A program made the translations under genes and the position numbers. A model generated the notes under the pieces. That model was not told where the DNA came from and did not search any database. It saw only the letters and a program-made list of their open reading frames with translations. A stretch of DNA of 64,000 nt from a virus (taxonomy: Duplodnaviria > Heunggongvirae > Uroviricota > Caudoviricetes): the IMG/VR virus record IMGVR_UViG_3300035696_000002. One strand, 5' to 3'. How positions within the stretch are numbered: position 1 is the stretch's first letter; each line of letters begins with the position of its first letter. Below are positions 1 through 64,000 of the stretch, piece by piece.

Positions 1-1146
1 AAGCCGCTGGGCAACATCTACGAATTCCGCAATGATTTCTGTCTCTACCGGAAGCAGTACATCGGCAGAGGCCGCTATAAGAAAATTCTGACTGGGTACC
101 AGAATGTCCCCACGGTGAAAGCGGCCCTGCGGCCATTCTTCCTTGGTCGATCTCAGCGGCAGGTAAAGGAAAAGCTCCCACGGCTGAGCACTGTGTTTCA
201 CCCTATCGACCTGAACGATAAGCAGGTTCAAATCCTTGAACACGATCTGCCCAGTGGCAATATCGAACTCCCACCAATCTTGTACAAGGTCGCCGGAGAG
301 GCTGGCTGGCGGGAGAAAGAACGTGACCCGGAGAACAAATGGACGCAGCTTTCGGTGCAGCAGTTGGTAACCAATCACTGGGCGTTACTCGACCGTAACA
401 ACGAGAAAGAGTTTCACACCCGGAGCCTGTCCCCCAAGGAAGAGGCCCTTCTGGACATGCTGGACGGCGATTACCGGGGTGAGAAGGTCGTAGTGTACAC
501 CAAGTACCGCACGTGGATCGACCGTCTGGAGTGGCTTACCAAGAACAATTACTTCACCAGCAGGAAATTCCTGAGAATTACTGGGGCCGAGAACGAAAAG
601 AAGCGGAACGACAACAAAACATTGTTCCAAGCCCCCGATTCAGGCCACGATCTGATCGTCATCAATGCGGCTGGGATGGACGGTATCAACCTCCAGCAGG
701 CAGCCCACATGATTATGCTTGACGTACCGTGGTCATGGGGCGATCTGATCCAGCTTGTAGGCCGCATGGTGCGTATGGCGTCCCCGCACTCGGCCTGCAC
801 GCTGCACGTAATGGTTGCAAAAGGAACGATTGACGAGTATGCTATCGACACGCTGAAGAGCAAGAAGGGCGTCTTCGAAAAAATCCTCGGAGAATCCCAC
901 TCTGCTGGTATACTTGATGACGGCGGGCTCCTTGACCTTGAATCAGGTATGGAAGCCGGAGGTACGGAAGAAGAGTTTGCTGACATGCTGCATGCTCACG
1001 TGAAGAAGGGCAGCATGAAAGACTTCCTGTCCGGCGACAACATTGGTCGGGCCAAGAACGCGAATTATCAGATGTCGTTTGAGAAGGGCAAGAAGCAGCA
1101 GAAAAAGAAACAGGAACTCGTTCTTTTCGACGCAGAGGAATTATGA
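1..1146 (+). CDS. SNF2/SWI2-family helicase, C-terminal part (5' truncated by window)
   Basis: Frame open from base 1; HELICc motifs KVVVYT, ITG, GMDGINLQQA, DVPW, QLVGRMVRM, GTIDE. Confidence 0.88.
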   Translation, partial: KPLGNIYEFRNDFCLYRKQYIGRGRYKKILTGYQNVPTVKAALRPFFLGRSQRQVKEKLPRLSTVFHPIDLNDKQVQILEHDLPSGNIELPPILYKVAGEAGWREKERDPENKWTQLSVQQLVTNHWALLDRNNEKEFHTRSLSPKEEALLDMLDGDYRGEKVVVYTKYRTWIDRLEWLTKNNYFTSRKFLRITGAENEKKRNDNKTLFQAPDSGHDLIVINAAGMDGINLQQAAHMIMLDVPWSWGDLIQLVGRMVRMASPHSACTLHVMVAKGTIDEYAIDTLKSKKGVFEKILGESHSAGILDDGGLLDLESGMEAGGTEEEFADMLHAHVKKGSMKDFLSGDNIGRAKNANYQMSFEKGKKQQKKKQELVLFDAEEL

Positions 1147-1484
1147 GTTTAGCTCTGACAGTGCTGGAGTTTGTTGCAGGCCTCACCTTCGGTGTGATCC
1201 TGTTGGCGTATGTTTACTACGCCGGAATGATACGCGGACAACTCAAAGAATTCGCGATCTGGGCTCAGTTGATCGACACTATCCAAGCCCCAAACTGGCA
1301 ATCCATTCCAAAGTTGTACGAAGACCCGGAGAAACAAAAAACCGCCGCACAGACCTACGTGGCGGTTTTCAACATGGTGAAGGATATTTTCCAGCGAGAT
1401 GCGTTGGTGCGGCGGTTTGAAACCGCCCTCGACGGCGACCAATTGATTTCTGACAAGGAAGCCGGGTCTGCTATCCATGGATAG
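1143..1484 (+). CDS. Hypothetical protein with N-terminal TM helix
   Basis: ATGA overlap with helicase stop; hydrophobic N-terminus. Confidence 0.6.
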   Translation: MSLALTVLEFVAGLTFGVILLAYVYYAGMIRGQLKEFAIWAQLIDTIQAPNWQSIPKLYEDPEKQKTAAQTYVAVFNMVKDIFQRDALVRRFETALDGDQLISDKEAGSAIHG

Positions 1485-1676
1485 TTTCTTCGTCAATTGC
1501 CCTGATGTCATTCAAGCGACCAAGGCCCTCGAAACCCACATCAGAAATTGCAGAGATTGTCACGTAACGCCGGATGAAGATACCCACTACTGCTCCGAAG
1601 CAGAATTGCTGTGGATGGTTTACCGCGAAATCCTCAGGCAAAAAACATCCAAGATGGCCGCTGGCCAGATGAATTG

Positions 1677-1889
1677 ATGGCGTTCAAAGACCTTAACTGT
1701 ACTTGTGACGAATACTGCCGCTGTTCGTATGGAGCCCCTTGTGCCTGTTCAGGCATGGGCGATGACCCGCACTGCATGTATTGCTGCCAACATCTGACTC
1801 CCGGCATGGAACGGGCGTGGCGAGAAGAATTAGCCACGATGCCCGACTTCGACGATTTCGAAAACGAAGAACCTCAATCCAGCAAATAA
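1677..1889 (+). CDS. Small Cys-rich (metallothionein-like) protein
   Basis: TGATG coupling; 9 Cys in about 32 aa (CTC..CRC..CAC..C..CC). Confidence 0.55.
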   Translation: MAFKDLNCTCDEYCRCSYGAPCACSGMGDDPHCMYCCQHLTPGMERAWREELATMPDFDDFENEEPQSSK

Positions 1890-1905
1890 TCCAGTATTAA
1901 AGAGC

Positions 1906-2217
1906 ATGAGTAAACCAGCGATTTTCGGAACCACCATTTCCATAGAATTCGGGGATAAAGAGTACGGGAATGGTTCGCAAGCCTACATGAACCTACAGGG
2001 CCGCTACCCAGAGCCCGGCAAGCCTATTGATGAACTGGACGATGTAATCATCGACGGGCTGGACATGTACTTCGCCGCGTGGAAAAGTCTGCTGGCGGGT
2101 CGCTACGCATCAGGTGTCATCGACGGGAAAACTTTCAAGGAACAGTTGGCTGCAACCACGGCCAAGTTCGAGAAGGTGCGGAACTTTCTAAAGAGAGAAG
2201 CTGAAAACAATGCCTAG
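1906..2217 (+). CDS. Hypothetical protein
   Basis: ORF preceded by TATTAA box 5 nt upstream; overlaps next gene. Confidence 0.65.
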   Translation: MSKPAIFGTTISIEFGDKEYGNGSQAYMNLQGRYPEPGKPIDELDDVIIDGLDMYFAAWKSLLAGRYASGVIDGKTFKEQLAATTAKFEKVRNFLKREAENNA

Positions 2218-3241
2218 TATTGCCAGCATGTTGGCTGCCTTCAGGGCAGAGGCCTTGCTGGAAAACCAGCCGATCCTTGACGAGATCGCTCAACTTGTAA
2301 AAGACCTCCGTTACAACACTGACGGAGAAGTCATTGCCTTCGATGACTACTTTGAACGTCTGCACAAAGACGTGCAGGACTTACCCCGCCTTGCACTGCA
2401 ATCAGACCTTGCTCCCGGCGAGGACACCCAGTACACGTTGCAACTCATCACCACCATGCAGCAGGTCTACGACGACTGTGACCGTGTGCGTCGGAAAATC
2501 ATTCGCTTTGAAACCCGGCTGCTTTCGGCAAAGGATCAAATCGCCCAATTAGCGGCAACGTTCGGGGCGTGGTACATCTTGGCTGCCAATCAAATCATCG
2601 AGACCAATGAATTGAAATTCCCTGCCGTACAGGTGAAGCAGTTGGCAACCGCAGAGTTCTCCCGCCTCATGGATCACTTGGACATCAAAGTGAACTCCCT
2701 CTTGATGCAGGTCGAGGCTGAGAACATCAAAGTTAAGGAACACAAAGCCACGCAGAAAGAAAAGTTCACGATGGGCAAGACGCAGGCCGATCTCAGTTAC
2801 GCCAGCAATCTGCCCAACTACGGCGAGGCACCAGACAACTCCAGCCAGTTGACCGAGGAGCAGGAACCTGAGGAAGAAGATGGTGGGGATGTTCCGGCCT
2901 TCGTCACCCGGCGTCCGGTAGTCGGCAACAATCCGATGCAGGCTGCGGTAGATGCAGCTAAGCCCGGCGACACTGTGGTATTTGAATTCAAGGAAAACGT
3001 CGCACCAACCATCGCCGCGATCAAGGACAAGCTGACGGTGAGTCCCACGACTACGGTAGAGATCACTGTTGATCCAGTCCCAGACCCGGCCCCCAAGGGC
3101 ACGTTTCACAAAACACTCCCGGCCAAGCCTGTGAGCATTATTCATGACGACGGCGGGCCTATTGCCGCTCTCGATGATGAACCTGAGCCAGCACGCCCAC
3201 CTCGTAAGCACCTCGTGTTTGATGACGATGAGGAGATATGA
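2210..3241 (+). CDS. Hypothetical coiled-coil protein with acidic/Pro-rich tail
   Basis: 343 aa ORF, helical N-half, low-complexity C-half. Confidence 0.7.
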   Translation: MPSIASMLAAFRAEALLENQPILDEIAQLVKDLRYNTDGEVIAFDDYFERLHKDVQDLPRLALQSDLAPGEDTQYTLQLITTMQQVYDDCDRVRRKIIRFETRLLSAKDQIAQLAATFGAWYILAANQIIETNELKFPAVQVKQLATAEFSRLMDHLDIKVNSLLMQVEAENIKVKEHKATQKEKFTMGKTQADLSYASNLPNYGEAPDNSSQLTEEQEPEEEDGGDVPAFVTRRPVVGNNPMQAAVDAAKPGDTVVFEFKENVAPTIAAIKDKLTVSPTTTVEITVDPVPDPAPKGTFHKTLPAKPVSIIHDDGGPIAALDDEPEPARPPRKHLVFDDDEEI

Positions 3242-3768
3242 GAAACTTCTGCGGCACGATAGGACGGTATGACGGCAAGTTCCTAACCCTTGCCTTGCAT
3301 TGCCTCGTCCTACAGAAGCCGATCATGGATTTGGCCGATGCCCAGTATGAAGCCCAGACAGGCCTGAAAAAGAGCCGAAAATCTCATCCCACACTTGGTG
3401 CCCCAGTCACCGAAGAAACTGGACAGATCAGGATGTTCCCGCTCAGCACGGAACAGCGTGAAGAGTTCACCAAATTCGCCAAGAATCTCCAATATTTTTT
3501 GAAGGATGACGACAAGGCCAACGCTGGTATGTGGGATTGGATCACTGCCACAAAAGATTTTGAATTCGCTGACTACGATCATCACGTATTCTTCGACGCC
3601 ATTCCAAATGAGAAGTTGCGGCCCGGTATTGAGATGATGTTTAAGGTGGGGCGGGGGGAGCCATTGGAGGACTACGTGGAGCTTGTTAAGTTCCTGTCGT
3701 GGTTAAATGGCCGTGCCCTGCATGAGCACGAAGATCGACGAATGTCCGAAAGCGGGGGGTGTTTCTAA
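3238..3768 (+). CDS. Hypothetical protein
   Basis: GAGGAG SD, ATGA overlap. Confidence 0.65.
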   Translation: MRNFCGTIGRYDGKFLTLALHCLVLQKPIMDLADAQYEAQTGLKKSRKSHPTLGAPVTEETGQIRMFPLSTEQREEFTKFAKNLQYFLKDDDKANAGMWDWITATKDFEFADYDHHVFFDAIPNEKLRPGIEMMFKVGRGEPLEDYVELVKFLSWLNGRALHEHEDRRMSESGGCF

Positions 3769-4377
3769 ATGCCGCCATTCTACCAAACAATCAACGAGAA
3801 GATCGCCAACGGCGAATATCTGAACAGGCACGAAATGGTCGCCATGTTCTCGGTCTCGAACCGCAAGGCAATCATCAAGCTCCTTGAAAAATACTACAAA
3901 AATTTCTCGGCTGCACGGGGTTCCAGCCACAACCACCAAGACTGGGAGGGCGGCTATTTGGATCACGTGGTTGAGACCATGAACATCGCCTGTCAGCTTT
4001 ACTATCGGTTTAATACGATCCGGGGCTTGCCCTTCGTGCTGGCGGATGCTCTCTTAGTTCTGTTCCTACACGATCTGGAAAAGCCGTTCAAGCACGGCAA
4101 GATTCTCACCTTGTGTGACTGTGGGGCCGAGTGCTCCTGCCCGACCATTCCGGCAACCAAGGAAAATCGCAAAGAATTCCGGGCCAACCTGATTAAGACG
4201 TATGGGATCACGTTATCGCCTGAACAGGAAAACGCCCTGAGATACGTTGAAGGTGTGCCTGACAGCGAGTACACGCCGGGCGAACGCACTATGGGCGAGC
4301 TTGCGGCTTTCTGCCACTGCTGTGACATCCTGTCCGCCCGCCTCTGGTATGATCGCGGGAGAGAACAGGCATGGTAG
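3769..4377 (+). CDS. HD-domain phosphohydrolase
   Basis: HNHQDWEGGYLDHV ... FLHDLEK ... HCCDILSA. Confidence 0.85.
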   Translation: MPPFYQTINEKIANGEYLNRHEMVAMFSVSNRKAIIKLLEKYYKNFSAARGSSHNHQDWEGGYLDHVVETMNIACQLYYRFNTIRGLPFVLADALLVLFLHDLEKPFKHGKILTLCDCGAECSCPTIPATKENRKEFRANLIKTYGITLSPEQENALRYVEGVPDSEYTPGERTMGELAAFCHCCDILSARLWYDRGREQAW

Positions 4378-4856
4378 AGATTGTCTTTGACCCAGATTTC
4401 ACCGGGCCTGACCTCGTAGCAATAGCCCCCGCCATCCCAAACACCCCGGACGAAGTGCTCCACGTTTCGTGGAAGAACACCCGCCAAGAAGCACTCATCC
4501 TCGAAGAGTTCCCCGACAGGAGCTTTGTCCTGCACGTTGATGATCTGGTCGATATCCAGCACGCGGCGTGGCGGCTGGGCCTGCCCTTGAAGGTAGAACA
4601 GAATTTGATCGAGGAGACCAAGCTCTCGCTCTGCCATCAGAAATCCTACAACTGGCGGAAGTTCACCGAAACGAACGGTGAATTCCGTTCCAAGAATGCC
4701 ATACTGAAACTCGCGGCGGAACTGATTCGTGCCAATACTCCGAGCGTGCATTTAACTAATGCAGCAAAAAATGTGGTATTAGACGGTGTGAGCCCGCAGG
4801 ATGCGGACTTGATGTTGAGACTCAGCTTTCTGGAGACAAAGCATGTCAGACCGTAA
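4371..4856 (+). CDS. Hypothetical protein
   Basis: Coupled ORF in the + strand gene run. Confidence 0.6.
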   Translation: MVEIVFDPDFTGPDLVAIAPAIPNTPDEVLHVSWKNTRQEALILEEFPDRSFVLHVDDLVDIQHAAWRLGLPLKVEQNLIEETKLSLCHQKSYNWRKFTETNGEFRSKNAILKLAAELIRANTPSVHLTNAAKNVVLDGVSPQDADLMLRLSFLETKHVRP

Positions 4857-5515
4857 ACACATAGGAAAAGGGGCCGTGAAGGCGGCGAATCGTGCACATC
4901 GGCACGCCGTACACAACGAGCAGATTGCCATCGCAATCCGCAAGGCACGCAGCGGTGAGACGCCCATGAGCGACAAGGCAGCAAAATTCTTTGCCCGGCA
5001 GGCGACTGACCGGATTCTTTCGGAGGAACGCCGTGCCCAAAAAGCTTAAGCCGGAGTGGAAGATCACCGGAACACAAATCGCCCCGGCCCCGTACAACAG
5101 TGCGGGAGTTGAGCACACCTTCTATTTCGAGAAGATGCCAAACAGCAGTCATCCAACCGTCTTCATCTCGGCCTACTGTTACGAGAAGGATGACGTGAAG
5201 TTCATCGAGCAAACAGTGAAGGAAATCGAACGGCTCTTAAATGCCTGAATTTGAGCACGAACCGGGATTCCCGAAAAAGTGGCTCGACAAGAAACAGTAC
5301 ATCCGTGTAGACCCGGTAACGGGTAAGCCGGAACTGATTCGGGTCGAGCCTATGGTTACTGAGGCTGGGGAACTTATCGCACATAGCGTGCTTGTCTACG
5401 TCGATAACAACTCGCCCATGGCCATGGATCGCGAGCAGATCGAAGCCTATTTGGCAACTCTTAATTGCGTTCCGGTCGAAGACGTGTCACAATACAAGCA
5501 CAAGAAGATTCACTG

Positions 5516-5719
5516 ATGCGGCAGGCTTGTGAAGCGTTTGTTTATTCCGAGGGCGGTTGTTCCCTTTGGGGACAGAAGGCCCTCGTGGTGGGTGAAACTG
5601 CTGAGCAGTGTGGGAAGCCCGGTGTAGATTACGTTTCACGGCCTGATAACGGGCGGCTGTGGTTGTGTGCGTACCATTATGATATCTGGTGGAAGATGTA
5701 CGGGCCGGGACGGACATGA
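5516..5719 (+). CDS. Small Zn-finger-like protein (C..CGKP..LCxxH family)
   Basis: TGATG coupling; CEAF..QCGKPG..WLCAYH. Confidence 0.55.
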   Translation: MRQACEAFVYSEGGCSLWGQKALVVGETAEQCGKPGVDYVSRPDNGRLWLCAYHYDIWWKMYGPGRT

Positions 5720-5857
5720 GGAAATTTACAGGCGACAAATGCCCGACATGCGGCACTGAATTTATCGAGGACATGTGTCCGTCCGCTGTTGCCTATCGGA
5801 AACGTTTGAAGGCCCGCCGCTCACGGGCGGCGAAACGGGGATGGAAAACCCGCAGGA

Positions 5858-6118
5858 ATGCTAAAGACTAAGTACGGCTACCACTCAGTCAAAATCAAGA
5901 AGGGTGAGTTGGGTGAGCTTTCCAAAATCCAAGAAGAGTTGGATGAGCTTAAAGACGCCGAAGAACAGAGCGTAAAGATTCTCTCAATGGTTGAACTTGC
6001 CGATCTGTATGGAGCGATCAGGGAGTTCGCCAGACGTAAATACGGCCTGAAGATGAGAGACCTGCACGACATGGCCAAATTGACGCGAAGAGCGTTCGAA
6101 CAGGGGTACCGAAAATGA
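5858..6118 (+). CDS. MazG-like all-alpha NTP pyrophosphohydrolase
   Basis: KIQEELDEL ... ELADLY acidic motif. Confidence 0.65.
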   Translation: MLKTKYGYHSVKIKKGELGELSKIQEELDELKDAEEQSVKILSMVELADLYGAIREFARRKYGLKMRDLHDMAKLTRRAFEQGYRK

Positions 6119-6468
6119 ATTGGGAAAAGGCTACAAAGAAAACAATCGCCGGGGCAACGATGTTCGGGGCAATGCTGTTGATCGCCCCCATCGCAACCTA
6201 TGCTGTCGTTGTCGAGGAAGAGAACGTCCCCCATTGGTTGGAAGATGGGCTGGAGGCCATGTTCGAGGGCGTCGAAACCGTTCTCGATTGGGCTCAGACT
6301 ACGGCACCGGAGCCGGAGCTACAGGCAAAGTAGTATGACTGACGCTGAAGTACTAAACTGGTTCGACGCCAACACGGATCGCCTTCAAGATGTGTACTGG
6401 CACATCGAGAATGAGGGTGGGACTGTCCGTGATGCTGTCCAAGCCCTCTCAGAAATGGATGAAGAGTA

Positions 6469-6960
6469 ATGGCCCTCCTCACCAAACATCACGGGTTTGA
6501 TCTGATGCAAATCGGCTATCAGAAGATGGTCAGCGATGAAGTGTTGAAGGGCCTCGCCCCGAATGCCACAGTCGAGGTCACGCAAGACATCCTCGGTGGA
6601 ATGATTTATAGCCTGCGTGCGTGGGTACTCAAGAGTGAGCAGAAGGAAACCAAGTACGTCAGCGTGGAATACCCGGCTACGTGGTTCGATCATTTCAAGG
6701 ACTATTACCTCAAATCGGGCAATCGCTTCATGAAATGGTTGGTGTCAAAGCTGGCCCCGCCGAAGATGCAGTACAAATCGAAAACCGTGGAAACATTGAT
6801 TCGGATTTGTCCACACGCGGACTATGCTTGGACGCCGGATCAGGTACAGGCGAAGCATGTGGACTTTCTGGAGTGGCGGTTGACTGATGGTGATCCGACG
6901 CCGCACCCGGATAGCAATATCTTCCCGCCGTCGCGACTCAACTTTGAGAAAAACAAATGA
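6469..6960 (+). CDS. Hypothetical protein
   Basis: TAATG coupling, 163 aa. Confidence 0.6.
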   Translation: MALLTKHHGFDLMQIGYQKMVSDEVLKGLAPNATVEVTQDILGGMIYSLRAWVLKSEQKETKYVSVEYPATWFDHFKDYYLKSGNRFMKWLVSKLAPPKMQYKSKTVETLIRICPHADYAWTPDQVQAKHVDFLEWRLTDGDPTPHPDSNIFPPSRLNFEKNK

Positions 6961-7310
6961 CATTCAAGGAACGATGGGCGAAGGTCGAAGCAGCATGGAA
7001 TTGGTGGATCGCAAAGATCGAGGCCTTCCGCCAACGGGTAGGCGGAAACATCAGCATCTTCATCTACGCCTGCCTGTTCCTGCTTTATCCCGCCGTTCTG
7101 ATTCCCGCTGCGGTCTATGAGGCTGGCAGAGGGCACTGGCGGGACGCCGCTGTGATGTTCGTGCTGGGTCTGGTGATGATCCCCATTGCCCGGCTGTTTT
7201 ACTTGTTCGAAAAGTGGTTGTGGGCATTGAGTGATAGATTCATGGATTGGGTTGGGAGGAAGCTTGGTGTTACGGAGGTTCCGAAAGATGGTCGCACAGG
7301 AAAAGCCTAA
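6957..7310 (+). CDS. Hypothetical membrane protein
   Basis: Two hydrophobic segments. Confidence 0.6.
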   Translation: MTFKERWAKVEAAWNWWIAKIEAFRQRVGGNISIFIYACLFLLYPAVLIPAAVYEAGRGHWRDAAVMFVLGLVMIPIARLFYLFEKWLWALSDRFMDWVGRKLGVTEVPKDGRTGKA

Positions 7311-7513
7311 GTACGAATTTGAGGGCGTGAAGCACACGCTCGAAATCGACCAAGACATTTGGGATCACACGCAACGCTACGTTCTCGATCAGATCGCAAT
7401 CATGCAGCGTCACGGTTCACAGCCTGATCCGCCTCTGACGCAGGCCCAGTTCGAGGACTTGGTCTATGTCACGGCGAAATATCCGCAACAGGTTCGCAAT
7501 TTGAGGAAGAAGA

Positions 7514-8275
7514 ATGAAACCCCTACGATTAGTCGGCCCGACTCAATATGAGCGTCTGATGGACGCCGTCAAATACTACCAGCGGTTCGGCTATACCTAC
7601 CTCGACGTGCCGTGGGCTGTATCCAAAGAAGCTGTGGACATCACCCGGCCAAAAGAGTCAACAGGAGAACTGCCCCACTATACGGTGGATGCAGGAACGA
7701 AGGTGCAGCGACACGGCGGATGGTACAGCAACGCCACGGAAATTTATCCTGTAGCCTCGGCTGAGCAAAGTTTCTTACAGCTTCAGTTGACCAACGTGAG
7801 ATCGAGTTTGGATTCACGCGACTCAGGCGGCTATGTCACGCTTACTCCGTGTTTCCGTAACGAACCAATTCTGGACGACCTACATCAGCCGTATTTCATG
7901 AAAGTGGAGTTGATCGACTGGACGGGTGTTTCATCGAATGATGTCCATGACATGATCCAACTCGCTTACGAATTTTTCTCCGAGTACCTTCCGGTGGACG
8001 TTGTCGAGAACAAGGAAAAAGATGCGGGGGCCTACGCATTCGATATCGTGTCACGCCGAGGCCGTATCGAGGTAGGGAGTTACGGTGTCAGACAAAACGA
8101 AACGGTCGGTCTGTGGCTTTACGGGACGGGCTGTGCGGAGCCGCGATTGAGTTATGCCATCGAAGTCGAAGACAGGAAAAACCAGCCGAACCAGTCGGCC
8201 CAAACAAACTCCGCGTCGGGCAAACTCGGAGACCTCCTCCCCGCGTCCGAAGACTACCTCACCCGGCAAGGCTAA
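7514..8275 (+). CDS. Class II aminoacyl-tRNA synthetase catalytic-core paralog (SerRS-like, no tRNA-binding arm)
   Basis: Motif 1 (FGYTYLDVP), SAE (TxE-like), motif 2 PCFRNE..FMKVEL, FDI..EVGS, motif 3 GTGCAEPR. Confidence 0.8.
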   Translation: MKPLRLVGPTQYERLMDAVKYYQRFGYTYLDVPWAVSKEAVDITRPKESTGELPHYTVDAGTKVQRHGGWYSNATEIYPVASAEQSFLQLQLTNVRSSLDSRDSGGYVTLTPCFRNEPILDDLHQPYFMKVELIDWTGVSSNDVHDMIQLAYEFFSEYLPVDVVENKEKDAGAYAFDIVSRRGRIEVGSYGVRQNETVGLWLYGTGCAEPRLSYAIEVEDRKNQPNQSAQTNSASGKLGDLLPASEDYLTRQG

Positions 8276-8451
8276 ACCCTTGAGTGACGAGCAGTTGCGT
8301 CGAGCCGCCCGGCTTGACCCCCGGCAGATGTCTTTTTTCGGGGAAGACCACGAACGAGAAATACGCCGAAAACGCCGTAAATCCTGATAAAATAGGGCCA
8401 TGGGGTTCGAGTCCACAGACTTCCCTTTTCATAAGGGTAGGGGGAGCCTGA

Positions 8452-8550
8452 ATGTGGATGCGGCGGTGTCCTCGGTGCGGTGCAGAGTTGCGTAAATCGC
8501 ACCTGAAGGAAATCGTTCGTTGCATCTGCGGATGGGTCTGGGGAATCTAA
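8452..8550 (+). CDS. 32-aa Zn-ribbon microprotein MWMRRCPRCGAELRKSHLKEIVRCICGWVWGI
   Basis: GGGGAG SD at 8441; CPRC..CIC; TAATG coupling to phosphatase; not in ORF track. Confidence 0.6.
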   Translation: MWMRRCPRCGAELRKSHLKEIVRCICGWVWGI

Positions 8551-9011
8551 TGAATGAAGTGACACTGAACCAAGTTTTTGATCGACTCTTTGTCGGTGAC
8601 TGGCTCATGGGAGCCGGACTGGTCGCCTACAACCCACACAAGGTCACCGCTGTTCTGTGCGTCCACCAAGAGAACAGCTACAAGAAAGACCCGAACATCA
8701 TCTACGCCCTTATCCCGTTCGATGACGGGCACGAAATTCCTGAACGACAATTCAAAGAATGCCTCAGTTGGCTCAAGTTCATGTACGAGAACGGGCACAA
8801 CATCCTGATCCATTGTGCCGCTGGCAGATCGCGTTCTGTGACGATCACCGCAGCATTCATGCACTATGCGGGACTTGCTACCTTTGAGGAGGCATTGCAG
8901 ATGATCGCATTGGCCCGCCCGGAAGCAAGCAACCCGCACCCGGCAGTAGTTGTGTCGGCAAAGAAGATGCTCAAGATTTGGCCGTACTGTGAAGATGCAT
9001 TCAAGGAGTAG
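8550..9011 (+). CDS. Dual-specificity / protein-tyrosine phosphatase
   Basis: P-loop HCAAGRSRS; general acid region PFDD. Confidence 0.92.
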   Translation: MNEVTLNQVFDRLFVGDWLMGAGLVAYNPHKVTAVLCVHQENSYKKDPNIIYALIPFDDGHEIPERQFKECLSWLKFMYENGHNILIHCAAGRSRSVTITAAFMHYAGLATFEEALQMIALARPEASNPHPAVVVSAKKMLKIWPYCEDAFKE

Positions 9012-9014
9012 CCT

Positions 9015-9644
9015 ATGACCCTCGAAGAAACGTTGTCACAAGTGTTCGCGGCAGAGGGAATCACGCCGGAGCACCAAAAAGAGATTCTGGCTTACCTCAC
9101 CGTATTGAAGCAACGCGATGAGAAAACCTACGAGCACTCAATTCGAGTCGCTTTGAAGACAGTTGAGATCGTGAAGCAGGCTCACATGCCCGGCATCACA
9201 CCGCGAATGATGCTTTGGGCCGGGCTCCTGCATGACATCGGCAAGACGCTTATCCCACCGGAGCTATTGAAAAAGACGGGCGGCTTTACTGAGGCAGACT
9301 ATCAGGGCATGGAGCCGCACGTAGAGTATGGCTGGAAGATGCTCCAAGCCTGCCACGACTACACAGCCCACATCATCGTCCGGCATCACCAATTTGGCCC
9401 CAAACCCTACCCATCAGTCCTTCCCGACCTACCCGGCTACCTCAAAGACAAACGCGGCATGATCGACACAGCAGCCCGACTCCTGTCTCTGGCCGACTAC
9501 TACGACGCTATCGCGACCCGGCAGAACAACAAATTTGGAAAACCGCTGACCCCGGAAGAGAAGAAAGCCCAGTACGAGAAAGACAACGCCGACCGGGCGG
9601 AGTTGGTGCTCCAGCTTGAAATTGCTGGAATCTTGCGATTTTAG
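9015..9644 (+). CDS. HD-GYP-like phosphodiesterase
   Basis: TYEHSIRVA, LLHDIGK, HVEYG, RHH..PYP, ADYYDA. Confidence 0.85.
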   Translation: MTLEETLSQVFAAEGITPEHQKEILAYLTVLKQRDEKTYEHSIRVALKTVEIVKQAHMPGITPRMMLWAGLLHDIGKTLIPPELLKKTGGFTEADYQGMEPHVEYGWKMLQACHDYTAHIIVRHHQFGPKPYPSVLPDLPGYLKDKRGMIDTAARLLSLADYYDAIATRQNNKFGKPLTPEEKKAQYEKDNADRAELVLQLEIAGILRF

Positions 9645-9665
9645 GACGCCTTAGTAGAGGCGGAG

Positions 9666-10193
9666 ATGTCACTTAACATCGAAAAACTGCACGCAGCAGC
9701 CAAAAATGGCAAGGTCGCCGCGACCGAAGTCAAGGCCCCCGGCAAGTACGATATTGGCCTAAAATACAGCATTTTCTTGGCTGGTGCCATTGACCAAGGT
9801 GCCGCCGTTGACTGGCAGAAGCAGGTCGCCCGTGCCCTTGACGATCTTGATGTCCTGATCCTGAACCCCCGCCGTGACGATTGGGACTCCTCGTGGGAAC
9901 AAACCGCCGACAACCCTGAGTTCCGCAACCAAGTGGAGTGGGAACTGGGTGCTCAGGAGAACGCCGACATGGTGATCTTCGTGTTCACCAAGGACAGCAA
10001 GGCTCCGATCACGTTTCTTGAGTTCGGCCTGTTCGCTCCGAAGAAAGACGCCATGGTTTGTGCTGAGGAGGGATTCTATCGGCAGGGCAACCTCGACATC
10101 GTCTGTCAGCGGTACGGCATTCCAATCTACCACAGCCTTGACGAAATGGTCGCTGATCTCCACACGGCGTTAGAGGACAAAGTCAATGGGTAA
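9666..10193 (+). CDS. Nucleoside 2-deoxyribosyltransferase-like protein
   Basis: IFLAGAI..DWQ..ILNPRR..QVEWEL..APITFLEFG..FYRQGN. Confidence 0.85.
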   Translation: MSLNIEKLHAAAKNGKVAATEVKAPGKYDIGLKYSIFLAGAIDQGAAVDWQKQVARALDDLDVLILNPRRDDWDSSWEQTADNPEFRNQVEWELGAQENADMVIFVFTKDSKAPITFLEFGLFAPKKDAMVCAEEGFYRQGNLDIVCQRYGIPIYHSLDEMVADLHTALEDKVNG

Positions 10194-11334
10194 GCACGTA
10201 TTCGTCCTGACGGTCGTTCAAGGTGAGTGTGAGTACCCGGTCGCTGTGGTCACCGATCAGCAGGTTGCTGAGCAGTGGCGATCTGAGGCAAGAACTGGCA
10301 CACATAACTGGATTCCTCTGGAAGAGGATGATCTCGATACAGCACAGGGCTACGGCGGATTCACCACATTCAAACCTAAACCCAAATCCAAAAGAAACGA
10401 GCCTAGCCCGGTGACTCAGGACATGGAACGCATCCAGAAAAATCTTGAAGAGATTCAGCGGATGCAGAAACGGCGTAGCTCATGGCTGTTCGAACCGAAG
10501 GCTGCGAAGCCGCCCGTTGAGCCTACTGAAGGAGAACACCGCGAACAGTACGAGAAGTACTCCCCGCACAAGTACCGGGGGTACGCTGATGGGAACACGT
10601 GTTACGTCTGCTCCGCAAAGCGGAGTGTGCACCCGGAGACCCTTCCCCAAGAGCAAAAGCAAGAAGAACAGCCCAAGCCTCAGGTGCAACAGCAACAACC
10701 GAAAGAGGAGCCTAAGCAGCAACAGGCCCCCCAGCAGAGAACGCCGGAAGAGGAGTCGGCTCAGGCAGACTTCGATACGGAGATGGGTTTCGCCAAAAAC
10801 CTCCTCGCCGGGCAGGTGACCATCGAACAATTCCCATACTACGCCAGCTATAAATCCACAATTGATGCGGAGAGTAAACTTCTTCCGGCTGGCGGACGAG
10901 TATTATTTGTAGGTGGAGGCCCGATTCCCCTGTCGAGCATTCTGTTTGCCCAAAACGGATTCACAGTCGATACTTTGGAGTTGAACGGTGAAGCGAAACA
11001 GGTGGGTGAGCAGGTCGCCAAAGCTGTTGGTGCCCCGGTCGGCAAGTTCATGACTGGCGATGCCCGAACATTCAATGGCTACGCGGCCTACGATGGGGTT
11101 ATAATCGCATTAGAAGCCGGGCCTGAGGCCGTAAGCAAGTCTGCCGTGGTGAAGAACATCATGGCCAATGCGAAGCCGGGAACGGTCATTCTGGCTCGTG
11201 GTACGGCTGGCGGTGGTGGGGATGCTTTCGTGGATACGGCAAAAAGTCTGCCGCCCGGCGTCCGCATCACAAACGCGATCAGCACGTTTGACGGCCTGAG
11301 CAAAACTTACGCAATCGAGAAAACCAATGGTTAA
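10186..11334 (+). CDS. Unknown N-terminal region fused to nicotianamine-synthase-like SAM-dependent domain
   Basis: FPYYASY and VLFVGGGPIPLSSI match NAS motifs FPYY..Y and FIGSGPLPLT; Q/E/P-rich linker. Confidence 0.72.
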   Translation: MGKHVFVLTVVQGECEYPVAVVTDQQVAEQWRSEARTGTHNWIPLEEDDLDTAQGYGGFTTFKPKPKSKRNEPSPVTQDMERIQKNLEEIQRMQKRRSSWLFEPKAAKPPVEPTEGEHREQYEKYSPHKYRGYADGNTCYVCSAKRSVHPETLPQEQKQEEQPKPQVQQQQPKEEPKQQQAPQQRTPEEESAQADFDTEMGFAKNLLAGQVTIEQFPYYASYKSTIDAESKLLPAGGRVLFVGGGPIPLSSILFAQNGFTVDTLELNGEAKQVGEQVAKAVGAPVGKFMTGDARTFNGYAAYDGVIIALEAGPEAVSKSAVVKNIMANAKPGTVILARGTAGGGGDAFVDTAKSLPPGVRITNAISTFDGLSKTYAIEKTNG

Positions 11335-11650
11335 ACTAACGCCAAAAGCAGTAGAAAAAGTGAAAGAGATCATGGAGGCCCAAGACCCGAAGCCTGCCGC
11401 ACTGCGGCTGGGCGTCATCGGCGGAGGCTGTTCCGGCTTCTCGTACTCCATGCAGTTCGACAACGAAAAGGGCATGATGGACAAAGAGTTTGAATTCGAG
11501 GGGCTGAAGCTCCTTGTCGATGCCACGTCGATGATGTACCTCGACGGCTGCGAGGTTGACTACCTCGAAACACTGGAAGCGTCCGGGTTCAAGTTCAATA
11601 ACCCGAACGTGAAGAGCACATGTGGGTGTGGGTCAAGTTTCAATGCCTAA
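11327..11650 (+). CDS. iscA: Fe-S cluster A-type carrier (IscA/ErpA/HesB)
   Basis: GGCSGFSY ... FNNPNVKSTCGCGSSF. Confidence 0.95.
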   Translation: MVKLTPKAVEKVKEIMEAQDPKPAALRLGVIGGGCSGFSYSMQFDNEKGMMDKEFEFEGLKLLVDATSMMYLDGCEVDYLETLEASGFKFNNPNVKSTCGCGSSFNA

Positions 11651-12187
11651 CGAAGATTGGATTACCGAAGGGCACGTCATCCCGCTTGAGGTACAGGAAC
11701 AGATTGCTCGCGACCTAGCAAAGCGGGCACAGGAAGATCACATCCGCATGTTTGGTAGCTGCACGGTGCTCTGTCTGCGGCCTGAGAAAGCTGAGGAGTG
11801 ATGGAACTGACACGGGAAGAGGAGTTGTTCTACTGTTTCGCACCAGTCCTCGTGACTTTCAACGAATGGAAGCAACACCCAGAAAAGTTTTTGCTGGGCA
11901 CCGACATGGACAGGTATTTGCACGAAATGAGGCAGTATTACAAAGTGACTGTCGGCGAGTGGGACACGATCATGAAAAGGTTTGAGGAGAGATAGTATGG
12001 GCTTAAGGGATGATGACGAGCAGATTTTCCGGGATCGTGCTTTGCTGGATTGGGCACGTGAGGCTCCACGGCCTCGTGATTATGACGCAGGGCCGATGAG
12101 CGAAGAGGAATCGGCGGCTCGCGAACACGCAACACGCAAATGGCTTGAGAAGAAGCCGCGTAGACGCCGCTACGCAGACGAAGACTA

Positions 12188-12574
12188 ATGGCATACAGCG
12201 ACAAGGTTCTCGACCACTACAACAATCCCCGCAACGTCGGCTCCATGGATAAAGCGAGCCCGGACGTAGGGACAGGTCTGGTTGGAGCACCTGAATGCGG
12301 CGACGTGATGAAACTCCAGATCAAGGTTAACAAAGAAACTGGAGTGATCGAGGATGCTAAGTTCAAGACCTTTGGTTGCGGCTCCGCAATTGCCTCATCC
12401 TCGCTCGCGACTGAGTGGGTCAAGGGTAAAACGATTGATGAAGCCCTTGCGATCCAGAACATGGAGATCGTAAAGGAACTCAGCCTGCCGCCTGTCAAGA
12501 TTCACTGCTCCGTCCTCGCCGAAGACGCCATCCGTGCGGCAATCGCAGATTGGAAGAAAAAACAGAGTGTCTAA
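12188..12574 (+). CDS. iscU: Fe-S cluster scaffold IscU
   Basis: YSDKVLDHYNNPRNVG, APECGDVM, FGCGSAIAS, LPPVKIHCS. Confidence 0.97.
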   Translation: MAYSDKVLDHYNNPRNVGSMDKASPDVGTGLVGAPECGDVMKLQIKVNKETGVIEDAKFKTFGCGSAIASSSLATEWVKGKTIDEALAIQNMEIVKELSLPPVKIHCSVLAEDAIRAAIADWKKKQSV

Positions 12575-13001
12575 AGAAGACGGACGCAATTTCCACGAAT
12601 GGTTTGACGGGGTGTATACGTTCACCCAGATCGACCTCCACGCTGGCTGCAAGCATGTGCACGTGCACAAGGTTCAACTCCCCAAGTATGGACAGAAGGG
12701 CTGGTATGTTTCGATTGGGAGCCTGAGTGCCTTCGCCCACAACGGCGATCAGGAAAAACACAAGGGCTGTTGGTCGCCGGATTACCTGTACGTGTGCAAA
12801 CGGTCGTATGAGTTCGAGGATGAGTGCCAAAACCTCAGTTCTCGCTGGCCCGATCTCGATGATCGCAAACTCCCGGTGACTGAACACGCAAGCCTCTGGG
12901 ATTTCTACAAGGCAGTCGGCTACGACTACAAGCGGAAGAAATGGCTTAATACTGACGCCAAGGCACCAAAACAAAAGTCCTTGAAATCTGCAAAAAAGTA
13001 G
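12567..13001 (+). CDS. Hypothetical protein
   Basis: GTG start overlapping the iscU end. Confidence 0.55.
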   Translation: MSKEDGRNFHEWFDGVYTFTQIDLHAGCKHVHVHKVQLPKYGQKGWYVSIGSLSAFAHNGDQEKHKGCWSPDYLYVCKRSYEFEDECQNLSSRWPDLDDRKLPVTEHASLWDFYKAVGYDYKRKKWLNTDAKAPKQKSLKSAKK

Positions 13002-13048
13002 TATTGTTCCCTATGTAGGGCGACATTTCGCCCGAGAATAGGAGCAAT

Positions 13049-13504
13049 ATGAAACTACCCCGTAACAAACCACTGAAACCAGCACCTTGGAAGGATAGCC
13101 ACGACTACGAGAAGTATCCCGGTCGTCGCCCCTGCCCGCATCCTGACTGCCCCATCCCGTTCCGCGATCCGTGGCGGGAGTCGCAGTGCGTCCTCAACAA
13201 GCCCATTGGGATTTACATCCCACCGGGTGAGCACATTCACTTGGAGTGCCCGGTGCATCCGGGAGGCCACGTCATGTACGGCTCACCGATCACATTCATG
13301 GAAGTGCCGATGGAGAAACGTGAGAACAACTTGCCCGACCCCAGCTACAAGCTGACGGCCTTGGGCGGGGACATCCTCGACTCCAGCAAGCCCTTCTGCG
13401 ACTTTGATTCGAGCCGCCAGTTCGTGGACTACGACGCCTCCAGCAAGACGCATTTCGTCGATTACGATGCCAGTAAGCCGTTCGGCAGAACTACCATCGG
13501 ATAA
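13049..13504 (+). CDS. Hypothetical Pro/Cys/His-rich protein with C-terminal short repeats
   Basis: AGGAG SD; repeats ILDSSKP / FCDFDSSRQ / FVDYDASSKTH / FVDYDASKPF. Confidence 0.6.
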   Translation: MKLPRNKPLKPAPWKDSHDYEKYPGRRPCPHPDCPIPFRDPWRESQCVLNKPIGIYIPPGEHIHLECPVHPGGHVMYGSPITFMEVPMEKRENNLPDPSYKLTALGGDILDSSKPFCDFDSSRQFVDYDASSKTHFVDYDASKPFGRTTIG

Positions 13505-13534
13505 TCTTCTTTTCTCACAAATCTTGGTATTAAG

Positions 13535-13564
13535 AAGGGTGCGGCTGAGGCTGCACCCTTTTTT
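13535..13564 (+). terminator. Intrinsic terminator-like hairpin
   Basis: AAGGGTGCGGC-TGAG-GCTGCACCCTT followed by T run. Confidence 0.75.
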
Positions 13565-14125
13565 ATGCGATTTCCCTACAACAACGTACTGACCATCAAG
13601 CAGCAGTATAAATCAGGCAAGATCACACGCGAGGAAGCGAAGGAACAACTCGCTTACGTTCTCGACATAGAAGACGACGGTTGTGCGGACGCCCGCACGG
13701 AGCACGAGAAGACTCAGCCACTTGAATGGCTGAACCACGGCCCGCTGCTCATGCTGTCTGACGTGTGTGCCACGCTCCGCATGTGGGCCTCGATTCGCTC
13801 TACTCCCCTCGATACCGACTCAGATTACAAGATTAAAGAACGCGAAGAATTCGGTGAGACATGGCGTTCGCTCGACCTTGCGATTCGAAAGAGCAACTTT
13901 CTCGCCCGGCTATTTTTCACTGAAGAGGGTGTTCGCACTGTTCCGTGCCCCGACCACAAAGGGCAGTGGAGCGGCTGTTTCAGTGAATGCCACGTGCCGG
14001 GCAAAGAACACGGCCCCTGCCCCTGTCAGCATCAAGGCAACGTCACAGGTTGGCTGGCGACTGATCCGAAGCACGCCGATCTCACTTACTGGGATCAAGA
14101 AACTAAGGGGTACAAGCAGCCGTAA
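13565..14125 (+). CDS. Hypothetical Cys/His-rich protein
   Basis: CPDHKGQWSGC..ECH..CPC; coupled to thyX. Confidence 0.6.
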   Translation: MRFPYNNVLTIKQQYKSGKITREEAKEQLAYVLDIEDDGCADARTEHEKTQPLEWLNHGPLLMLSDVCATLRMWASIRSTPLDTDSDYKIKEREEFGETWRSLDLAIRKSNFLARLFFTEEGVRTVPCPDHKGQWSGCFSECHVPGKEHGPCPCQHQGNVTGWLATDPKHADLTYWDQETKGYKQP

Positions 14126-15033
14126 TGGATATCAACTCCAAGCTGGTTCTCGCAAGCAAGAACATGTACACAGGCATGATCCTGTACACGTTTGTGCTCA
14201 CCTATCCCCGCGTGATTCTCGCGGAAGTCAACACGCACCGAATGCTCAGCCGCAATACTGCCTCTTCGCGTGCCATCCCCGCCAAGAAACAGCGGGAGCG
14301 GGTGCTCCTCAATCCTTTCGTGCCCGTCACCATCGGTGCAAATCAGAAAGGCATGCAGGCCGGAGAAGAACTCACGGGTTGGCGGCATTTCGTTGCCGTC
14401 CAGACATGGAAGCTCGCCCGGTATCCGATGGTCGGAGCCTCATGGATTCTCGATAAAGTCGGAGCCCACAAACAGGTTGTAAACCGCATCGTGGAGCCGT
14501 GGACGTTCACGCAACAAGTTGTGACGTGCACCGACTTGAAGAATGTGTTCAAGCTTCGCGATCACAAAGACGCGGAGCCCCATTTCCAGATCATTGCGAA
14601 ACAGATGCACAAACAGGTTGAGCGAGTTGAAGCCCTGTTTGGTGCTCTCGACTTCATCAAGGGCGATCAACATGACCGTTCCATTGGGCCGATTGATCCG
14701 TTCAACAACATCGAACGAATGCAGGGCCTCTACGAAGGCGAATGGCACATGCCGTTCCTCGACGAGAAGGAAGCGAGATCGCTGGACATCGAATCAGCGA
14801 AACAGGTCAGCACGGCCCGCTGTGCTCGCGTCAGCTACTTCCTGCCGGAGAGTGGTGCACGTTCAGATTTGAAACGAGATTTGGAACTGTGTCAGAGGCT
14901 TTCGTCCTCCGGGCACTGGAGTCCATTTGAACATGTGGCAACACCTGTTCACGAGAACGACTACGTCGGAAATTTCCGGTCGTGGAAACAGTACAGGAAA
15001 GAATTCGCCAGCGAGGCTGGCGGGGATAGGTAA
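14125..15033 (+). CDS. thyX: Flavin-dependent thymidylate synthase
   Basis: AEVNTHRMLSRNTASSRAIP, HKQVVNR, LRDHKDAEP, ARCARVSY, HWSPFEH. Confidence 0.9.
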   Translation: MDINSKLVLASKNMYTGMILYTFVLTYPRVILAEVNTHRMLSRNTASSRAIPAKKQRERVLLNPFVPVTIGANQKGMQAGEELTGWRHFVAVQTWKLARYPMVGASWILDKVGAHKQVVNRIVEPWTFTQQVVTCTDLKNVFKLRDHKDAEPHFQIIAKQMHKQVERVEALFGALDFIKGDQHDRSIGPIDPFNNIERMQGLYEGEWHMPFLDEKEARSLDIESAKQVSTARCARVSYFLPESGARSDLKRDLELCQRLSSSGHWSPFEHVATPVHENDYVGNFRSWKQYRKEFASEAGGDR

Positions 15034-15036
15034 CTT

Positions 15037-15537
15037 ATGACGGTATTTACATACGAAGAACTCGTTAAAGCACAGACAGAGGCCCGACTGGCAAGAATGA
15101 AGAAGTGGGATGACCGCTATCTTGAATTGGCCAAGTTCGTTGCTCAGTGGAGCAAAGACCCCAGCACGAAAACTGGGGCGGTACTGGTTTCGCCGACAGG
15201 CTCAGTGGTGGGTCTCGGCTACAACGGGTTTCCACGCGGTGTGGAAGACACCGATGAACGCCTGAATGATCGCGAACTGAAGTATAAGATGGTCGTGCAC
15301 TGCGAACGCAATGCCATGATCTCGGCTCTGGGAAACACCGGGCTTTACGGCTCTACGCTTTACACGTGGCCGTTCATGTCCTGCGGCCCCTGTGCTGGCA
15401 TGATGATTCAGGCTGGCGTCAAGCGGTGTGTGGCTCCCCGAAACGACAATCCCCGCTGGCAGGCTGACTTCGCTATTGCGATTCAGATGTTCAAAGAGGC
15501 CGGGGTAGTGATGGACTTCACGGAACCCGTGGTATAA
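15037..15537 (+). CDS. dCMP deaminase
   Basis: SKDPSTKTGA, GYNGFPRG, HCERNA, SCGPCA. Confidence 0.93.
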   Translation: MTVFTYEELVKAQTEARLARMKKWDDRYLELAKFVAQWSKDPSTKTGAVLVSPTGSVVGLGYNGFPRGVEDTDERLNDRELKYKMVVHCERNAMISALGNTGLYGSTLYTWPFMSCGPCAGMMIQAGVKRCVAPRNDNPRWQADFAIAIQMFKEAGVVMDFTEPVV

Positions 15538-15544
15538 TCGGTCT
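15530..15544 (+). promoter_or_regulatory. Extended -10 promoter, probably leaderless transcript
   Basis: TGG-TATAAT (15533-15538) 6 nt before ATG 15545. Confidence 0.6.
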
Positions 15545-16066
15545 ATGGCAGATTCCGTAGCAACGCTTAAATTCGCGAAGAAGACGAAGCTGGAACTCGA
15601 ATTCGAAGCTGCTGCAAGGAAGCAGAAGCGGGACGAGGAGCGGGCTGAGAAGGCCGAAAATCTTCGTCAGAAACGTGCTGCGGCTGCCAAGGCCCGAACC
15701 TTCCGGGTTCAAGTGAAGGAACTGCTTTCAGTGTTCCGCAAGAAAACGCCGATCAAAATCACTGAAGGCTCGGCTGGGTTCACCTTTCTTGGGGTTCCCT
15801 ATCACATCGTCTACGATCATTGGACTCTCGGTGGAAACACATCGGACGTTGACGACTACGAGACGAAGCACGAAGGCTGGGTGATCTACCCGGATAAGGA
15901 CTGGTCTAGCCGCCACACGTTGTACGAGGTAGAGAAGTATGCAACACCGCCACGACTGAAGCCCTCCCCGGAAGCTTTCTCGCGTGCGATAGTCGCCGCG
16001 TTGAAAGAATTCGATAGCACCATCAAATGGCGTGAAAGGAATTTCGGGAACAGATATCCCTACTAA
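15545..16066 (+). CDS. Hypothetical protein
   Basis: 173 aa ORF after promoter. Confidence 0.65.
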   Translation: MADSVATLKFAKKTKLELEFEAAARKQKRDEERAEKAENLRQKRAAAAKARTFRVQVKELLSVFRKKTPIKITEGSAGFTFLGVPYHIVYDHWTLGGNTSDVDDYETKHEGWVIYPDKDWSSRHTLYEVEKYATPPRLKPSPEAFSRAIVAALKEFDSTIKWRERNFGNRYPY

Positions 16067-16071
16067 AATCT

Positions 16072-17106
16072 ATGCCACGTAAAGAAGACAAGAAACGCCC
16101 GTACCGGGTAGATTACATCAGACGCAATGAAGTGAAAGGTCGCAAAGCTTTCGTACATTCTGTCATCATCCGCACAACCACCGCAGTTGACGCCAAGCTC
16201 TTACTCATCGCCGAGGCCAAACTTTACGAAAACGACGACATCGAAATCATCCGCTCTCGCCGCTACTACAAGAAACTTGGCAAGACTCCGGTCGAGGCTT
16301 CCCTCAGCAGACTGTTTGGGCCGAAGCGTACTGCTTCCATTTTGCGGGACATTGAGCGGGACAAAAATCGTGCCAGTGCGACGCCGGGCTATGACAGCCT
16401 CGACGACGATAAGTCCCAAGCGGGAACCACAGTGACCGCCGATGAAATCTCAGGAAAGAATGCCCTTGAGAAGGCTCTCAAGGATTACCGCAAGCAATAT
16501 GAAGCTGGGCTGACTGTTGGAGGCCCCAGCCCAACCTCGGATGTCGCGGAATACCACACAACCCAGAAGCCGCCCGTGACTCTCCCAGAACACAGCGGGG
16601 CGGTTTTGAAACAGACATTCTCATTCTCGGCCCCGCAGCCGGATACAGTCCGTGGCCTCGGATTTCCCGATCACCCCGTGGTGCCAACTAAGGACGCAGT
16701 TTTCGATCACCAGATCGACCTTGACAAAGCAGCCCCGATTCTCCACCCGGCCCCCGAGGAGCCCAAGGTCATCGACCCCGGCCCTAACTGCTGGTCTGGT
16801 GGGTTGAAAATTCCAATGCCGACTGGGGCAGCCGTACCGCCTGTCGATCCGACGACATTGCCTCCGAGTCACCCGGATCATGTTTGTAGCGATGCCTGCT
16901 ACGATATCGTTCCACTGGACGACAAGCTGCTGGAGATACCGCCCGACATTCAAAACATCGTCACTACACCGTTCCCGGTGGGGATGCCGACCGAAGTGAA
17001 GGTCGAACGGCAGCCGTACCGCCCACCGTTTCTCGTGGTCATCATCGGTATCCTGCTCTTCATCTTCGCCATGTGCGAGTTGCTGAGTTTTCTCAGCCAT
17101 CACTAA
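16072..17106 (+). CDS. Hypothetical protein, Pro-rich, with C-terminal membrane anchor
   Basis: 344 aa; terminal FLVVIIGILLFIFAMC. Confidence 0.7.
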   Translation: MPRKEDKKRPYRVDYIRRNEVKGRKAFVHSVIIRTTTAVDAKLLLIAEAKLYENDDIEIIRSRRYYKKLGKTPVEASLSRLFGPKRTASILRDIERDKNRASATPGYDSLDDDKSQAGTTVTADEISGKNALEKALKDYRKQYEAGLTVGGPSPTSDVAEYHTTQKPPVTLPEHSGAVLKQTFSFSAPQPDTVRGLGFPDHPVVPTKDAVFDHQIDLDKAAPILHPAPEEPKVIDPGPNCWSGGLKIPMPTGAAVPPVDPTTLPPSHPDHVCSDACYDIVPLDDKLLEIPPDIQNIVTTPFPVGMPTEVKVERQPYRPPFLVVIIGILLFIFAMCELLSFLSHH

Positions 17107-17160
17107 TCGTTAGCCAACACCTACAACAACTTCCCCTCCCTCAATATGAGGGAGTTTGGG

Positions 17161-17727
17161 ATGGGCAAGAGCACCTTTTTCATCGTCGAAGCGAGCCATC
17201 TTTTCAGGGCCGGGGATAAGCATCAATGCCAGTTTTTTGTCATGGATGTAGTCAATTTCCTCCACACCTTGTACCCTGACACCGACGCAAAAGTCATCGT
17301 TCTCCATGGTTCCGTTAAAAACGAACAGGCCGACCGCTACGCGGCTGCTCTGGAGCGTTTTGGGGCCAAGGTGATTCGCATGAAGCCCATCGCCTCAGTG
17401 GTGGGGCCGGATAAGGTCTACTACAAGCCGACATGGTATCTTCACGGCATGATGGGACAGGAAATCCCCAAGGGCAGCGATGTTGTTTTGATCGGATTCC
17501 ACAACCCCCGGTATCGGACGTTCCTCCAGAAATACTCTGCTGACTTCAGTCTCAGTATGGCCGCGTTCACTACGCCAAGCCGGAAGCAGGGCTGGATGTC
17601 GATCCCAGAAGATTTCAAACCCTTCCTCAAAAGAATTATCGGCCTCGACGAACATGTTGCCGACATTCAAGCACAGTTCAAGCAAAAACGCAGTACTAAA
17701 GGTAAGAGAGCGGCCAACCCGGCCTAA
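17161..17727 (+). CDS. Hypothetical alpha/beta protein (possibly degenerate NYN/PIN fold)
   Basis: N-terminal FFIVEASHL strand, alternating alpha/beta pattern; catalytic Asp residues not evident. Confidence 0.45.
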   Translation: MGKSTFFIVEASHLFRAGDKHQCQFFVMDVVNFLHTLYPDTDAKVIVLHGSVKNEQADRYAAALERFGAKVIRMKPIASVVGPDKVYYKPTWYLHGMMGQEIPKGSDVVLIGFHNPRYRTFLQKYSADFSLSMAAFTTPSRKQGWMSIPEDFKPFLKRIIGLDEHVADIQAQFKQKRSTKGKRAANPA

Positions 17728-17824
17728 AGCCTCGTCAGGGAGTAGTGCCCCCTCAACGATTTGTACTGGCCATCGTTGAGAGAGGATGCAACCGGGCGGG
17801 CCGCAAACTCTTACTGGAGGATAC

Positions 17825-18211
17825 ATGCGAAGAGCAGAACTGCTGAATCAAGAACCCACCCTAAACAATTACCAGAACCTAGCCCTGAACACCGCCGTCT
17901 ACAAAGGGCAGGGCACTTTCCAAGGACTCTGCTACTGTCTTTTCAAGTTGGCAGGCGAGGCCGGGGAAGTCAACGAGAAAATGGGCAAGCTTCTCCGGGA
18001 CAACTCAGTTGAATGGGACTCAGACCCGAAGTCGTGGCCGGATGAAATTCACGAGGCGTTCGTTAAAGAACTTGGCGACGTACTGTGGTATATCGGCGGC
18101 GTAGCGAAGGAGCTTGGTTTCACCATGCAACACGTTGGTGAGGTCAATCTGGAGAAACTGGAATCCCGGCAGGAACGAGGGAAAATTCACGGAAGCGGCG
18201 ACAACAGGTAA
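17825..18211 (+). CDS. MazG-like NTP pyrophosphohydrolase
   Basis: YQNLALNT, LAGEAGEV, KELGDVLWY, NLEKL..R..RGKIHGSGDNR; GGAGG SD. Confidence 0.9.
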   Translation: MRRAELLNQEPTLNNYQNLALNTAVYKGQGTFQGLCYCLFKLAGEAGEVNEKMGKLLRDNSVEWDSDPKSWPDEIHEAFVKELGDVLWYIGGVAKELGFTMQHVGEVNLEKLESRQERGKIHGSGDNR

Positions 18212-18381
18212 TGGCGGAGTACCACACTTGCGAGCATTACGTCGAACGGAGCGACGGCAAGGTGGAAGTTTGCGAGGCCGTCGCTCACCTGCTTGATCCG
18301 TACTTTCTGGATGTTCATGGCATCACTCGTTGGTTGTGTGCGGCGTGCTATGATTGGGTTTGTAAGAATCGTGAGTGGTAA
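18211..18381 (+). CDS. Small Zn-finger-like protein (56 aa)
   Basis: TCEH..VCEAVA..WLCAACYD; TAATG coupling; not in ORF track. Confidence 0.55.
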   Translation: MAEYHTCEHYVERSDGKVEVCEAVAHLLDPYFLDVHGITRWLCAACYDWVCKNREW

Positions 18382-18385
18382 ACGT

Positions 18386-18730
18386 ATGGCAAAGGAAAAG
18401 AAATTACTGTTCAGTCTGACCAAGAAGGATTTCGAGATTCAGACTTTCTGCACTGGCGGCAAAGGCGGGCAGAAACAAAACTCGACGAATTCTGGTGTTC
18501 GGATTATTCACCCGGCTTCGGGTGCCCGAGGAGAGGGCCGCGAGGAGAGGCACCAGTATGCCAACAAGGCGAGAGCCTTTGAGCGGCTGGTCGCCAGCAA
18601 GGAATTCAAGAAGTGGCACAAGGCCGAGGTCGCCCGGCGTCTGGGACAGGATGCGGAGTTGAAGCGGCGGGTCAACGAAGCGGTCGATCAGGCCATGATG
18701 GACAAGAACCTCAAGATTGAGGTATCCTAA
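18386..18730 (+). CDS. RF-1 domain peptidyl-tRNA hydrolase (ArfB/YaeJ-like ribosome rescue factor)
   Basis: GGKGGQKQNSTNSGVRIIH..SG..ERHQYANKARAFERL (GGQ motif). Confidence 0.88.
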   Translation: MAKEKKLLFSLTKKDFEIQTFCTGGKGGQKQNSTNSGVRIIHPASGARGEGREERHQYANKARAFERLVASKEFKKWHKAEVARRLGQDAELKRRVNEAVDQAMMDKNLKIEVS

Positions 18731-18733
18731 GGC

Positions 18734-19087
18734 ATGAGCATGCACTTTCTGGATAAGCGGGAGAACGCCGTGCTGGCGGAAATGGCTGCCCGGCAGGAAC
18801 GGTCTGAAAAGGCCGTCATGCGAAGTGCTCTCCGCATCTACCAGCTTGTGGACAAGTACCAGCGAGAGGGCATGACGCTGGGGTTCCTCGACGATCAGGG
18901 AGATTTCTTTGATCCGTTCGATCACGACCTGCCTAAAATGGCACCCGTGCCCTATGGCGACTCAGAACTCGATCCTGACGCTTACGAAACACCAAACACC
19001 ACCGAGGCAGAGGATGAGGCAGCACTCAACGCCCTCCAAAACTTCATCAATGAGGGAGGCCCTGATGGGCAAGGCAACAGAAGTTAA
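18734..19087 (+). CDS. Ribbon-helix-helix-like DNA-binding protein
   Basis: LAEMAARQERSEKAVMRSALRIY CopG-like pattern. Confidence 0.55.
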   Translation: MSMHFLDKRENAVLAEMAARQERSEKAVMRSALRIYQLVDKYQREGMTLGFLDDQGDFFDPFDHDLPKMAPVPYGDSELDPDAYETPNTTEAEDEAALNALQNFINEGGPDGQGNRS

Positions 19088-19302
19088 GATCACGTCAAAG
19101 ATTCTGGAGCGTCTGGCCTCCGGCAAGACGGTCGTTGTCCGCCTGCCGAAGGACGCCGATACTCTCACCATCATCCTCGACCGGGAAGATGATTTTTCCC
19201 ATTTTGATCGGGTTTTTAGCAAGCTCTGGAAGTCCGTCCTCAAGAAAATCGAAAAGGCCGTCGCATAACTTGGTTTCGCGTCTCTCTTAGAGAGGGCGAA
19301 CC

Positions 19303-19971
19303 ATGCCGCAGCAGTACTACATCGACGTTACAGAACAGGAGTTGCACGCACTCCGCGAGGCCCTGCCCATCCTTGAACGGATTCAGGTTGGTGCCCTTTC
19401 TGATCGCCTCGAAGTGTATCTCTACGGCGTGACAAAGAGCCCGGCAATTCTTGACGCGGCCAAAGAAGCCATTGCCAAAACCTACTACGATGCCCCCGAA
19501 GAAATCGACGAATCGGATGTAGAACTCACCGAGATTGCCCTTGCAGTTCCCCTGTCCTCCGACACGCTGTACTATCTGACGGGCTCAGGACTCAAACTGC
19601 GGAAGGGCGAATTCGCTTACAAGGTTCAAGAAGGCGGCGGAGTTAAGGATGGCAATTTACTCTACGCCGATTTCAAGCCACAAGTCAGCATTCACGATTT
19701 TTCCCACATCGGAATTTCCAATTCGGATCAACACGCTAACGAATTTCTGAGCAAGCACAGCACTGCACCCGGTGCCCAGATCAAGAAAAATATCCGTCGT
19801 ACTGAGGAAGCGACACAGCCCGGTGCACCCGCACCAGCCCCACCTAAGCCGAAGGCTCAGCCCGCACAGGCAGCCCCGGCCCCAGCAGCCCCCGCTGCCC
19901 CCCAGCCCAAGCAAACGTCAGTCCATGGTGCTGTGAAGCTACGCGATCTGCTGGAGGATTTCCTTGGCTAA
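19303..19971 (+). CDS. Hypothetical protein with Pro/Ala-rich tail
   Basis: 222 aa; SD within an upstream hairpin. Confidence 0.65.
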   Translation: MPQQYYIDVTEQELHALREALPILERIQVGALSDRLEVYLYGVTKSPAILDAAKEAIAKTYYDAPEEIDESDVELTEIALAVPLSSDTLYYLTGSGLKLRKGEFAYKVQEGGGVKDGNLLYADFKPQVSIHDFSHIGISNSDQHANEFLSKHSTAPGAQIKKNIRRTEEATQPGAPAPAPPKPKAQPAQAAPAPAAPAAPQPKQTSVHGAVKLRDLLEDFLG

Positions 19972-20317
19972 GGCTGAAGCCAATTCGCTCATACTCCTCG
20001 GACAGGAAATCGCCCCACCGAAACGTCCACAACTGCTTTCGTCGAAATCAGGCCGCATGAAAGTGCGGCTTTCGTTTTTGACTCACTCCCCGAAACACAT
20101 TCGCAACATCCTGCTTCAGGAACAATGCCACACCCAGCCGCCGTACATCGAAGACATCTGCATCCTGATGCCCCGGATGAAAGTCCTCACTTTACTCGAA
20201 ACGTACCTCCCCGCATTCGCCCATTTGCAGAAAATCGGCGTCATCCCAAATGACGCTAAACTACAGAGTTTCAAGATTTTAGACGAGGACGACATCACCC
20301 TCGCATTTTTAGTCTAG
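19964..20317 (+). CDS. Hypothetical protein
   Basis: TTG start overlapping upstream gene, GGAGG SD. Confidence 0.55.
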   Translation: MAKAEANSLILLGQEIAPPKRPQLLSSKSGRMKVRLSFLTHSPKHIRNILLQEQCHTQPPYIEDICILMPRMKVLTLLETYLPAFAHLQKIGVIPNDAKLQSFKILDEDDITLAFLV

Positions 20318-20344
20318 CCAAAACACCCTCGAAACCAGTATACT
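20315..20344 (+). promoter_or_regulatory. Sigma70-like promoter
   Basis: TAGCCA-18 nt-TATACT; same pair recurs at 55452-55481. Confidence 0.55.
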
Positions 20345-20363
20345 GTAGCTGTATACGTCCTAT

Positions 20364-21239
20364 ATGGCTAAGTCTACGAAACGCGATGCCCTCGGCGACC
20401 GGATGAAACGGTACGAGAATGTCACTCGGTTCACCCTCCCCAAACGCACCTACACCATCATGCGAATTGATGGTCGTGCATTCCACACGTGGACGAAGGG
20501 ACTGAAACGCCCTTACGATATTTCACTGATGGACTGCATGAATGCCGCAGCCCTCGCCCTGTGTGAGCAGATTGCGAACACCCGGTTCGCCTACATTCAA
20601 TCCGACGAAATCAGCATCCTTGCAACCGACTTTGAAACGACGCTCACGGAGCCGTGGTTTGACGGCACCATTCAGAAGTTCGCCAGCGTCGGTGCCTCCA
20701 TTGCAACGCAAGCCTTCAACAGTGCAGTCTCCGATCTCAACCTCGCGTATGACGAGTTCATCAATCGCGGACGCGATGGCGTCGCTGCGTTCTTGGAGCG
20801 TGGATGGGTCGGACAAAAGAAGGCCCCGGATGCAACCTTCGACGCACGTGTGTTTGTCATTCCCGATCTGATCGAAGTCGAGAATTATTTCGTCTGGCGG
20901 CAGCAGGACGCGGAGCGAAACTCCGTCACCATGCTGGCTCAGGCGTATGCCTCTGCGAAGGAACTCCACGGCAAGAACCGGGCCGCACAACACGAAATCA
21001 TCTACAAGGCTGGCGACAATTGGGCTAAGCATCCGGCGTCGTTCAAACACGGACGCATTGTTCGCCGTCAGGCAATCGACTACTTGGGGATTCCCCCGGC
21101 GATCCCTGCCGGGCGACAGAGCAACTGGTTTGTGGACGAGGATACCCCCGTGTTCACCAAGAGCCGTTTCTTTCTGCGTACCCTGATTCCACTAATTTGG
21201 GACAACGATCTTCTCGTGCGAAAGGATGACAAACAATGA
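20364..21239 (+). CDS. thg1: tRNA(His) guanylyltransferase Thg1-like 3'-5' polymerase
   Basis: RMKRYE, RIDGRAFHTWT, YIQSDEIS, FDARVF, YFVWRQQDAERNS. Confidence 0.93.
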   Translation: MAKSTKRDALGDRMKRYENVTRFTLPKRTYTIMRIDGRAFHTWTKGLKRPYDISLMDCMNAAALALCEQIANTRFAYIQSDEISILATDFETTLTEPWFDGTIQKFASVGASIATQAFNSAVSDLNLAYDEFINRGRDGVAAFLERGWVGQKKAPDATFDARVFVIPDLIEVENYFVWRQQDAERNSVTMLAQAYASAKELHGKNRAAQHEIIYKAGDNWAKHPASFKHGRIVRRQAIDYLGIPPAIPAGRQSNWFVDEDTPVFTKSRFFLRTLIPLIWDNDLLVRKDDKQ

Positions 21240-21589
21240 GAGTCTTCGGCAACCTGACGAATCGCATCATCGAGACAGTGAAACCCGCGAAGCCGGAAGT
21301 CGGTATGGGGGCCACGATCATCTATTTCTCCGACCGCACCGCCGCGACAATCGTTGAAGTCTCGGAGAACGGCAAGACCATCAAGGTGCAAGCCGATAAG
21401 GCGATCCGCACCGACAGCAACGGGCAGAGCGATTCACAGGATTACCGCTACGAGCGGAACCCGAAGGGTAAGATCGAGACCGCCACGCTCCGCAAGAACG
21501 GCACGTTCGTGATTCAGGGCAAGGCGATGCGGAACGGCACCATCGTTCGCGTTGGGGAACGCGACGAATACTACGACTACAGTTTCTAG
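21236..21589 (+). CDS. Hypothetical phage protein
   Basis: PEVGMGAT..SDR..TIVEV..G.R.EYYDYSF pattern. Confidence 0.65.
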   Translation: MRVFGNLTNRIIETVKPAKPEVGMGATIIYFSDRTAATIVEVSENGKTIKVQADKAIRTDSNGQSDSQDYRYERNPKGKIETATLRKNGTFVIQGKAMRNGTIVRVGERDEYYDYSF

Positions 21590-21597
21590 GAGGAACC

Positions 21598-21918
21598 ATG
21601 TTTCGAGATATCGAAGCAGTTGGCCGCAAGTTCCAGTTTGAAGTGCGGCAGCTTGAGACCGACATCATCGACGAGGGCACCACCATGACGTTCCCGAATT
21701 GGGACATCAAGGGCGTGCGTGAGCGGTTCTACATGGAGAACTACGTCACGGTCTCCGAAGAGGAGTACTTGAAGTCGATTCGCACCCTCGGGGCCGACGT
21801 TGTCGAGTACGGCATCACGGCAACAGATGTCGCCCGGTTCATTAAGGAACATCCCGGTAAATTCGAACCCGTGTCGGAAGATGAACTCATGTACACGGAG
21901 CTAGGAGCAGGGTCATAA
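21598..21918 (+). CDS. Hypothetical protein
   Basis: AGGAGG SD. Confidence 0.65.
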   Translation: MFRDIEAVGRKFQFEVRQLETDIIDEGTTMTFPNWDIKGVRERFYMENYVTVSEEEYLKSIRTLGADVVEYGITATDVARFIKEHPGKFEPVSEDELMYTELGAGS

Positions 21919-21919
21919 C

Positions 21920-23032
21920 ATGCTAAACCTGATGCTGTTGATGATCGTCCCCACGCTGATCGCCCTTTTCTGTCTGTTCTTTTTCAAGGGCAAGATCATG
22001 CTGTGGGAATTTTTCGGCCAGCTTCTTGTGGTCGCCTTGGTGATCTCAGCCGGGTTCTGGATTTCCTATGCCGGGCGAGTCAGCGATACCGAAATCTGGA
22101 ACGGCAAGGTGACGGAACGCAAGCGAGTCGAAGTCTCCTGCGAACACTCGTACAAGTGCAACTGCTCGACTGACAAGGATGGGCACGAGCATTGTTCGAC
22201 CTGCTACGAGCACAACTACGACGTAGACTGGAATGTTTACGCTACGACCGGGGAGAGTCTGGAGATCGAACGCGAAGATCGTCAGGGACTTGTTGAGCCC
22301 AAGCGGTGGGACGCGGTCTACCCCGGCGAACCGTTCTCCTCCATGCACCACTTCGAGAACTACATCCGGGCCAACCCGGATAGTGTACTGCTCGGCACAA
22401 AAGGCGACATGGAACAGTTTGGCAAGCTGGTGCCTGAGTACAACGACAAGGTCTACGATTACTACAAGCACGATCCGGTCATCAACATGGGTGTGCCGAA
22501 CGTGGACATGCAGTCGTGGAACTGGTTGATCCGGGAAGTGAACAAAGAACTCGGCCCGGTGAAGCAGATCAACAACATCGTCATCCTCGTGCCAACGAAC
22601 GATCAGGCGTACATGTTTGCCCTGAAAGACGCATGGCTCGGCGGCAAGAAAAATGACGACGTGGTGGTTATCGGTTCGACGGACGGGCACAGGATCGGCT
22701 TCGCGGACGTAATGACGTGGTCAACCAACAAAGCGTTCGCCATCGACCTGAAACACAAGATCGAAGACATCGGCACGCTGGACAAGAAAGACGACATCCA
22801 GCAAGCCATCTTGACGATCAGCAAGGCTGAGTTCGTGCGAATGCACATGCACGACATGAAGTGGCTCATTCGTTCGTATGAGCCCTCCAATGCGACGCTA
22901 TGGTGGTTGTTTTTCATCGCCGTGATCGTCGAGGCCGGGCTGGCTTTTGCATCAATCAAGGCAGGGTTTACGGAAGAGAATCCGTTTGGACAGGGGCATT
23001 ACGGGCGGATTCGCAATCGGTATCGGTACTAA
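21920..23032 (+). CDS. Membrane protein with Cys-rich periplasmic domain
   Basis: 2 N-terminal TMs, SCEHSYKCNC..CSTCYEH, W.GGKKND, C-terminal TM. Confidence 0.75.
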   Translation: MLNLMLLMIVPTLIALFCLFFFKGKIMLWEFFGQLLVVALVISAGFWISYAGRVSDTEIWNGKVTERKRVEVSCEHSYKCNCSTDKDGHEHCSTCYEHNYDVDWNVYATTGESLEIEREDRQGLVEPKRWDAVYPGEPFSSMHHFENYIRANPDSVLLGTKGDMEQFGKLVPEYNDKVYDYYKHDPVINMGVPNVDMQSWNWLIREVNKELGPVKQINNIVILVPTNDQAYMFALKDAWLGGKKNDDVVVIGSTDGHRIGFADVMTWSTNKAFAIDLKHKIEDIGTLDKKDDIQQAILTISKAEFVRMHMHDMKWLIRSYEPSNATLWWLFFIAVIVEAGLAFASIKAGFTEENPFGQGHYGRIRNRYRY

Positions 23033-23068
23033 GAATTCGTGGTACAATTCAATTCGAGGAGAATGCTT

Positions 23069-23653
23069 ATGAAGGGTTTATTGGTTGGAGTTGGGATCGT
23101 GTTCCTGATCGTGCTGTTCTTGGGTATGGGCTACTTCGGCTTCATCAAGGATGCCAACGCCTACGAAGTCAACATTCCTGCTCAGTACAAAGACATGCAG
23201 AACGTGTTCGACAACGGCACCAAGACGGTCATGGAGAAGTTCGGTATCTCGCAGACCTATGAGAAGCAGGTGCGTGAAGTGGTGCTCGGCGAAATGACCG
23301 GACGCTACGGTGCGAACGGCTCTCAGGCCTTGTTGCAGATGATTAAGGAAGACAACCCGAAGGTCGATCCAGCCCTGTTGCAGGATGTCTCCCGGTACGA
23401 CGAGACCTTCCATGCGACGTTTCAAGCGTCGCAGACCAAGCTGATCGCGTTGAAGCAGAGCTATGGGACGTTCCTCAAGACGACCACGAGCGGCCTGATC
23501 TTCAACACCATCGGCGGCTATCCCCGCATTCACTGCGGCGTGCCGGATGGCTCTCAGGACGACTACCAGATCGTCACGTCCGATTACACGCAGAAGACCT
23601 TCAAAGAGCACAAGGCTGACGCTCTCGACCTTGGTCAGGGCGGGCCGAAATAG
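23069..23653 (+). CDS. LemA-like membrane-anchored helical protein
   Basis: N-terminal TM then amphipathic helices; adjacent to 21920 membrane protein. Confidence 0.6.
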   Translation: MKGLLVGVGIVFLIVLFLGMGYFGFIKDANAYEVNIPAQYKDMQNVFDNGTKTVMEKFGISQTYEKQVREVVLGEMTGRYGANGSQALLQMIKEDNPKVDPALLQDVSRYDETFHATFQASQTKLIALKQSYGTFLKTTTSGLIFNTIGGYPRIHCGVPDGSQDDYQIVTSDYTQKTFKEHKADALDLGQGGPK

Positions 23654-23670
23654 TTCGTCCGACCAATGCA

Positions 23671-23706
23671 GGGCCGGGTGCAGTGTACCACCCGGCCCAA
23701 CTTTTT
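23671..23706 (+). terminator. Intrinsic terminator
   Basis: GGGCCGGGTG/CACCCGGCCC stem followed by AACTTTTT. Confidence 0.7.
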
Positions 23707-23717
23707 CAGGAGACCCA

Positions 23718-24143
23718 ATGTCCACTGCAATAACGCCACAACTCGACGTACCACAGCCGCCGAAGGGGATCAACGGCTTCCTGCTGGTGTTCGTGATCTC
23801 GCTGTTCGGCAGTGCCTTGATCTACATTCTCATGCTCTACACCCTCGGGCTGACCGGGCTCGTGAAGTTTCTGTTTGAGATCGTCCCGGTGCTGGCCGTT
23901 ACGTCGGCGATCCAGATCATCCGCAAAAAGAAAAGCGGGCAGATATGGTCGGCGGTGTTTTTAGGCTACCGCTTCGTCCTCGGCATACTGATGATGCTGG
24001 CGACAATTGGTGCCGTGGGGCCGAATGCGGCTGATGTCCAGATGATTGGCATCCTCTGGTTCCTGTGGGCGTTGGTCTACGGCTTCGTGTGGGGCGTCTA
24101 CCTATTCCGCTCGAAACGAGTGGCAGCAACACTGGTGAACTAA
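23718..24143 (+). CDS. 4-TM membrane protein (DUF2569-like)
   Basis: KGINGFLLV ... WGVYLFRSKRVAATLVN. Confidence 0.7.
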   Translation: MSTAITPQLDVPQPPKGINGFLLVFVISLFGSALIYILMLYTLGLTGLVKFLFEIVPVLAVTSAIQIIRKKKSGQIWSAVFLGYRFVLGILMMLATIGAVGPNAADVQMIGILWFLWALVYGFVWGVYLFRSKRVAATLVN

Positions 24144-24685
24144 TGGTCAAGACTTGGACAAGACGGGCTGGGAATGCGATATTCGCAACGCGATGGGTGC
24201 TGTACCCCATCAACATGGGTCTGGTCGTTGCCCTGTTCCTGTACGTGCTGGCCTTCCTCGTGAACGACTACCGCTTCCTGCGGCACGATTTCACGTGGGA
24301 TATGGAATCGTTCATGGTCATGCTGCTTGGCCTCGTGGACGCCAGCATGGTCGCCAACCTGATCGTCATGGTGGTGCAGGGCGGGCACCAGATTTTCATT
24401 CACAAGTTTGACCTTCTGGACAAGAACGACCGTCCGCAGTGGATCGACCACATTGATTCTGGCATCCTCAAGGTGAAGATCGCTCTGTCCATCGCGGGCA
24501 TCACTCTGATCCAGATTCTCAAAGATTTCGTCAACATTGAGCGGGTTGACTGGACGCTCACAAAACACAGAATCATCATTCACCTTGTTGCCCTCGCTTC
24601 GGCTCTGATGATGGCCTTCATCTGGCGGGTCACGCACCCGGAATGGGCACACACAGGAGAGCAGCAACCACATGCGAACCATTAG
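24143..24685 (+). CDS. yqhA: UPF0114/YqhA family membrane protein
   Basis: IFATRWVLYP..LGLVDASMVANL..IDSGILKVKIALSIAGI..ILKDF. Confidence 0.85.
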   Translation: MVKTWTRRAGNAIFATRWVLYPINMGLVVALFLYVLAFLVNDYRFLRHDFTWDMESFMVMLLGLVDASMVANLIVMVVQGGHQIFIHKFDLLDKNDRPQWIDHIDSGILKVKIALSIAGITLIQILKDFVNIERVDWTLTKHRIIIHLVALASALMMAFIWRVTHPEWAHTGEQQPHANH

Positions 24686-25100
24686 ACTCATTTTCCTGCT
24701 GGCCGGGTTGATGACCCTCGCGTCCTGTGATGGATGCGATACTCGTCACAAAGCGACCATTTACAAAACGAAGCAGCACCACATTGTCATGAAAGACGAT
24801 CAGGGCAAGTGGTACGAATACGTCCTGAACAACGCCGACATCGACTTTGACATCCCGTTCAACCCGCGAGGCGAAATGGTGCTGCCCAAGGGCGGAAGCT
24901 GGCGTCCAGCGACTATTCAGGAAGAGGAAGAAGTCACCGAGGAAGCTGAGGCTACGAACGCTGAGGAAACTACGGTGGACGAGACCGACGCCGGGGCAGT
25001 CGATGGGGCCGGAGACGTGGGCGGAGACTCCGGGGGTGCTGGTGGGGACGCTGGCGACGGCGGGGGTGGTGATGGTGGAGGCGGCGGGGATGGCGACTGA
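24672..25100 (+). CDS. Putative lipoprotein with acidic Gly-rich tail
   Basis: Lipobox LASC; C-terminal GD-rich low complexity. Confidence 0.65.
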   Translation: MRTIRLIFLLAGLMTLASCDGCDTRHKATIYKTKQHHIVMKDDQGKWYEYVLNNADIDFDIPFNPRGEMVLPKGGSWRPATIQEEEEVTEEAEATNAEETTVDETDAGAVDGAGDVGGDSGGAGGDAGDGGGGDGGGGGDGD

Positions 25101-25967
25101 GAAGCCCAAGTTCCCCGCGTTTGATGCCGATCTGGTGCGGGCCATGTTTGCCAACTGGAATCCCTTCCCTGACCGGGCATACTGCGAGAAGGTGGGCTGG
25201 ATCGTGAACTCAGATGGGACGGTGGATACGCCGGGCGGTATCCGCATCCCAACCCGCGAACTCTGCGAAGTGAAAGAACTCGAACAAATGTACGAGGTCG
25301 CCGATCTTGAGGAATTGTACAGTAAGGGGGAGTGATGGGACGTGTGATGAGTTGGGAGGAGGCCAAGAAGATGCCAGTAGCAACTGCTGGACTGTTGTTA
25401 TCGACTGCCAAGAAATTCGCCGAGGTTTTCGGCGTAGAGTTGACTGACGATGTCATCGACGATGCCGCCGAACGTATGCGTGTGACATACCAGTTCGAGT
25501 CTGCGACCACGATCCGCGACGCGAAAGCGATGTTCCACATTGAACAGAATCCGGGCAGTGTTCTCTTCGAGAACTCCCGAACCAAGTTTGTGACGACCAA
25601 CGGCACTGAGTTCTGGCAGTCCATCAAGCAGGTTGGAAAAGACACAACGCTCGGGGATTTCAAGGCGTTCATTGCTACGCTGATCGAGAAGCACGGAGCC
25701 GACAAGGAATTCTACATTGAGTCGGATCACGGCGACGAGTATTTCATTTTGAGAACTCAAACGCTGGAGCGATAATGCCTCCGGCCCGGATACGCGGTAC
25801 CAGACAAGTCGCGGACATCGAAGCTGTACGTCCGCTGGATGGCGATACTAAGGCTGTGGAACTTTTCCGAAAAGAACTGGCCGGGCACTTCACCGAGTGC
25901 ACCAACAATTGCGGCTGGTTCTTCAAGGTAAAATGCCCAAAGTGCTTGCCATCCAGTATTGATATAC

Positions 25968-26480
25968 ATGTCTGAGACTCCGAACGTAAACTTCAAGAAA
26001 ACAGCCGAAGCGGAAACACAATACAGCACCGGAGCCCAACGCGACAGTCGTGTAGGCAAAGGTGCTTTTCACTGGATGCCATGGGACGCCCTGTTCTGCG
26101 TCAGCCGCATCTACGAACTCGGCAACAAGGGCCGCAGTAAGACAGGAGATGGCAACGACCGGAACTGGGAAAACGGTATGCCGCTCATCGACCTGTTGCA
26201 GAGTGCCATCAACCACATTACAGCCCATATCGCGGGCGACCGGAGCGAGCCGCATATTTCGCAGGCGATCTGGAATTTGCTGAACTATATTCAGACCTCG
26301 ATTTGGGTGATTCTCGGCTTCCGCTCAAAAGAGTTGAACAAACTACCGAACCACAGGGCAAATTGGAAGCCCGGCGATCAGCCGCCTTCCCCACTGTCCC
26401 CACAAGAAATCGAATGGTTACAATTCAAAGGGGTCATCCCAAAAAATGAAGAAGCGGCGTCTACAAAAGCGGGTAGCTGA
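25968..26480 (+). CDS. dATP/dGTP diphosphohydrolase domain protein (DUF5664-like)
   Basis: TGAQRD..GKG..MPWDAL..RNWENGM..SAINH..GDRSEPHISQAIWN. Confidence 0.85.
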   Translation: MSETPNVNFKKTAEAETQYSTGAQRDSRVGKGAFHWMPWDALFCVSRIYELGNKGRSKTGDGNDRNWENGMPLIDLLQSAINHITAHIAGDRSEPHISQAIWNLLNYIQTSIWVILGFRSKELNKLPNHRANWKPGDQPPSPLSPQEIEWLQFKGVIPKNEEAASTKAGS

Positions 26481-26684
26481 AATCGGGGAGATGCACGACA
26501 AGCTCACCCACTTGCTGGCCAAGGCCCCCAGTAACTCCGCTCAGTACCACTTTCTTTTCGGGGCTTTTCGTGCGATCCAATGGGTGCTGGGGTTCGATGC
26601 GTATATGGTTGGCCCCAAGTTCGAAGAGTCGATTGAAGACAGTCGAAAGCGTTTCTAACCTATCGGCCTCTTTAGTGAGGCACT

Positions 26685-27584
26685 ATGACGTTCCAGAACC
26701 CCCTGTTAAATGGCAAATTTGCCATTGAAGCTGCATATATCAGCGAGTCCGGCGAGGCCTTTCTCGTCACCGCCGACGCCTACTATCTGACCAAAGTTTC
26801 GAAGAAACCTCCTGAGGAATCCAAGGTCACGAAGCTCATGCTGTCGCATGGCTGGAAGATGACGCAAGGCAACAAAGCATTTTTGATCTTCAAACAGCCC
26901 GGCTACCCGGCTGGCGAGTTGATGGTCGTTCGCGGCACCAAGAAGTGGTTCTGGGATATTGAGGGTGAGCAGGAAGCCATCGCCGAGGGACAGGGCTTGG
27001 ACAGCCTAGCCGCCGCAATCGAGAACGGCACCATCGGCAAGCCCAAGGCTAAGGCCATGCACGCCTCGAACCCCGCCATTAAGAGCAATGCACCCGGCGA
27101 TCATCACGAAGAGATGACGATGGAAGACGCTCTCCCAGAGCACAAGGTTGGGCGTATACCGGGCATCGAGAACATCAAGTCAGACCGTCAATTCCGGGAT
27201 TTCATCCGCGATAAAAAAGAGAAAGAAGCTCGCGAGGTTATGCACGATGACTCTGGAGCCCAGACCGGGCTGCGGATGCGGCCCGATTACGGCGAATCGG
27301 ACTCTTACTCCGTGCAGATGAACGAGGCAAACTCCAAGGGTGCCTGCATCACTATCGAAGGCGGCTTCAAGTCCAAGGGAGCCACGATCAAGACGCCCAT
27401 GTACGTATCCGGGGTCGATTTTGTTCCCGGCGACGCCCTGAAAATTGCGAAATTCGTTTACAGTCCTGATCCGACAAAGGCCCTCCGCCTGCCCCGGCTC
27501 ACCGCCGCTGCCGTCAGTGCCCAGCTAAACGGCCCCGACTTCCGCCTCAAATCCAGCGTAATCAGCACCGTAAAAGCACAGTAG
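26685..27584 (+). CDS. Hypothetical protein (possibly late/virion-associated)
   Basis: 299 aa; SD within an upstream hairpin. Confidence 0.65.
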   Translation: MTFQNPLLNGKFAIEAAYISESGEAFLVTADAYYLTKVSKKPPEESKVTKLMLSHGWKMTQGNKAFLIFKQPGYPAGELMVVRGTKKWFWDIEGEQEAIAEGQGLDSLAAAIENGTIGKPKAKAMHASNPAIKSNAPGDHHEEMTMEDALPEHKVGRIPGIENIKSDRQFRDFIRDKKEKEAREVMHDDSGAQTGLRMRPDYGESDSYSVQMNEANSKGACITIEGGFKSKGATIKTPMYVSGVDFVPGDALKIAKFVYSPDPTKALRLPRLTAAAVSAQLNGPDFRLKSSVISTVKAQ

Positions 27585-27611
27585 ACAAACAGCCCCATTC
27601 CCGCCTATAAT
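27582..27611 (+). promoter_or_regulatory. Sigma70-like promoter
   Basis: TAGACA-18 nt-TATAAT. Confidence 0.65.
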
Positions 27612-27619
27612 ACTGAGGA

Positions 27620-28177
27620 ATGGAGAATTTGTCACAGGCTATTGGTCAAGCCGTAGTCGCCCATCGTGACCAGATGGACACGGATGGTATGCCCCACATT
27701 GTTCACGTGCTGCGGGTAATGCTGGCCGTCGCAAAAGAATTCAAAGCAAACCCGATCCCCGGTTTCACTCTCGAAGAGATGATGATCGCTGCCGTCCTCC
27801 ACGATGTAGTCGAGGATTCGGACATCACCCTTGATGCCCTACAGTGGTCTTATGGTGAGAACGTGCGGGACATCGTTGACGGCCTCTCTCGCCGCAAGCA
27901 CGGCCCCGACAACAAGGAATCCTATCGCGATTTCATCTATCGTGCGAAGAAACATGCCGCAGTCAGATTCATCAAAACTGCCGATCTTCTCGACAATTTG
28001 AATCGGCTGACGCCGGACAAAGCCGGGATGGAAAAGCGGTACTCAATCGCTCTCTCCGTTCTCAACGACGAAGATGAGCCATCGTGGGAAGAGGCTGGAC
28101 GTTTGTTTCGCGACGGCCACATGTACGTTCCCGACCCGGAAGGCAAATTGAAGAAGGTTGTCCCCAACAAGGAGTAG
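27620..28177 (+). CDS. Stand-alone RelA/SpoT-type HD hydrolase (small alarmone hydrolase / Mesh1-like)
   Basis: AHRDQMD..GMPHIVHVLRV, AAVLHDVVED, IKTADLLDNL. Confidence 0.85.
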   Translation: MENLSQAIGQAVVAHRDQMDTDGMPHIVHVLRVMLAVAKEFKANPIPGFTLEEMMIAAVLHDVVEDSDITLDALQWSYGENVRDIVDGLSRRKHGPDNKESYRDFIYRAKKHAAVRFIKTADLLDNLNRLTPDKAGMEKRYSIALSVLNDEDEPSWEEAGRLFRDGHMYVPDPEGKLKKVVPNKE

Positions 28178-28886
28178 TCATGGCGATCAAAGAAGTCAAG
28201 TACACGGCAATCATCATTGAAAGCGAACGCGGTTGGGGCCGCAAGATCGACGAGGTCAAGGAATTCGACACGGAAAAAGAACGCGACGATTTCGTCAAGA
28301 AATTCAACAGCAAAAACCCGCCCGGCCCGGCACCTGACTGGTACATGATCGCCGAAAAGGGCGACGACGTTATCAAGGATGCCGATGCGGAGACGATCCG
28401 CAAGGCAGGGGCCTTGATTCCGAAAGAGGAGTTCCACACTGTTGTGGACACCAAGAAGATTGATCTCATCAACGGGGTGATACCAGATGTCGAAGAGCAA
28501 TGAACGACACGTTGTGTGCATCGTCAAAGCGAACGTGCACGGCAAAGACACCTACAATCTCCTGACCACCGACGCAGTCGAGGGGACGTGGACGATCCGG
28601 GGCTGGAAGACTTCAAAAGAAGCCCTTGAGTATTGGGAGGGTGCCTATCGCCGGGCTCATGCCCGGAGCTACGAAGGCTCCATGTCGGCGTGTCTGAACT
28701 TCATCTCGTTCAATCCCTCGATTCTTGAATTGACCCTCGACGAAATCGCACCACTGATCGCGGGTGATCGTCGTGTGGTGAACCTGTACACAAACTCTGG
28801 CAGCATTGATGCTGTCGTGCTCAACAACAAAGCGGCTGCCTTTTGGGAACGTGGCAGCAAACCAGCATTGATCTGATCGGAGACGA

Positions 28887-29372
28887 ATGTACCGTTTCGT
28901 GGTGGAAGGATTCATCAAAGGGTACGAACGCCGGGGCCTCTTTCCAATCCCGGACGTGCTCAGTCATATTGGCGAGAACACCCCGGTGTTCGAGGGCGAC
29001 ATCGTTCCGGTGGTCTCATTGCGGTACATGGTGTTCAAGCGGTCGCTGGTGTGTGTAAGCTGCGGCCTCGAAGGCCAGTACTTCGCGAAGGAACGTTCGG
29101 CTCGGGCGATTTGGGGCAAGAAAGAACTGAGCGGCAAGTTCCTCGGTTATCGCCCGGCGACACAGTCTTGGCACTTCAACCTGTACGGGATCGACTTCAA
29201 CGGGAATGAAGTGATGCTGACGAAGGATCACATTATCCCCCGCTCGAAGGGCGGCAAAGAAGATTTGGACAACTTGCAGACCATGTGTGCGATCTGCAAC
29301 TGCAAGAAGGCCGATAATCCTGACTGGCAATACCGGATCAATTGGCCCGGAGGGTTTGACATTGGCAAATAG
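28887..29372 (+). CDS. HNH endonuclease
   Basis: CVSCG..TKDHIIPRSKGG..DNLQTMCAICNCKK. Confidence 0.9.
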   Translation: MYRFVVEGFIKGYERRGLFPIPDVLSHIGENTPVFEGDIVPVVSLRYMVFKRSLVCVSCGLEGQYFAKERSARAIWGKKELSGKFLGYRPATQSWHFNLYGIDFNGNEVMLTKDHIIPRSKGGKEDLDNLQTMCAICNCKKADNPDWQYRINWPGGFDIGK

Positions 29373-31488
29373 CGAAGTCGAGAAGTACGTTACAGACCTG
29401 ACCGCCTACCTACAGGCCGCACGCGACGCCTACTACAAGGCGAATGCCCCCATCATTTCTGATGAGGAGTATGACAAGCAGGAACGCCTCCTCCACAAAA
29501 CGATCCAGAAGTACCCGGAATACGCCGCCATAGCGGCCCCAATTCTCCAGCGAGTCGGTAGCGACATCGTGGCTGGTGGGCGTGTGAAACACACGACGCC
29601 GATGCTCTCCATCGAGAACAAGTACGATGAGAAAGAAGTCACTGGCTGGTTCGTAGACCTGCCGCCCGGCACTGTCCTTTGCGAAGAGCCCAAGTTCGAC
29701 GGCATCTCAGTGGAACTCCGCTACAAGAACCGTGAACTTGTGCAAGCTGTCACTCGCGGTACCGGGGTTGAAGGCGAAGACATCACGCAACAGATCATGG
29801 TCGTGGAATCCATCCCCAAGAAGCTGAACTTGGATTACCGTTTCTCCGAACGGCTCCAGATTCGCGGCGAACTGGTGATGAAGAACTCGACGCTGGAACG
29901 CATCAACGCTGAGGCACGCCGCACAGGCGGCAAAGAGTACTCCAGCACCCGCAACCTGACTGGCGGCACCATGAAGCTGCACGATCTGAATCTGGTTCGC
30001 GACCGCGAAATCCAGATGCGGCCATGGGACGTACTCGGCGGACACGATCTGCCGGACAGCGGCCTCGAACGACTCAGGGAGATCGCTAAGGAAGGGTTCC
30101 CGGAGCCATTAGGGGTGCTCGTTTCTGACGCGGCTTCCGTCGCCTCTGTCCTGAAACAAAAGCTGGCTGAACGTGACACCGTTCTCCGGCAGCAGATGTC
30201 GCTTGAAACCGATGGTGTGGTCATCAAGGTTGACAGCCACAAACTGCGTAAGGAACTCGGCGTCAGCAGCAAGTACACGAACTACCAGATTTGCTTCAAG
30301 CCGCAGTCGGCATCCGGCACCACCTACCTCCGGGCAGTGACGTGGCAGGTTGGCCGCACAGGCAAACTCTCTCCGGTCGCTGAATGTGATTCGGTTATCC
30401 TCGCCGGAGCCAAGATCGAACGTGCGAACCTGAACAACATTAGCTGGATCACCACCATGGGCCTGAAACTCGGGGCCAAGGTGGAAATGCTCCGTTCTGG
30501 TGACGTGATTCCGCAGGTTGTGAAGGTAATCGACGAGGGCGATGAGCCAATCCTGCCGCCGACGAACTGCCCCGAATGTCAGAGCCCGATAGAGGTTCTG
30601 AACGAGGAGCGATCCGGCATCACCACGCACTGGTGCGAGAACAAACTTTGTCCCGGTCGCATCACGGAACTGTTCACGTACATTGCCAGCCGCGACATGC
30701 TGGAGATCGACGGCCTCGGGCCGGAAATGGCCAAATTTATTGCAAAAAACGGGTACGCCCGTGATCTTGCTGAGTTGTTCTCATTCCAAACCGAGGCACT
30801 ATGCGGGCTGACAGACTTAGGCGAAGAGAAGTTCGAGCGGGGGATGGTGAAGCGTGGTTTCGGCGGGGCTGCCGTCCTCAAGATGATTCGATCCATGGAG
30901 AAGGCGAAGAAGGCGGGCTGGGATCGCTGGATCGCCGCACTCGGAATTCCAATGATCGGCAGGACTCACGGCAAGGCGATAGCCAAGGCCCTGTTCCTAC
31001 AACCTGACTCCATGGAGAAGCTGACGACAATGCTGGAGGTCGTCAACACCAAGGAAGTCGAAGGCCTCGGCCCAAGCCGCAAGGAGTCGATTCTGGCGTG
31101 GGCACGCGACGCCGCACATGTGCGGGTCTGCAAGGAACTGTTCACCGCTGGCGTCCGCCCGGCGTCCGTGGGCGGCACTCAGGTGGTCTCTGGGGCACCG
31201 CTGGTTGGTGTCGTGTTCTGCGTGACAGGTGAGCGGGCCGAAATGGACAAAGACCTTCTGGCGGCGAAGCTGGAAAGCCTCGGGGCCGTGAAGAAGTCCG
31301 GCGTCTCGAAGAAAGTCACGCATCTGATTAAACTAGATTCGCCGGGGCACAATAAACTAGCGTATGCACAGGAATTGATCGCCGCTGGCGTCAAGATCGA
31401 GATCGTAGGCTGGGATTGGGTGCTGAAAGCATTTGAATCGGGCGGCATCGAATCGCCGAAAGAGACCTTTGAGATGGAGGAAGTGTGA
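29362..31488 (+). CDS. ligA: NAD-dependent DNA ligase
   Basis: ISDEEYD, EPKFDG adenylation motif, TRG, DGVVIK, GRTG, RSGDVIP, Zn finger, BRCT; TTG start after GGAGGG. Confidence 0.96.
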   Translation: MANSEVEKYVTDLTAYLQAARDAYYKANAPIISDEEYDKQERLLHKTIQKYPEYAAIAAPILQRVGSDIVAGGRVKHTTPMLSIENKYDEKEVTGWFVDLPPGTVLCEEPKFDGISVELRYKNRELVQAVTRGTGVEGEDITQQIMVVESIPKKLNLDYRFSERLQIRGELVMKNSTLERINAEARRTGGKEYSSTRNLTGGTMKLHDLNLVRDREIQMRPWDVLGGHDLPDSGLERLREIAKEGFPEPLGVLVSDAASVASVLKQKLAERDTVLRQQMSLETDGVVIKVDSHKLRKELGVSSKYTNYQICFKPQSASGTTYLRAVTWQVGRTGKLSPVAECDSVILAGAKIERANLNNISWITTMGLKLGAKVEMLRSGDVIPQVVKVIDEGDEPILPPTNCPECQSPIEVLNEERSGITTHWCENKLCPGRITELFTYIASRDMLEIDGLGPEMAKFIAKNGYARDLAELFSFQTEALCGLTDLGEEKFERGMVKRGFGGAAVLKMIRSMEKAKKAGWDRWIAALGIPMIGRTHGKAIAKALFLQPDSMEKLTTMLEVVNTKEVEGLGPSRKESILAWARDAAHVRVCKELFTAGVRPASVGGTQVVSGAPLVGVVFCVTGERAEMDKDLLAAKLESLGAVKKSGVSKKVTHLIKLDSPGHNKLAYAQELIAAGVKIEIVGWDWVLKAFESGGIESPKETFEMEEV

Positions 31489-31553
31489 AGAAGCTATCCG
31501 AATTGCTTTGGATCAGCGTAGCCGCCATCCCTGTGGCCCTGCTCCTCGTCGAG

Positions 31554-31582
31554 TTGACAAAACTCCAAGCGTTAGCGATAAT
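31554..31582 (+). promoter_or_regulatory. Sigma70-like promoter
   Basis: TTGACA-17 nt-GATAAT then GAGGAGG SD for ATG 31598. Confidence 0.7.
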
Positions 31583-31776
31583 GGTGAGGAGGTAGATATG
31601 AGATATTACGAATTGAAAGGTTCTGGCAGACTAGCCGAAATCACCGAGGGCGAGTACGAATTCGTCATGCGGAAAGCAGTACGCCTCGCGTTTCACGAAG
31701 AGATGCGGACGCCCATGCACGGCTTCAACTACCTCGGTGTGGCGTACATCTGCTTGGAGGGAGAGCCGAGGTACTG

Positions 31777-32499
31777 ATGACAGGCAAACTCACAGCACGC
31801 ACTTGGAATCGCGGCGAAGAGCCCGTGGATTTCGTGTGGGACGGCACCTTCAAGTTCGACGATGTCATTGAGGGTGTACGTGTGCTCCTCGAAACCAAGG
31901 ACTTTGCAAAGATCGTGGATGCGGAGAACAAAGTCATCCTCTACTACCGGGCCTTTACCGACCCGTACCGAGGCCGTCTGACCGCATGCGGTATGAGCGT
32001 GCCAGAGTGCAACGTTCGCTTCCGGCAACTCAAGGCCGAAGCCGCCAAGAAAGTTTTCACGCCTCGGGAACTCTATGATCTGAAACCAGCCGACGTGTCG
32101 TACTACCTCGACTATTTGCTCAACCCACACCTGCCGGAAGTCTACGACGCCATGGATTTCAATTACAAAGAGGCGGAGCAGATGCAACGGATTGAGATTC
32201 GTGTTCTCGCGGATCAAATCGTCAGCGGCGACCGTGTCTGGACGCTGGCAACGATCTGGTTCGACGGTGATCCGGTCATGGTGGTCAACAGCGGCGAGGA
32301 TCGACACGATCACAGGCGGTGGATTACCAACAAATTTCTTTTCGAGGAAATGGTGAAATGGCTCCGGTCATTCCTGCCCACCGTCATCGAAGAGGATTTC
32401 GTGGATGAAGACACCATCATCCCGGCCATGACGGAATTCAACAATTCAACCCTGCATCGGTTTTACGATGCGGAGAAACAGGAAGCTGTCAATGCCTGA
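31777..32499 (+). CDS. Hypothetical protein
   Basis: TGATG coupling, 240 aa. Confidence 0.65.
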   Translation: MTGKLTARTWNRGEEPVDFVWDGTFKFDDVIEGVRVLLETKDFAKIVDAENKVILYYRAFTDPYRGRLTACGMSVPECNVRFRQLKAEAAKKVFTPRELYDLKPADVSYYLDYLLNPHLPEVYDAMDFNYKEAEQMQRIEIRVLADQIVSGDRVWTLATIWFDGDPVMVVNSGEDRHDHRRWITNKFLFEEMVKWLRSFLPTVIEEDFVDEDTIIPAMTEFNNSTLHRFYDAEKQEAVNA

Positions 32500-32862
32500 G
32501 TCGGACTACACTTGGAACCAGCTAGAATGGGAAATCCAGAACAAGGAAGCTGAACTCCGGGGCATGAAGGCCGCTTTGGAAAACCTGCGGCGTCGATGCC
32601 AGCACAAGTGGGGCAAAACAGAGTACACCCCGGACTATCAGCCGGGTTACCGGATTGAGGGCGATCCGCCCGGCACCATGGGGGTTGACTGGCGGGGGCC
32701 TATGTGGGTAGACTCAAAGACGACCCCGAAATGGACTCGTAAGTGCTCAGAATGTGGGCTGAAACAGGTGACCGAACGGACTTCGGACAAGGTTGAAAAA
32801 ATTCCTGTTTTCTAGTCAGGTTTTTGTGGTACACTTCTTGAAACGTCGCAGGAGACGAAATT

Positions 32863-33546
32863 ATGTCACTTTTGGATGCAATTAAGCACGCAGCATTTGA
32901 AGACGAGGCACCAGCACCGAAGCCTGTAGCGAAGCCCACGTCGGCCTTTCACGCTGCCACACAGACCTATTCTCCGGGAGCCGCAGCACCCGCCCCGGCA
33001 TTCAGCCCGACACCCAACTCTTCCATTCCGAATTACGGTGCCCCGGCTCCGGTCGTTGTCGATGAGGCTGTCTATCAGCACATTTTCGAAAAGACAGACT
33101 TCGAGAACACGAGCGTGATGAAGACCATCCACAAGTACCTTGATGCGATGGCGAATCTGCCGCTCGATCAGAACACCAAGTTCAAGACGGCGGTCACTCA
33201 GGCTCAGTCGATTGACCACATTACGCCCGACCAGATTCTCGGGGCGTTCGACACGCTCAAGGCAACGCTCCAGAGCGAAGCCACTGAATTCTCCAGTCAC
33301 TCCGACACATTCACTCAACAGGAAATCACTGCCCGGCAGACGAAGCTGCAAAGCATCGCAGACACCATTGCCCGGAAGCAGAAAGAGATCGCCGACCTGC
33401 AAGCGACGCACACGCAGGTTTCGGCGGAATTGGCAAACGCGACGGCGACCGCTGCCAACGCACAGACCCAGTTCCAGCTTGCAACACAGCGTCGCAGCAA
33501 CGAGATCGACCAGCAGAAGGCACAGTTCGCAAGCCTCCTGCGGTAA
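32863..33546 (+). CDS. Coiled-coil protein (first gene of SBP-OmpA/ABC module)
   Basis: Pro/Ala linker plus long heptad-rich C-terminus; AGGAG SD. Confidence 0.75.
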   Translation: MSLLDAIKHAAFEDEAPAPKPVAKPTSAFHAATQTYSPGAAAPAPAFSPTPNSSIPNYGAPAPVVVDEAVYQHIFEKTDFENTSVMKTIHKYLDAMANLPLDQNTKFKTAVTQAQSIDHITPDQILGAFDTLKATLQSEATEFSSHSDTFTQQEITARQTKLQSIADTIARKQKEIADLQATHTQVSAELANATATAANAQTQFQLATQRRSNEIDQQKAQFASLLR

Positions 33547-33582
33547 CGAAAAAGACCCGACAGGGAAAAGGAAAAAATCATC

Positions 33583-34677
33583 ATGGGTGCATTGACCACG
33601 ACTCCTAGCTTTTCGAACTACACGCCGAAGTCCTTCTGGAAGAAACCAGAAAGCGGCCCCGGCTATCTGCTCCTCGCTGGTCTGATCGGCGGCGGGCTCT
33701 ACGGCCTGTTTCTAGCCCTCCCCTTCCTCCTCACGATTGTGTGGGGGACGGTTAACCTTGTCATCGGTGTTGCCGTTCTCGCTCTGATCGGCTACGTCGT
33801 GATGAACAAGACGATCCAGACCCTTGCACGAAACATTTTCCAGTCGGTCTGCCGGGGCATCGCGACGCTGTACACCACGATTGACCCCATCGGCATCTTG
33901 AAGAACCAGTTGGACGACGCCAAGACGGAGAAGGCCCAGTTGGACGCTACCGTCAATCGTTTCGCCGGAAGCGACGAAAATCTGCGTGAGGCCATCGACA
34001 AAAATAACAAGCAAATCCAGCAGGACATGGCGAACGCGGCCAGTGCGGCCCGGAAGGCAGCTTCACTCGTTGGCAACGACCCGAACACCAATCTCAAGCG
34101 TGAGCAGATTTTGGCGGAGAAGGGCAACTACGAGGAAGAGGCCGGGCTGTTGATGCAGAACAACAAACAGTTGCAGGCCCTCGAAGAAACGACGGCAAAC
34201 ATGCTCGATACGTTCCGTCACTGGAGCATCGTCGCCGACGCCAAGATCGTCCGCATGGGAATGCGGGTGGACTTGCTGAGCAAGCAGCGTAAGGTCGTGC
34301 TCGAAGCCAAGAAGGCCCTGAGCATCGGTCAGCGTCTCTTGCAGGGCGACACCGAACAGCAGAAGATGGTCGATGCAGCTATCGACTACCTCGCCGAGGA
34401 TGCAGCACGCACCGTTGGCGAAATCAAGGAATTCAACCGCACGTCCGACCGGATGCTCACGAAGATCGACATCGAGAACGGTGCCAATGCTGAACTGGCT
34501 CGGGCTCAGTTTGCCGATTTCAGCCAGAAGTTGCTGGCGTCCAGCAATGCACCTTCGGCAGCAGACGAGTTGTCAGGCGTGATCGGCGGGCCTATCCCGG
34601 TCGCCGAGGCAGTCCCCGTGGGTCGCAGCACGTCGGCCAGCGGCGGCAGCAGCTTCAACTATTTCGACAAGCAGTAG
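33583..34677 (+). CDS. Membrane-anchored long coiled-coil protein (PspA/IM30-like character)
   Basis: 2 TMs, IDPIGIL then about 230 aa of coiled coil. Confidence 0.7.
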   Translation: MGALTTTPSFSNYTPKSFWKKPESGPGYLLLAGLIGGGLYGLFLALPFLLTIVWGTVNLVIGVAVLALIGYVVMNKTIQTLARNIFQSVCRGIATLYTTIDPIGILKNQLDDAKTEKAQLDATVNRFAGSDENLREAIDKNNKQIQQDMANAASAARKAASLVGNDPNTNLKREQILAEKGNYEEEAGLLMQNNKQLQALEETTANMLDTFRHWSIVADAKIVRMGMRVDLLSKQRKVVLEAKKALSIGQRLLQGDTEQQKMVDAAIDYLAEDAARTVGEIKEFNRTSDRMLTKIDIENGANAELARAQFADFSQKLLASSNAPSAADELSGVIGGPIPVAEAVPVGRSTSASGGSSFNYFDKQ

Positions 34678-34712
34678 ACATTCCGGCTCGGTATGGTATA
34701 ATCCATACCGAG
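34675..34712 (+). promoter_or_regulatory. Promoter with -10 box in the loop of a perfect inverted repeat
   Basis: TAGACA (34675); CTCGGTATGG-TATAAT-CCATACCGAG. Confidence 0.6.
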
Positions 34713-34743
34713 TCGTAAAACACTTTCAGGAGAAGAAGATATT

Positions 34744-36576
34744 ATGAAACTCAAACCGCAAGCAAAGTTGGCGTTGATCGTGGTCGGTGGACTGGCACTC
34801 GTGTTCGGCCTCCGCACCTTGGCCTCATACGGAATTATTCCGACACCGGGCTTCGCAAAGGCTCTGGTGCCGCAACGTGCAATCCTCCCCGACGTGAAGG
34901 ATGCTCAAGTTCAGAACGTCGCCCCGGTCGCCCTCCCGCAGGACGCTCCGGCCTCAGTTCAGTCCACGTTGATCCGTGGCGTGATCTGGGAATGGAATGC
35001 TCAGTTGGGTCTGCTCTTCGCCAATGGCGGGCCGCAGACGACTGCTGGCTCCCTGATGGCAAAGCGTAACGTCAATCTGCTCCTCTATCGTCAGGACATC
35101 ACCGACAAGATGATCGAAGACCTGAACGCCTGTGCCGCCGAGATCAAGGGCGGAGCTACACAGTGCGACACGGGTGCGAACTTCGCCATCATCATGGGTG
35201 ACGGTTCCGGGCAATTCGCCGCAGCGATCAATCCCTCGCTCTCCAAGCTTGGGCCGCAGTACAAAGTGATCGTGATCGGTGCCGCTGGCTACAGCCGTGG
35301 TGAGGATGCCTTCTTGGCTCCGCCAGAGGTTAAGGCCAACCCGAAGGCTGCAAAGGGCCTGCTGGTTGAAGGCGTGCTCCGCGATGGCGACTGGAATATC
35401 GCCATGAAGTGGGCTGCTGACAACGGCATCCCGAACAACCCGGACGAGAAGACCTACGATCCAGACGCGATCAATTGGGTCAACGCTCCCGACTACAACA
35501 CGGCTGCCGCCGATTACGTTGCTGAAAAGCCTGTCACTTTGAAGGTTGTTCACAACGGTCGTCCGACTGGCGAAACCAAGACCATGAAGGTCAATGCCAT
35601 CGTGACGTGGACGCCGGGCGACGTGACTGCCGTCAAGCAAAAGGGCGGACTGGTCAAGGTCGTGTCCTCGAAGCAATACAAGTCGCAGATGCCTGCTGTC
35701 ATCATCGGGCCGAAGAAATTCTTCACGGACAACCGCGAGGAAATCAGCAACATGCTTGCTGCCATGATGGAAGGCGGCGATCAGGTGAAGGCGTTTGAGA
35801 AGTCGCTCCGCAAGGCCGCTCAGATTTCATCCGCCGTCTACAAAGACGAGGGTGAAGAGGGTGCGACCAACGGCGACTTCTGGTACAACATGTACAAGAG
35901 CGTCCCGTACAAGGATCAGACCACTGGCGAGACCGTGATTCTCGGCGGCTCGGCTGTGAACAACCTTGACGACAACCTTATCCTGTTCGGCATGAAGCCG
36001 GGCCTGAACGATAACTTCTCCTCGACCTACCGGGTCTTTGCGGGAATCGTCGCTCAGCAATATCCGCAGATCGTGAAGGAAACCCCGATCCCCGACGTGA
36101 AGGAAGTTGAAGACAAGACCTTCGTGAAGGCGGCTCAGGACATCCTCGAAGCGGCCAACGACACTGGCTCTGAGGCGGAAACCACGTCCTACTCGGCACA
36201 GGCTTCTGCCGACGTGATCGGACACCGGGCCTATCAGATTCAGTTCGCGACCGGGTCGGCGGCATTGACGGATGAAGGCAAGGCTACCGTCCAGCAGTTG
36301 AAGGATAGCATCGCCATCACCAGTGCCTTCGTCAAGATCGACGGCTACACGGATAACACGGGCAGCGATTCCGTGAACATCCCCCTGTCTCGGGCTCGTG
36401 CGGCCTCCGTGGCGGCTTATCTCCACGAACTGGCACCGAAGAACTTCCCGACCGCAGGGCCGAACAAGCGGTTCAGCACGGATGGACACGGTTCCTTGAA
36501 CCCTGTCGTGCCGAACACGACCGCTGAGAACAAGGCTCAGAACCGCCGCGTGGAAATCACGCTGACGGGCAACTAA
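34744..36576 (+). CDS. Periplasmic substrate-binding domain fused to OmpA C-terminal peptidoglycan-binding domain
   Basis: N-terminal anchor; GYSRGEDA, IVTWTP (NitT/TauT-type SBP-like); IQFATGS..GYTDNTG..LSRARA..NRRVEI. Confidence 0.85.
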   Translation: MKLKPQAKLALIVVGGLALVFGLRTLASYGIIPTPGFAKALVPQRAILPDVKDAQVQNVAPVALPQDAPASVQSTLIRGVIWEWNAQLGLLFANGGPQTTAGSLMAKRNVNLLLYRQDITDKMIEDLNACAAEIKGGATQCDTGANFAIIMGDGSGQFAAAINPSLSKLGPQYKVIVIGAAGYSRGEDAFLAPPEVKANPKAAKGLLVEGVLRDGDWNIAMKWAADNGIPNNPDEKTYDPDAINWVNAPDYNTAAADYVAEKPVTLKVVHNGRPTGETKTMKVNAIVTWTPGDVTAVKQKGGLVKVVSSKQYKSQMPAVIIGPKKFFTDNREEISNMLAAMMEGGDQVKAFEKSLRKAAQISSAVYKDEGEEGATNGDFWYNMYKSVPYKDQTTGETVILGGSAVNNLDDNLILFGMKPGLNDNFSSTYRVFAGIVAQQYPQIVKETPIPDVKEVEDKTFVKAAQDILEAANDTGSEAETTSYSAQASADVIGHRAYQIQFATGSAALTDEGKATVQQLKDSIAITSAFVKIDGYTDNTGSDSVNIPLSRARAASVAAYLHELAPKNFPTAGPNKRFSTDGHGSLNPVVPNTTAENKAQNRRVEITLTGN

Positions 36577-36597
36577 GCCGGGAGTGCTTTATAAGAT

Positions 36598-36629
36598 GGG
36601 GCGGGCTTCGGCTCGCCCCTTTCATTTTT
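36598..36629 (+). terminator. Intrinsic terminator
   Basis: GGGGCGGGC-TTCG-GCTCGCCCC followed by TTTCATTTTT. Confidence 0.85.
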
Positions 36630-36632
36630 CGT

Positions 36633-36662
36633 TTGACATCAAGGCTCAGTAGTTAGTATGAT
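36633..36662 (+). promoter_or_regulatory. Sigma70-like promoter
   Basis: TTGACA-18 nt-TATGAT. Confidence 0.7.
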
Positions 36663-36671
36663 GGAGAGGTT

Positions 36672-36788
36672 ATGAACAACAGACAACCAGAAGGGCCGGG
36701 CGTTTTATTGACACTCCTGATCGTTGCCTGCATCATCGGCTGGATACTTTGGGGGCTGAATGCACTGGGGTGGTTGCCAACGCTATGA
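36672..36788 (+). CDS. 38-aa single-TM microprotein
   Basis: GGAGAGG SD; ATGA coupling to permease; not in ORF track. Confidence 0.55.
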   Translation: MNNRQPEGPGVLLTLLIVACIIGWILWGLNALGWLPTL

Positions 36789-37570
36789 ACGATTTTCTCG
36801 CAGCATTCACACCGAACAAGGTGATCTCGAAGACCACGCTTAAGACGCTGGTCGGCGTCCAAGTCGCGATCTTTTTCGCACTGTGGTTCTTCTCGCCATT
36901 TGTTTTTCTGCCGACCATGACCGAGACGTGGAACGCTTTCGTCGAACAATGGGGGCAGGGCCTCGGCGGCGAACTGCTGACCAGCTTGTACGCCAACGTT
37001 GAGGCTATCGGCGTGGCCAGCTTGATTTCTCTTCTGCTTGCTTACGGCACCACCATGGCGGGATTTCGCCCTGTAGTCACGGTGCTCAGTAAGCTGCGTT
37101 TCCTGTCGATGGTTGGCCTCAGCTTTTTCTTCACCACCGCCACGCACAGTTCACACCAACTCAAAATCTGCATGCTCGTATTCTCTATCTCGGTGTTCTA
37201 CGTTACCGGGATGGCAGACGTAATCGAGAGCATCCCACAGGAACAGTACGACCTTGCCCGTACCCTGCGTAAGGGGCCGTGGGAGACCGTGTGGGAGGTT
37301 GTCGTGCTCGGGCAGATAGACAAGGCGTTCGATGTGCTCCGGCAAAATGCGGCCATCGGCTGGATGATGCTAACCATGATCGAGGGCATGACCCGCACTG
37401 ATGGCGGCATTGGTGCAATGCTCCTCAACGCCAACAAACACTTCTACCTGCCTGCCGTGCTGGCAATTCAGATCACCATTCTGTTGCTCGGCTTGGGACA
37501 GGACTACATGATCGGCGTGACGAAAAACTTACTCTGCCCATACGCGGCATTAACGGCGGTGAAGAAATGA
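36785..37570 (+). CDS. ABC transporter permease (NitT/TauT-type)
   Basis: About 6 TMs; EAA-like loop EQYDLARTL; IGWMMLTMIE..GGIG. Confidence 0.88.
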   Translation: MNDFLAAFTPNKVISKTTLKTLVGVQVAIFFALWFFSPFVFLPTMTETWNAFVEQWGQGLGGELLTSLYANVEAIGVASLISLLLAYGTTMAGFRPVVTVLSKLRFLSMVGLSFFFTTATHSSHQLKICMLVFSISVFYVTGMADVIESIPQEQYDLARTLRKGPWETVWEVVVLGQIDKAFDVLRQNAAIGWMMLTMIEGMTRTDGGIGAMLLNANKHFYLPAVLAIQITILLLGLGQDYMIGVTKNLLCPYAALTAVKK

Positions 37571-38403
37571 CGGAATTGTTGAAGTGGTTTCTGAACTGGA
37601 TCAGCCAAGGCGACAACATCTGGATTGCCATTCTGATCGGTGGGGCAATTACCACCATCATCTACACCGGGAGCGAGGCTCTGGTGAAGATCATCCGGGA
37701 ACTGAAAAGAAAGTAGCATGTTCAACGTCGGCGACAAAGTAACGCGGATGATGGGAGGTTCGATTCCCATGGAGTTGACCGTAACGGCGGTCACCGAAGA
37801 CCGCATCATCTGCGGGCCGTGGGAGTTTGACAAACGCACCGGGGCTGAGATCGACGAAGATTTTGGATGGGGGCCGGGGTTCTCCGGTAGCTACATCCAA
37901 GTGCCCGGCGTCACATATATCTCATTGGAGAAATAGTATGCTGCCTGCAATCAAAGAAGTGATCGAGAAGCACGTCATGGCATACGGCCCCAATCGGAAG
38001 GGCTGCGTCATGTACATGACTGACGGCGTCCGCAAGGCTGCCGACGAACTCGGGATCAGCTATGAAGCCGCCAAGGAATTGGTGCGTTGCTGGATCAGCG
38101 AGGAGTTCTGATGCCCCGACTGCGGGTCAAGGTCGTGATCGAACGCATGTACGCCATGCAGGAGTGGAACAACGACTTGATCGGGTCGGTGGTCAACTTC
38201 GACACGGGGGAACGTTTGCCGGACTTCATGTCCTTCAAGCTGGTAGCCGTGGTCGGAGGTCAGGCTGTCGGCGTCTCGGGGCCGCTGCCTTATCTGACTG
38301 AGATGCGGGGTGAGGTCACCTATCACGACCCCTCGGATTCCGGTAAGATGATTACGCAATATGTGGAAGTCACAGAAATGACAGTTCGGACGGTGAAACC
38401 CTA

Positions 38404-39282
38404 ATGCCAGCACTCTACCCATATAGCTACGGTCAAACGTTGCTCAAGGTCGAAAACGTCAGTCTATCCGCCTCGGCGGACGGTACCCGCTTGCTTGAAA
38501 AGGAAGAGCCGGGCAGCCGTCCCATCCTAAAGAACGTCAACGCTGAGGTCAAGAAGATCATCCGGCCTGACCACATTCAGGGGCAGGTCGTCGGCTTTAT
38601 CGGCCCCTCCGGTATTGGCAAAACGCAACTGTTCCGCATTATCGCCGGGCTCAACAAGCCGACAACGGGGATTGTGACCACGAACGGCAACACCCGCCCG
38701 GTACAGGCCGGGGAAGTGGGCGTCGTGGCCCAGAACTACCCCCTGTTCGCTCACCGCTCCGTGCTCGGAAACCTGATGCAGGCGGCAGCCAAGAAAGAGA
38801 AGGACGCCAAGGTCGCCAAAGACAAGATCATGACGTTTCTGAGCGAATTCGAACTGGCAGACAAGATTCATCTGTACCCGGCTCAGCTATCGGGCGGACA
38901 ACGCCAGCGTATCGCTATCATCCAACAAATTCTGTGCTCTGAGCACTATCTGCTCATGGACGAACCGTTCTCCGGCCTCGACATCATCGTGGAAGGCAAG
39001 GCGACCGAACTCATCATGAAGGTTGCCAACATGGATGACCTGAATACGGTGATTGTCGTGACGCACGACATCTCCGCCGCCGCTTCCATCGCCGACCATA
39101 TCTGGGCTTTGGGCCGGGAGCACGACGAACAGGGCAACCCGATTCCGGGGGCCTCTATCGTCAAGACCTACGACCTGATTGAGCGTGGCTTGTGCTGGGA
39201 TCAAGTCAGCGAACACGCCATGACAAGGCCGCAGATGGTTGAATTCATCCGGGAAGTCAAAGACGACTTCTATCATTTCTGA
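38404..39282 (+). CDS. ABC transporter ATP-binding subunit (NitT/TauT-type)
   Basis: GPSGIGKT, Q-loop, YPAQLSGGQRQR, LLMDEPFSGLD, VTHD. Confidence 0.95.
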   Translation: MPALYPYSYGQTLLKVENVSLSASADGTRLLEKEEPGSRPILKNVNAEVKKIIRPDHIQGQVVGFIGPSGIGKTQLFRIIAGLNKPTTGIVTTNGNTRPVQAGEVGVVAQNYPLFAHRSVLGNLMQAAAKKEKDAKVAKDKIMTFLSEFELADKIHLYPAQLSGGQRQRIAIIQQILCSEHYLLMDEPFSGLDIIVEGKATELIMKVANMDDLNTVIVVTHDISAAASIADHIWALGREHDEQGNPIPGASIVKTYDLIERGLCWDQVSEHAMTRPQMVEFIREVKDDFYHF

Positions 39283-39289
39283 GGGGAAT

Positions 39290-39676
39290 ATGGCAAAGAA
39301 GAGGTTGAACAAAAACGCGAAAGCGTGGATCGCCGCTCTACGTAGCGGGAAGTTTCGCCAAGCTACGCAACATCTGGGCTATCGCGGGGCGTATTGCTGC
39401 CTCGGCGTGGCCTGTGAACTCGCTGCCAAGGCCGGGGTCATCCCGGCACGTGTCATCGAGAACAAAGTCTATGCCTACGGTACGGACGAAGAGGGCCGGG
39501 AAACCGGGACGCTGCCCCAATCTGTTCAGGACTGGTTGGGCCTGAACGATGCGAGTGGGAGCTATCAGGACAAGGACGGCAAAAACCTCGACCTGACCGT
39601 GTTGAACGATGAAGGCGTGAAATTCAAGGAAATCGCCGACGTAATCGAGAGCCGTCCTCAAGGTTTGTTTGCATAA
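39290..39676 (+). CDS. Hypothetical phage protein
   Basis: WIAALRSG..YCCLGVAC..LND.G..FKEIADVIE pattern. Confidence 0.7.
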   Translation: MAKKRLNKNAKAWIAALRSGKFRQATQHLGYRGAYCCLGVACELAAKAGVIPARVIENKVYAYGTDEEGRETGTLPQSVQDWLGLNDASGSYQDKDGKNLDLTVLNDEGVKFKEIADVIESRPQGLFA

Positions 39677-40679
39677 ATTCTGGCGACTGTGCTAGGATTG
39701 ATGTATGACACAACGGCTCAAAGGTTTTGTGGTTACGCTTGAAAAAGACTTGCGTGAGGATGACGCCGAAGTCATCCTCAACGCTCTCCGCATGATCCGT
39801 CATGTCGAGTCCGTCGAGCCCGTCGAATCCAACTTTGACGATCAAATGAATCGCTCCCGAATTCGTTCCGAATTTAGGGACAAACTCTGGGCGGTACTAT
39901 ATCCTGAATACGCGAAAGAGAAACAATAACCATGGCCAACAAAAAGAAAAACAAAAAGGACGGGCTCCAGCCGAAGTTTGAGTCCAAGGTGCTGCTCCTG
40001 CACTGTAAGTGCGATTCATGCACAAACTGGGAACTCGCGTACCATCTCGGGGCTTACTACCTCGTGTGTGCGACCTGCGAGGAACAGGTGTTCTTGAACC
40101 TGACTAACCTCGACCCACATCCTCAATTTCACTGGGAGCCGAAAAAGTAGTTATGACTTACACGCAGCTTGAATCTTCCGTGAAAGGCGGGTTCGTGTGC
40201 TTCGCCGTGTTGGCGATCATCAACGGATTTACGTCCACACACTGGTACGGTAGGCTTGGCGAATTCCTTGGGTACATGATCGGCTGGATGATGTTCAGCC
40301 TGATCTACGATTATTTCCGGGGTCTGTGGAAGAGCCGCGATGGGAACTGACGCATACGAAGGCGTTCCTCGTTTGGAACGGGTTGCCGACATCGTCACGG
40401 GTCTCCAGAAGACATACCCGGACGCCAAGAAGCTGGCCATCGACATTCGCTTTGAGTGGGTGACGACGGATGTCTACACGGATGGAGCGGAACTTTGCCC
40501 CGTTGTCAAGATCAACATCGAGAGGTAACGATGTACGAGCGATTCCTAAACTGGTGCGGCGACCACCCCTTCCTCACGCTGGGGCTATTCGCACTGGTTT
40601 TTGTGATCGTTTTCGGGCTGGCAGTTCAAACGGGCATCATCACGGAACATACCAAGCTGATGCCTTACTAGGGGTTGTT

Positions 40680-40943
40680 ATGGCTTTCGTAATTGCTGAA
40701 CCATGTATCGGGGTGAAAGACACGGCGTGCGTTGATGCGTGCCCGGTCGATTGTATCCACCCCAAGAAGGGCACCCCGGAATTCGAGAAAGAGCCGATGC
40801 TCTACATCGACCCGGTTGAGTGCATCGACTGCGGGGCCTGCGTTCCGGTCTGCCCGACCGCCGCAATCTTCCCGGTGGAAGACCTCCCGGCTCAGTGGGC
40901 TCGTTTCACTCAGATCAACGCCGACTACTTCGGGAGAAAGTAA
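40680..40943 (+). CDS. Dicluster (7Fe-type) ferredoxin
   Basis: EPCIGVKDTACVDACPVDCIH ... ECIDCGACVPVCP. Confidence 0.93.
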   Translation: MAFVIAEPCIGVKDTACVDACPVDCIHPKKGTPEFEKEPMLYIDPVECIDCGACVPVCPTAAIFPVEDLPAQWARFTQINADYFGRK

Positions 40944-42404
40944 TGCCGCTGACCACCAAGCAACTTGAACTCTTCGCCAAGATCGAACTAACTCTCCGTC
41001 ATGTTCGCAACCTGTACGAACTTGGCCCGCACGACGTTCGTGCCGAAGCTGTCGATGCCAATCAGGCTCTCGAAGAGGCTCTGGGCAAGGACTACGCTAA
41101 AATCTTCAAGACCAAGACGTGGAAGAAGGCAATGGCATGATGTTTCTGTGTTGGCTCAAGGCCATAGGTTTAATCCTCGCCGTTCTCGCTACTGTGGCCG
41201 GGATATTCGTGGCTTTTTGTGCCGCCATGTTCTGTATCGTTGGAGCGTGTATAGCGATTGGGGATTTCTTTGAGCGTCACCCGGTCACTCGCCTCATACC
41301 CACACTCGGGAAGGCTCTCCTGATCCTGCTCGTAGCTTTGTCCCTCGTGGGAGGAGTCTGGGGGGCAAAACAGCAAGTTTGTAAGCGGGGTTTTGTGCGG
41401 TCGTACAAAGATTTCATAGCGGACATGTTCAAGTGATGCCGTATCTCCCCGCTACCGAAGAAGAAATTTGGCAATTTCGCGAAGTGATGCGGAAGGATCG
41501 TGAGAGACGTGAAAAAGCTAAAAACGAAACTGCACTTCAATCGGGTGAACATGCAGAGGGGCAACCCGAACGTGTGGACGGCCCACAATAGTCACGGCTG
41601 CTTTCAGGCTGAGAAGCTTGTCATCATGCACGAAGGCAAGGTCGTAGCCGAGACGGTATTCAAGCCGGAGGCCAAACAGCCTCGGGCGTATTTCGAGACG
41701 CACGGTCAAGTCCGGTACGAGGGCAAGACCGCAATCGTGGAGGTTTGATTATGCCGACAGCTACTCCTAAAGGCACCGAAGTAGTCGTGAAGTACGGCGG
41801 CGAATTCATGGATTTGGGCGATCAGGCCGACAATTTCGGCAGGCGAACCAAGGCCGTGGAGGCGATCCTCGGTATCATCAGCATCAACACCATCGGATTG
41901 GATTTCTTCTCCCGCCCGATAGGCGACATCACGGTCAAAGACCTGTACGAGAAACTGTTCAACTTGCAGGACGGCGTTCAGCGTGCCCGGATGCAGATAC
42001 AAGACCGCAACCTTGAGCGTGTGGCCAAGGAAACGGGCCTGTACGACCGCCTCGTCGGTCTGCAAGAATGTGTTGAGCGGGCGAAGGCTCAGGTGCGGAA
42101 GGAACTCCACCACTAAATGGAACTCAGGCAGATCATCGGTATCGCCGGGATGGTGCTTATGCTGGGCGGGACTTTCTACAGCATGTGGAAGTTCGACCAG
42201 AAGCCCAACGGCAGAATTCCAGTCCGGGTTACCAAGACCGAGGGGCGATTGCTCTACGGCCTAATCGGCGTGATCTTAACTTTCAGCTTTTTGGCGGCAA
42301 CAAACTTGATCGCCGATTCGCTACAGCACGACAAGAAACAACAAATCGCGTGTCCAGAATATCCCCCGGTTGACGGGGCTGGACGCCCGGAGGTTTGCAA
42401 GTAA

Positions 42405-43316
42405 ATGTACCACAAAACAGACGCAGAGAAGTCTCCCCGCACCCTCGCAGCAAGTAACCCGGCCAAAGCCCGGCACCCGAAACCGTTCCGCGTTTCCTAC
42501 TACAACCCGGCAGAAGTGGACGACAGGGGCTTTGCCCTGCTAACCGTGGTTGAAGTGCAGGCCAAGACCGCCAAGGAAGCGAAGGCGATGGTGATCGGCC
42601 CCGACAAGCATTTTGTCAGTGCCTACAAGGCCGTCTCAATGAAACCGATTAGCGAAAAGAAGCGGCACATTTACACCCTGTCGCCGAACTACGTTCCACC
42701 GAAGGGCGTGTTCCGCAGGGGAGCCACACAGGCTTGGTTCCGCAAGTATCCGATCTGCCGTCGTCCCGGCTGCGGCAAGCAGAACCCGAAGTGGCACCAG
42801 TATTGCTCCGACACCTGTTCCCGTATGCTCAGAAATGGTCGGCAACTTCAGACCAAGGCACGCCGGATGCGGGTCGGCAAGAAAAACGGGATCATCCTCT
42901 GCAAGTGTTGTGCGGCCCGGCCCGTGGGCTCATTCAGCGATACCCGCTGCAACAAGTGCTTCCTCGACACACGCACGTATGCCTTGCCTCGCAAGAATGC
43001 GGAGCGGTTGCTGCCTCGGCTACAAGGACAAATCCCGGCTGTGATGGAGATTATGCTGAACGCCGCCCAGCACAAATGCACTCGTGCAGGCGACACCAAG
43101 GGAGCCCGGTTCCCGAAGTGCGGCTGCCGTCTACACGCCTTCCAGTGGCTTGTCATCAATGCTGAGCGTCTGGTCAACCTGCGTCGGCCCAAACAGAGCT
43201 ACGTCATGTCCAACCAGCCGCTACCGCCATGGTTCCAGCCTAAGCGGAAGCGTCGCGACTTCCGGTTGCAAAACTACCTGTCGTCGATTCAGCCCAGTGG
43301 CAGCTTGGCATCATGA
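42405..43316 (+). CDS. Basic Cys-rich hypothetical protein
   Basis: Several CxxC/CxxxC pairs; Arg/Lys rich. Confidence 0.55.
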   Translation: MYHKTDAEKSPRTLAASNPAKARHPKPFRVSYYNPAEVDDRGFALLTVVEVQAKTAKEAKAMVIGPDKHFVSAYKAVSMKPISEKKRHIYTLSPNYVPPKGVFRRGATQAWFRKYPICRRPGCGKQNPKWHQYCSDTCSRMLRNGRQLQTKARRMRVGKKNGIILCKCCAARPVGSFSDTRCNKCFLDTRTYALPRKNAERLLPRLQGQIPAVMEIMLNAAQHKCTRAGDTKGARFPKCGCRLHAFQWLVINAERLVNLRRPKQSYVMSNQPLPPWFQPKRKRRDFRLQNYLSSIQPSGSLAS

Positions 43317-43976
43317 GCACATTCATCCATCACGTGCTGGCAGTAATTGGCTTCGCGTTCTTGTTCAATACGTGGGCGTGCATACTCCTGCGGATTTTCG
43401 TGTTGGACAGGGCAAAGTCATGGCACTGGTGGTGTCTGTCGTGCCAGCTTCAATACCGGATTTTCGGGAGGAAGTTTTGAAACTGAGCACAGACATCACC
43501 GATGCCGACGCATACGAATATCCGATCCATGGACGCCCGGCACCCAAAGACGCGGGATTGCCTGAGCGGGTTACAGCCGCCATGGATATTCTCAAGGCGG
43601 TAGTCAGCAAGGATCGCTACACGCTCATCGCCATGCTCAACCGCTTCGACATGGGCAAGGTCATTGAGGATCGCCATCGGTACGGCCCGCCCCGGCCTCA
43701 GCGAGTACCCTTTGAACCAAGCTGGCACGCCGACATGGACGTTGACGAGCTTACAGCCTTCGCCAACGACCTCGCACTGGACGTGCTCACCGGGGAGAAA
43801 GCCCCAGCCGGGCCGTCTGACGCAGAACTCAATACTGTGCTTGACGACATTTTACGGCAGGTCGTTTGCAATTGCGGGAACTACAGGCACCACGGCGTCT
43901 CATGGATGCCGGAGGGCTCTGGCGAAGGCCTGACGCAAGCACGGGCCATTCTACGCAGGCTTATGGAGGGCCGAAG

Positions 43977-44657
43977 ATGAAAACCGCAACGTGCGAACAC
44001 CGCTTCAATGAGCACTCGATTTACGGGAGAACCAAAAAGGGGGAGTTCCGCGTCTGCGGTCGCCCCGCAATCACCACCGACCCAACGGCACTCTGTAAGG
44101 GGTGCATAGCCATTCTTGCAAAGAACGACTTTGACGCCACGCCCGACAAGGAAACGGGAATCCAGCGTTGGTGGTTGGAAGAGCGGATTTATGGACAATT
44201 CCCCGCCTTGAAAAACCCCGGCAAGTTCCTCATCGGGCGTACCAAGATGAATGGAGCAATCTCCGGGTGGTTGATCGGGGACACGATTGAGTATCAGGCT
44301 GACGTTTTCGTGCCCAAGATCGGTGAAGTAGCCGAGACCGAAATGGGTAGTCTCACTCTATGGCATCCCCGCCTCCAAGCGATCAAACTCATTTCTCGGG
44401 AAATGGCCAACCACTGGATTGACGTGGTGTATAGCAGCAAGCAGATGAAGGCGATCAAAGAACACGTCGAATACAGTGTGAGGGCAAACAAAGACGTAAA
44501 GATCATGGACATGCTTAAAACAATCGAAAGATCAGGTATCCTCACCAAAGAGGATGGCACGAGTCCGACACCAGACGAAATCTGGAATGGGTTGCCAAAA
44601 ACGTTCATGTTCGAACTTGGCGAACTGCACATGCAGGCTGTGGAGGCCCTGAGATGA
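43977..44657 (+). CDS. Hypothetical protein with N-terminal C..CGRPA..LCxxC finger
   Basis: GGAGG SD; ATGA coupling. Confidence 0.6.
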   Translation: MKTATCEHRFNEHSIYGRTKKGEFRVCGRPAITTDPTALCKGCIAILAKNDFDATPDKETGIQRWWLEERIYGQFPALKNPGKFLIGRTKMNGAISGWLIGDTIEYQADVFVPKIGEVAETEMGSLTLWHPRLQAIKLISREMANHWIDVVYSSKQMKAIKEHVEYSVRANKDVKIMDMLKTIERSGILTKEDGTSPTPDEIWNGLPKTFMFELGELHMQAVEALR

Positions 44658-44942
44658 AAAAGTTTTCGAAGCAACTACTGGGGACTGAGGGATTCGAACT
44701 CAACCACCACATCAAGGGCGGCGACGTAGTAATCCTGCCGCTCCACACGAAAGTTTGCAAACGCAAGCCGTGCACTTGCGGGGCCATTGATGCGATGCCC
44801 AAAGACGCTATCAACGGCAACGTCATCTGGCCGGAGTGGAGGCCTAAGTGAACTGCCCGCTGTGCAAAAACTTGATGGTGAAGATGGTCTCCTACCTGTT
44901 GCCCTCGATCTGGAAATGCAAGAAGTGCGGGTACATTGAGAA

Positions 44943-45158
44943 ATGCTGAAGACCTTCCACATTTTCTACCGGGACAGGCAAGGCGTCCTCATGCGAATCC
45001 TGAATGAAGTCTCCCGGCGTGGGATAGCCTTCAAGGAAGTAATCGCCATTCACGATCTGCTGACGCTCACCCTCGACATAAACAAAAAGCAGGAAGAGCA
45101 GCTTTGCCGGGCGTGGCGTGCTACGATTGATGTGGACGAAGTGAGGGCAATGGCATGA
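44943..45158 (+). CDS. Stand-alone ACT domain protein (IlvM/IlvH-like)
   Basis: YRDRQGVLMRILNEVSRRG resembles the ACT N.PGVL.RI...F.RRG pattern. Confidence 0.65.
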   Translation: MLKTFHIFYRDRQGVLMRILNEVSRRGIAFKEVIAIHDLLTLTLDINKKQEEQLCRAWRATIDVDEVRAMA

Positions 45159-46933
45159 GTAACCCAATGGAAAGCTTAATCCGGGCCTACATCGCGTGTG
45201 GTGGAGACCCAAACGACCTGCTACAAAGCCTTCAAGAGGCACCGCCTCCGCTGGCTGAGGATGAAGCCCGCTTTTTCAAGCAGTACGAAGACGAAATGGG
45301 TCAATAATGCCACTACCAGCGGGACGCGAATCCGAGTACATCGAAGACCGGGATCGGGAGATGAACGAACGGCACATGAAGACCTGCACCTATGTCGGGT
45401 GCTCCGTATGCCGATTGATCCGGGGAGAATGCGACTACTTCGATCCGCACTTTGAGAAGCGGGAGAATGGCGGTTTCCTGTGAAGGACAAAGCACTGCTT
45501 GCCAGACGAACTGTGCTCAAGATCGCGGAGTTCCCGGAAGAGTTTACTCGTCTGCTCCTCGAAAACATCGGCACGGACGCCACGGAAGACTTCATGGATC
45601 AGATGTACCGTATCTGGAGCGACGAGGGCTGCCACAAATGACCAAGTACGATGAGCCCGCGATGGCTCTGTGTGAAACGGTCACGATACGGGGAGGGCAG
45701 GTCTTGCACCTTGCCGAGAAAGGGAAGTCCGTCACCACCTGTGGCTCACCTGTCTCCCGTCGCACTTGGTTCGCACGCTATGCCCCGGCGACCGGGTGCA
45801 GTGCTTGTTTGGTCGCTGCGTGGGAACTATTGCCTGAATTCAGAAATCGGTTCAACACAAAATGATACGGAACGAACCACCACAATTCATGGCGAAGATG
45901 GAGACCGTTTTTCAGGCTGCTAAAAAGCAGGCGAAAAAACGGAAATGGGTCGATCCAGTCTACATGTACTACGACCGTCCGAAAGATTACGCCGACATTC
46001 GACGCATCAATCGGCTGCTCGCCCCCCACAACATGGTGTTCAAGACGTTTTCAGGCCGGGGGCAGTGGCGTAGACTGGGCCTGCTGGTTGCCATTGATCC
46101 GACCAAACTTCCGGCCCGAGATTGGTGTGGAATCGCCGACGAGATCATTTGTGAAAACAACGGTGGTGCCCAATAATGCTTTTCTTCCTGTGGATGGTAG
46201 TTTGGATCGGTGGGACGTGTGGTTGGGGTGAGCACAACGGAGCCTTGGCCGCAATCGCCTACTTCATCCTTTTCCCATTCGGGAGCCTGTGCATAAACTA
46301 TGCCTTTCGGAGATGGTCATGAACCCGTTTGAGAAAGTAGTTTTGAACCCATTCGAGAAGTGGGTGTCGGTGAACTTCACTGGGGTGGAGATGCCCGATC
46401 CGCCCGAGGACTGGGATCGCCAGAACGAGTTTTTCTACCTGATCGACGGCAAGCAGTATCGGATTCCGTTCGCCCGCGTGCCGGAAGAATTCAAAGCCAT
46501 CACCCTATTGGCCCGGATGGTGTCATGAATCCGTGGAACCCGCTCGCCACTACGCCCGACAGTAAACCACTCCGCTCTGGTGACTGTTGCATGGAAGCCT
46601 GTATTCACCTAATCACAGATGATCGCGGTGAGGTTCATTCTTATCCCGGCGTCAAAGGTTGGTGCGACTGTTGGTGCCATGAACGTTACTATGCCCAGAT
46701 GCGAAAGCGAGCCCACTTTGCTTGAACCACACCTGCAACATTCTGATCGACCTTTCTGAGGAGTGCGGCAAGCCTGCCGTCATGTGGATTGATGAGGAGG
46801 GGTGTTGCCCGGCCCACGTCCAGAAAACCTACTACTGTGCGAAGCACTGGGATGAATACTGCGACGGGAAGTACGGGTGTGTCTGGAGCATCCGCAACGG
46901 CGGGTTCCCGTGCTACTCCACAAAAACCGTCTA

Positions 46934-46963
46934 TTGACAATTTCTCGACTTTCCGGGTATTAT
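46934..46963 (+). promoter_or_regulatory. Sigma70-like promoter of the tRNA operon
   Basis: TTGACA (46934-46939)-18 nt-TATTAT (46958-46963). Confidence 0.8.
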
Positions 46964-46973
46964 TACAGAGAAC

Positions 46974-47054
46974 ATGAACCGCATATCCTCATTATCGTCG
47001 TCTAGTAGCTCCTTCGGGGGCTTTGGTGAGCGTGTGCGTTGGCGTGGTTGGTAA
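46974..47054 (+). CDS. Attenuator leader peptide MNRISSLSSSSSSFGGFGERVRWRGW
   Basis: 8 Ser codons covering all six Ser codons, plus ATA and TTA; lies between promoter and terminator. Confidence 0.82.
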   Translation: MNRISSLSSSSSSFGGFGERVRWRGW

Positions 47055-47078
47055 GACACCCAAAGACATCGCAGTCCG

Positions 47079-47108
47079 AAGCCGCCTGAAAAGGGCGGCT
47101 TTTTTATT
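47079..47108 (+). terminator. Attenuator terminator upstream of tRNA cluster
   Basis: AAGCCGCC-TGAAAAG-GGCGGCTT followed by TTTTATT; 5' arm can alternatively pair with GGCTTTGG at 47019-47026. Confidence 0.88.
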
Positions 47109-47117
47109 GGTTTTCAT

Positions 47118-47207
47118 GGAGAGTTGGGCGAGTGGCTTATGCCGTCTGGTTGCTAACCAGATGCCCCTTAACCGGGGCCGGGGGTTCGAATCCCTCACTC
47201 TCCGCCA
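47118..47207 (+). tRNA. tRNA-Ser(GCT)
   Basis: GGAGAGT/ACTCTCC acceptor, TCTGG-TTGCTAA-CCAGA, long variable arm, TTCGAAT, G73-CCA. Confidence 0.96.
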
Positions 47208-47211
47208 TCTT

Positions 47212-47303
47212 GGTGAGTTGGGAGAGTGGTTTATTCCAGCAGCTTGGAAAGCTGCCGCACTCCGCAAGGGGTGCCGGGGGTTCGAATCCCTCACTCACCG
47301 CCA
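47212..47303 (+). tRNA. tRNA-Ser(GGA)
   Basis: GGTGAGT/ACTCACC acceptor, GCAGC-TTGGAAA-GCTGC, long variable arm, G73-CCA. Confidence 0.96.
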
Positions 47304-47470
47304 GTTCGATTGTTCTGTATGGTGAATTTGCCCCTACAGGGCAAAGGTTGGATACAAAAAGCAAGGGGCCGGGTACATGAAACCCCGGCCTCGCGTGCTA
47401 CGGCAGCGGGACATTTATGAGGTCTGTCTATGCCGCGTGATCCTGACCTGAATAGTAATACCGGATTTTT

Positions 47471-47563
47471 GGAGGGTTTGGTACATTGGCAAGTCCGGCT
47501 GCCTTGAAAGCAGTTATACGCCTAACCCGCGTATTGGGGGTTCGACTCCCTCACCCTCCGCCA
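47471..47563 (+). tRNA. tRNA-Ser(TGA)
   Basis: GGAGGGT/ACCCTCC acceptor, GCTGC-CTTGAAA-GCAGT, long variable arm, G73-CCA. Confidence 0.93.
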
Positions 47564-47569
47564 TTTTGA

Positions 47570-47665
47570 GTCACCCGATTTTGGGTGACAAACGCAAAGT
47601 CAGCCTATTTTGGGTGACAAGCTTAAAACGTTGACATTGCCAGAATCAAGCTTAAAAGCTTGACA
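47570..47665. repeat. Two pairs of short palindromic direct repeats in tRNA spacer
   Basis: GTCACCCGATTTTGGGTGACAA / GTCAGCCTATTTTGGGTGACAA; CAAGCTTAAAACGTTGACA / CAAGCTTAAAAGCTTGACA. Confidence 0.75.
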
Positions 47666-47673
47666 ACGAATTT

Positions 47674-47769
47674 GGAGAGGTTGGTACATGTGGCAAGTCC
47701 GCTCGCCTCGAAAGCGAGTCACGGGGTTAACCACCCCGTGTGCAGGTTCGACTCCTGTCCTCTCCGCCA
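47674..47769 (+). tRNA. tRNA-Ser(CGA)
   Basis: GGAGAGG acceptor, CTCGC-CTCGAAA-GCGAG, long variable arm, TTCGACT, G73-CCA. Confidence 0.93.
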
Positions 47770-47790
47770 TTTTTGCAGTATTATTGTTGT

Positions 47791-47994
47791 ATGACCGAAA
47801 AAGAGTTGTTCGAGAAAGTTCAGGCCTACAACGATAAGCTGAAAGAGTACGGGTCGCGTAAACAGCTTCATACGTCGTTGGGCACCACTTTCCCAGAAGA
47901 GAAGCAGTTCCGCGAAGAGATCGACAAGCTCCTGAAAGAGATCGCCATGGAGTTTGTGCGGCAACGCGAGATCGCGAGGGCTGAAGGTGCCTGA
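47791..47994 (+). CDS. Hypothetical protein
   Basis: TATTAT 6 nt before ATG. Confidence 0.55.
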   Translation: MTEKELFEKVQAYNDKLKEYGSRKQLHTSLGTTFPEEKQFREEIDKLLKEIAMEFVRQREIARAEGA

Positions 47995-48325
47995 ACGAAT
48001 TTGCGAAGTGAACATGTATCGCGGGACTGGCGAATTTCTCGGCCAAGATTGGACGGACGGCATGCACGGGCCGATGTCAAATGTCCGGTCAGAGAAGAAC
48101 AAAATCGGATGCTTCAATCCGGCCCGCTGGCTGAATCCGTTCTACGATCCCGAGGGCACCAGATTTAGATCGGTGTGGGACGACGATTCTGATGTTTCAC
48201 TCCCCATCACTGGGGGTTATAATTACGCCCAGTGGCTCTGCACGGAGCACTATGACGAGGTTATCGTCATGGCAAAGGAAGACGAAGAGATCGACCGCGT
48301 GCGTAGGGGAATTGATGAGGATTAA
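47987..48325 (+). CDS. Zn-finger-like hypothetical protein
   Basis: ICE..GCFNPA..WLCTEHYD. Confidence 0.55.
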   Translation: MPERICEVNMYRGTGEFLGQDWTDGMHGPMSNVRSEKNKIGCFNPARWLNPFYDPEGTRFRSVWDDDSDVSLPITGGYNYAQWLCTEHYDEVIVMAKEDEEIDRVRRGIDED

Positions 48326-48569
48326 GGTCGTTTACCGAAAGAACCTAAAGATGTCGCCCGGCAAGCTGGCGGCTCAGACTGGACACGCTGTACTGGGGCT
48401 CAATGGGGCCTACGCTTCGATGTCGATTGTGGTGCTCGAAGCGAGTGACAAGAAGTTTCAGGAAACGAAGGCGGCTCACCCCGAGGCCTGTGTGGTTCGG
48501 GACGCTGGCCGAACAGAAGTTGCACCCGGTACCGAAACGGTGCTGGCTTACTTTGAGGATGGTCAATGA
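48315..48569 (+). CDS. pth2: Peptidyl-tRNA hydrolase 2 family (short)
   Basis: VYRKNLKMSPGKLAAQTGHA ... VRDAGRTEVAPGTETVL. Confidence 0.9.
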   Translation: MRIKVVYRKNLKMSPGKLAAQTGHAVLGLNGAYASMSIVVLEASDKKFQETKAAHPEACVVRDAGRTEVAPGTETVLAYFEDGQ

Positions 48570-48651
48570 AGTTATACGACCGATTATATCCGCATCGCAT
48601 GTGGATCATGCTTGGGTTTTTGATATGCATGTGGATCGCAACTGAATACAT

Positions 48652-48728
48652 GCTCCGGTGATGCAATAGGCAGACATCCTCCACTTAAAACGGAGGTTTT
48701 GAGAGTTCGATTCTCTCCCGGAGTACCA
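48652..48728 (+). tRNA. tRNA-Leu(TAA), short variable loop
   Basis: GCTCCGG/CCGGAGT acceptor, loop CTTAAAA, GAGAG-TTCGATT-CTCTC, A73-CCA. Confidence 0.85.
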
Positions 48729-48731
48729 AAT

Positions 48732-48826
48732 GGGGGAGAGCACGGGTGTGCGGGCGGGATTTATAACCCTGTAATTGCTCCTGATTAGAGTGCACGGTGT
48801 GAGTTCGAGTCTCCACTCCCCTACCA
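48732..48826 (+). tRNA. Atypical tRNA with TAT anticodon (Ile2-reading), long variable arm
   Basis: GGGGGAG/CTCCCCT acceptor, loop TTTATAA, extra arm around CTGATTA, TTCGAGT, A73-CCA. Confidence 0.75.
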
Positions 48827-48856
48827 TTTCAACCCTACCTGTGGTATCATCTCAAC

Positions 48857-49120
48857 ATGAGTGCTCAAATGCGGCTTACGATCTTCCTCGTAGTGTGGAC
48901 GCTACTTGTCGTCGCATTGGCCCATGGGCAAACTCAGAAAAATCCTACGTTCGCTAACCCGGCCCCTCCTCGCAAACCGCACCAATCAGTGAAACTTCCG
49001 ATCCTTGGCCGGGCTGCCAGCACTTTCATGTCGAGGCACCCGCATCTCGTAGGCCTCCTCGGCAACATCAACATCGAGTACGACAAACCACACAGATTCA
49101 ATACGGAGAAAAAGAAATGA
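48857..49120 (+). CDS. Small secreted protein
   Basis: Signal peptide ending ALAHG; TGG-TATCAT 6 nt before ATG. Confidence 0.55.
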   Translation: MSAQMRLTIFLVVWTLLVVALAHGQTQKNPTFANPAPPRKPHQSVKLPILGRAASTFMSRHPHLVGLLGNINIEYDKPHRFNTEKKK

Positions 49121-49800
49121 AGCACGGTATCTGGCTTGCCATTCTCGCAGTCGTGTTCTCCTGCACAGCCTTTTCGCAGGAAGTCATCATGAACCAACCA
49201 TCGGCTGATGTCGTAGACAAGGGGCACCTGTTCGTCCGGTCGGACTCGTTCTATACCCAGAAGCCCGCCTACTTTTTCGAGAACGTCAACTTCGCCTACG
49301 GCCTCGGGCACAACTTGGAAGTCAGCCTCAATAGCAGCGATCTCGCTCACGGCTCTGACATCTGGCAGATCGTACCCGGCATCAAGTGGGCACCGATCAA
49401 AACCAAGAATTTTGAAATCTACGTCGGCGATCAGTACTGGAAGCCCGTGTCGAACTTCACCTACTACCACAACGGCAACGTGAGCTACGAGGCCGCAGCC
49501 CTCAAGGCGGGCAACTGGCGATTCACGGGCGGCGTATTCCAGTCCTACAACGCCTACGCACCGGGCAACCGGGCTGGGGCCATCGGCGGCGTCGAGTGGA
49601 TGGCGAAGATGTTCAAGAACGGCTGGATGATCGCACCCGGCGTTGACTACGGCAGCGGTGCGGGCACTAACGGCTATACCAGCCCCGGCGTCATGTTCCA
49701 GAAGAAAAACTTCTTCATCTGTCCCGGCTACATGATCGCGAACCCGCACAACCCGAACGGTGCTCACCAGAGCTTCGTCATGATCGGGGACACGTTCTAA
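49117..49800 (+). CDS. Putative outer-membrane beta-barrel protein
   Basis: Signal peptide AFS|Q, alternating aromatic/Gly beta strands, C-terminal Phe. Confidence 0.7.
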   Translation: MKHGIWLAILAVVFSCTAFSQEVIMNQPSADVVDKGHLFVRSDSFYTQKPAYFFENVNFAYGLGHNLEVSLNSSDLAHGSDIWQIVPGIKWAPIKTKNFEIYVGDQYWKPVSNFTYYHNGNVSYEAAALKAGNWRFTGGVFQSYNAYAPGNRAGAIGGVEWMAKMFKNGWMIAPGVDYGSGAGTNGYTSPGVMFQKKNFFICPGYMIANPHNPNGAHQSFVMIGDTF

Positions 49801-50765
49801 TGCCCACGATGAAACTCAGCTTCGTCCCAACTGAGTTGTCTGCGACCGCCAAGTCGTTTCTCGAACAGCGGTTCATGCAGGAAGATTACAAGAGCTACTG
49901 GTGCAGCCTTGAAAGTGTTCTGGAAGACATCGCTCAGGAAGACACAATCTTCACCGGGGTGAAACTCGCCGGGCAGCTTAACTGGGAGAAGGTCAGTCTC
50001 AAAGACCTGCCTGCCGGATGGTGGAAACTCATGAAGTTCAGCCCCAAGGTCGAAAAGGCGATGAAGGCTCACTGGAAGAAGTACCCCACGGGCCATGTCG
50101 TATGGGAGTGGTAGACACAACGGACATGAACCACTGCCATTACTGTGGGGCAGCGTCCGGGATCGACAATCCGCCCGGTTTGATCTGGTGGAGATGCGAG
50201 TGCCATGGTAAGATGTATGGCACACACATTGCCTGCCATAAGAAACACGCCGGGCATCACGAGGGATGTACATGCGAGTCAAAATCGACGTAAAGAAGTC
50301 GCACATCAAGAAAGGCTACGACAATGTTGACAGTCAGACGGACTGTCCGATTGCCTTAGCAATGACAGCCGCATTCAAACGGCTCAAATTGGCACGCATC
50401 AGTGTGCTGTGTGCCTATGACATAGCCTACATCGACACCTTTCAGGGGCAAAAGATCAAGCTGCCACTCAAGGTGCAGCAGTTTCAACGCCGGATTTTCG
50501 CGGATAAAGAAGTCAAACCCTTCTCGTTCACGGTGGTGGTCTAATGGCGGCTTTCGACAACTACGCACCGCCCGGAGTCTACACCACGGAAGTCGAGCAG
50601 CCCAGCAAAACGGTCTGCACGTTCTGTGCTGGTCGCCCTGTCACTATCGCCTACAACGGCGAGAACGGCATCGTGACGGCCTGTGTCAAACATCAACCCA
50701 TCGTGGAAGAGCAGATCGAGAAAGACGCTCTCACCCGGCAGAAGGAACACGGGGGCAGTTTCTAA

Positions 50766-51485
50766 GTGACAACCAATTTCTGTGCCGACTGTAAAGCCAA
50801 ACATCCGGGCCGCGAATGCGACTTCAAGGACGGCGTGTGTGTTCAGGTTCCCTATTACAATTGGCGAGAGGATTTGACCCGTCATGCCAACGATTGCAGT
50901 TGCTATGGCTGGTGTGACTGCCATATCCCGGAACACGAACCGGGTGCCCCCTGCGAATTCTGTGAGCGTGGATGGCATACCCACAATCACGAGAAGGGCT
51001 GCCTCTGCGACTACGGCACCTTCTTGGGGCTTGAAGAGACCTATCGTCACTGGATGATGCGGTACGCAACAGCAACGTCAGTGATGTCCTTCGTGGTTTA
51101 CAAAGACCCGAACTTCCAAGAACTGGTCAAGATGGGGGAGGCAATCGTTCCCCTGCTACTCAAAGACATTTACGAAGACAAGGGCTGGGTCGGCGGCGGA
51201 CGCGAGCGGGTATACTGCTCGTGGGCCGCATTCACGCTACTCCGCCAGCTTGTCAAACCTGAAAAGCAACCTGTACTCCCCGACTCTCATCGTGGTCGCC
51301 ACGGCAAGATTCGCGACATGTGGGTGAAATGGGGACAGGAGAATGGATATTTACCGTGCACAACAAGAACCGAAATCGAAAGCCCAAGCGGGGAAACCAA
51401 AACAGTCGAGGTCGTAATCGCCTCAACCGTTTTGGGGCTGCTCATGCTCCTCAGCCTAATCGCAATGCTCCTAAGGAGCCACTAA
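50766..51485 (+). CDS. Cys/His-rich protein with HEAT-like segment and C-terminal TM
   Basis: Dense Cys/His N-terminus; FQELVKMGEAIVPLLL; terminal hydrophobic helix. Confidence 0.55.
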   Translation: MTTNFCADCKAKHPGRECDFKDGVCVQVPYYNWREDLTRHANDCSCYGWCDCHIPEHEPGAPCEFCERGWHTHNHEKGCLCDYGTFLGLEETYRHWMMRYATATSVMSFVVYKDPNFQELVKMGEAIVPLLLKDIYEDKGWVGGGRERVYCSWAAFTLLRQLVKPEKQPVLPDSHRGRHGKIRDMWVKWGQENGYLPCTTRTEIESPSGETKTVEVVIASTVLGLLMLLSLIAMLLRSH

Positions 51486-53307
51486 TCGTTCTACTGGACG
51501 GGTTACGAGAGAACCCGAACGCGAGCGAGCTTGAGAAAATCGTCGATTTTATTGAGCAAGAACGCGAAGTTAAGGTAGAATATACTAACGTGGGCAAGGC
51601 AGCCCGGCGAATTCTCAATCGCACGCCGACCGAGACCGAGGCGATGCTGCTTGACTTGCTATGATCGACGAGGAAATCAGGATCGGAGCCCCGCCCTGCG
51701 GTTATTTTGAGGACGAGGCCGTCAGGTGCGGGCGTCCAGCAAGCTACCTGTACCAGTCGGAAGCTACCACCGATTTCCTGTGCGGTCGCTGCAAGACGAC
51801 CATGGAAGAGTTGATGCCTTCGCTGTTTGAATCCGGCTGGGCACAGATCACACTTTTATGAAACCATTCCCGAAGCACAAGACGCCGTTAAGCTGGGAAG
51901 AGCGGAACCAGACCCTCGTCAACTTGGTGTCGCGGTACATCTGCACCGAGAACGGGCGTCCCATCGCTTGCAAGCACTCCGACTGCCGGGAAGTCCGTGC
52001 CCTGCTTGAGCGTCGGCCCCCGCGTAATGCCCCGATCCTCCTGCCCCGGCGACCGCTGCGGGGACTCAGCAACGCCTCGGTGCGGAACATCGTTGAACGG
52101 TTCATTGAAACCGGGGAGTCAGGACGCCACTCATCCAACGCAGGGACGATCCAGTATGTGATCGACTATTGCGAGGAGAACAACATCCCATACCGGGTGT
52201 ATTACTCGCCTCTCGGCGGCGGATACGCTCTACAACGGCTCAATAACGCCATGGAGCCAGCCAAACTGGTGAACGGGGAGTGGGTGTGACGCGATTGCTT
52301 GAATTGGAGAACGGGCAGTACGCTTGCGGCGACCATCAGAACGTTGTTAAGCCGATGATCGCATCAGTATTCTTCCCGGACGGCTGTGAGGAGTGCACCC
52401 GCAAGGCATTCGCAGAGGCCCTTGAATCGACTTTGGAAGAGCAACGGAAGAGAAGGCAGCAAGTATGAGAACTACCGTCCTGCTTACGATTTTACAGTTG
52501 ATCCTGATCGTCGCGTTGATGGCACGCCTCGTGCAGGTAGTATCCATGACCCGTGAAGTCAACCAGACCATCGAAAAGGTGAAGTAAATGGCAAAGAAAG
52601 AAAATACCGATAAGAATTTTGCGGCAGCGAAGGCCAAGAAGGCCCGCAACCACGAGGCGAACTCGCACGTCGCCTATAAGCTGGCCCAAAAGAAGTGGCG
52701 GCTGGGCTGCCTCGCAGTGCGGAAGGCCGAGGGCCGTCTCACTGAGAAGAACCTCGCGGAATTGGCCCGGCTGGAGGGGTAAAGTGTCAACCGATCTTGA
52801 GCATGTAAGAATCGGCGATTTCCGGCTCCGGGGCTACCTTGGGCACGGTCTTGCCATCGCTGGGAGCCTTCTCTACCGGGGAATCAAAAGCGGGCGTGTG
52901 TGGCGTATCGGCATGTACTGGGTGTTTTTCTCGATGTTCTCCATCGGCAGCGTCCGTCTCTACCGGGAGTATCGCAAGCACGAACTAAAGTCTCCGGTCG
53001 AGAAGGCGACTTACGTTGTGGAAGAGTCGCGGGCTGACGGCGAAATGATTATTCGCAACGGCACAACCCACATAAAGCTTGCCTGCCAGCGGCATTCGTG
53101 GCTCCAGCCAGACAATAAATGGGATTCCAACAGTTACGGCTGTTTCATTCTCGATCCCGGCCAACAGGAGCAATTCGACAAGTGGGATGATCGCACCTTT
53201 GTTCGCCGCACGACGGGACACGAAGACGTTTACGCTAAGCCGGAGGACACCCGCAAGACGAACATGGAAGTGCCCGTCGAAGACATGTACGAAGTGCGTG
53301 ACTTCTA

Positions 53308-53604
53308 ATGACTGAGTCGTTGGTTGTTCACGTCCGTGAGGCCCCTTTTGACGTATACATCGGGCGGGCCTTCATGGAATTCCCGGAGTCGATCTGGCAC
53401 AACCCATTCAAGGTCAGGCCGGGGCATGGGCGGGACGCCGTAGTCTACGAGTACGACATGTGGTTGGATCAGCCGGAACAGGCATGGCTTAAAGCACGCA
53501 TCCCGGAGTTGAAGGGGAAGGTTCTGGGGTGCTGGTGCAACAAAAAGAAATCGCCAAAGCGATGCCACGGCCACGTTCTCGCAAGACGGGCAAATTATGA
53601 GTGA
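53308..53604 (+). CDS. DUF4326 domain protein
   Basis: DVYIGR..SIWHNPFK..ELKGKVLGCWC..CHGHVLA. Confidence 0.88.
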   Translation: MTESLVVHVREAPFDVYIGRAFMEFPESIWHNPFKVRPGHGRDAVVYEYDMWLDQPEQAWLKARIPELKGKVLGCWCNKKKSPKRCHGHVLARRANYE

Positions 53605-55222
53605 GCACTACTACGGAAACGTGCCCGCAGGCTGGGAGCCCGAAGTTTGCTGTGTGGTGAAAGACACCAGAATCCCCGGCTTGCCGCCGTATGGTGCCCT
53701 ACATACATGCTTTGAGCCGCCAAACCATACGGGGCCGCACGTGTGTGGGCATCATCACAGCAGCACCCACTTCAACGTCCGGTGCAACTACGAATGGGAG
53801 AGTACAGGCAATGAAGATCAAAGTCGTTAAGACGGTGCAACTGCCGAAGGACGTGGCAAAGAAACTCCACGCCTTGTATGAGACACAACGGAAGGTGAAG
53901 AGTGACCTGAGCATGATGCTCTACACCCTGAAGGAAGAACACCGTGGCAAGCAGCCGCCGCCCGGCTCTTCAGCTTTCGAGGAGTGGAATCGAACCGAAA
54001 TGTCTGTTTCTGAGGATCATGATGCCCTAGTCTTTTATAGGGAAGAAAAATGATTCTCAGGTTCCAAGCAGACTTACCCCAATTCGTGAAGTGGCTCGAA
54101 GAGCAGAAGCCCGCCTTCGTTGTCACCCGCTGGGAAAACGGTGAGATGGAGTACGACGGAGCCGCTGATATTGATGCGGCCATGGAGATCGCCTGCCAGT
54201 ACTCCTCCAAGGGCGGACAAGTCGAAGTCTTGAAAGGCGGGAGTAAAATCCCGTTGGTGAACTAATGCTTACACTGACGTTTGGTTGTGCAACACACCCG
54301 GCATACAAAGCACGCCGGGATTCCATGTGCGATGACTGCCACGAAATGTACTTAATCCGCCAGCAGGTCGCGTCGCTTCCCCCGCTGAAGGACACGGTCA
54401 CTATCGTGGAGTCGCCAGAGCGGCAGAAGAAGGTCTCTGCCCGCGACTACTACAACACTGCGGGCGTGATCGTGAAATCCCGGCTGCTGCGGTACATTGA
54501 ATGAACTACGACCGCGAAGTCGAATGCAAGCGGTGCCATCACAAATGCTCTGAGCGTGCTGCGATCACGATGGAAACTCAGGATGGCGACTCATGGGAAT
54601 GCCCACTTTGTCATTATCCGTACCTTGACTACACTGGCAAGATGGTGGACGAGCGTATGGGCTGGGTCAACAAACTGGAGACGGTGTGAAGGTTCCTTGC
54701 TCTAATCCGACATGCGGCACCCGACGAAGACATCATGAAGACCCGTACACGGAACGTGGCACGGTCATGATGGAACTTCCCGACGACTGGAAGGGTAAGT
54801 ACGCTTACTGCTCGCTGACCTGTGCCGCCGAGGCCGGATATTCTCTCCTCCGCATGACTGATCCCTGCCCGAAGTGCCTAGTCGCATACGAAAACCAGAT
54901 TCAACACAGCAAGGACTGGAAGTGCGATAGCCCGGAAGTGACTGAAGAACAAGTGGCTGCGGTGAACGAGGCCATGGCTCAACGTGCTCGTGCATTTATT
55001 CAGAAATACGGAACACTTTTAGCAGAGGGAAAAGACCCTGATGCCGAGAGCCGTCAAGCTGTGTGAATGGCCCGTTCTGAAGGATGGTGAGCCGTGTGGG
55101 CAGCCCGCCCACTGGGAGCTTACCTGTGGCCTCCATCTCTGCTCCGAACATTACGACATGATCCACGGTGTTGGCGACCGCATGAACCGTGGCGAATTCG
55201 ACGACAACTGGGATGACATCGG

Positions 55223-55429
55223 ATGATCGTTCGAATCGAAGACCCAAACGTTTTTGTCGGTCTGTCTTCAGACGATGCCCGCACCCAGATCGTGGGCCGG
55301 GGCTACACGCCGCGTGTGGTCTGGGCCGACAACAATACTCTGGTCGCGGACTACAAGCCAGATTACGATCCGCTCAGAGTCAACCTGCACATCGAAAAGA
55401 ACCGCGTCATTAAGGCCACAATCGGTTAA
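55223..55429 (+). CDS. Peptidase inhibitor I78/I13-like small protein
   Basis: FVGLS..DYDPLRVNLHIEKNRVIKATIG. Confidence 0.65.
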   Translation: MIVRIEDPNVFVGLSSDDARTQIVGRGYTPRVVWADNNTLVADYKPDYDPLRVNLHIEKNRVIKATIG

Positions 55430-55451
55430 TTTTCAACACTTTACAACCCTC

Positions 55452-55481
55452 TAGCCAAAGTCACCTTCAGACCCGTATACT
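55452..55481 (+). promoter_or_regulatory. Sigma70-like promoter, probably leaderless transcript
   Basis: TAGCCA-18 nt-TATACT, 6 nt to ATG 55488. Confidence 0.6.
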
Positions 55482-58400
55482 GTTGGTATGGACTCGAACG
55501 TCGATATCTACGTTCTGACTGAACTTACACTGGGCCGCAACAATGAGGTGTCCCAGAAAGTTGCGAACGTCACGACCGACATCACCGAAGCCGAAGCATG
55601 GGCCGCACAGGGCGTGCGGTACGGAGTCGAAGGCCCGTTCACTCTGCCGAAGCAACTCCTGCTCCTCGGTGCCGAGACCACACAAGTTCTCACCGAAATT
55701 CGTTCCTTCAAAAATGCAATCGTCCAATTCATCGGGGAGCCCCAATGAACCAGATCGCCCCCAACTGGCGTAATCGCCAACTCGAAGAACTCTACATCCC
55801 ACTGCTGGCACACTGCCTGACGGGCAAGCTGGAGTTCCATGATTGTCTCGTCGAACTCGCACGCATCCGGCGTCCATGGGCACCGCAACTCGGCGTGCCC
55901 TCTGTTTTTCCTGACGACCATTCGACATTGCCGCCACGGGAGCACGACATCTGGTGGAAGTACGTGGACACGATTTTCATTCCCCGGCACCAAGCAATCA
56001 AAGACCTGATTACGGAGAAGGATTTCCTGATCGACGGCCCGATGCCGGAAAGCTGGAAGGAATTTCTCAGCTACCAAAAAGCGTTTGCCGAAATCCACGC
56101 TCAATGGCGTTGGGAAGGCACGCCGTATCGCTCCATCGGTCGGAACTGGCCGCGAGAATTCGACCGGGATGTCGCTTCGAAATTCATTCACCTGAGCATG
56201 GGGTTATAATGAGATCACTCGCAACCAAACTCGTGCTGAACAAGTTCGCACAGGACATGGGCTGGAAGATCGACTTGGACGCCCCCTCTCACCAGAAAGC
56301 AGTGAGGGATGCAATCCGCTACGCGGCGAGTCTCAGGGAGCCGTCGATCAAAATGTTGTCGCAGGACGAACTCAAGAAGCTGGCGGAGGGGCACGTCAAT
56401 GAGGCGTCGCGAATTATCCTCGGCCCGGCTGCCTACGAGTACACGATCAACTCGCTGGTCAGCTTTGGCATCATCGTGTCGCAGCTTGTAACGAACGGCA
56501 AGCCACTGCCGAAATCAAAGCCGAAGGTTGAACGATTCTACCTCGACTGGCAATGCCCCAAAGGGCCGGAGCTAGACTACATTCTTGGCAAGAAAAAATC
56601 CAAGCGGAGAGCGAAGTGACCAAGAACGACGTACAACTCGGCTTCCACTACATCGTGAAGGTCTCCGGCAAGTTGACCCGCGTCCGGCTGGATAGCGAGT
56701 CGCCTTACGGCGGCTGGAACGGCACCAATCTGGTGACGGGTCGCCCGGTTCGCATCCGCACTGCCGCGAAGCTTCGCCGTCCCATCGCGAATCATACCTG
56801 CACCGGAAGCGAGACCTGCGTGACGTGCGGCCAAGACATGGGGGTACTACGCCAATGACTATCGGAGAACGACGAGAAGAGTTGACCGCGATGCCACTCC
56901 GCAAACTCCGCAAGCTGTTTCGCCGGGTGAAGGCGGAGTATGGCGGGAATACTGATTGGGCGGATGGACGGAAACGGGCCGACATGGTTCAAGCCGTCAT
57001 CAACTACGAGATCGGCATCGGCGGCAGGATGGACTCATGAATAAATACGCCAAACCCGTTGTTCATATCGTGCGGTGGACGGTTTGTTTGTCCCTGATCT
57101 GGAAAACCCTGAACATGGTATTCGCCAATGTCACTTTCCAGACCGCCGAACAGACACAGATGTACATGGTCAAAACGCTCTGCGTGGGTGGAGGCGTTCT
57201 GGTCTGGATGCTCTTCACGCTGTACCTTTTTCCTGATCGCTCATGCAGCGAGGATGGGCTGTCACGCTGGCTTGACGCCAAGATCGGACGCGAGTGGAGA
57301 CGAACGTCATGAAAACATTCCGACTCAAAGTCAACCTTAACGATGAAGTGCTCGTCAGGCTGACGCCCCATGGGCGTGAAGTCGAGGAGCGTTGGCTTGC
57401 CGACCTGTTCAGGAGCGGCGGCACGGCGGACGAATTGACCGCCCGGCGACGCGAGATCATGATGAAGAGTTGCATCAAGGAACCGGATGAAGCGGGTTTC
57501 ACGCGATGGAATCTCCACGAACTCATGTTGATGTTCGGTGAGCAGATGGTCACCGGAAGCTTCGACACCTGTTTCGAGGGGAACAACATCTACTTTGAAG
57601 AGAAGCTATGAAACTTGACTCGCATCCACAATGGCTTTATGAGATCAGCTACGGCCTAGCTGACTACCGCCAGCTTCGCATCCTGTTGGAGAACGAGCGG
57701 TACGCCATCGTGCAAAGCCCCGGTGGGCCGTGGTGGGATAACAGCGGGAAACACTACGGTGCAACCACCTACTACAAGGTGGACAAACAGGCGTTGGCCA
57801 CGTATCGTAAGAGTGTCGGGCTGCTGGACTCACAGGAGATTCAACACGGCGGTCGTGCCAAGCTGGCACAGTGGAAGAAATTGATCGAATCAACGGAGGA
57901 GCAAGGTGGAGAAATCACTCGGCCCGAAGCCGACTAAGAACCAGATGGAAGTCCTCAAGAAGCTGGCGGACGGCTACGAGGCCCACTACAGCACGGGCAT
58001 CCGGTTCAACGACTCCGCATGGCTGGTGAAGCCCGGCAACCTGAACGACCGCGAACGATTGCAGAAAAGCGTTCTGTTCAAGTTCAAGAGTTGGGGCTGG
58101 CTGGAGCCGATTGCACCGGGAGACTTCCGGGGCTGCGATTACAGGATCACCGACACGGGACGCAAGCGTGTCGAGATGGGGGAGATACGCAAGTGAGCGA
58201 GTTCTGCCATCATTGGGGCTGGATCGTGTTTGTACTAACCTATCTTGCCATCGGCCTCTATTGGGGCGTTATCGGGGCGGCAGCGGCGGGATGGGATGGA
58301 GAATGGCGATGAAAAAGGTCAGACAGGGTACGTTGAAGAAAGTGCTTTGGAAAGCACGATGCAAAGATTGCGGCTCGACCTTCGAGGAAGAAGTCGGCAA

Positions 58401-58668
58401 GCTGCACGTCCAAAGTGATCGTGATGGCCAACTGGCGGAAGGCAAGTGCCCTGACTGTCACACGACCATGTGGTTTTATCCCCGGTCAGACAGAACTGCA
58501 AGGCTGATCTCGGGGGGTCACTGATGGGCCGCAACGCCTGTCCGAAGTACAAATGTGCGTGCACCCGGTGCCCATGGAAGGGCAAACGCACCAGACGGAT
58601 CATGAGCAACGCCTGTCCCCGGTGCGGCAAGTGGGGAGCGGTCAAACAAATTCCGAGGGAGGAAATCA

Positions 58669-59442
58669 ATGGCACGCAGAACAGGGAAAGCTGAGGTCTT
58701 GGTGAGCGATAACGGAACCGTGCAGGAAGTAAGCGTTCCTGTGAATCCTCACGTCCACGAATTCGAGATGGAGTTAACCCCGTTCTCGCACCACCGCCTG
58801 TACGCCGAGGAAAAGTACAACCTCCAGAACATGGTGCTCAAGATGGTCAATTATCCGGCCAAGATCGACACCACGTTGGACAAGACCTTCGACATCTACG
58901 CAGATCGTGCGTACACGGAATGGAACGCCGCCGCCCGGCTCATCAAGAGCACCGCGACCGGAGACGCATGGTTCAATGGCGTCTCGGACGAGGATTTCCT
59001 GCTTTTCGCTGGCAAGCTGTTCGCCATTCTCAACACGCACAAGCTGTGCACTGGCGACGAGATCGTGCAGAATGCGTATCGGTATTCCAACCAGTACCGC
59101 AGCCGCGTCGCGGAACTGATGGGCTCAAAGGCCTTGGCCGCGAATGCTGTGGATGCAGACGGCTACGAAAACCTCGACCTGAGCATCAAGACCCGCGAGT
59201 GGGCAGAGAAGCAGGCTGCCGAGGAAATCGAGCCGATGAAGATCACGGGTGCTCTGATGGTTCGCATGACGAACTCTGCCAGCGGCTACCCCTGCCCGGT
59301 TCTGATGGCGGTTGTTCAGAAATCCCGCTTCGCCCGGTACAGCGGCGACAATGCCCCGTTCATCCGCTACAAGCGGGGCCGGGAAGATTTCATGGACATC
59401 TACGGAAACCACCTGCATTGGGAGCACGACGGGCGATGGTAA
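58669..59442 (+). CDS. Hypothetical protein
   Basis: GGAGG SD, 257 aa. Confidence 0.7.
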   Translation: MARRTGKAEVLVSDNGTVQEVSVPVNPHVHEFEMELTPFSHHRLYAEEKYNLQNMVLKMVNYPAKIDTTLDKTFDIYADRAYTEWNAAARLIKSTATGDAWFNGVSDEDFLLFAGKLFAILNTHKLCTGDEIVQNAYRYSNQYRSRVAELMGSKALAANAVDADGYENLDLSIKTREWAEKQAAEEIEPMKITGALMVRMTNSASGYPCPVLMAVVQKSRFARYSGDNAPFIRYKRGREDFMDIYGNHLHWEHDGRW

Positions 59443-59644
59443 TCAACGCAGAACATTTCGTGGCAACAGTGGCGGCGAATGTCAGCAACAAAAAGTTGTC
59501 TGACAAGGCGTTCCGCTCTTTCGTCCGGCGATCCATTGGGGCCGTGGCCAAGAAGAACGGATCGGTGCACTTCCCCGGCGACCTGTCCGGCAATGGCATC
59601 TGCGAAGGCTGCGGGTTGAAGATCACAGCGAAGGAGTGTCCACG

Positions 59645-60034
59645 ATGAAGAACGAACCATTTCCAAAACTCGACGCAGACATCGACAACTTTTTCAGCGG
59701 AGAAATCCGCTCGTTCACGTGGAACAGCGAGGGCGAAGTTTGGGCGATCACATACAACCACGGCTTCGAGCCGGGCAAGCTGATTAAGGTCGCGACGGCC
59801 AAGAGTTGGGAGGAGGCCTACACCCTCTCGGAACTGCTCAACAGATTCCGCAAGGTTCGCGAGGCTGTAGACAGTGCTCTGGTGAACGACAAACTGGAGC
59901 CCAAGACGTTTGAAATCCTCCGGCTGGTCACCATGCTGGACAAAGACATCGACACGACCGACATCCCGGAAGTCACGGACTTTAGCAAGGCCGAAGTCGG
60001 CAAATTCTATCGAGGGAAACATGCGACTGAGTAA
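59645..60034 (+). CDS. Hypothetical protein ending in a BrnA-antitoxin-like peptide
   Basis: AAGGAG SD; C-terminal DIDTTDIPEVTDFSKAEVGKFYR. Confidence 0.55.
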   Translation: MKNEPFPKLDADIDNFFSGEIRSFTWNSEGEVWAITYNHGFEPGKLIKVATAKSWEEAYTLSELLNRFRKVREAVDSALVNDKLEPKTFEILRLVTMLDKDIDTTDIPEVTDFSKAEVGKFYRGKHATE

Positions 60035-60316
60035 GGCACAACGCAAGGTTCTCACAGCTATCCGGGACGGAGCACCGTTCTGCGAGTATCTGACTCCCGA
60101 CAGGGATCGCCTGTTCTTTCGCACATTGGGCGACCGGGTTCATGCAAAGCTGAACTACGTGTTGACCGATGGAACGACGAAGCGGATCGGGTACAAGACG
60201 TTTTGGTTCCTGTTCAAACACAATCTCATCACGCCGTCAAAGTACAAAGGATCACTTTCGCCTCAGGACGGCATCACACAGTTCCACATTACTCAGAGAG
60301 GGTACGAACTGCTGCA

Positions 60317-60916
60317 ATGAAGCAATACCCACATATCGAAGGTGCGGCCAAGGCCCCTCTCGGGAGGCCCTGCATCGCCTTCTACAAGTACGACGGCTCC
60401 AACCTGCGGTGGGAGTGGTCTCCCAAACAGGGCTGGCACAAGTTCGGCACCCGGCACGAACTGTTCGATGCCTCGCACCCGCTATTCTCTCAGGCGATTC
60501 CCCTTTTCATGGATCGGATGGCCGACGAGATTGTCGCCCGGTGCAAGCACGTGGAACGCGGCGTCCAGCGGATCAACGTCTACACCGAGTTCTTCGGCCC
60601 CTCCAGCTTCGCCGGAGTCCACGAACAGAATGAGCCCAAAGAACTTAAATTGTTTGACGTAAACCTCTTCAAACGTGGTATCATGAGTCCACGGCAGTTC
60701 GTCAAGACGTTTGGCGATCTATCGTATGCGGCTCAGGTGGTCTACGAGGGCAACCTGAATAAACAGTTCATCGACGATGTCCGCAACGGTCAGTATCCGG
60801 TGAACGAGGGAGTAGTCGCCAAGGGCGATGACTTCATGGTCAAGATCAAGACGTATGATTATCTGCGGCGACTGAACGAAAAGTTCGGTGCCGAATATCG
60901 CAATTACTGGGAGTAA
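60317..60916 (+). CDS. ATP-dependent RNA ligase-like nucleotidyltransferase
   Basis: Motif I KYDGSN, III TEFFG, IIIa LFDV, IV EGVV, V VKIK. Confidence 0.8.
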   Translation: MKQYPHIEGAAKAPLGRPCIAFYKYDGSNLRWEWSPKQGWHKFGTRHELFDASHPLFSQAIPLFMDRMADEIVARCKHVERGVQRINVYTEFFGPSSFAGVHEQNEPKELKLFDVNLFKRGIMSPRQFVKTFGDLSYAAQVVYEGNLNKQFIDDVRNGQYPVNEGVVAKGDDFMVKIKTYDYLRRLNEKFGAEYRNYWE

Positions 60917-60962
60917 CGTGGAAGTGACAAGCGTTTTTGGCCGTGATTACAGGAGAAAATCA

Positions 60963-61469
60963 ATGAACGGAAGAAAGCTGTTTTTCTTGGTGGTCTGTGC
61001 AGTGATCGTCGTGTGGATCGTCGAAGAAGTCGTGTCGGACTACGACTACGATAACCAGATCGGCTCTTTCTGGGCACTGGGCATCAAGGCGTCCACGCTC
61101 CAGCAGAAAACAACCTACCTTGACCAGTACGTCAATGCCCTTCAAGGGGCGAAACTGGAAGGCACCAACAACGCCTCGTTTCTCAAGACGCCGGACAACA
61201 GCTTCGACCAGAACATGATCGCCCTGAAATCGCTGCAAGGCCGCATGCACCAGATTCAGGGGATGGACGAGCAGTCGTTCGCCTACCAGACCGCCATGCA
61301 GCAGATCACCGGGCAGGAACAGGGTCAGGCCGGGCAACTGACAGAGACGTTTCGCGGCTGCTGGTTCTTGCGGTATTACTGGCTGCTGTGGGGATGGCAC
61401 GACATCGTCGCGTGGATTTTGATGATCGTTTTTCTCATCATTTCCGGCGTCATGGCTTTCAACGACTAA
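60963..61469 (+). CDS. Membrane protein with 2 TMs and periplasmic helical domain
   Basis: AGGAG SD; N- and C-terminal hydrophobic helices. Confidence 0.65.
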   Translation: MNGRKLFFLVVCAVIVVWIVEEVVSDYDYDNQIGSFWALGIKASTLQQKTTYLDQYVNALQGAKLEGTNNASFLKTPDNSFDQNMIALKSLQGRMHQIQGMDEQSFAYQTAMQQITGQEQGQAGQLTETFRGCWFLRYYWLLWGWHDIVAWILMIVFLIISGVMAFND

Positions 61470-61649
61470 CATGACAAGGAAACAATATCTCGGCTTCGCG
61501 ATGATCGCGGCGTTCGTCATTGGCCTCGTGTTGTTTGCATCCATCGCAACCCACGTCGGCCTGCTCAAGACGTTCGGCGTGTTCGTCGTGATTGCCGCGA
61601 TGGCCGCACTGATTACGTTTGGCATTAAATTCGCCGTGGAGGGGAAGTA

Positions 61650-61964
61650 ATGAAAACAACCATGCTGTTTATCGCTGTGTTGGTGCTGAGCCTGTCCGCC
61701 TTCGGCCAAGTCGCATCGAGTGGTCAACAGGCGGCGTACTCGAACACCGTGCAGATGGCGGAACATCCGATGCACGCAGATCATCACGACCTGCGGCCCG
61801 AAGTCAGCCTGTTGGGCGGCACGAGCATCACCGAGGGGCACGGAGAACGCCCGCTATGGGAGTTCCCGGATAACACGCCCGTGAAACCGCTGGGCGACAT
61901 CGCCCGGCAGTACCGTGAGGAGCACAAGACCGCCGAAAAGGCGATCATCGTCTGGGCACCGTAA
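61650..61964 (+). CDS. Small secreted protein
   Basis: Signal peptide AFG|Q; PLGDIARQYR motif. Confidence 0.65.
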   Translation: MKTTMLFIAVLVLSLSAFGQVASSGQQAAYSNTVQMAEHPMHADHHDLRPEVSLLGGTSITEGHGERPLWEFPDNTPVKPLGDIARQYREEHKTAEKAIIVWAP

Positions 61965-62928
61965 TGGCGATCAGAAGCCAGCCTCTTTGGTGGGCAGGAT
62001 TGGTCTGCACCGTGGCTGCGATTGTCAGTGCGGGTGCAGACATGATCTGGCACCTTGGCTTTACTGCCGATCCCCATAAGTGGCCGCTGTTTTTCGCGGT
62101 TGGAGCCGTGATCTTTTACGACGGAGCATACGAGTAATGGCTGAACAGGAAAAGGGCTATTCCGTTAACACCTTCGAGGATATCGAAGCGATCAAACGGG
62201 AGAAAAACGGCTGGGGCTTCACGCGGGACGATCTCGAACGCTACAACGTTCACATGGTCACCGACGTTCGGTTCACGTGGGATGAGAGCACACCCCCGGA
62301 ACTGCGAAAGGCCTTTGCCGAGGGCTCTTGCGTCCTGCATTACATCGCGGAGAAGCAGATCATGGGGCAGCTTGAATACAGCGGCTTGAAACCGACATCG
62401 ACCCGCGACCTGCTCTACGGCGACGAGGAAAGTGGGAAGACCGTTTTGCTGCGGGACACCGGGTGGAGGCCGAACGATAAGTGAACCTGCACCCATGGAT
62501 CAGTCGGCTGATCGGCGGGTACCCGATGCTCTGCGAGGAATGGGCCTTCAACAAGGCCGATGGCACCCCGGTTTGCTTCTACGTGGATGCCTCAGGGCGA
62601 CGATATTTTGCTACTGGCTCTTGGGACAGAAACCGTGTACTATGGGAGAGTCCAGAAGCCGTGATTGAACGGCAACGCAAGACAGAGGAACAGGCCCGGA
62701 TGTTCCGGGAATACAAATTCTACGGCCTATGAACACACGCACAAAACAAGAACAGATCACCGGATACATTCCAGTGGTGCAGCAAATGACCCTGAATTTT
62801 GTAGCGGCATCATTCGCCGTTAAGCACCATGAACGAGCCATCGTACAATCCATCGAAGTCGCAACGGAGGGCTTCATGCCCGTTACCGTTCGCTATCTCC
62901 TCCCCGTGTGGGAAGAAGTGAGGGCATA

Positions 62929-63846
62929 ATGGCAGCCAAAGCAAAGCTTGCAGGCAACACCCTGATTTACGGGCACCGCAAACAGGACGATCTCAAATGG
63001 GATATCTCGACGCCCGAACTTCGGGCGAAAGCCTTCCTCGAATTGTTCGAAGAACTCAAGACCTCGTGGCGAGTGTTTGAGTGCGGCTATTGGGGTGCGA
63101 ACAAGGCCGAGGAGACGCTTCAAAAGGGCCTGTACGATCTCGCTTGCAAAGGCGATGCCGAAGCCGCCGAACGCCTCCTGCGGATGCGGATCGACTACGA
63201 ATACGAGAACTGGCGGATTGTGGATGCCCCCAAAACCGAAGGTGGAGAGCCCCGCACCGTCCTCGCCCGGCGTCCGGGCAAAGTCTTCGTCAAAGACATC
63301 CGCAAGCAGGAAAGCGGTCGCTACTCGTTCGAACTCAGCAACGGGGAGCAGATCGAATTCGCCTATGTGCCGATCAACACCACCCGGCCTGATTGGGAAC
63401 ATGGCTGGATGATCCACGGCTATTTCCTCGACGCCTTGTACGAGAAGCTGGGCCGGGATCGCGATCTTCACAACACCATGGAAAAGCTTCTGTCGCACAT
63501 GAACTACATGCGACTGACGCTCTACTACACCATGAACCCCGAGCAGATGCCACTCGGCAAAGACCTTCGTATCTGGCAGCGACAGGCATTGCAGAAAGCC
63601 GACGCTTTGATCGACCAGTTCGGTGACAACCCGGTTGAAAAGATCGACGACAAGAAGAAACGTCCGACTGATTTGCGGAAGGCAACGGACGCTCTCAGCG
63701 AACTCGTACTGAACTACCGGGGCCTACTTGATTTGACCAAGCGGGCACTTGAAGGCAAGTACGACAAGGAAACCATCCTCAAGCACGACCTGCCGACGTA
63801 CCAGCAGGCGTTGGAAAAAATCAAGAAAGGAATGCTTGCCGAATGA
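62929..63846 (+). CDS. Hypothetical protein
   Basis: TAATG coupling, about 305 aa. Confidence 0.7.
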   Translation: MAAKAKLAGNTLIYGHRKQDDLKWDISTPELRAKAFLELFEELKTSWRVFECGYWGANKAEETLQKGLYDLACKGDAEAAERLLRMRIDYEYENWRIVDAPKTEGGEPRTVLARRPGKVFVKDIRKQESGRYSFELSNGEQIEFAYVPINTTRPDWEHGWMIHGYFLDALYEKLGRDRDLHNTMEKLLSHMNYMRLTLYYTMNPEQMPLGKDLRIWQRQALQKADALIDQFGDNPVEKIDDKKKRPTDLRKATDALSELVLNYRGLLDLTKRALEGKYDKETILKHDLPTYQQALEKIKKGMLAE

Positions 63847-64000
63847 ACAAACTGTTTAGTTATCTGCTGTTGGTGTGGTTCCTGCTGGCGGCTCTGGCTG
63901 AGACCGCTAAGGGCATGGGCGTTATTCTGCTGTTCGCCCTGCTGTTCTTGGTGATCGGCAGCAAGGGTGCTGCTGGCGTAATGCTGGTGATCGCAGTGCT

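Follow-up and report, generated by a model that had tools for sequence, protein, structure and literature searches.

A putative leader-peptide attenuator upstream of a serine tRNA cluster in a huge phage

A tRNA operon of a 463-kb phage (Caudoviricetes; IMG/VR record IMGVR_UViG_3300035696_000002) is likely gated by a leader-peptide transcription attenuator of the ribosome-mediated kind, and the genome contains six units of this type. The tRNAs of the cluster are probably made only when the codons of a short tract within the leader are read slowly, a response whose direction, size and biological trigger we infer. Recurrence of the leader, its presence in relatives, covariation between leaders and arrays and folds with masked ribosomes strongly support in silico the attenuator reading that had been proposed in the initial annotation. 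All coordinates refer to the window, i.e., the entire 64,000-nt stretch of DNA that was analyzed. The leader contains the following elements:

46934-46963, + strand: sigma-70-like promoter, TTGACA (46934-46939), 18-nt spacer and TATTAT (46958-46963), matching the consensus at 11 of 12 positions
46974-47054, + strand: leader ORF of 26 codons plus TAA, with frame and ORF conserved in the related phage G001
46983-47012, + strand: putative sensor tract, codons 4-13 (ATA TCC TCA TTA TCG TCG TCT AGT AGC TCC), made up of the six Ser codons, ATA and TTA
47078-47108, + strand: intrinsic terminator, a G+C-rich stem of 9-10 bp (47078-47102) followed by a T-run, stem energy -17.7 kcal/mol

When the sequence was re-read, the promoter, the 26-codon ORF, the terminator and the tRNAs were all found at the positions given in the initial annotation. 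The short ORF with its cluster of regulatory codons directly follows the promoter, and the intrinsic terminator lies between this ORF and the genes that would be controlled, 10 nt ahead of the first tRNA, which begins at 47118. Promoters of one family (TTGACA/TTGCAA-N16-17-GTATTAT..AGAGA) precede each of the six tRNA clusters. A whole-genome scan for a promoter, an ORF of 12-60 codons and a perfect-stem terminator returned three matches, all of them leaders of tRNA arrays.

The tract itself is unique in the genome. Among 926,002 ten-codon windows, covering the 463-kb genome in its six reading frames, codons 4-13 of this leader formed the sole window in which 10 of 10 codons belonged to the set of six Ser codons, TTA and ATA. 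Downstream of the terminator, the following genes were identified:

47118-47207, + strand: tRNA-Ser(GCU) (ARAGORN, Rfam)
47212-47303, + strand: tRNA-Ser(GGA) (ARAGORN, Rfam)
47471-47563, + strand: tRNA-Ser(UGA) (ARAGORN, Rfam)
47674-47769, + strand: tRNA-Ser(CGA) (ARAGORN, Rfam)
47791-48569, + strand: three small protein genes of 67, 103 and 84 aa between Ser(CGA) and Leu(UAA)
48315-48569, + strand: the 84-aa gene among these, a PTH2 peptidyl-tRNA hydrolase (PTH2 match, E 1e-12)
48652-48728, + strand: tRNA-Leu(UAA) (ARAGORN, Rfam)
48732-48826, + strand: atypical tRNA-like gene; its anticodon loop is UUUAUAA (UAU), its variable arm is long and its CCA end is encoded

For every one of the six anticodons encoded downstream, a cognate codon lies among codons 4-11, positions at which a masked ribosome reduces the predicted probability of the terminator. 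Of the six tRNAs attributed to the cluster, the four Ser tRNAs and Leu(UAA) were recovered by ARAGORN and Rfam, whereas the UAU gene at 48732-48826 of this genome (G000) was called neither by ARAGORN with default settings nor by Rfam. The intron and low-threshold settings of ARAGORN gave inconsistent readings of this gene, and homology was used instead. The gene aligned over its full length with the sequence directly after Leu(UAA) in G001 and with a gene of G008 that ARAGORN named tRNA-Ile(TAT), and all three UAU genes have YUUAUAA as their anticodon loop as well as a long variable arm, which is unusual. From these shared features, an atypical tRNA-Ile(UAU) is the best reading of 48732-48826. 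The distance between Ser(CGA) and the Leu(UAA)/UAU pair amounts to 880 nt, which contain the three protein genes; in G001 the five tRNAs are contiguous, without intervening genes. The -10-like box at 47779, which had been noted as a possible independent start for the last two tRNAs, was not accompanied by a recognisable -35 element; an internal promoter may lie between Ser(CGA) and the Leu(UAA) and UAU genes. Elsewhere in the genome, the ORF after the g240740(-) promoter was considered as PTH2-like and rejected, having no Pfam match.

Alternative folds of the leader were predicted with and without ribosome masks, the check that had been suggested with the attenuator reading, and they followed the classical attenuation logic. 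Three regions were distinguished:

47002-47012, + strand: region 1, the end of the tract, predicted partner of region 2 without a ribosome (minimum-energy structure of the full leader, z-score -2.28)
47014-47026, + strand: region 2, predicted 5' strand of the antiterminator, UCGGGGGCUUUGG, which pairs with 47076-47089 in transcripts still lacking the 3' arm of the terminator
47076-47089, + strand: region 3, predicted 3' strand of the antiterminator, overlapping the 5' arm of the terminator

In the full-length leader, the terminator had a probability of 0.93 without a ribosome; the value was 0.02-0.23 for A-site positions at codons 2-11 and ∼0.95 for those at codons 12-25. A ribosome stalled in the tract therefore favors the antiterminator in these masked folds, and one that has passed beyond it favors the terminator; the two structures are predicted to be mutually exclusive, and a ribosome past the tract would cover the 5' strand of the antiterminator. 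With the mask placed at the stop codon, the antiterminator closed around the ribosome and the probability of the terminator was 0.19, although such a closure is sterically doubtful. The pairing of GGCTTTGG (47019-47026) with CCGAAGCC (47076-47083), previously noticed in the sequence letters, falls within the predicted minimum-energy antiterminator. A 1:2 hairpin was predicted as well, the minimum-energy fold joining 47002-47012 to 47017-47026; its strength is uncertain, since the shortened transcript still prefers the antiterminator.

The same competition was found in other units. In transcripts shortened before the 3' arm of the terminator, its 5' arm paired with the part of the ORF that directly follows the tract in 10 of 10 units tested from five genomes, and this pairing became weaker once the mask was placed beyond the tract. 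For leaders L2, L4 and L5 of this genome, the full-length equilibrium fold gave no clear switch, and the competition was visible solely in the shortened, co-transcriptional view. Because the shortened transcript favored the antiterminator already without a ribosome, the basal state depends on kinetics.

Combining these elements, a mechanism can be proposed. After initiation by RNA polymerase at the sigma-70-like promoter, a ribosome would enter the 26-codon leader near the 5' end of the RNA. Slow decoding of ATA, TCC, TCA, TTA, TCG, TCT or AGT, caused by scarcity of the matching aminoacyl-tRNA of either host or phage origin, would stall the ribosome in the tract. Region 2 (47014-47026) would then be free to pair with region 3 (47076-47089), the terminator would be blocked and transcription would proceed into the four Ser tRNAs, Leu(UAA) and Ile(UAU). 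With fast decoding, the ribosome would cover region 2, the terminator would form and transcription would end. The tRNAs so produced decode the tract itself, and the circuit would therefore be a negative-feedback supply loop for these isoacceptors. Replacement of cleaved or uncharged host tRNAs is one of several readings of its purpose.

The mechanism requires that the leader is translated. The ATG sits 10 nt past the end of the -10 element, which predicts a 5' UTR of only ∼3-5 nt, and no Shine-Dalgarno sequence was found before the ORF; initiation would therefore have to be leaderless-like. Every leader detected opens with an ATG near the -10 element. The 12 codons at the end of the ORF recur in the Tyr/Leu leader of G001, and all five differences in this segment are synonymous changes at third positions. 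Together with the conserved frame, this argues indirectly for translation of the putative leader peptide. That the ORF is a chance or annotation artefact, an ORF-like untranslated stretch before an ordinary promoter-proximal terminator, would agree with the short 5' UTR and the missing Shine-Dalgarno sequence. This is hardly credible, however, given that the shared segment diverges by synonymous changes alone, that the tract is 1 in 926,002 windows and that six units occur in one genome and at least 16 in four relatives. Among the leader peptides, C-terminal endings of the form SEGW(D/G) recur. A further step, pausing on the nascent peptide, may be due to the conserved C-terminal motifs (RVRWRGW, SEGWDD).

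Five more tRNA arrays of the same genome carry the same type of leader, each written in the amino acids of its own array. Their leaders are enriched in codons for K/H/N/R/Q/W, T/Q/I, A/V/G/C/E/D, L/Y/F and P/M/F, and the observed assignment of leaders to arrays was the single best among 720 permutations. No sign of global TAG recoding was seen in the genome, though three CUA suppressor tRNAs are present.

The same leader design was found in G001, G002, G007 and G008, huge phages that were retrieved via PolA (∼50-65% identical), with at least 16 units in these four relatives beside the six described here. The observed assignment was the unique best in G001 (1/120), G002 (1/6), G007 (1/24) and G008 (1/24), although the units are homologous across genomes and the permutation results are not independent. 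A search of relatives for covariation between leader codons and anticodons, as had been suggested, was positive: leader content tracks array content when arrays merge or split. In G007, the Tyr, Leu and Ser tRNAs stand in a single array with a single S/L/Y leader, and the His/Arg/Asn/Lys/Phe/Met/Pro/Gln/Trp tRNAs are likewise gathered in one array, the leader of which touches 16 of 16 anticodons. TTA is found in whichever leader stands before Leu(UAA). ATA occurs in leaders of the genomes with a UAU tRNA (G000, G001 and G008), and in G007, in which no UAU tRNA was found, it is likewise absent from the leader. In G008, a Cys codon is present in the leader of the array that contains tRNA-Cys. 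Retention of the tRNAs at homologous loci without the leader features had been named beforehand as evidence against attenuation; the outcome favored attenuation, as these loci keep the ORF, the tract and a terminator with a 5' arm that is predicted to pair with the ORF directly 3' of the tract. The arrays of G006 (314 kb) are mixed and unsorted and no convincing leaders were found there, so the leader system is not universal in the clade.

Other searches for related loci were less productive. Single-protein searches with three neighboring ORFs gave no relatives, a 326-aa neighbor had no homologs except identical copies from the same phage, and phage GenBank records compared with this region gave solely tRNA-length matches. 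Matches of a promoter-motif scan of IMG/VR were rejected as further units, being 12 chance matches of which none was near tRNAs.

The recurrence of the design bears on a different explanation, in which the hairpin acts as a constitutive or leaky terminator or else in RNA processing or stability, the ORF encodes a conserved small protein or serves to couple translation without any sensing, and the codon match stems from shared ancestry or local composition. Conservation of the C-terminal peptide and the recurrent SEGW(D/G) ending could indeed mean that the peptide itself matters. This explanation is nevertheless improbable, as leaders and arrays changed their content together in several independent rearrangements, the tract stands out from the entire genome and the 5' arm of the terminator is always complementary to the ORF segment directly after the tract, features that an unrelated small protein would not be expected to show.

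A translated attenuator could also report something other than tRNA loss. The leader and terminator might sense charging, i.e., amino-acid starvation or general translation stress, with tRNA output tuned to host physiology. Attenuators of the trp/his type respond to decoding rate and do not distinguish a missing from an uncharged tRNA, and a decoding-rate attenuator in the phage would be equally blind to this difference. Moreover, the match between codons and tRNAs lies mostly at the amino-acid level and is mostly explained by amino-acid composition. On the other hand, the feedback would be purposeless under starvation, because additional tRNA does not relieve a shortage of amino acids. In the Ser leader, Watson-Crick coverage of the anticodons by leader codons was higher than expected from synonymous resampling (P 0.007), and the presence of TTA and ATA goes with individual tRNA genes and not with amino-acid families, TTA being absent from the Leu leader L5. 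A pure starvation sensor is therefore considered unlikely. Over all 22 units, 137 anticodons were covered compared to 125.2 expected by synonymous resampling (P 0.005). The match between tract and tRNAs, which had been described as one for one, is mainly a match of amino acids; the codon-level excess beyond composition is modest over all units but clear for the Ser leader.

Taking the tRNA-gating attenuator as the preferred reading, the huge phages of this clade appear, on balance, to possess a modular and self-referential tRNA supply. Each amino-acid-sorted array would have its own attenuator with a tract that indexes the isoacceptors of the array, tracts would be rewritten as tRNA genes move, and translation deficits would be sensed codon by codon so that only the lacking tRNAs are made. 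If true, this supply would allow the phage to sense and repair the effects of host tRNA depletion or of defences that cleave tRNAs. It would give a first mechanistic account of how giant phages control large tRNA complements, it would give a reason for the sorting of arrays by amino acid, and it would make testable why phages carry tRNAs (codon usage, replacement of degraded tRNAs or counter-defence). The leaders are compact and modular, combining a chosen sensor tract with a shared expression platform, and are candidate parts for sensors that report translation capacity for specific codons.

Textbooks describe leader-peptide attenuation for genes whose products synthesize or charge amino acids. 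In the phage, tRNA genes would be governed in this way, and the sensed quantity would be the product. In the published literature that was searched, no attenuator of phage tRNA genes was found, in agreement with the initial annotation, nor any account of the regulation of huge-phage arrays or of amino-acid-sorted arrays with matched leaders. A cmscan of 46500-49200 (E<=1) with the Rfam leader families (Trp, His, Thr, Leu and similar) gave only tRNA-related and spurious matches, and the Rfam model of the T-box, with its specifier loop and T-box motif, had no match in the same interval and at the same threshold.

The tRNA arrays of jumbo and huge phages are thought to offset codon usage or host tRNA depletion, and this phage shares with them a large, near-complete tRNA complement. 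As in ordinary bacterial tRNA genes, which a sigma-70 promoter drives directly, a promoter of this type would drive the phage tRNAs. The E. coli K-12 genes pheU/pheV were considered as a parallel with a Phe leader and rejected, the promoter abutting the tRNA with neither leader ORF nor terminator between them. In pheST with its pheM leader and in T-box riboswitches, the supply of a translation component is tied to decoding or charging of the cognate tRNA, as it would be in the phage leader. T-boxes bind uncharged tRNA directly and do not need a ribosome; pheM controls a synthetase, whereas the phage leader would control tRNA genes. Runs of codons for a single amino acid, sensed by a translating ribosome, and mutually exclusive hairpins characterize hisL and trpL, and the phage leader is predicted to share them. 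Those leaders, however, repeat one or two codons and act on biosynthetic enzymes, while the phage leader contains the six Ser codons once or twice each and has tRNAs as its targets.

Of the known systems, the multivalent attenuators of enterobacteria are also comparable, with the thr leader containing Thr and Ile codons and the ilvGMEDA and ilvBN leaders Ile, Leu and Val codons. Both they and the phage leader have, close to the promoter, a short ORF whose run of regulatory codons stands for several amino acids, together with alternative 1:2, 2:3 and 3:4 pairings, predicted in the phage, and an intrinsic terminator; in the phage, as in these operons, stalling would lead to readthrough. In contrast to the thr and ilv leaders, to which it has no sequence similarity, the phage leader almost lacks a 5' UTR, its synonymous codons and single TTA and ATA follow individual isoacceptor genes, and it would control the very tRNA genes that read its tract, which makes the loop self-referential.

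The Ser leader is, with good probability, best explained in silico as a leader-peptide attenuator that gates phage tRNA genes. The window covers bases 15749-79748 of a 463,033-bp IMG/VR virus record that is rated complete (G000), and the promoter, ORF, tract, terminator, Ser tRNAs and tRNA-Leu(UAA) of the initial annotation were all found in place. In window coordinates, the unit consists of:

46934-46963: promoter TTGACA-18-TATTAT, 11/12 consensus positions matched
46974-47054: leader ORF of 26 codons
codons 4-13 of this ORF: sensor tract, ATA TCC TCA TTA TCG TCG TCT AGT AGC TCC
47078-47108: intrinsic terminator
from 47118: tRNA-Ser(GCU), then Ser(GGA), Ser(UGA) and Ser(CGA) in this order (ARAGORN and Rfam)
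between Ser(CGA) and Leu(UAA): three genes for small proteins, including one (48315-48569, E 1e-12) that encodes a PTH2-type peptidyl-tRNA hydrolase within the Ser/Leu tRNA operon
downstream of the three protein genes: tRNA-Leu(UAA) (ARAGORN and Rfam)
48732-48826: tRNA-like gene

The stretch that separates Ser(UGA) from Ser(CGA) (47565-47672) contains short direct repeats, TTTTGGGTGACAA twice and AAGCTTAAAA..TTGACA twice, and two TTGACA boxes, which may serve as promoters within the operon or as sites bound by proteins. Of the 926,002 windows of ten codons in the genome's six reading frames, only the Ser tract was drawn wholly from the six Ser codons, TTA and ATA, and this tract lies 144 nt ahead of the genome's only Ser tRNA cluster. 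When the genome was scanned for a promoter-like site, a 12-60-codon ORF and a perfect-stem terminator, three matches were obtained, all ahead of tRNA arrays.

The last gene had been claimed as a UAU tRNA. Neither ARAGORN nor the Rfam tRNA model called 48732-48826, but it aligns end to end both with sequence 3' of Leu(UAA) in one relative and with a gene of another relative called tRNA-Ile(TAT) by ARAGORN. Because these homologues align and all three genes have the UAU anticodon loop as well as an unusual, long variable arm in common, it is accepted as a putative atypical tRNA-Ile(UAU); the claim thus stands by homology and not by a direct call.

In the predicted fold of the full Ser leader, region 1 (47002-47012, the tract end) pairs with region 2 (47017-47026) and the terminator is formed (z-score -2.28). 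In transcripts ending before the terminator 3' arm, the 5' arm is predicted to pair with 47014-47026, which recovers the GGCTTTGG/CCGAAGCC helix and nested helices proposed earlier as antiterminator. A ribosome was modelled as a 29-nt mask on the folded leader. The terminator probability was 0.93 without ribosome, 0.02-0.23 with the A site at codons 2-11, and about 0.95 with the A site at codons 12-25, so that masking the tract lowered it and passage restored it. With the mask on the stop codon it was 0.19, as the model then let the antiterminator close around the ribosome, which is sterically doubtful. Codons 4-11 hold a codon for each of the six anticodons. A ribosome stalled in the tract would let the antiterminator form and one passing through would let the terminator form, which, as modelled, is classical attenuation logic; the PTH2 gene would be co-induced upon stalling. 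Even without a ribosome, the truncated transcript favours the antiterminator, and therefore kinetics matter. In predicted folds of ten units from five genomes, the terminator-arm partner sits a few codons 3' of the tract, and the pairing between this partner and the arm weakens after the mask passes the tract. No clear switch was seen in the full-length equilibrium folds of three other G000 leaders (L2, L4, L5).

No Shine-Dalgarno sequence precedes the Ser leader ORF, and its ATG lies 10 nt past the -10 element. Leaders in all five genomes have 5' UTRs that are short or missing, which suggests leaderless-type initiation. The last 12 codons of the Ser leader recur in the Tyr/Leu leader of the related phage G001, with five differences, all third-position and synonymous; this synonymous-only divergence is the best evidence, indirect and of an evolutionary kind, for translation of the Ser leader. 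The 3' halves of these leaders (47014-47054; L073:1035-1077 in G001) are the same module and the tracts differ, and therefore the units appear modular, with one expression platform and different, exchanged sensor tracts. The C-terminal endings RVRWRGW, SEGWDD, SEGWGA and PDGWDG recur with different synonymous codons and different tracts in leaders of G000, G001, G002 and G007 (e.g., window 47016-47051 and stretches L072, L074, L077 and L081), and may act in pausing, through the nascent peptide or at the stop codon.

The 68 tRNA genes of G000 and its tmRNA (g242851-243196, whole-genome positions) fall into six clusters by amino-acid class. All six are preceded by one promoter family, TTGACA/TTGCAA-N16-17-GTATTAT..AGAGA, and five leaders besides the Ser leader precede clusters.

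Other leaders of G000 and their arrays
L2: enriched in K, H, N, R, Q, W, with all four CGN codons; array Trp, His, Arg, Asn, Gln, Cys, Lys
L3: enriched in T, Q, I, with all four ACN codons; array Ile, Thr, Gln
L4: enriched in A, V, G, C, E, D; array Val, Gly, Ala, Asp, Cys, Glu
L5: Leu codons CTA CTG CTC TTG CTC CTT, with TAT and TTC; array Tyr, Leu, Phe
L6: enriched in P, M, F; array Pro, Gln, Met, Phe

By cognate-codon count each leader scored highest with its own array (L5 tied with the GNN array), and the observed assignment was the single best among 720 permutations. L5 lacks TTA; the Ser leader, with Leu(UAA) in its array, has it. A canonical terminator follows four of the five other leaders, the exception being L6 (g345941-346140, L019:5941-6140; relatives in stretches L023, L024, L026, L039 and L051). 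Its peptide MNxMRP..MFRPC.PT.RG is conserved across G000 and relatives and is followed by a conserved hairpin, CCCCGYGC-TGCTAG-GCRxCGGGG, lacking a U-tract. The hairpin 5' arm is complementary to, and covaries with, the ORF segment GCGCGGGG. In G000 the 3' arm of the hairpin also forms the 5' side of the acceptor stem of the first tRNA-Pro, which suggests that the element governs how the tRNA folds or is processed, and not termination.

The Lys and CUA suppressor sub-cluster has no leader. The shared promoter family also drives a 110-codon ORF with TAG as third codon, located upstream of a sub-cluster that contains three CUA (amber suppressor) tRNAs (g240740-240359, minus strand, L017:5859-6240; g238747-239065). 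This ORF matched no Pfam family, and global TAG recoding was not evident in the G000 genome. Between tRNA-Trp and tRNA-His lies a gene for a 204-aa, fragment-like histidyl-tRNA synthetase (g87826-88440, L016:826-1440), and R2K ATP-grasp, NADAR and AAA ATPase genes lie in or between arrays (L016:3563-4375, L019:3941-4444).

No close relatives of G000 were found in the collections searched; its DNA polymerase places it in a clade of huge phages at ~50-65% identity. The tRNA arrays of four of these were compared (G001, 455 kb; G002, 332 kb; G007, 317 kb; G008, 300 kb), and in all four leaders and terminators precede sorted arrays. The observed assignment was the unique best permutation in each (1/120, 1/6, 1/24 and 1/24, respectively), values that cannot be taken as independent, given the homology of the units. 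The proposed covariation of leader codons with anticodons was borne out, leader content following array content through rearrangements. G001 keeps the five-tRNA Ser/Leu(UAA) array behind a leader with ATA, TTA and the Ser codons. In G007, Tyr, Leu and Ser tRNAs share one array behind a single S/L/Y leader that includes TTA, and the leader of the His/Arg/Asn/Lys/Phe/Met/Pro/Gln/Trp array touches 16/16 anticodons. In G008, tRNA-Cys lies within the Gln/Thr array, whose leader has a Cys codon. ATA occurs in the leader of G000, G001 and G008, the genomes with a UAU tRNA in the array; the G007 leader lacks ATA, and no UAU tRNA was found there. G006 (314 kb, same PolA clade; L078-L080) offers a natural contrast: its 48 tRNAs lie in mixed arrays that are not sorted, and no leader there is convincing. 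Between the attenuator terminator and the first tRNA-Ser, G001 has an inserted Cys-rich ORF resembling an HNH-type endonuclease (L068:1170-1500).

When synonymous codons were resampled with each leader peptide held fixed, Watson-Crick codons of all five called anticodons were covered above expectation in the Ser leader (P 0.007) and in its G001 homologue (P 0.022). Over all 22 units, coverage was 137 versus 125.2 expected (P 0.005). This excess is modest; leaders thus match their arrays chiefly through amino acids and, to a real but lesser extent, through codons.

At E<=1 over 46500-49200, the Ser unit has no sequence match to any Rfam leader family or T-box family, and a full-text literature search turned up no account, for phages or any other system, of tRNA genes under leader-peptide control. 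E. coli pheU/pheV proved on checking to be no precedent for leader control of tRNA. The unit would be a variant of the known attenuation mechanism: in silico it has the structural hallmarks of the multivalent leader-peptide attenuators of amino-acid operons, whereas its target, unlike theirs, is tRNA genes, which would make the loop self-referential.
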